Part shown: piece after piece, positions 1 through 7,631 of the stretch
How the letters are laid out: each line of letters begins with the position of its first letter
Numbering within the stretch: the first letter of the stretch is position 1
Source of the DNA: a virus
Taxonomy: Duplodnaviria; Heunggongvirae; Uroviricota; Caudoviricetes
Virus record (IMG/VR): IMGVR_UViG_2526164602_000017
Span: 1-7,631 of that record
Strand: one strand, 5' to 3'
Length of the DNA stretch: 7,631 nt
The notes under the pieces: model-generated
Told to the model about the DNA's origin: nothing
What the model saw: the letters and a program-made list of their open reading frames with translations, nothing else
Databases searched by the model: none
Position numbers and translations under genes: made by a program

Positions 1-25
1 GGTTCAAATCCAGCAAGGGCCACCA
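1..25 (+). tRNA. 3' fragment of a tRNA (5' part lies outside the window); probably tRNA-Ile2-like (AUA-decoding)
   Basis: T-loop TTCAAAT (3-9), T-stem 3' strand CCAGC (10-14), acceptor 3' strand AAGGGCC (15-21), discriminator A22, encoded CCA 23-25. The 3' end resembles E. coli tRNA-Ile2 as I recall it, and the ileZ-argN-argO arrangement of Stx phages fits. The anticodon is not in the window, so identity is inferred. Confidence 0.55.
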
Positions 26-32
26 TCACATA

Positions 33-109
33 CCGCCATTAGCTCATCGGGATAGAACGCCAGCCTTCGAAGCTGGTTTCGCGGGGTTCGAGTCTCCGAT
101 GGCGGTCCA
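33..109 (+). tRNA. tRNA-Arg, anticodon UCG (reads CGA/CGG)
   Basis: Hand-folded cloverleaf: acceptor CCGCCAT (33-39) / ATGGCGG (99-105); D-stem GCTC (42-45) / GAAC (55-58, one mismatch); anticodon stem CCAGC (60-64) / GCTGG (72-76); loop CTTCGAA with anticodon TCG at 67-69; T-stem CGGGG (82-86) / CTCCG (94-98, one G-U); T-loop TTCGAGT; discriminator T106; encoded CCA 107-109. Confidence 0.85.
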
Positions 110-122
110 TTATCGGTATTCT

Positions 123-199
123 GCGTTTTTAGCTCAGCCGGACAGAGCAATTGCCTTCTAAGCAATCGGTCACTGGTTCGAACCCAGTACAACGCACCA
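123..199 (+). tRNA. tRNA-Arg, anticodon UCU (reads AGA)
   Basis: Hand-folded cloverleaf: acceptor GCGTTTT (123-129) / ACAACGC (189-195, one mismatch); D-stem GCTC (132-135) / GAGC (145-148); anticodon stem ATTGC (150-154) / GCAAT (162-166); loop CTTCTAA with anticodon TCT at 157-159; T-stem ACTGG (172-176) / CCAGT (184-188); T-loop TTCGAAC; discriminator A196; encoded CCA 197-199. Confidence 0.85.
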
Positions 200-339
200 C
201 ACTTATTTTCCCTCGCTCGCTTTTGCGGACCTTTTTTGTATCCGCACCACGCCCGGCGCATACCAACCACAGAGCCTTTCGGGGGGAGCTTATGGAGTGG
301 TCAGTGTGACTTTCTCTGTGGGCAGATCGCTCCCGGGCG

Positions 340-801
340 TTGGCTCACCCACCCAAAGGAACGTCACGATGTTTGGTATTTTTGGTAAAAAAAGCCCGCA
401 GAGCGGCAACGGAAATTAAAAAGTTTGAAAAACGCGATCTGGCACAGGTGGTGATTAACGCCGCATACCTGGTGGCCTGTGCAGATGGTGAATGTGAGGC
501 ATCCGAGAAAGCGAAGATCGAACAGGTACTGCGTAATCAGCCAGCGCTGTCCGCGTTTACGTCAGAAATTAATGCGATTAGCGCAACCATTATCGGTCAG
601 CTGGATACGAACTTTAAAACTGGTCGTCGTGCGGCGTTACGTGAGATCGAGGATGTGAAACACGATACGCGTGAAGCGGAAGATGTGCTGGATGTGGCGG
701 TGGCCATTGCGGAGGCAGACGGCGAAATTGAGCCGGAAGAGCGCAAGGTGCTGGAAGAGATTGCCGGTGTTCTGGGTCTTCGTCTGGAGAATTACCTGTG
801 A
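340..801 (+). CDS. TerB-like (tellurite-resistance TerB domain family) protein; start codon uncertain
   Basis: 153-codon ORF with two ADGE-containing motifs (AAYLVACADGE... and VAVAIAEADGEIEPEE...) that I recognise as TerB-like. The track start is TTG 340 with no SD. The only SD+ATG (AGGA 357-360, ATG 369-371) is in another frame that stops after 16 codons; an A7 run at 387-393 separates the two frames. Confidence 0.6.
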   Translation: MAHPPKGTSRCLVFLVKKARRAATEIKKFEKRDLAQVVINAAYLVACADGECEASEKAKIEQVLRNQPALSAFTSEINAISATIIGQLDTNFKTGRRAALREIEDVKHDTREAEDVLDVAVAIAEADGEIEPEERKVLEEIAGVLGLRLENYL

Positions 802-1052
802 CGGTAAAACTGCGTCTGGCTGTGGCTGCACTCCTGCTGTTTCTGGTGGTGATGGTGGATTTCACCAGCAGAATCATGTCGGTGCTGGCGGATGGGGGGC
901 TGGTCTGCGGCATTGTGGTATTGCTGTGGCCGGTGATAAAAAGAACAGCCTGCATAATGCTTGATTTTTTTGTTTACTGTTTATTAAAAATACTACTGCA
1001 TGGCGAATCCCCCTGTGCGGAGGGGCAATCAGCAACCAGGTATATGGGATAA
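798..1052 (+). CDS. small hydrophobic membrane protein, unknown function
   Basis: GTG 798 overlaps the TerB stop (GTGA at 798-801), with GGAGA at 785-789 upstream, which suggests translational coupling. Product has hydrophobic stretches (AVAALLLFLVVMV, LVCGIVVLLWPVI). The AT-rich 3' part (about 955-1010) may be non-coding, so the true end is uncertain. Confidence 0.4.
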   Translation: MTVKLRLAVAALLLFLVVMVDFTSRIMSVLADGGLVCGIVVLLWPVIKRTACIMLDFFVYCLLKILLHGESPCAEGQSATRYMG

Positions 1053-1165
1053 TCGCGGATTCAGGTGCTGGTACTGAATTCACCGGGAGGCACCCGGCAC
1101 CATGCTTTGCCACAAAAGTGTTATTTCTGTTTTTCTCAAACTATCATCGTTATCCCTTTATTTCC

Positions 1166-1192
1166 GGCTGCGCATGGCGCGGCCTTTTTTTT
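1166..1192 (+). terminator. Rho-independent terminator-like hairpin followed by T8
   Basis: Stem GCTGCGC (1167-1173) / GCGCGGC (1177-1183) with one G-U, plus G1166-C1184; loop ATG; then TTTTTTTT at 1185-1192. It lies between the TerB/membrane-ORF pair and the esterase gene. Confidence 0.55.
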
Positions 1193-1278
1193 ACGACCAG
1201 CCACTGGCAGATGGTCATCCTGTGATTTGATTCCGGTTCCGGCTTTTTAACTCTGTTCCTGTACACGGGAGAAATTCG

Positions 1279-3216
1279 ATGTCGATTAAACATTATGATG
1301 TTGTCAGGGCGGCGTCGCCGTCAGATCTTGCGGAAAAGCTGACACACAAACTGAAAGAGGGCTGGCAGCCGTTTGGTAGTCCTGTGGCCATAACCCCTTA
1401 TACCCTGATGCAGGCGATTGCCGCGGAGGGGGATGTGACCACGCCAGTGGTTGTGCCCGGCACGGGGGATGGTGGCTATCCGGGAGTGGTCACCACGGAG
1501 CCAGATTATTACTACGTTATTCCACTGGCCGGGCAGTCGAACGGCATGGCTTACGGTGAGGGGCTTCCTCTGCCGCAGACATATGACCGTCCTGACCCGC
1601 GTATAAAGCAACTGGCTCGTCGCAGCACAGTGACGCCGGATGGCGCTCCCTGTAAATATAACGACATTATTCCGGCAGACCACTGTCTGCATGATGTACA
1701 GGACATGAGCCGTCTTAACCATCCGAAAGCTGACCTGTCGAAAGGTCAGTACGGAACCGTGGGGCAGGGGCTGCATATTGCCAAAAAGCTGCTGCCGTTT
1801 ATACCGGCGAATGCGGGTATTCTTCTGGTTCCGTGCTGCCGTGGTGGTTCAGCTTTCACCACCGGGGCAGATGGAACATACAGTGACGTGACCGGTGCCT
1901 CAGAGAGTTCTACCCGCTGGGGTGTGGGCAGGCCGCTGTATAAGGATCTCATCGGTCGTACAAAAGCCGCGCTGGCAAAGAACCCGAAAAATGTGCTGCT
2001 TGCCGTGGTGTGGATGCAGGGGGAATTTGACTTTGACGGAACGCCAGCAAATCACACAGCCCGTTTTACAGAAGTAGTGGAACAATATCGTACGGACCTT
2101 GCAGATATGGTGGGACAGTGCGCTGGTGGTTCTGCTGACGGTGTTCCCTGGATATGTGGAGACACAACTTATTTCTGGAAGCAGAAGAGCGAATCCACTT
2201 ACCAGACGGTGTACGGCAGTTACAAAAACAAAACGGAAAAGAATATTCACTTTGTGCCGTTCATGACCGATGAGAACGGAGCAAATGTCCCGACGAACAA
2301 ACCGGAAGAAGACCCGGATATTCCGGCATCAGGATATTACGGTGCGGCCTCCCGGACGTCGGCAAACTGGACGTCAGCAGACCGTGCGAGCCATTTCAGC
2401 TCATGGGCACGCAGGGGGATTATTTCTGACCGTCTTGCCTCAGCGATTCTTCTCCATGCAGGACGGACGGCTGAACTGGTGGGTGGGGAACAGGTTGTGA
2501 TGCCGCCGGATGAGAAGCCGTCACCGGACACACCATCAACACCGTCAACGGACGGGAAATCAGTGACAACGCTGCTTTATTACCGTGCAACAGAGTCAGG
2601 TGGTTTACTGAATCCGCAGGGATGGGGAGCTGAAGGAGGGCGTGCATTGGTAGTTGATGATGCAGGTGCTGCAGGAGGTAAGGCGCTGAGGTGGACCAAA
2701 CAGACAGGAAGTTCCTCGTGGTTTATGCAGCATGATGCCGGTAATGGCGCAGACCTGCTGGAGAAGGGCGGGCTTATCAGTTGTCGTTTTAAAGTTGATG
2801 GCACACTGACAGCTAATCAGTACGCACTGGCGCTGTACTGGCCGGTTTCTTCACTGCCTCAGGGCGTCACACTGGAAGGTAATGCCGGTCATAACCTGCT
2901 GGCGTCGTTTTACGTACAGAGCGATGCCACAGACCTTAATGTGATGTACCACAAGGGAAATGCTGGTCAGAACACGAAGCTGGGGTCATTCGGCGCATTT
3001 GATAACGAATGGCATACGCTGGGCTTCCGTTTTGCCGGTAACAACAGTATTGAGGTGACGCCGGTCATTGATGGTAAGGACGGGACGCCGTTCATGCTGT
3101 CACAGTCACCGGTCGGCACGTTTACGGCAGACAAATTGCGCGTGACCGATATCACTAGCGGTGCGACATATCCGGTGCTGATTGAAAGTATAACAGTGGA
3201 AGTGAATAACCCGTAA
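1279..3216 (+). CDS. nanS-p: prophage sialate (9-O-acetyl-Neu5Ac) O-acetylesterase, NanS-p-like (SASA/SGNH hydrolase with N-terminal DUF1737-like region)
   Basis: 645-aa ORF with SD GGGAG 8 nt upstream of ATG 1279. GQSN catalytic-serine motif (PLAGQSNGMAYGEG) as in SASA/SGNH esterases. N-terminus MSIKHYDVVRAASPSDLAEKL resembles the conserved N-terminal domain of Stx-phage NanS-p proteins. Size and position (after the tRNA/stx slot, before S) match those proteins. Confidence 0.8.
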   Translation: MSIKHYDVVRAASPSDLAEKLTHKLKEGWQPFGSPVAITPYTLMQAIAAEGDVTTPVVVPGTGDGGYPGVVTTEPDYYYVIPLAGQSNGMAYGEGLPLPQTYDRPDPRIKQLARRSTVTPDGAPCKYNDIIPADHCLHDVQDMSRLNHPKADLSKGQYGTVGQGLHIAKKLLPFIPANAGILLVPCCRGGSAFTTGADGTYSDVTGASESSTRWGVGRPLYKDLIGRTKAALAKNPKNVLLAVVWMQGEFDFDGTPANHTARFTEVVEQYRTDLADMVGQCAGGSADGVPWICGDTTYFWKQKSESTYQTVYGSYKNKTEKNIHFVPFMTDENGANVPTNKPEEDPDIPASGYYGAASRTSANWTSADRASHFSSWARRGIISDRLASAILLHAGRTAELVGGEQVVMPPDEKPSPDTPSTPSTDGKSVTTLLYYRATESGGLLNPQGWGAEGGRALVVDDAGAAGGKALRWTKQTGSSSWFMQHDAGNGADLLEKGGLISCRFKVDGTLTANQYALALYWPVSSLPQGVTLEGNAGHNLLASFYVQSDATDLNVMYHKGNAGQNTKLGSFGAFDNEWHTLGFRFAGNNSIEVTPVIDGKDGTPFMLSQSPVGTFTADKLRVTDITSGATYPVLIESITVEVNNP

Positions 3217-3363
3217 GCAGGAAAAAAAGGCCGCCGGGGCAGGGAAAACAAGGAGCCAGAACCGGCGGCAAATGTCGTTATATCCAAAGCAAAACATGCA
3301 GGACACTTTTTTAACCAACAGGTATTAACGATGTCAACACCATATCAATAACCGGGAGGGATA

Positions 3364-3546
3364 ATGAGATTTGTACAGCTTATTTTATTGTATTTCTGCA
3401 CGGTGGTGTGCACGTTATATCTGGTAAGTGGCGGGTATAAGGTTATCCGGAACTATATACGCAAAAAGATTGATGCCGCGGCGGCGGAAAAAATCAGCGC
3501 CAGCCAGTCAGCCGGAACAAAACCCGAAGAGCCTCTCATTTCGTAG
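3364..3546 (+). CDS. small hypothetical membrane protein
   Basis: 60-aa ORF with GGGAGGG at 3354-3360 just upstream of ATG 3364 (short spacer). N-terminal hydrophobic helix (FVQLILLYFCTVVCTLYLV) followed by a basic then Ala-rich tail. No family recognised. Confidence 0.35.
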   Translation: MRFVQLILLYFCTVVCTLYLVSGGYKVIRNYIRKKIDAAAAEKISASQSAGTKPEEPLIS

Positions 3547-3583
3547 CAACTTTCTTAACAACACCTTTCAACGAGAAAATCCC

Positions 3584-3853
3584 ATGTCAGAAATAAAATC
3601 TCTGGTCACTGCTGAAGCAGTGAAGGACGTCCTGCGCTCTGAAGAAGTCAGAAGCGCACTGAAACAGCAACTCCGCCAGAATCTTGAGGCGCGTCTTGAT
3701 GCTGAAGTGGATGCCATTCTGGATGAGCTGCTGGGGGGACCGGCTGCTCCTGAGCCTGAAGACGGCGCGGGTGACAGTGCTGTTTCAGATGGCGTTGTGT
3801 CTCAGCCTGACGGTAGCAGTGAGCCTCAGCCTGGCGGCGAAATGATGATGTAA
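3584..3853 (+). CDS. hypothetical acidic protein
   Basis: 89-aa ORF from ATG 3584; the longer track ORF from 3428 would overlap the preceding ORF and lacks an SD. Helical charged N-terminal half and Asp/Glu/Pro/Gly/Ser-rich C-terminal half ending MMM. SD is weak (GAGA). Confidence 0.4.
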   Translation: MSEIKSLVTAEAVKDVLRSEEVRSALKQQLRQNLEARLDAEVDAILDELLGGPAAPEPEDGAGDSAVSDGVVSQPDGSSEPQPGGEMMM

Positions 3854-3928
3854 CCATACGCAGGGGCTGTCGGTGTGAGCTGATGCCCCTCCTGTTGTTG
3901 TGAGCTTCCGGATTGCGGGAGACGGGGT

Positions 3929-4144
3929 ATGTACCAGATGGAAAAAATCACAACGGGTGTGTCATACACCACGTCAGCGGTGGGGACGGGATACTGGTTA
4001 CTGCAGCTGCTGGACAAAGTCTCTCCGTCCCAGTGGGTGGCGATAGGTGTGCTGGGGAGTCTGCTGTTTGGCCTGCTGACGTATCTTACTAACCTGTATT
4101 TCAAAATCAGAGAGGACCGTCGTAAGGCGGCGCGGGGAGAGTAG
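3929..4144 (+). CDS. S: class II holin, phage-21 S-type pinholin
   Basis: 71 aa, near-identical in layout and many residues to phage 21 S as I recall it (..[55 protein letters not shown]). Two TM segments. Dual-start motif MYQM (ATG 3929 and ATG 3938). SD GGGAGACGGGG upstream. Confidence 0.85.
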
Positions 4145-4147
4145 ACG

Positions 4148-4939
4148 ATGAATAAACAATACGAACTGGTTGTTAAAGGGATAAATATTTACCCGGATAA
4201 GATTACTGTTACTGTGGCGCTGGAAACTGGTGGGTATACGTCACTGTTGTTGCCAAATGTGGTGATTGATCTTGATCGTGTTGAAGGTGCCCCGCTGGAG
4301 TTTTACGAAGCTGAGGCGAAAAAGAAGGCGAAGCAGTTTTTCATGGATATTGCTGCCGGGTTATGTGAAGGGAACGAACCGTTGCCGGAAAAGCGCCTCT
4401 GTTCAGAAGAGCGGTATACCATACAAATTAACAATGCATATAACACGATACAGTCAGAAAAAGATGATATCGAATCACGCATTGAAAAACTGGAGAACAG
4501 CGTCGTTGAACTGAATAAAAAACTGTCGGTGCAGATCCCTTCCGAAGGTGAAAAAAAACGCCGTGATGAGCAGTTCGCGGCGTTTTACGATTATTGCCGG
4601 AAAGTGATGAGCAGAAATCTCGCAGAGTGTTTCCGTATTCAAAAAAACAGAGAGCGCTCTGCAAATAGTGAGATTCTGGATAATTTTTTAAAGGGGACGC
4701 ATCTCGCCAGTGATTGTTTCATTGCTCATTCTTTTGGTGGCTTTCATGAGGCCATCAAACATGATGTTGAGAGAAGTCCAGGTATCCTCTGTTCCATTCC
4801 CGTAAGCATCGAAATAGACACAAATACGATAACCGGTGAACTCGTTACCGCCGGAGTCGGTATATTCCGTCATGAGGGGAACGATGCCAAAGGTTCCTTT
4901 ACAAAAATCGGGCCGTTCTTTCTGAAGGTAGAGCGATAG
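4148..4939 (+). CDS. hypothetical protein, unknown function (cargo ORF A)
   Basis: 263-codon ORF starting 3 nt after the S stop, with GGGAGA 7 nt upstream of ATG 4148. AT-rich; by hand count 6 ATA, 3 AGA, 2 CGG and 1 CGA codons. Predicted coiled-coil-like stretch IESRIEKLENSVVELNKKL. The last 84 codons overlap the convergent ORF on the other strand. No family recognised. Confidence 0.5.
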   Translation: MNKQYELVVKGINIYPDKITVTVALETGGYTSLLLPNVVIDLDRVEGAPLEFYEAEAKKKAKQFFMDIAAGLCEGNEPLPEKRLCSEERYTIQINNAYNTIQSEKDDIESRIEKLENSVVELNKKLSVQIPSEGEKKRRDEQFAAFYDYCRKVMSRNLAECFRIQKNRERSANSEILDNFLKGTHLASDCFIAHSFGGFHEAIKHDVERSPGILCSIPVSIEIDTNTITGELVTAGVGIFRHEGNDAKGSFTKIGPFFLKVER

Positions 4940-5320
4940 TTTGTTAAGTACCCATCCGACAGCTCGCTCATTTTGGTTTATTTTCGTATCGCGAAACAAA
5001 AATTCGAAGCGGCCAGATGACGCATGGGTGCAACCAAATACCGGGGCGTATTCATCAACCTTTGGTGTTCCTGAAAACATGCAGTCCGTGCTCTCGAATG
5101 CAGATGAATTGCTGTTGATCCACTTAACAAAAGAAAAAAAGGTCTGAATCGCTTGTCTGTCTGAATATTCAACAAAATCCTCAAGGTGTGTCTCGATCAG
5201 TTCCGGGTGTTTACGAAAGTCATAATATTGACCGGGACGATATTTATGAGTGGTTGTTTTATCCCATGGTTGTGCTCTGCGTCCCTGTAAACGGAGGTCT
5301 GCCGCTGGATAGATAAGCAT
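4688..5320 (-). CDS. hypothetical protein, unknown function (cargo ORF B)
   Basis: Minus-strand ORF with a canonical SD: AGGAG (complement of 5328-5332), a 7-nt spacer, then ATG (complement of 5318-5320). This gives 210 aa beginning MLIYPAADLRLQ. The track's upstream extension to 5389 has no start signal. AT-rich. No family recognised. Confidence 0.55.
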   Translation of the reverse strand: MLIYPAADLRLQGRRAQPWDKTTTHKYRPGQYYDFRKHPELIETHLEDFVEYSDRQAIQTFFSFVKWINSNSSAFESTDCMFSGTPKVDEYAPVFGCTHASSGRFEFLFRDTKINQNERAVGWVLNKLSLYLQKERPDFCKGTFGIVPLMTEYTDSGGNEFTGYRICVYFDAYGNGTEDTWTSLNIMFDGLMKATKRMSNETITGEMRPL

Positions 5321-5375
5321 AAGTAATCTCCTGGTGGAATGTAATCCACGATCATCCGGGGAAATTAAGAACCCG

Positions 5376-5396
5376 CCAGTGCCCACCACTGGTGGG
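5376..5396. promoter_or_regulatory. compound inverted repeat upstream of cargo ORF B (candidate operator or RNA hairpin)
   Basis: Two overlapping perfect palindromes: CCAGTG (5376-5381) / CACTGG (5387-5392), and CCCACC (5382-5387) / GGTGGG (5391-5396) with spacer ACT. Lies in the 130-bp gap between the start of minus-strand ORF B (5320) and the start of R (5451). Confidence 0.3.
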
Positions 5397-5450
5397 GTGA
5401 AGGCTTAACATATCCAGGGATTCGGAACCGATAAATCCTGATAAATATCC

Positions 5451-5984
5451 ATGAACACCAAAATCAAATACGGCCTGTCGGCTGCCGTTCTGGCGCTGAT
5501 TGCCGCAGGGGCGCCTGCGCCTGATATTCTCGACCAGTTTCTGGATGAAAAAGAAGGTAACCACACCACGGCATACCGTGATGGTGCGGGTATCTGGACC
5601 ATTTGTCGTGGTGCCACCAGGGTGGATGGCAAACCTGTCGTTCCGGGCATGAAGTTGTCGAAGGGAAAATGCGACCGGGTTAACGCCATTGAGCGTGATA
5701 AGGCGCTGGCGTGGGTGGAGAAAAACATCAGAGTGCCGCTGACCGAACCCCAGAAAGCGGGGATCGCGTCATTCTGTCCGTACAACATTGGTCCCGGTAA
5801 GTGTTTCCCGTCGACGTTTTATAAACGAATTAATGCAGGTGATCGCAGGGGAGCGTGTGAGGCGATTCGCTGGTGGATTAAGGACGGTGGGCGTGATTGC
5901 CGCACACGTTCAAATAACTGCTACGGACAGGTTATTCGTCGTGACCAGGAAAGCGCATTAGCTTGTTGGGGGATAGATCAGTGA
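5451..5984 (+). CDS. R: SAR endolysin (T4-lysozyme-like muramidase, GH24 family)
   Basis: 177 aa. N-terminal weakly hydrophobic Gly/Ala-rich segment ([18 protein letters not shown]) typical of a signal-anchor-release domain. Catalytic E-x8-D-x5-T spacing in [16 protein letters not shown], as in T4 lysozyme E11/D20/T26. Paired with a pinholin as in phage 21. Confidence 0.85.
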
Positions 5985-6448
5985 GAAGAGTAACCGCGAT
6001 TATTTACGCTCTGGTTATCTGCATCATCGTCTGTCTGTTATGGGCTGTTAATCATTACCGCGATAACGCCATAACCTACAAAGAGCAGCGCGATAAAAAA
6101 GTCAGTGAGCTGGAGCTGGCAAATGCAACCATTACTGATATGCAGCAGCGCCAGCGTGATGTTGCTGCACTTGATGCCAGATACTCGAGGGAATTAGCTG
6201 ATGCGAGAGCTGAAAATGAAACTCTGCGTGCTGATGTTGCCGCTGGTCGTAAGCGCCTGCGGATCAACGCCACCTGCCACGGTACCGTGCGTGAAGCCAC
6301 CGGCACCTCCGGCGTGGATAATGCAACCGGCCCCCGACTGGCAGACACCGCTGAACGGGATTATTTCATCCTCAGAGAACGGTTGATGATGATGCAGAAG
6401 CAGCTGGAAGGGGCGCAGGAATATATCCGCACTCAGTGTATTAACTAG
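5981..6448 (+). CDS. Rz: i-spanin Rz
   Basis: Very similar to lambda Rz as I recall it (..[33 protein letters not shown]... [23 protein letters not shown]...). N-terminal TM helix plus periplasmic coiled coil. I place the start at GTG 5981, which overlaps the endolysin stop (GTGA); the track's TTG 5963 is the alternative. Confidence 0.85.
6201..6386 (+). CDS. Rz1: o-spanin Rz1 (outer-membrane lipoprotein), embedded in the +1 frame of Rz
   Basis: 61-aa ORF wholly inside Rz. Lipobox LVVSAC. Pro-rich mature part ([27 protein letters not shown]) closely matches lambda Rz1 as I recall it. Confidence 0.8.
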
Positions 6449-6471
6449 TATTTTTGTTATCCGGAGAATGC

Positions 6472-6696
6472 ATGAAGAAATTACTGGTAACCGTAAAGCC
6501 TTTTCAGGGAACAATTCCGTTCCGTATTTTGCAGCGTGGTCGTGTTCTTGTTGAAGGTTCGTTCAGTGGTAAATGTACGCAATTACACTCCCGGACCTTT
6601 CAGGTGAATGCCACGAATGAAGAGCTAACCGTTGAGTGTACGATGAATGCCGCTAAATGCCGCATGGTATCCGCTGCATTACAGCCAGTGTGTTGA
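6472..6696 (+). CDS. small hypothetical protein (74 aa, 4 Cys)
   Basis: ATG 6472 preceded by GGAGA at 6463-6467 (short 4-nt spacer); the track start TTG 6454 is less likely. No family recognised. Lies between the spanins and cos. Confidence 0.4.
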   Translation: MKKLLVTVKPFQGTIPFRILQRGRVLVEGSFSGKCTQLHSRTFQVNATNEELTVECTMNAAKCRMVSAALQPVC

Positions 6697-6903
6697 GCGA
6701 CCTTATTATTCATGCGCGGTATTGTCGCCGTATTCCCGTATTAACAGAGACCGCAGCCCGACAGGGAGACTCCTCTGCGCGAGTGTGCGGGGATAATCAA
6801 AAACGATACACACCGGGGTTTACCGCGTTAACGGAGCGCGGCGTTGTCCCCTCATAGTCGCTGGTCCGGTGCGATGCTGGAAGAAACCGGACTACATTAC
6901 AAA

Positions 6904-7000
6904 TGATAACCATTATCATTTTCGGGTCCTCCTGGTGTGGTGGGCCTGAACACGGGGCGGGCGGCGCGGAAAAAGGCGCATTTTTTGATTTTTATGGCAC
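6904..7000. other. candidate cohesive-end site (cosQ-cosN-cosB-like) of the prophage
   Basis: GATAACCATTATCATTTTCGGGTCCT (6904-6929) resembles the lambda cosQ region GATAATCATTATCACTTTACGGGTCCT. ACG+GGGCGGGCGGCG (6952-6966) resembles lambda ACG+GGGCGGCGACCT (cosN 12-nt end). It is followed by an A/T-rich stretch about 150 bp upstream of the small-terminase start, as in lambda. Lambda sequence is recalled from memory. Confidence 0.5.
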
Positions 7001-7113
7001 CATCACCACCAGTGTAAGTTGTTGATATATAGAAAAATAAAAATTTTTAGTGTCGAATCTGGTTGTTTTTTGTTCATCACTGGTGTGTGTTTACATAATT
7101 TTCAGGGGGAGTT

Positions 7114-7590
7114 ATGGATCGTGAATTAAAAAATCTGCATCTGAATATTTCCCAACTGGCCGCATTATCCGGTGCTCATCGACAGACTGTTGCGGCTCGG
7201 GTAAAAAACATAAGCCCAGCCGGTGGTCATGAGAGCAATCTCAAACTGTACCGACTGACAGATATCCTTGCCGAGCTGATGAAAGCTCCTCTGCCTGTAG
7301 ATAACGAGGAAATGGATCCTCATGCGCGTAAAGCATGGTACCAGTCAGAACGTGACCGACTGAAATTTGAGCAGGAAACTGGTCAGCTTGTGCCAGTCAG
7401 TGATGTCAGGCGGTCCTTTTCTGTCGTGGTGAAAGCGATAGTTCAGGTACTGGAAACCTGGCCTGACCGGCTGGAGAGGGACAGGGGGTGGACCGCATCA
7501 CAACTGAATGAAGTACAGATTGTGGTTGATGAGATCCGCGACACACTGGAAAAGGCAGTCATTGACTGTTGTGATGAGGCCGATATGTGA
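7114..7590 (+). CDS. terminase small subunit, Nu1-like
   Basis: 158 aa. N-terminal HTH-like segment (LNISQLAALSGAHRQTVAARV), comparable to lambda Nu1 KKQLADIFGASIRTIQNW. Located directly after the cos-like region and after the lysis cassette, as in lambda. G-rich SD at 7104-7111. Confidence 0.6.
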   Translation: MDRELKNLHLNISQLAALSGAHRQTVAARVKNISPAGGHESNLKLYRLTDILAELMKAPLPVDNEEMDPHARKAWYQSERDRLKFEQETGQLVPVSDVRRSFSVVVKAIVQVLETWPDRLERDRGWTASQLNEVQIVVDEIRDTLEKAVIDCCDEADM

Positions 7591-7631
7591 ATCAGGTGAA
7601 CGAGAGCCATAGCCGCGCATCCGATATCTGG

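Follow-up and report, generated by a model that had tools for sequence, protein, structure and literature searches.

A tciAB accessory cassette with a structured, pseudoknotted leader RNA in the stx position of a Stx-phage-like late region

We analyzed the window, that is, the whole 7,631-nt stretch at the start of the IMG/VR virus record IMGVR_UViG_2526164602_000017, around a pair of open reading frames at 340-1052 that the first-pass annotation had described as a TerB-like gene and a small hydrophobic ORF joined by a GTGA overlap. Both are present at these coordinates and both have Pfam matches, the first being a TerB-family ORF and the second a DUF3927 membrane ORF; the GTG start of the second (798-800) overlaps the TGA stop of the first (799-801). 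The gene order proposed earlier was likewise recovered for the tRNAs, the nanS-p-type gene, holin, lysozyme and Rz/Rz1 (window ORFs, ARAGORN and Pfam), and the window holds no Stx A- or B-subunit-like ORF (best tblastn E 0.3), as had been noted. The following features were placed (strand given where assigned):

1-25, + strand: 3' end of a phage tRNA-Ile (ileZ-type), cut by the window edge (alignment with EDL933 and 933W)
33-109, + strand: tRNA-Arg, anticodon tcg (ARAGORN; Rfam tRNA)
123-199, + strand: tRNA-Arg, anticodon tct (ARAGORN; Rfam tRNA)
211-236, + strand: post-tRNA hairpin and T-run, left slot flank common to 933W (alignment to 933W)
237-371, + strand: structured leader RNA of the tciAB cassette (covariance model R1, covariation)
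373-801, + strand: tciA, TerB-family protein of 142 aa from TTG 373 (Pfam, PHROG and 2JXU homology; RefSeq start)
798-1052, + strand: tciB, DUF3927 membrane protein with two TM segments (Pfam, PHROG, hydropathy)
972-1138, + strand: STnc100/PasD-family sRNA, right slot flank (Rfam RF02076; 933W and empty-slot loci; junction mapping)
1166-1195, + strand: intrinsic-terminator-like hairpin and T8, 5' of nanS-p (terminator scan)
1279-3216, + strand: nanS-p-type sialate O-acetylesterase (DUF1737+SASA+DUF6645), downstream of the slot (ORF list, Pfam, homologues)
3929-4144: holin (ORF list, Pfam)
5451-5984: lysozyme (ORF list, Pfam)
5963-6448: Rz (ORF list, Pfam)
6201-6386: Rz1 (ORF list, Pfam)
7114-7590: DUF1441 protein (ORF list, Pfam)

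In the alignment with EDL933, the first tRNA-Arg begins 7 nt past the end of the tRNA-Ile. The hairpin at 211-236 aligns to the element annotated in 933W as 'possible rho-independent terminator upstream of the stx genes', and most relatives have equivalent hairpin and T-run elements 5' of the leader. STnc100 (RF02076) scored 94 bits against a gathering score of 47, with the full model covered. A scan of 1-1400 returned 1166-1195, past STnc100, as its sole terminator-like site, and a consensus scan of the + strand over the same interval found no sigma-70-like promoter for the cassette.

The pair, tciAB, occupies exactly the position that stx2AB holds in 933W, from the argO terminator to the STnc100 sRNA. 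Window 1-248 aligns to the 933W tRNAs and terminator ahead of stx2A, and window 980-1105 to the STnc100 region 3' of stx2B; with homologous flanks on both sides, the first-pass claim that the pair lies in the stxAB slot was upheld. An empty-slot relative (L022) joins window position 235 to 981 with ~80 bp in between, and comparison with 933W and this empty slot maps the junctions to window 235-248 and 979-981. The flanks are identical to those of stx2AB in 933W (ileZ-argN-argO and the terminator on the left, STnc100 and nanS-p on the right), whereas the genes between them are unrelated to tciAB. Furthermore, AsxR adjoins STnc100 in 933W and is absent from the window (Rfam), and the stx genes lack a leader of the R1 type (model R1 scan). 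The locus had also been proposed to be an exchangeable cargo site, a question for comparative genomics. Comparing the region just upstream of nanS-p in 80 IMG/VR loci with a nanS-p homologue, we found content that varies between relatives: tciAB, stx2AB, stx1AB or nothing, and in other loci a 352-aa DNA methylase, an Ant-like gene, or a multi-TM protein together with TciB. The pair, carried by ~12% of complete E. coli genomes, is variable cargo and not core. We identify window 237-962 as one copy of this phage cassette, an accessory ('moron') element that resides in the variable slot between the late-operon tRNAs and STnc100/nanS-p.

The pair already has a name, tciA/tciB of phage P1, and is annotated in phage JLK-2012; in EDL933 and JLK-2012 the same locus is annotated as TerB family/DUF3927 or tciA/tciB. 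At 93% DNA identity, JLK-2012 shares the cassette together with its leader and slot. The TciA of P1 is ~40% identical to the window's over its full length, and in P1 (as in P7 and D6) a DUF3927 TciB follows directly downstream. The tci genes of P1-like elements are likewise non-essential accessory cargo in a variable region, the tciABC genes of P1 being non-essential (PMC10695390). P1 and D6 differ from the window in genomic context and in having no structured leader, P1 has a third small gene, tciC, and the frameshift lesions described below set the window copy apart from P1-type tciAB.

The TerB-like assignment, put forward for profile testing, withstood it. ORF 340-801 matches Pfam PF05099 (E 7e-14, 52.6 bits, cut-off 24.4), PHROG 632 'tellurite resistance' (E 9e-66) and the solved TerB 2JXU (E 2.5e-7, residues 14-136 on 21-144, near full length). 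TciA has two acidic DGxxxxxE motifs, DGECEASE at residues 38-45 and DGEIEPEE at 116-123, in which D38, G39, E45, D116, G117 and E123 are invariant in homologue sets of 12 and 19. Such motifs are a hallmark of the TerB domain, and analyses of that domain have tied them to divalent metal binding; by this analogy, the two motifs of TciA may bind a divalent metal. The AF2 model of TciA has six helices (pLDDT 88.2), and its top PDB match in Foldseek was 2H5N, with probability 1.0 and TM 0.54-0.62 but an E of only 0.013; TerB 2JXU was not returned by Foldseek with this model. 2H5N is PG1108, deposited as a protein of unknown function. The C-terminal half of TciA additionally gave weak profile matches, below cut-offs, to DjlA (NCBIfam E 4e-7) and DUF533 (Pfam E 1.9e-5). 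Literature searches on phage TerB/TciA function yielded homology-based statements only. Membership of TciA/TciB in a defence system was rejected, PADLOC giving a sub-threshold match and none above noise.

The membrane ORF at 798-1052 matches DUF3927 (PF13064, E 3.5e-15, 56.1 bits, cut-off 25) as well as PHROG 1470 'TciB-like', and its two hydrophobic segments show hydropathy peaks at residues 5-21 and 29-47. Its conserved core is 798-947, and its most conserved part, DFTSRIMSVLADG, is predicted by the positive-inside rule to face the periplasm, away from cytoplasmic TciA. The usual length of tciB is 52-55 aa, the 84 aa of the window copy being atypical. The C-terminal tails of TciB differ naturally among family members.

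A 4-nt overlap joins tciA and tciB in most loci, and a DUF3927 TciB ORF lies within a few nt 3' of TciA in 65 of 70 independently sampled loci. The order TciA then TciB recurs in P1, P7, D6, jumbo Erwinia and Salmonella phages and the N4-like SP-058, and this recurrence in unrelated phage families supports a two-protein module. The first-pass suggestion that the two act together as a membrane-associated module is thus strengthened as to their pairing, while the action at the membrane stays putative. The partnership is not obligatory, because Pseudomonas phage AF has TerB without TciB, and 434, L013 and L060 have TciB with a different upstream membrane protein. We also considered linkage to tRNA genes, which tciAB does follow here and in JLK-2012, P1, D6 and two jumbo phages; as a general rule it was rejected, with a tRNA within 600 nt in only 6 of 80 independently sampled loci.

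Directly upstream of tciA lies a ~135-nt leader (237-371) that is a structured RNA with strong covariation, including in a pseudoknot, which is a new result. Its elements, all on the + strand, are:

244-259: P0 hairpin (covariation)
249-254 with 335-340: pseudoknot PK1, formed by the P0 loop (covariation)
267-274 with 314-321: P1 (covariation)
275-280: anti-SD CCUUUC
about 283-290 with 342-350: P2 (covariation)
299-311: inner hairpin
355-361: SD
369-371: ancestral ATG

The window leader scored 128 bits against covariance model R1. Among the leader cells, 91-92% are paired, compared to 27-52% in slid controls; 13 of 33 and 16 of 19 pairs have changed on both sides, and the observed covariation was reached by 0 of 500 shuffles. 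The pseudoknot helix is 99-100% paired, with CG, UA, GC and AU exchanges. A 10-bp 'stem A' from RNAalifold was replaced by the P0 hairpin and a 5-6 bp loop-to-target pairing, because P0 covaries in jumbo-phage and ant-type copies where stem A breaks. The leader hence presents a conserved paired structure on the sense strand directly 5' of a start codon, as a cis-regulatory leader does, and it is predicted to hide the ribosome-binding site. The SD and anti-SD are invariant, so covariation cannot show their pairing, and the prediction draws on minimum-free-energy folds, in which CCUUU is paired to AAAGG in three divergent leaders; the SD-sequestering fold was not formed by the window's own leader.

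No Rfam 15 family (IsrK, C4, AsxR and AgvB included) matched the leader. Searches with the leader alone (window 200-400 and the 933W ant leader, E up to 10) returned noise far below gathering scores, those with whole stretches at E up to 1 only noise, and five related loci at gathering thresholds nothing; a known RNA family was therefore rejected, none appearing even at permissive thresholds. IsrK and C4 models also gave no match near motif copies in the window, in 933W, EDL933, L034, L045 and L089, or in UPF_BP1.

The same fold is found 5' of ant, KilA-N and Rha genes in Stx and P22-like phages. The leader occurs without annotation in 771 of the 5426 complete E. coli genomes, and 308 phage records, those of 933W, VT2-Sakai and the O104:H4 outbreak phage type among them, have a sister leader 5' of ant. 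Model R1 had no match in P1, D6, SP-058, Pseudomonas phage AF or 434, the first four of which carry TciA without a leader. There are precedents for such an arrangement. The c4 antisense RNA of P1 is a prophage RNA element 5' of an antirepressor-type gene, the mRNA of which is kept translationally inactive. In the isrK-orf45-anrP locus of Gifsy-1, long-range helices and alternative structures keep an antirepressor-type mRNA translationally inactive (PMC4825925), and this IsrK work was all that a literature search returned on an RNA motif 5' of antirepressor genes. The R1-type leader resembles these in standing 5' of ant, KilA-N and Rha and in its predicted masking of the SD, a likeness at the level of the described mechanism; by contrast, the IsrK sRNA works in trans by base-pairing with a small upstream ORF, while the leader abuts the start codon.

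The cassette is degraded in the window, with weakened leader helices, one additional A after tciA codon 8 and one nucleotide missing near the end of tciB. Relatives begin tciA at the ATG equivalent to 369 (MFGIFGKK...), and the A-run at 387-393, which has 7 A here compared to 6 in relatives, puts this family ATG out of frame. For the same A7 allele in EDL933, the RefSeq start is TTG 373, not 340; TTG 340 is the longest-ORF start only and not the family start. In tciB, AA replaces AAA at 945-946, a deletion that swaps the normal 6-residue tail for 35 out-of-frame codons, extends the gene from 55 to 84 codons and makes it overlap the STnc100 sRNA. In the leader, P0 has a mismatch (A246) and P2 has lost a U.

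Taken together, the explanation that we favor, and hold to be probable, is a tciAB cassette composed of an SD-hiding leader, TciA and a membrane-docking TciB. In the leader, the P0 loop and the internal P2 strand pair side by side with a ~17-nt stretch just 5' of the ribosome-binding site, upon which the invariant CCUUUC beside P2 would be free to pair with the AAAGG Shine-Dalgarno. The default state would thus be translationally off, to be relieved by some trigger. TciA would be a cytoplasmic, all-helical TerB-fold protein with two putative metal sites, and TciB, of ~54 aa with two TM segments and translationally coupled to TciA, a candidate dock for TciA at the inner membrane. Such docking would mirror chromosomal TerB, which is reported to be membrane-attached and to partner with TerC (PMC11003894), and DjlA, which joins a TM helix to a TerB-like domain (bioRxiv 10.1101/2024.08.29.610257). 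TciA and the TerB of terZABCDEF (2JXU) share a Pfam family and homology along the whole protein, and both systems pair a soluble TerB-type protein with a membrane protein. However, the window contains no terZ, terA, terC, terD or terE, no ter gene beside terB (terC, terD, terE or others) was found in it or in the related loci examined, and the partner here is a ~54-aa two-TM hairpin instead of the multi-TM TerC. The DjlA and DUF533/YebE families resemble TciA in their inner-membrane-tethered TerB-like domains and in the weak C-terminal profile matches; they differ in that the anchor is fused to the domain, whereas it is a separate protein here, and TciA has no J domain. In the infected or lysogenic cell, the pair would probably change some envelope- or ion-related property, as an accessory and not a core phage function.

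Other readings concern either the RNA or the state of this particular copy. The conservation of 237-371 could reflect a small protein-coding ORF or a DNA element (promoter/operator or recombination site) and not RNA structure, which we regard as highly improbable. ORFs 236-388 and 297-419 do overlap the leader, a 'hypothetical protein' is annotated over the equivalent region in several phage records, and T-rich, -10-like sequences lie 5' of P0; yet indels between relatives are of 1-4 nt and not multiples of three, pairing in four helices survives changes on both sides, and a 5-bp pairing between strands about 90 nt apart is maintained through four different pair types. In addition, helix sequences differ entirely between the ant, Rha and tciA versions and are still complementary, and every reliable match (E below 1e-4) has the same orientation as the gene downstream and stops at that gene's start codon. 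It is considerably more conceivable, if not what we would expect, that the window cassette is a decaying, non-functional remnant in which the ORFs are what the frameshifts left and no TciA/TciB activity is made. Besides the tciB deletion and the P0 and P2 defects, which go with the lowest model score among E. coli-type leaders, the frame of the conserved ATG stops after 16 codons, the A7 allele usually has an in-frame TAG in other prophages (about 30 A7 loci), and in other relatives tciA is truncated at its 5' end and has the same nonsense codon (L010); truncated or re-started clusters (P0043, P0044, P0045, P0069) are about as large as intact-form clusters. Against decay, TTG 373, 12 nt past the SD, would yield the 142-aa protein with a similar hydrophobic-then-basic N-terminus (MVFLVKK compared to MFGIFGKK), and the TerB core, free of stops and frameshifts, matches intact relatives at 97-99% identity. 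The DUF3927 core of tciB is also intact in a family with variable tails, and the 84-aa form recurs in several strains.

As to function, TciAB might be a prophage exclusion or resistance module that changes the inner membrane to bar superinfecting phage DNA or colicins, which we think unlikely. The ter operon has phage-inhibition and colicin-resistance phenotypes, by analogy the source of the tci name, ter clusters are reported as implicated in phage inhibition (PMC9603915), and the cassette sits in a lysogenic-conversion slot. However, the pair has no PADLOC match above noise and is also carried by strictly lytic phages (SP-058 and jumbo Erwinia phages), where exclusion by a lysogen makes no sense, and other ter genes reported to be required for tellurite resistance (PMC8421299) are absent here. 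A role as a lysis-timing accessory (an antiholin or holin modulator) is less credible still and can be largely discounted: although the pair closely precedes the lysis cassette in lambdoid phages, including upstream of nanS-p and the S-R-Rz genes here and in the order Q-tciA-tciB-small ORFs-holin-endolysin in phage LMessi, and although the small two-TM TciB resembles class II holins, P1, D6, jumbo phages and SP-058 carry the pair far away from their lysis genes, the slot also takes unrelated cargo (stx, methylase), and TciB has no sequence similarity to holin families (Pfam).

The stx position is hence confirmed as a general cargo slot in which tciAB is a common occupant, often decayed. The protein pair adds little by itself; the leader matters more and is the part worth following up, and it gives annotators a reason not to call 'hypothetical protein' ORFs over the region. 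We tentatively propose, as a possibility that we do not rate highly, that the leader belongs to a hitherto undescribed class of regulatory RNAs in phages, a two-state element with a pseudoknot that would silence late-operon accessory genes until triggered. The genes under such a class would, with the same reserve, include tciA as well as the antirepressor-type genes (ant, KilA-N and Rha) of Stx-converting and P22-like phages; candidate triggers are a small molecule, a protein of phage or host, and an RNA acting in trans. If the leader controls the translation of antirepressor-type genes, it bears on the induction of Stx prophages and on their mutual interaction. If the two-state reading is true, the leader would act in Shiga-toxin phages as a switch for antirepressor expression and thereby for prophage cross-induction.

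The window corresponds to a lambdoid prophage late region, whose features are as follows.

Features of the window
Window start: tRNA-Ile (the start falls within the gene)
33-109: tRNA-Arg
123-199: tRNA-Arg
237-371, plus strand: structured leader RNA with pseudoknots, ~135 nt, lying after the tRNA terminator and directly before tciA
340-801: TerB-like ORF (tciA)
798-1052: membrane ORF (tciB)
972-1138, plus strand: STnc100/PasD-family sRNA (Rfam, 94 bits), between tciB and nanS-p
1279-3216: nanS-p-type esterase, 645 aa
3428-3853: ORF with matches to two PHROGs of unknown function (8301, 311), between nanS-p and holin
3929-4144: class II holin
4148-4939: 263-aa ORF, DUF1327 match confined to the first ~100 residues
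4688-5389: 233-aa ORF, strand opposite to the 263-aa ORF
5451-5984: lysozyme
5963-6448: Rz
6201-6386: Rz1
6454-6696: 80-aa ORF, matching just positions 98-172 of the 291-position PHROG 2571 profile
7114-7590: DUF1441 protein

An insertion at 4148-5389 separates the holin from the lysozyme gene, a site at which EDL933 has a 345-nt YdfR-family gene instead; the 263-aa and 233-aa ORFs share ~250 nt of overlap, and the latter had no match in Pfam, NCBIfam, PHROG or PADLOC. The 80-aa ORF is probably a gene fragment. A 2026 preprint locates the PasA/PasC sRNAs in the nanS-p-to-holin interval, which matches window 3428-3853.

Using profile searches, we found that the TerB assignment of the first-pass annotation held: the first ORF matched Pfam PF05099 with 52.6 bits (cut-off 24.4), PHROG 632 (E 9e-66) and, over nearly its whole length, the solved Klebsiella TerB 2JXU (E 2.5e-7), identifying its product, TciA, as a TerB-family protein. 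Two DGxxxxxE motifs of TciA do not vary among homologues. An intact relative, modelled with AlphaFold, showed six helices (pLDDT 88), and the best PDB match of the model was 2H5N (PG1108), at a probability of 1.0 yet an E value of 0.013. The second ORF, whose product TciB has two hydrophobic segments, matched DUF3927 (PF13064, 56 bits) and PHROG 1470 'TciB-like', which makes it a DUF3927 protein, and the GTGA overlap joining the two genes was confirmed. Two database proteins, P0013 (197 aa) and P0056 (170 aa), carry both domains, TerB and DUF3927, on a single chain, a fusion that probably came about through small indels at the GTGA junction.

The pair had been placed at the stx position of Stx phages, and comparison with 933W bore this out. 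The 933W tRNAs and terminator before stx2A align to window 1-248 and the STnc100 region after stx2B aligns to 980-1105, while in an empty-slot prophage (L022) position 235 is joined to 981 with ~80 bp between; by these alignments and this junction, tciAB and the leader fill the interval held by stx2AB in 933W. As first noted, no toxin-subunit ORF is present: nothing in the window resembled Stx2A or Stx2B in a search capable of detecting such genes, since it found Stx1 in other loci. Upon examining the region immediately upstream of nanS-p homologues in 80 IMG/VR loci, we found tciAB in ~17, stx2AB in 11, stx1AB in 5, a DNA methylase of 352 aa together with a small HTH gene in at least 7 and nothing past the tRNAs in 12; further contents included an Ant-like gene and, as in phage 434, TciB downstream of a multi-TM protein with TciA absent. 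Judged by these varied contents, the slot is therefore an exchangeable cargo space, as had been proposed, in agreement with the existing view of stx genes as morons. 933W and the empty-slot prophages differ from the window in that STnc100 is neighboured, on the other strand, by AsxR or AgvB. The tciAB genes also adjoin tRNA genes in unrelated phages, namely P1, D6, JLK-2012 and jumbo phages (L005, L176), and a tRNA-Asn/tRNA-Thr pair is common to the first three. A wider sample, in which only 6 of 80 loci had a tRNA within 600 nt, led to rejection of tRNA linkage as a general rule.

The suggestion that the two proteins form a joint membrane module stood as regards their pairing. A DUF3927 ORF directly followed TciA in every enterobacterial phage examined and, in an independent sample of loci retrieved via the leader sequence, lay at -5 to +6 nt in 65 of 70 genes, usually overlapping by 4 nt; in some phages only one of the two genes occurs. 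TerB is reported to be membrane-attached and to partner the membrane protein TerC (PMC11003894), and DjlA bears a TerB-like domain on a membrane anchor (bioRxiv 10.1101/2024.08.29.610257). We infer, as the best-supported reading, that TciA would be a soluble protein of TerB fold that its tiny partner TciB docks at the inner membrane. A literature search found no experiments on phage TciA or TciB.

The cassette is known and widespread. Its DNA occurs at 98-99% identity in E. coli O157:H7 EDL933 and many further genomes, with 646 of 5426 complete E. coli genomes carrying at least 80% of window 200-1280; these copies are annotated 'tellurite resistance TerB family protein' and 'DUF3927 family protein', and JLK-2012 has the cassette at the equivalent position as tciA/tciB. 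These names originate in phage P1, whose tciA-tciB-tciC operon was named from terB homology, is non-essential (PMC10695390) and is a variable region among P1-like elements; the 2026 preprint lists TerB among genes typical of PasA/PasC surroundings in these prophages. A protein search found TciA homologues in 132 phage records, including P1, P7, D6, jumbo Erwinia and Salmonella phages, N4-like Salmonella phages, and Klebsiella, Pseudomonas and Vibrio phages. The window copy is partly decayed. In relatives, TciA begins MFG(I/F)F(G/K)KK, read from an ATG that corresponds to window 369; the A-run at 387-393 is six long in relatives but seven long in the window and EDL933, and because of the seventh A the ATG at 369 opens just 16 codons, the TerB frame being enterable only from TTG 373 (the RefSeq choice) or TTG 340 (that of the first-pass annotation). 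Other prophages with the A7 allele (L101-L128, L010) usually have an in-frame TAG too, and some tciA copies are 5'-truncated at the equivalent of window 420. In tciB, AA replaces the normal AAA at 945-946, exchanging the usual six-residue tail for 35 codons that enter the STnc100 sRNA. This 84-aa form, whose out-of-frame tail overlaps the sRNA (972-1138), recurs in a few strains. Given the A7 shift and the tciB deletion, the window copy is at best impaired. Overall, the initial observation and interpretation were correct, though the cassette was already known and is of low interest by itself.

The leader upstream of tciA has strong covariation support. Among 5426 complete E. coli genomes, 771 contain it, and it is conserved across Pantoea, Pseudescherichia, Franconibacter and Buttiauxella, with partial conservation in jumbo phages of Erwinia and Salmonella. 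A 20-nt pattern taken from the 3' portion of the leader matched at least 120 viral contigs; of 80 retrieved, 77 had TciA beginning 35-41 nt past the pattern. We tested five helices on a 21-sequence alignment: the P0 hairpin, PK1 (the P0 loop pairing with a site ~90 nt downstream), P1, an inner hairpin, and P2, which crosses P1. Paired cells amounted to 91.4%, versus 32-46% with partners slid 1-3 columns, and 13 pairs had changed on both sides versus 0-5 in the slid controls; none of 500 shuffles gave covariation as high as that observed. PK1 pairing was complete (100%), and the two positions left free by the search pattern showed CG/UA/GC and UA/CG exchanges. Rfam 15 gave no match to the leader at E up to 10, none over it at E up to 1 on the stretches scanned and none at gathering thresholds in related loci, and in the listed E. 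coli records RefSeq marked no RNA feature across it.

The 21-sequence alignment yielded a covariance model that also matched upstream of genes other than tciA: before ant, located between R and Rz in 933W and the EDL933 prophage, before KilA-N and KilAC genes, before regulators of the Rha family in Stx and P22-like phages, and before several unrelated accessory genes.

Leader copies ending at start codons of ant (P22_AR_N), KilA-N/KilAC and Rha-family genes
7717-7857 in 933W (L086)
11652-11792 in the EDL933 prophage (L001)
1494-1635 in phage locus L302
8891-9028 in phage locus L013
8529-8672 and 10099-10240 in phage locus L034

Leader copies before unrelated accessory genes
3121-3253, minus strand, in phage locus L258
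4361-4481 in phage locus L245
3695-3815 in phage locus L189
7829-7948 in phage locus L225
7447-7563 in phage locus L089

In the first group, the genes adjoin lysis genes of Stx and P22-like phages, and their leader is covered in some records by a 'hypothetical protein' annotation. Those of the second encode a signal-peptide protein, a 400-aa protein, proteins of 246-314 aa and small ones of ~100 aa, many of their leaders lying ~3 kb downstream of the same phage's tciA copy. Helix sequences in the non-tciA copies are wholly different with complementarity kept (TCUCAC with GUGAGA; GAUGACCCUUG with CAAGGUUCAUC). In the 28-sequence alignment of the model, 16 of 19 pairs had changed on both sides and PK1 was 99.3% paired with four pair types; fitting this alignment to the model biases it towards the structure, and the model did not include P0 and P2. 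One chimeric leader (L042, 8294-8435) combines a CGCAC P0 loop with a GUGAGA downstream target, which breaks the pseudoknot pairing, and looks like a recombinant of two leader types.

An invariant CCUUUC beside P2 is complementary to the AAAGG Shine-Dalgarno sequence, and this pairing extends P2 in minimum-free-energy folds of three divergent copies. Because P1 abuts this anti-Shine-Dalgarno segment with no spacer, full P1 and extended P2 are unlikely to coexist, yet both covary, which suggests two alternative states. We read the leader as a default-off translational element that some trigger would relieve. The nearest described logic is that of the isrK-orf45-anrP locus of Gifsy-1 (PMC4825925), and Rfam scans gave no IsrK match beside the leader copies covered. 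The leader, which belongs to the cassette and also precedes antirepressor-type genes of Stx phages, is what merits follow-up.

Follow-up and report, generated by a model that had tools for sequence, protein, structure and literature searches.

The window, a 7,631-nt stretch of an IMG/VR virus record (IMGVR_UViG_2526164602_000017), carries a lysis region in which a holin gene and an endolysin gene are separated by ~1.3 kb. The left neighbour, S (3929-4144, + strand), encodes a class II holin of the phage-21 type (Pfam Phage_holin_2_1, E=1e-32), and in a 99.9% identical copy PGAP labels it 'class II holin family protein'. The right neighbour, R (5451-5984, + strand), encodes an endolysin (Pfam Phage_lysozyme, E=1.1e-23) with a hydrophobic, Gly/Ala-rich N-terminus that would be SAR-domain-like, as in phage-21 R. 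Between the end of S (4144) and the start of R (5451), we recovered the same two open reading frames as an earlier note on this DNA: ORF A on the + strand (4148-4939, 263 aa) and ORF B on the - strand (4688-5320, 210 aa from its ATG). Both have plausible ribosome-binding sites, as that note had stated. The interval is a composite of two unrelated parts, a resident late gene and a cassette that faces the opposite way, and we are highly confident in this architecture as described below.

The earlier note had treated the whole 1.3 kb as a single insert between two genes that normally adjoin, and had read its low G+C content as the signature of an acquired moron. Its hand counts were exact when recomputed (33.3, 46.7, 36.7 and 36.7% inside the insert, and 68.3% at 1441-1500). 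Over the full interval (4145-5450) the AT-richness is only modest, with a G+C content of 44.5% compared with 50.9% for the whole window and 54% for each of S and R. The interval ranks 24th lowest among 6326 sliding 1306-nt windows, the minimum being at 4142. Because the G+C content of the resident part (43.5%) is no higher than that of the inserted cassette (45.0%), the edges of the insertion cannot be read from composition, and the proposed signature fails. The adjacency of S and R is not the norm either, since a DUF1327/YdfR gene is annotated between holin and lysozyme in relatives within the phage group. The single-insert view fails for the same locus because ~0.5 kb of it is this usual late gene.

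The resident part of ORF A (4148-4644, + strand) consists of an N-terminal domain (residues 1-96) and a coiled-coil middle. ORF A matches Pfam DUF1327 with 116.3 bits (gathering cut-off 25; E=7.5e-34), residues 1-96 aligning to profile positions 1-90 of 93, and its residues 1-168 align to positions 1-182 of the 183-aa phrog_2091. The coiled-coil middle is common to phrog_2091 and phrog_1085 proteins. DNA encoding the DUF1327/YdfR N-terminal domain is present in 3162 of the 5426 complete E. coli genomes, more than half, and a gene of this family commonly separates S and R in the lambdoid prophages of the species. ORF A starts 4 nt past the stop of S, an arrangement also seen in PhiR12_1 and in RefSeq records. 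Because DUF1327 and phrog_2091 cover its first ~165 residues, ORF A can be placed; the earlier claim that neither ORF is placeable holds for ORF B, which belongs to an undescribed family. Similarity of ORF A to intact relatives stops at about residue 165-168 (blastn boundaries at 4597 and 4644, and protein alignment), so the resident gene lacks its own C-terminus and is not intact at full length relative to phrog_2091. PGAP classifies it as a pseudogene ('incomplete; missing C-terminus'). ORF A is a 3'-damaged chimera, and we rejected its interpretation as a novel 263-aa protein in favour of a DUF1327 and phrog_2091 body followed by an antisense read-through tail.

This tail (residues ~166-263; 4645-4939, + strand) is read-through into the cassette. 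From 4688 onwards it is antisense, codon for codon, to ORF B codons 128-210. The arithmetic of the register (4688-4148 = 540 = 3x180) gives exactly antisense frames, and the stop of ORF A is the antisense of CTA, ORF B codon 128. The 252-nt overlap between the ORFs exists because ORF A reads through ORF B in antisense. The tail occurs only in copies of the same cassette and is absent from other relatives of ORF A, and the antisense frame of the Salmonella ORF B homolog contains stops at codons 161, 191 and 194. Most likely, the tail is not a selected coding sequence. Leaving aside the S-R copies of E. coli, we inspected 37 loci, and judged by position none has its ORF B homolog in the DUF1327 slot, which lies between holin and endolysin. 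The idea that ORF A and ORF B form one module fails, given that their overlap is read-through and that the homolog loci lack the holin-endolysin position.

The cassette as a whole, delimited by homology, spans ~0.8 kb (4640-5447, - strand) and contains, in its direction of transcription, an upstream module, a 5' hairpin, a leader, a Shine-Dalgarno sequence, ORF B and a terminator. We mapped its mosaic boundaries by blastn against the related prophages PhiR12_1, SS17 and RM9873. On the left, similarity to other DUF1327-family genes ends at 4641-4644. On the right, the cassette-free prophage SS17 aligns only from 5445, where the profile match of the upstream module also ends. Window positions 4598-5374 stand in place of 303 bp of PhiR12_1 and are absent from SS17. 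The cassette is present in 133 of the 5426 complete E. coli genomes, in all cases with >=99% identity and across serotypes, compared with thousands that have S and R. Its carriers are prophages of Shiga-toxin-producing E. coli (STEC), including O91:H21 and O178:H19 strains, and public data contain at least 1000 contigs with the ORF B gene.

An intrinsic-terminator-like element (4640-4662, - strand; GCAGAGCGCTCTCTGT + TTTTTTGAAT in a consensus scan) follows ORF B, with a hairpin (4662-4647) and a T7 run (4646-4640) that begin 25 nt past the stop. The scan alone is weak evidence, because it found two sites where 1.7 were expected, but the element has a fitting position and strand, and the Salmonella homologs likewise have a hairpin and T run 3' of their stop. 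Read on the + strand, the hairpin has no T run behind it, so the element should not halt late transcription. Searching the window against Rfam gave no family match inside the insert. Several moron characteristics are thus seen: the cassette is missing at this junction in close relatives, has a downstream terminator matching at the consensus level, and has a G+C content of 45.0% compared with 54% in S and R, a value equally low in the DUF1327 gene. The earlier suggestion of an acquired, antisense, self-contained accessory gene between S and R is upheld in this narrower form, as ORF B of an undescribed family within its ~0.8-kb cassette.

ORF B (4688-5320, - strand), the cargo of the cassette, can be extended mechanically to an upstream GTG at 5389. 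We rejected this 233-aa version because all homologs begin at an ML(I/V) methionine behind a Shine-Dalgarno sequence. In the window this is AGGAG (5328-5332, - strand), 7 nt 5' of the ATG, and homologs have an AAGGA or AGGAG equivalent 6-8 nt upstream of the start. All 27 viral-contig homologs with a traceable start have the ATG, the ML(I/V) and an upstream AAGGA-type sequence. Homologs of 209-220 aa are found in Salmonella (65% identity), Yersinia (52-53%) and metagenomes, and the dN/dS ratio of ORF B against these three groups is 0.09-0.19. These substitution rates mark ORF B as a real gene whose protein sequence is strongly constrained by purifying selection. The wider family comprises 229 representatives (50% identity, E<=1e-3), and profile searches extend it to Acidobacteria, Thermoanaerobaculia, Planctomycetota, Xanthobacteraceae and P. 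aeruginosa.

ORF B, whose AlphaFold2 model from an 82-sequence alignment is confident (pLDDT 93.5, pTM 0.90), is predicted to be a soluble alpha/beta protein of the cytoplasm. It has a conserved cluster of polar residues, of which E47, D48, D79 and R104 are invariant, and R15, E76, C80, R110 and N115 nearly so. A cysteine-protease-like pair, C80/H99, was considered and dropped because H99 varies in the wider family. A search for structures resembling the model found no convincing fold match, and searches of ORF B against Pfam, PHROG, NCBIfam, PADLOC and PDB sequences came back empty. Neither ORF matched PADLOC-DB v2.0.0 at E<=1. Pfam searches with 60 members of the ORF B family returned nothing, and those with longer members and fusions returned only a short DUF2934 tail in two. 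A search of the literature on DUF1327, ydfR and tail-operon morons brought up nothing that describes ORF B or its upstream module.

Upstream of ORF B lies a conserved expression module (5369-5445, - strand), recognized by alignments and by a profile HMM. The HMM, built from 40 distinct modules at other loci, has a single match in the window, at 5445-5369 on the - strand (E=1.2e-11). The module contains TATCAGG (5443-5437), which is the right half of a 15-bp palindrome, a TCACCCC box and a hairpin; the start codon of R adjoins the truncated left half of the palindrome. It also contains a weak promoter-like pair, TTATCG (5434-5429) and TATGTT (5412-5407), which are separated by 16 nt and have 7 of 12 consensus matches in the window. 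Most modules have a spacer of 15 nt. The complete ~130-nt module, with its TTGnnn/TAnGGT-like pair and 15-16 nt spacer, is common to at least 40 loci and is not matched by the sigma-70 consensus. Because a sigma-70 consensus scan of the region found no promoter, we can only infer that the module acts as one. We also compared the palindrome and promoter by eye with consensus sequences for LexA, FNR, PhoP and sigma-54, and discarded these readings because the spacings misfit.

Directly 3' of the TCA(G/C)CCC box is a GC-rich leader hairpin (5372-5396, - strand) with a 10-bp stem and a 5-nt loop (RNAfold, -16.3 kcal/mol, z=-3.4). Of 16 distinct upstream sequences, 15 fold into a hairpin at this position, and their stems fall into three sequence classes. 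We judged its conservation by folding each sequence separately; loop lengths differ, so covariation in a gapless alignment is uninformative. Between two Salmonella loci, a T-A to C-G swap keeps the pair. The hairpin would form the 5'-terminal stem-loop of the ORF B mRNA and may stabilize it.

The module is portable. It precedes at least 18 other small cargo ORFs that are unrelated to each other, mostly 56-105 aa long, and wholly different in sequence between cassettes. One of these cargos weakly resembles the anti-adaptor IraP, below the threshold. Module copies are always antisense to the late operon: those in tail operons adjoin the start of L or J, the copy in the window adjoins R, and three further copies are on contigs with lysis genes.

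Homologs of ORF B also occupy late operons. The Yersinia homolog and those on ENA and Logan contigs are antisense between I and J, and the S. diarizonae homolog is antisense between Q and the holin gene. At 25 out of 28 IMG/VR loci, the homolog sits within the tail-tip cluster K/I/J, on the strand opposite to it. In Salmonella, a homolog remains intact in a decayed prophage remnant, adjoining sodC. We considered sodC as a possible module cargo and rejected it, as the module is absent upstream of it. The neighbours of distant homologs include SIR2 and GmrSD_C; a GTPase conflict system, PIN and RadC; Fic/Phd; and MNT with an SMC-like ATPase. Conjugative elements supply the primase, RadC, ParB and NikA-like neighbours of some distant homologs, and one homolog has an ordinary chromosomal neighbourhood.

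We propose that a cassette of ~0.8 kb inserted the opposite way into a resident DUF1327/YdfR gene and removed its 3' end. Because the insertion would have taken that end, ORF A now runs through the cassette in antisense. The cassette would form a complete minus-strand transcription unit, with module, stem-loop, short leader, strong Shine-Dalgarno sequence, ORF B and one-way terminator. The orientation and signals of ORF B are compatible with expression independent of late transcription, as the earlier note had suggested. Because the cassette would be independent of Q-driven late transcription, ORF B is probably made in the lysogen, like lambda bor. The protein may be an enzyme or a specific binder that acts in phage-phage or host-phage conflict. 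Superinfecting phages could be excluded or abortively defended against, so that lysogen and prophage would both gain. Taken together, a composite interval, a cassette expressed in the lysogen and a role of ORF B in phage conflict make up our best explanation, to which we assign a little under an even chance.

Within this explanation, a defence or exclusion function for ORF B is a tentative suggestion, as a toxin function would be. The intact gene in the decayed Salmonella remnant and the presence of distant homologs in integrative elements and defence-type neighbourhoods suggest a benefit for the host or in conflict. Against defence, most other module cargos are of a size seen more often in inhibitors or counter-defence proteins than in defence enzymes, genes of conjugative elements, near which anti-defence genes also cluster, neighbour some of the distant homologs, and PADLOC gave no match. 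A bolder version, which we consider unlikely, is that the module marks a previously unrecognized class of exchangeable antisense cassettes directly upstream of the late genes L, J and R, with ORF B a new anti-phage enzyme whose fold is not in the PDB. A common and probably regulated promoter-leader would then serve a battery of undescribed conflict proteins in enterobacterial lambdoid phages.

The best-surviving alternative, which we nevertheless find rather improbable, is that ORF B serves the phage itself, in counter-defence or host takeover. Expressed from a promoter that the host recognizes, right upon DNA entry or on induction, it would neutralize a host immune system in the manner of anti-restriction and anti-CRISPR cassettes. 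The same module fronts many unrelated cargos of 56-105 aa at fixed positions, and such a combination of conserved module and small cargos at fixed spots resembles the architecture of anti-CRISPR loci. The occurrence of distant homologs near primase, RadC, PIN, NikA-like and ParB_N genes in transferable elements and the lack of a PADLOC defence model match also fit this alternative. However, the gene has been kept intact in a Salmonella remnant whose phage functions are gone, and a length of 210 aa with an enzyme-like polar cluster is unlike most small stoichiometric inhibitors. An antisense position inside late operons is moreover the classic layout of lysogen-expressed genes (PMC7067206).

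ORF B might instead be a lysogenic-conversion factor for host physiology or virulence, for example by binding a regulator or by acting in stress or fitness, or in the extreme case a type III secreted effector, and we consider this improbable. Its carriers include STEC prophages, Salmonella (beside sodC) and Yersinia, one other module cargo faintly recalls IraP, and a first AlphaFold2 model based on a shallow alignment had a disordered N-terminus. With the deep alignment, however, the N-terminus is highly conserved and confidently folded, unlike a secretion signal. The family also extends to the Acidobacteria, Planctomycetota and other distant groups listed above, and the cassette occurs in O91:H21 and O178:H19 strains, serotypes that we take to be LEE-negative. 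Given this breadth and these carriers, a role as a type III effector is very unlikely, and we rejected the effector reading that E. coli, Salmonella and Yersinia hosts had suggested, since homologs also occur in non-pathogen phyla.

It is highly improbable that the product is partly or wholly RNA, a minus-strand transcript antisense to late mRNA that would hit superinfecting relatives. The cassette is always antisense within an essential late operon, its 5' leader is structured and conserved, and there is a precedent in STnc6030 of prophage BTP1, an antisense RNA arising inside late genes that confers immunity to superinfection (PMC7067206). The target would be the 3' region of ORF A, and tail-operon copies would be antisense over the I-J or M-L junction. 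Yet the ORF B protein is under strong purifying selection, and the region has no Rfam match. In addition, because cargo sequences differ wholly between cassettes, the antisense target would be the cargo's own complement and not a shared phage gene. Finally, an undescribed two-gene system of ORF A and ORF B, or a real 263-aa ORF A with ORF B as its shadow, is hardly credible: both ORFs are long with plausible ribosome-binding sites, the ORF called in DFAST-type annotations is the 263-aa one instead of ORF B, and PGAP annotates a 161-aa derivative (WP_001457151.1), but the family homology of ORF A ends near residue 165 and gives way to the exact antisense register of ORF B, the Salmonella homolog has stops in that frame, none of the 37 loci pairs ORF B with the holin-endolysin position, and a natural variant that has lost the DUF1327 N-terminal domain keeps ORF B intact.

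In the RefSeq records that we inspected, ORF B is missing from the annotation and PGAP gives an antisense shadow ORF or a pseudogene instead. A real, conserved gene of many Shiga-toxin-producing E. coli has thus been overlooked in these records. Its family, which neither Pfam nor PHROG models and for which we found no structural relative, is a clean target for the discovery of function. The shared module provides a simple sequence handle for dozens of further uncharacterized prophage cargos and for tests of their co-regulation. Should the cargos prove to be defence or counter-defence genes, lambdoid late operons would harbour a hotspot system on a par with those of P2/P4 or with anti-CRISPR loci. 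Otherwise, what is gained is a corrected annotation and an explanation for the overlapping ORF pair in Stx-phage lysis cassettes.

The two parts of the interval have different counterparts among known systems. For the resident part this is YdfR of the Qin prophage of E. coli K-12, whose gene presumably lies between holin and lysozyme. ORF A residues 1-96 match DUF1327 strongly, and both are prophage lysis-region genes. The first 72 residues of YdfR bind the catalytic half of RNase E, and YdfR co-purifies with RNA (PMC13232886). YdfR has 103 aa, whereas ORF A adds the coiled-coil middle and a foreign 98-residue tail derived from the insertion, and is treated as a pseudogene by PGAP.

For the cassette, the closest concept is the moron as developed by Hendrix and colleagues and exemplified by lambda bor, a single accessory gene that has its own signals and lies among late genes, opposed to them. 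At a given site only some relatives carry the moron, which differs in composition and is expressed from the prophage. Like these, the cassette carries a single gene with its own signals, antisense to late transcription, patchily distributed, different in G+C content from its neighbours and expected to be expressed in the prophage. There is no relation in sequence or fold: Bor is a small lipoprotein, whereas ORF B is predicted to be a soluble 210-aa alpha/beta protein. The ORF B cassette also has a portable ~130-nt module common to many cargos, and to our knowledge no such upstream module has been described for bor or lom.

Conserved positions with diverse small cargos are also known from the anti-CRISPR loci of Mu-like Pseudomonas phages and the P2/P4 defence hotspots. 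The cassettes share with these a conserved position by structural operons, conserved control DNA and diverse, mostly small cargos. Here, in contrast, the conserved element is an antisense promoter-leader module adjoining the start codon of the next late gene, no HTH regulator of the aca type is linked to it, and the hosts are enterobacterial lambdoid phages. Tab of phage JBD26 is a moron in a late operon that is expressed constitutively from the prophage and protects the lysogen population against other phages; it is an 83-aa protein encoded between the terminase genes and has a partner, anti-Tab (PMC10884400). As an embedded moron without a family, Tab offers a functional model for the tail-operon cargos, but ORF B is 210 aa long, antisense, solitary and unrelated in sequence. 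More generally, genes antisense to the lytic genes of prophages are characteristic accessory loci (PMC7067206). Like the cassette, STnc6030 lies antisense to late structural genes in a prophage; it is transcribed independently, works in the lysogen and confers superinfection immunity. STnc6030 is non-coding, whereas the cassette encodes a protein under purifying selection.

The window is a lambdoid prophage late region of the Stx-phage type, as seen from its ORF list and a Pfam scan. Two tRNA genes (33-106 and 123-196) come first in gene order, and a TerB-domain ORF (340-801) lies between them and the STnc100 sRNA (972-1138, 94 bits). These are followed by a large esterase of the nanS-p type (SASA/DUF6645, 1279-3216), DUF1378 and DUF826 genes, the class II holin gene S (3929-4144), the endolysin gene R (5451-5984), Rz (5963-6448) and a DUF1441 gene, the DUF and esterase assignments being from Pfam. 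The TerB-domain ORF sits between the tRNAs and nanS-p, where Stx phages have stxAB, and its position is another cargo slot in this late region. Rz also contains, out of frame, a 61-aa ORF (6201-6386, + strand) that bears a lipoprotein-like signal (LVVSAC); this is the Rz1 spanin partner one would expect, an ordinary feature. Positions 3900-5600 are 99.9% identical to prophages of E. coli O145:H28, O157:H7 and O103:H2 and 99.5% identical to Stx1a-converting phages. Since the full 7.6 kb is not found in one piece in any complete E. coli genome, the window is a mosaic.

The earlier note described the S-R interval as an AT-rich insert of about 1.3 kb that splits two normally adjacent genes and holds two ORFs of no recognizable family. 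All of its coordinates are correct and its hand counts of G+C were reproduced exactly. At 44.5% G+C, 4145-5450 is essentially the window's lowest-GC 1.3 kb; the window as a whole has 50.9%, and S and R have 54%. The expected adjacency of S and R does not hold in this phage group: the inspected records have YdfR/DUF1327 DNA between holin and lysozyme. Of 5426 complete E. coli genomes, 3162 have DNA matching the opening 293 nt of ORF A (4148-4939, + strand), with YdfR family or DUF1327 as the annotation. The idea that neither ORF could be placed survives for ORF B, which has no family or solved fold, and falls for ORF A, which matches DUF1327 and phrog_2091.

DUF1327 covers residues 1-96 of ORF A (Pfam, 116 bits), and phrog_2091 matches residues 1-168 over its full length. 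Aligned with intact relatives from Escherichia phage PhiR12_1 (169 aa) and the O157:H7 SS17 prophage (185 aa), ORF A is homologous to about residue 165 and not beyond. From 4688 onward the codons of ORF A lie exactly antisense to those of ORF B (4688-5320, - strand), since 4688-4148 = 540 = 3x180, and the ORF A stop is the complement of CTA codon 128 of ORF B. Its tail is open because the antisense frame of ORF B codons 129-210 is stop-free. Such an 82-codon stretch is unremarkable, because TTA, CTA and TCA are the only sense-gene codons that close this frame; in the Salmonella homolog the antisense frame is closed three times. Four of five ORF B homologs compared are stop-free in this frame from codon 128/129 to the end (window 4688-4936), which is probably a chance product of codon usage. 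The PGAP annotation is confined to 4148-4396, called a DUF1327 pseudogene without its C-terminus. The end of homology, the antisense register and the pseudogene call together identify ORF A as a resident late gene whose end has been overwritten. For its family the sole experimental lead is YdfR of the Qin prophage, whose first 72 residues bind the catalytic half of RNase E and which co-purifies with RNA (PMC13232886). In a natural variant (loci L012 and L003), 48 nt stand in place of the 354 nt that encode the DUF1327 N-domain (window 4153-4506) and ORF B is 100% intact, which shows that its maintenance does not depend on ORF A.

ORF B is a real gene. A word-indexed search recovered homologs of 209-220 aa from Salmonella enterica (64-65% identity), Yersinia (52-53%) and a metagenome (53%), which align without internal gaps and share the start methionine. 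In pairwise comparisons dN/dS ranges from 0.09 to 0.19, and synonymous sites are nearly saturated. An exhaustive HMMER search extended the family to 229 representatives at E<=1e-3 (129 at <=1e-10), nearly all of 200-220 aa. A profile search gave 89 clusters, all named hypothetical, of which just one has a precomputed Pfam domain, a short DUF2934; their sources are Acidobacteria, Thermoanaerobaculia, Planctomycetota, Xanthobacteraceae, Pseudomonas aeruginosa and many metagenomes. Across 82 sequences L46, E47, D48, D79 and R104 are invariant, and R15, P18, F35, P39, I42, F49, F61, N69, E76, C80, G103, R110, N115, L132, G163, F170 and G174 nearly so. ORF B has no match among Pfam, PHROGs, NCBIfam, PADLOC or PDB sequence profiles. 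AlphaFold2 with seven sequences gave a pLDDT of 72 and a floppy N-terminus; with 82 sequences it reached 93.5 (pTM 0.90), the N-terminal 38 residues packing on the domain. The predicted fold is thus confident yet unplaced, and ORF B lies outside any described family and any solved fold.

Among 5426 complete E. coli genomes, 133 carry ORF B, at a total of 200 positions that are all at least 99% identical, and the exact protein occurs in at least 1000 contigs. The carriers include O26:H11, O111:H8, O145:H28, O103:H2, some O157:H7, O91:H21 and O178:H19, of which we take the last two to be LEE-negative serotypes. RefSeq lacks the gene in all four records inspected in detail (L001, L012, L050, L051), where PGAP instead calls a DUF1327 pseudogene or an antisense 161-aa protein (WP_001457151.1), and most of the E. 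coli matches listed have no RefSeq feature under the matched DNA. In L051, ORF B has a 1-bp deletion and PGAP calls a further antisense ORF (WP_106916150.1).

In Enterobacteria the homologs belong to prophages, where each stands alone and without exception faces against the late operon. They lie between tail genes I and J (Yersinia, one ENA contig and one Logan contig), between Q and the holin gene (S. enterica subsp. diarizonae), or in an accessory region beside Fic/Phd and a repressor (a JGI contig). Among 28 IMG/VR loci, 21 have the gene at the I-J junction and four at K-I, antisense in every one of these 25. The Yersinia tail-tip operon holds several accessory insertions: in three prophages (9300-14700 of L007, L008 and L010) an immI-like block with Arc, Bro-N and KilA-N/ANT antirepressors occupies the K-I junction beside the ORF B cassette. 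In a decayed Salmonella prophage remnant, with nearly all phage genes gone, the homolog adjoins sodC. The only intact ORFs there (5300-9400 of L004-L006) are a gpM fragment, sodC and the homolog, with a GTG start; what surrounds them is an IS fragment and some 4 kb of DNA that is degraded or does not code.

A conserved upstream block emerged when the 5' flanks of homologs in these very different contexts were aligned. On the cargo strand this module consists of the complement of a hairpin-T-run terminator sited directly ahead of the next late gene; a 15-bp palindrome, ACTG(A/T)T(C/T)-N3-(A/T)T(A/G)TCAGG; GGATGTTGCT, 15-16 nt, and TA(T/A)GGT/TATGTT; TCAGCCC, directly followed by a 7-10-bp hairpin; a GGGATGGCTGA(A/T)TACCTC box; and an AAGGA Shine-Dalgarno with ATG. 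The hairpin keeps its position in 15 of 16 distinct sequences, with stems of three unrelated sequence classes. A profile HMM of 40 distinct modules, built without the E. coli S-R copies, has a single match in the window (5445-5369, - strand, E=1.2e-11). The palindrome's left half is absent here because the module runs directly into the R start codon. Downstream of ORF B, a hairpin with a T7 run (4662-4640, - strand) ends exactly where DUF1327-gene similarity picks up. Alignment of related prophages, which the earlier note had proposed for setting the insertion boundaries, places the left edge at 4597 (PhiR12_1) or 4641-4644 (SS17 and many others), where DNA similarity to ORF A ends, and the right edge at 5445, from which the cassette-less SS17 prophage matches again, in agreement with the module edge at R. 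The inserted unit is about 4640-5447.

The window cassette is one of a family with a shared putative promoter-leader and exchangeable cargo. In IMG/VR lambdoid viral contigs at least 18 unrelated ORFs of 56-211 aa stand behind the same module of about 130 nt, always antisense; a pattern scan filtered for the palindrome yielded 35 loci. In tail operons the module abuts the gpL or gpJ start and points away, and in three further loci R or Rz is some distance off. The cargos include phrog_1771, 36400, 6806, 25136 and 23209, a DUF1883 protein and a retropepsin-like protease, all uncharacterized. In the S-R slot of PhiR12_1 (1705-2076 of L011) the same module and hairpin precede a different minus-strand cargo (86 aa, phrog_2572; the depositors' label is DUF1823, for which Pfam gives no match), so this slot exchanges cargo.

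Across the loci with the module (window 5369-5445, - strand; L018, L022-L025, L027-L049 and 35 of L052-L171), the recurring elements are the palindrome, the TTGnnn/TAnGGT pair, the TCAGCCC box, the hairpin and a GGATGGCTGA box. In the leader (for example L034 and L007; window 5355-5340) a conserved ATGGCTGA... box behind AGAGGG opens a mini-ORF of 3-11 codons, whose peptide (MAD*, MAEYLT*) is not conserved. It is in frame in Yersinia, giving the annotated 220-aa form; in the window its stop is lost and it extends as a 52-aa out-of-frame ORF (5355-5197). The mini-ORF is possibly a translational control element. On the late strand just upstream of the module (L014, L018, L024, L034, L039 and others), a GC hairpin with a T7 run directly precedes the gpJ or gpL start, for instance AGCCACC-N4-GGTGGCTTTTTTT. 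Terminators on both strands thus bracket the cassette both ways, and only antiterminated late transcription should pass them.

The cassette has its own translation start, terminator and conserved upstream block, opposes the late operon, and is mobile from junction to junction and from phage to phage. The candidate promoter is the TTGnnn/TAnGGT pair, which fits the consensus weakly and escaped a promoter scan. Transcription would start a few bases before TCAGCCC, making the hairpin a 5'-terminal stem-loop that could protect the mRNA, by analogy with known 5' stem-loops. The palindrome is a putative protein-binding site, and its core, TATCAGGATGTTG, resembles what is presumably the IHF consensus, WATCAANNNNTTR, with one mismatch. 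Q-modified polymerase would have to traverse the cassette before R (or J, or L); because the cargo terminator, as read from the sequence, has no T run on the late strand, it should leave late expression unchanged. Expression independent of Q would mean synthesis in the lysogen, as has been described for accessory loci that lie antisense to lytic genes (PMC7067206).

Outside Enterobacteria, ORF B neighbours are integrases, SIR2, GmrSD_C, ParB_N and NikA-like genes. Homologs occur in a conjugative element with RadC, PIN, a primase and a GTPase-centred conflict system, in a Tn7/Mu-type element, in an integrase-primase element, near an MNT nucleotidyltransferase and an SMC-like ATPase, and in one case among ordinary metabolic genes. 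We tentatively suggest that the protein acts in phage-phage or phage-host conflict, because it persists in a dead prophage, because of these neighbourhoods in other phyla and its enzyme-like conserved polar cluster, and because of precedents such as Tab (PMC10884400). A counter-defence role and some other form of lysogenic conversion are live alternatives, each less probable and the two nearly equal in weight. The cassettes would matter more should their cargos turn out to form one coherent group of conflict genes. A literature search that covered few subscription journals found no description of a shared antisense module with exchangeable cargo. In its architecture the cassette is a moron in the style of bor, and ORF A, the gene into which it is set, is a DUF1327/YdfR-family gene that has been damaged.

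Follow-up and report, generated by a model that had tools for sequence, protein, structure and literature searches.

The stretch of DNA analysed here (7,631 nucleotides, referred to throughout as the window) is the late/lysis region of a lambdoid, Stx-type E. coli prophage with a holin gene, a ydfR-family gene, a lysozyme gene and Rz/Rz1, and between positions 3900 and 5500 it is 98.8–99.9% identical to prophages in the listed E. coli genomes, including O145:H28, O157:H7 and O103:H2. On its plus strand there are two tRNA-Arg genes (33–109, anticodon TCG; 123–199, anticodon TCT), a TerB-like/TerB-domain ORF (340–801), an intergenic match to the sRNA STnc100 (972–1138; Rfam 94 bits, E = 5.6e-20) and, downstream of this match, a gene for a 645-aa esterase (1279–3216) with DUF1737, SASA sialate O-acetylesterase and DUF6645 domains. 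The gene at the corresponding position of a related phage record is annotated as a 9-O-acetyl-N-acetylneuraminic acid deacetylase. DUF1378 and DUF826 ORFs lie between the esterase and the holin of the late lysis operon, which is of class II (S21-type; 3929–4144, plus strand; PF04971, E = 1e-32; 'class II holin family protein' in PGAP) and is immediately followed by the ydfR-family gene, termed ORF A. The next late gene encodes the phage lysozyme (R; 5451–5984, plus strand; PF00959, E = 1.1e-23; 'lysozyme' in PGAP), with Rz (5963–6448, plus strand) and, embedded in another frame of the same strand, Rz1 (6201–6386) beyond it, and a DUF1441 protein encoded downstream of Rz/Rz1. Rz/Rz1 are themselves the classic known embedded pair, and are located ~1 kb from the overlap examined here.

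In the mechanical ORF list ORF A occupies 4148–4939 on the plus strand (263 aa) and ends at a TAG at 4937–4939, while a minus-strand ORF, ORF B, is listed at 4688–5389 and ends at a TAA that is the complement of 4688–4690. The two are convergent and share 4688–4939, and the 252-bp, 84-codon overlap claimed in the sequence-only reading of this DNA is borne out by the list. The same is true of the exact codon register between the strands: positions 4148 and 4688 are both 2 mod 3, codons of both ORFs occupy positions 2, 0, 1 mod 3, and the reverse complement of ORF B in frame 0 translates exactly to the ORF A tail 'LKGTHLASDCFIAHS...FLKVER*'. Both frames are open across 4688–4939, and the rule given for this register, that only sense TTA, CTA and TCA codons create antisense stops, is correct.

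We placed the start of ORF B at the ATG at 5320 and not at the GTG at 5389, because its homologues all begin with MLIYP or MLVYP and a Shine-Dalgarno motif, AGGAG, can be read in the sequence 7 nt before this ATG (5328–5332, minus strand). ORF B (4688–5320, minus strand) is thus 210 aa long with 127 codons outside the overlap, in agreement with the unique region proposed for it earlier. Full-length homologues of 210–219 aa are found in Salmonella (64–65% identity) and in a metagenome (53% identity), and three of four share the C-terminal end residue, the fourth (P0004) being 9 aa longer; to the 210-aa homologues ORF B aligns without gaps. An exhaustive HMMER scan gave 227 cluster representatives at E≤1e-3 (129 with the stricter E≤1e-10), nearly all of 200–226 aa and aligned end to end, and a profile search returned 299 proteins, including members from Nitrospira, the Pseudomonas syringae group and Polyangiaceae. 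All 299 are 'hypothetical' and none carries a Pfam domain. Likewise, ORF B itself had no match in Pfam, PHROG, PADLOC or NCBIfam, nor among the defence-system models searched. Its family, for which Pfam has no entry, is uncharacterised.

An AlphaFold2 model of ORF B built with the family alignment had a pLDDT of 95 and a pTM of 0.91. The part encoded within the overlap comprises the end of a helix (residues 118–135), two strands (142–154 and 160–174) and a helix (177–203), and its pLDDT is 94–98 in each 10-residue block as far as residue 200, falling to 89 over residues 201–210. Neither the PDB nor BFVD contains a close structural neighbour of the model. When each of three ungapped homologues was compared with ORF B over its 83 overlap codons, differences at codon positions 1, 2 and 3 numbered 25/14/44, 22/12/31 and 26/15/38, and this 3>1>2 pattern is a coding signature in the frame of ORF B. 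Together with pN/pS values of 0.25–0.49 (see below), the homologues and the predicted fold indicate that ORF B is a genuine gene across the entire overlap, and that its sequence within 4688–4939 is under selection as coding sequence. Neither the inspected RefSeq complete E. coli genomes nor the inspected Stx phage record annotates it. In some genomes (NZ_CP028122, locus L002, and the similar hits H24 and H25) an A8/T8 homopolymer within ORF B (window position 5134; A8 run ~5129–5141) has a 1-bp deletion that frameshifts ORF B near codon 62, and there PGAP calls a 95-aa plus-strand 'hypothetical protein' over the N-terminal half of ORF B. The deletion could represent decay, slippage or sequencing error.

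The surroundings of ORF B suggest that it is likely an independent transcription unit. Approximately 100 nt upstream of the gene are conserved between the E. coli and Salmonella loci, as are the first ~15 nt after its stop codon, although no sigma-70 promoter for ORF B was found in a consensus scan. The conserved upstream region includes a hairpin, CCAGTG-N5-CACTGG (5374–5394, minus strand), which contains the spurious GTG at 5389 and forms 8 pairs, two of them with compensatory changes in an RNAalifold analysis of four loci. It recurs with a 5- or 6-nt loop ~55–75 nt before the ORF B start, with the copies in L003, L006 and L007 at about 3930–3955 of those loci, and may serve either as an operator palindrome or as an RNA element of the 5'-UTR; an Rfam search of 4100–5500, the hairpin included, returned nothing. 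Downstream, a consensus scan matched a terminator-like hairpin with a T7 run (GCAGAGCGCTCTCTGT+TTTTTTG; 4640–4662, minus strand), positioned 26 nt past the ORF B stop, exactly at the left breakpoint of the cassette described below; its fold is weak (MFE -7.7 kcal/mol, z = -0.16).

Elsewhere, homologues of ORF B are found as lone genes on the opposite strand at varied prophage positions. In L007 the gene is divergent from a holin; in L006 it has a Q-region gene on one side and a methyltransferase/holin block on the other; in L009 it is flanked by tail genes, as it is in a Pseudomonas prophage (L016–L018), where these are genes L and M; and in a Salmonella prophage remnant (L003) it adjoins sodC. 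Stand-alone chromosomal homologues are also present in Nitrospira and in another phylum. None of the ORF B-homologue loci compared has a ydfR gene or a long convergent overlap, and convergent neighbours there either end 53–580 nt away or overlap by 4 nt.

By its Pfam score (PF07041; residues 1–96, profile positions 1–90 of 93, E = 7.5e-34, 116.3 bits against a gathering cutoff of 25) ORF A is a member of the YdfR/DUF1327 family, with coverage of 1–168 for PHROG 2091 and of 1–171 of 296 for PHROG 1085. Pfam, PHROG, blastn and the family alignment together delimit a family-homologous part of codons 1–164 (4148–4641, plus strand). In the alignment, agreement extends up to '...CRKVMSRNLAECF' ('...NLAECF', residue 162) or its short-form counterpart and is followed by divergence into three unrelated endings, namely a short one giving proteins of 169–183 aa, a long one giving proteins of 287–296 aa with a conserved domain of ~120 aa, and the ORF A tail, which continues past this region with 'RIQKNRERSANSEILDNFLKGTHL...'. 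Hence neither family-type C-terminus, whether the short '...FEESKSLQ' or the long ~120-aa domain, is present in ORF A. A literature search on DUF1327 or ydfR found nothing relevant.

The ORF A tail (residues 165–263 plus TAG; 4642–4939, plus strand) comprises 99 codons. Neither Pfam nor PHROG matches it, it shows no resemblance to the C-terminal domain of the long form (BLASTP, E = 2.2), and its homology is limited to near-identical copies of the cassette. All proteins sharing the tail come from such copies joined to other ydfR variants, one of 263 aa (P0007) and others of 305 aa (P0008–P0013). A 161-aa variant (P0024; L015 1013–1498, NZ_CP031343), named a hypothetical protein by PGAP, has lost most of the DUF1327 region, and with it the Pfam match, and keeps the read-through tail. 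A MAFFT match between 'FLKVER' in the tail and 'YLKVRI' in long YdfR was rejected as an end-alignment artefact, given the BLASTP E-value of 2.2 and the fact that the motif mirrors 'LYLQ.ER' of ORF B. AlphaFold2 gave pLDDT values of 74–93 for ORF A residues 1–73 and 28–46 for residues 153–263, the low values in the tail being expected with the shallow alignment there and weak evidence on their own. PGAP labels ORF A a pseudogene ('DUF1327 domain-containing protein, incomplete, missing C-terminus'), and in phage GenBank records the 263-aa ORF A is the sole annotation at this place.

Comparison with prophages that carry the long form of ydfR and lack ORF B (L010 and L011) located the junction. 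By blastn these are 96.5% identical to window positions 3901–4641. Homology is lost after 4641 and returns at 5442, which is 9 bp ahead of the lysozyme ATG, and the flanks have 95–96.5% identity. It follows from these two breakpoints that an 800-bp cassette (4642–5441) has replaced 396 bp, namely the long C-terminal domain and stop codon of a long ydfR-family gene. The ORF B cassette is therefore present in one and absent from the other of otherwise collinear, near-identical sets of phage genes, as is characteristic of a moron. It is carried at 99% identity or more by 132 of 5426 complete E. coli genomes, with 99.8–100% identity among those listed, and eight records of Stx1a/Stx2a-converting phages have it at 100% identity; with listed copies this alike, polymorphism within E. 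coli has no power to reveal selection. The window has no stx genes in the interval from its tRNAs to the esterase, though the cassette occurs in both Stx1a and Stx2a phages, and GC content (0.43–0.47 in both) cannot tell cassette from ydfR.

In prophages with the short YdfR form (L012 and L013), blastn homology to the window breaks at 4597 and 5375, and the family alignment shows the ydfR slot to be highly mosaic. These two prophages carry a different, 86-aa minus-strand ORF between ydfR and the lysozyme gene (L012 486–746; L013 628–888), which overlaps the ydfR 3' end by 53 bp. Opposite-strand inserts seem to land repeatedly in the ydfR–lysozyme slot.

We next consider why the antisense frame of ORF B is open. 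Its 83 overlap codons include 7 Leu and 4 Ser codons, of which the sole CTA is the first Leu; the last 82 sense codons contain no TTA, CTA or TCA, and ORF A ends at the first antisense-stop codon of ORF B, this CTA being read as the TAG at 4937–4939. When synonymous codons were redrawn, the probability of encountering no stop was 0.08 with the codon usage of ORF B itself, 0.11 when usage was taken from the other genes of the window and ~0.16 for textbook E. coli fractions, and the in-register antisense strands of other window genes have open runs of 175, 142, 106 and 84 codons. Furthermore, the same frame is open for 83 codons in both L006 (S. diarizonae) and L009 (metagenomic), for 88 in L007 and for 96 in L016 (Pseudomonas), and closes early in L003, L019 and L020. 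Because the frame is open in homologues that have no ORF A, and to an extent within the range of chance, its openness is a property of the ORF B sequence and selection is not needed to account for it. The length of the open stretch and its recurrence in ORF B homologues where no second gene exists are both as expected of a shadow ORF.

Selection was assessed with Nei-Gojobori proportions between the window and L003, L006 and L009. In the frame of ORF B, pN/pS was 0.32, 0.33 and 0.49 within the overlap and 0.25, 0.31 and 0.40 in the rest of the gene, and in the in-register antisense frame used by ORF A it was 1.02, 0.81 and 0.78 within the overlap and 1.13, 0.79 and 0.90 in the rest, all from ORF B homologues at loci with no ORF A, so that a recent, lineage-specific use of the tail would not show in the comparison. 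Values in the overlap resemble those in the rest of ORF B in both frames, with no sign of constraint on the ORF A frame in either part. Thus, at these loci the overlap shows purifying selection in the ORF B frame only and no drop in synonymous rate relative to the rest of ORF B, and of the two products ORF B is conserved through the overlap, with conservation of ORF A stopping at residue 164.

Taken together, we regard it as very probable that the overlap is a prophage mosaic junction followed by read-through into a chance-open, in-register shadow frame, and not a case of dual coding; mosaic junctions and in-register shadow frames are both well-known phenomena. On this explanation, the opposite-strand 800-bp ORF B cassette (4642–5441) would have replaced the 3' end of a long ydfR-family gene and taken away its stop codon, and because of this loss the truncated ORF A would read on through 16 codons of ORF B 3' flank and then the antisense strand of ORF B. 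The junction would by chance have put ORF A into the codon-aligned antisense frame, and the tail would be a by-product of the ORF B sequence. Our results support only in part the idea that the locus holds two real genes whose long overlap is functional. ORF B is real throughout the overlap and its family spans it, and for ORF A the same can be said up to codon 164, where homology stops and the read-through tail begins. Short YdfR homologues stop at 169–183 aa and long ones have an unrelated C-terminal domain, so that neither reaches the overlap; homologues that end before it, named beforehand as the finding that would tell against two overlapping genes, are in essence what we observe for ORF A and not for ORF B. 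The earlier warning that one C-terminal extension could be non-functional fits the ORF A tail, which lacks any homologue of its own.

How the locus might behave can be outlined from its arrangement. In a lysogen the late operon would be silent, and ORF B would be expressed leftward from its own promoter. Upon induction, Q-antiterminated polymerase from the late promoter would cross 4642–5441, antisense to ORF B, on its way to the lysozyme, Rz and packaging genes, and ribosomes on ORF A, directly after the holin, would meet no stop until 4937 and add 99 unselected residues; the tail is thus probably translated as a C-terminal appendage. Convergent transcription and the complementary late RNA would lower ORF B expression by collision or antisense pairing, making transcriptional interference between the late operon and ORF B plausible, with late transcription probably silencing ORF B.

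Among the alternatives, the one that fares best is that ORF A is a wholly dead pseudogene and the locus holds no functional overlap, which differs from our preferred explanation only in the fate of the N-terminal 164 residues. It would fit the PGAP label of an incomplete pseudogene, the internal-deletion variant P0024 (L015) that lacks a DUF1327 match and the mosaic nature of the ydfR slot. We nevertheless think it the less probable account, as the DUF1327 domain remains intact, as does the helical region to residue 164, with 96.5% DNA identity to full-length genes, and as little may have been lost, some family members being only 169–183 aa long. Since short members are of this size, the first 164 residues of ORF A may still be functional.

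True dual coding, in which both ORF B and the 84-codon stretch of ORF A tail opposite it are functional polypeptides, is in our view highly improbable. Both frames are indeed open, ORF A has a good Shine-Dalgarno motif and adjoins the holin in the late operon, so that its tail is probably translated in lytic growth, and antisense overlapping genes have been reported in EHEC (PMC9927249). The same tail is also found in ORF A variants of 263, 305 and 161 aa, which is expected from common cassette DNA, yet compatible with retention. Against this, the homologues of the tail are limited to near-identical cassette copies, it begins exactly at the recombination breakpoint, pN/pS in its frame is about 1, as in the non-overlapping part of ORF B, homologues that lack ORF A have the frame just as open, and the pLDDT of the tail is about 30. 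Similarly improbable is a more elaborate version in which the translated tail has acquired a function, making this a very young dual-coding stretch, and ORF B is a lysogeny factor switched off by late transcription.

A sequencing or assembly indel that falsely extends one ORF, which had been offered as the alternative to a genuine overlap, is hardly credible. Homopolymer runs are present, such as the A8 run at ~5129–5141 where a few genomes have a 1-bp deletion, but the cassette is near-identical (99.8–100%) in the listed complete genomes and eight phage records from independent projects, ORF B is gap-free against its 210-aa homologues, and the ORF A extension starts at a homology breakpoint, identifying a recombination junction at 4641/4642 in place of an error. 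The reverse arrangement, with ORF A real throughout and ORF B its shadow, can be dismissed with similar confidence, because although phage records annotate ORF A and the inspected RefSeq genomes lack an ORF B annotation, ORF B belongs to a large, same-length, cross-phylum family with a pLDDT-95 predicted fold and a 3>1>2 substitution pattern, and occurs at loci without any ydfR gene.

If dual coding were true after all, 4688–4939 would be a young antisense dual-coding stretch in the lysis cassette of an Stx-type phage; on the explanation favoured here, as a mosaic junction with read-through, the overlap as such is of minor importance. What the locus illustrates is that mosaic recombination and a permissive, codon-aligned antisense frame can create a long convergent 'overlapping gene' without selection, and it is useful as a negative control for overlapping-gene screens of EHEC prophages. 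It also has value for annotation, given that the inspected RefSeq and phage records leave the conserved ORF B without an annotation, while a protein or a pseudogene is annotated for the chimeric ORF A. With ~300 members and recurrence as an opposite-strand insert in Escherichia, Salmonella and Pseudomonas prophages, the ORF B family is a reasonable candidate for functional study.

We finally compared the locus with known systems. Opposite-strand morons are established in lambdoid prophages, an example being lambda bor, which adjoins Rz. ORF B resembles these in being a single gene among conserved late genes, oriented against the late operon and missing from close relatives, and in belonging to a family that is placed differently in different phages. 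It differs in that its protein is unrelated to named moron products, and in that its insertion truncated a neighbour rather than landing between genes. With respect to YdfR/DUF1327 proteins of the holin–lysozyme slot, residues 1–164 of ORF A are typical of the family and encoded in the same slot as in L010, L011 and L013, whereas its C-terminus has been replaced in a family that otherwise ends at 169–183 aa or with the ~120-aa domain.

Published work traces long ORFs in frame -1 back to codon usage in the annotated gene (PMC3454372). The ORF A tail resembles such ORFs in its exact register, in drawing its stops from TTA, CTA and TCA only, and in that the composition of the real gene explains its openness. 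Unlike those ORFs this frame is not free-standing, and would be entered by ribosomes of an upstream gene that lacks a stop codon of its own. The antisense overlapping genes of EHEC, namely ano, laoB and three genes of EDL933, are supported by RNA-seq, Ribo-seq and phenotypes (PMC5960689, PMC5810103, PMC9927249). The present locus is similar in its organism group and in having a long antisense ORF over a conserved gene, and it differs in that the overlap is known here from sequence, comparison of which favours the ORF A tail being a by-product.
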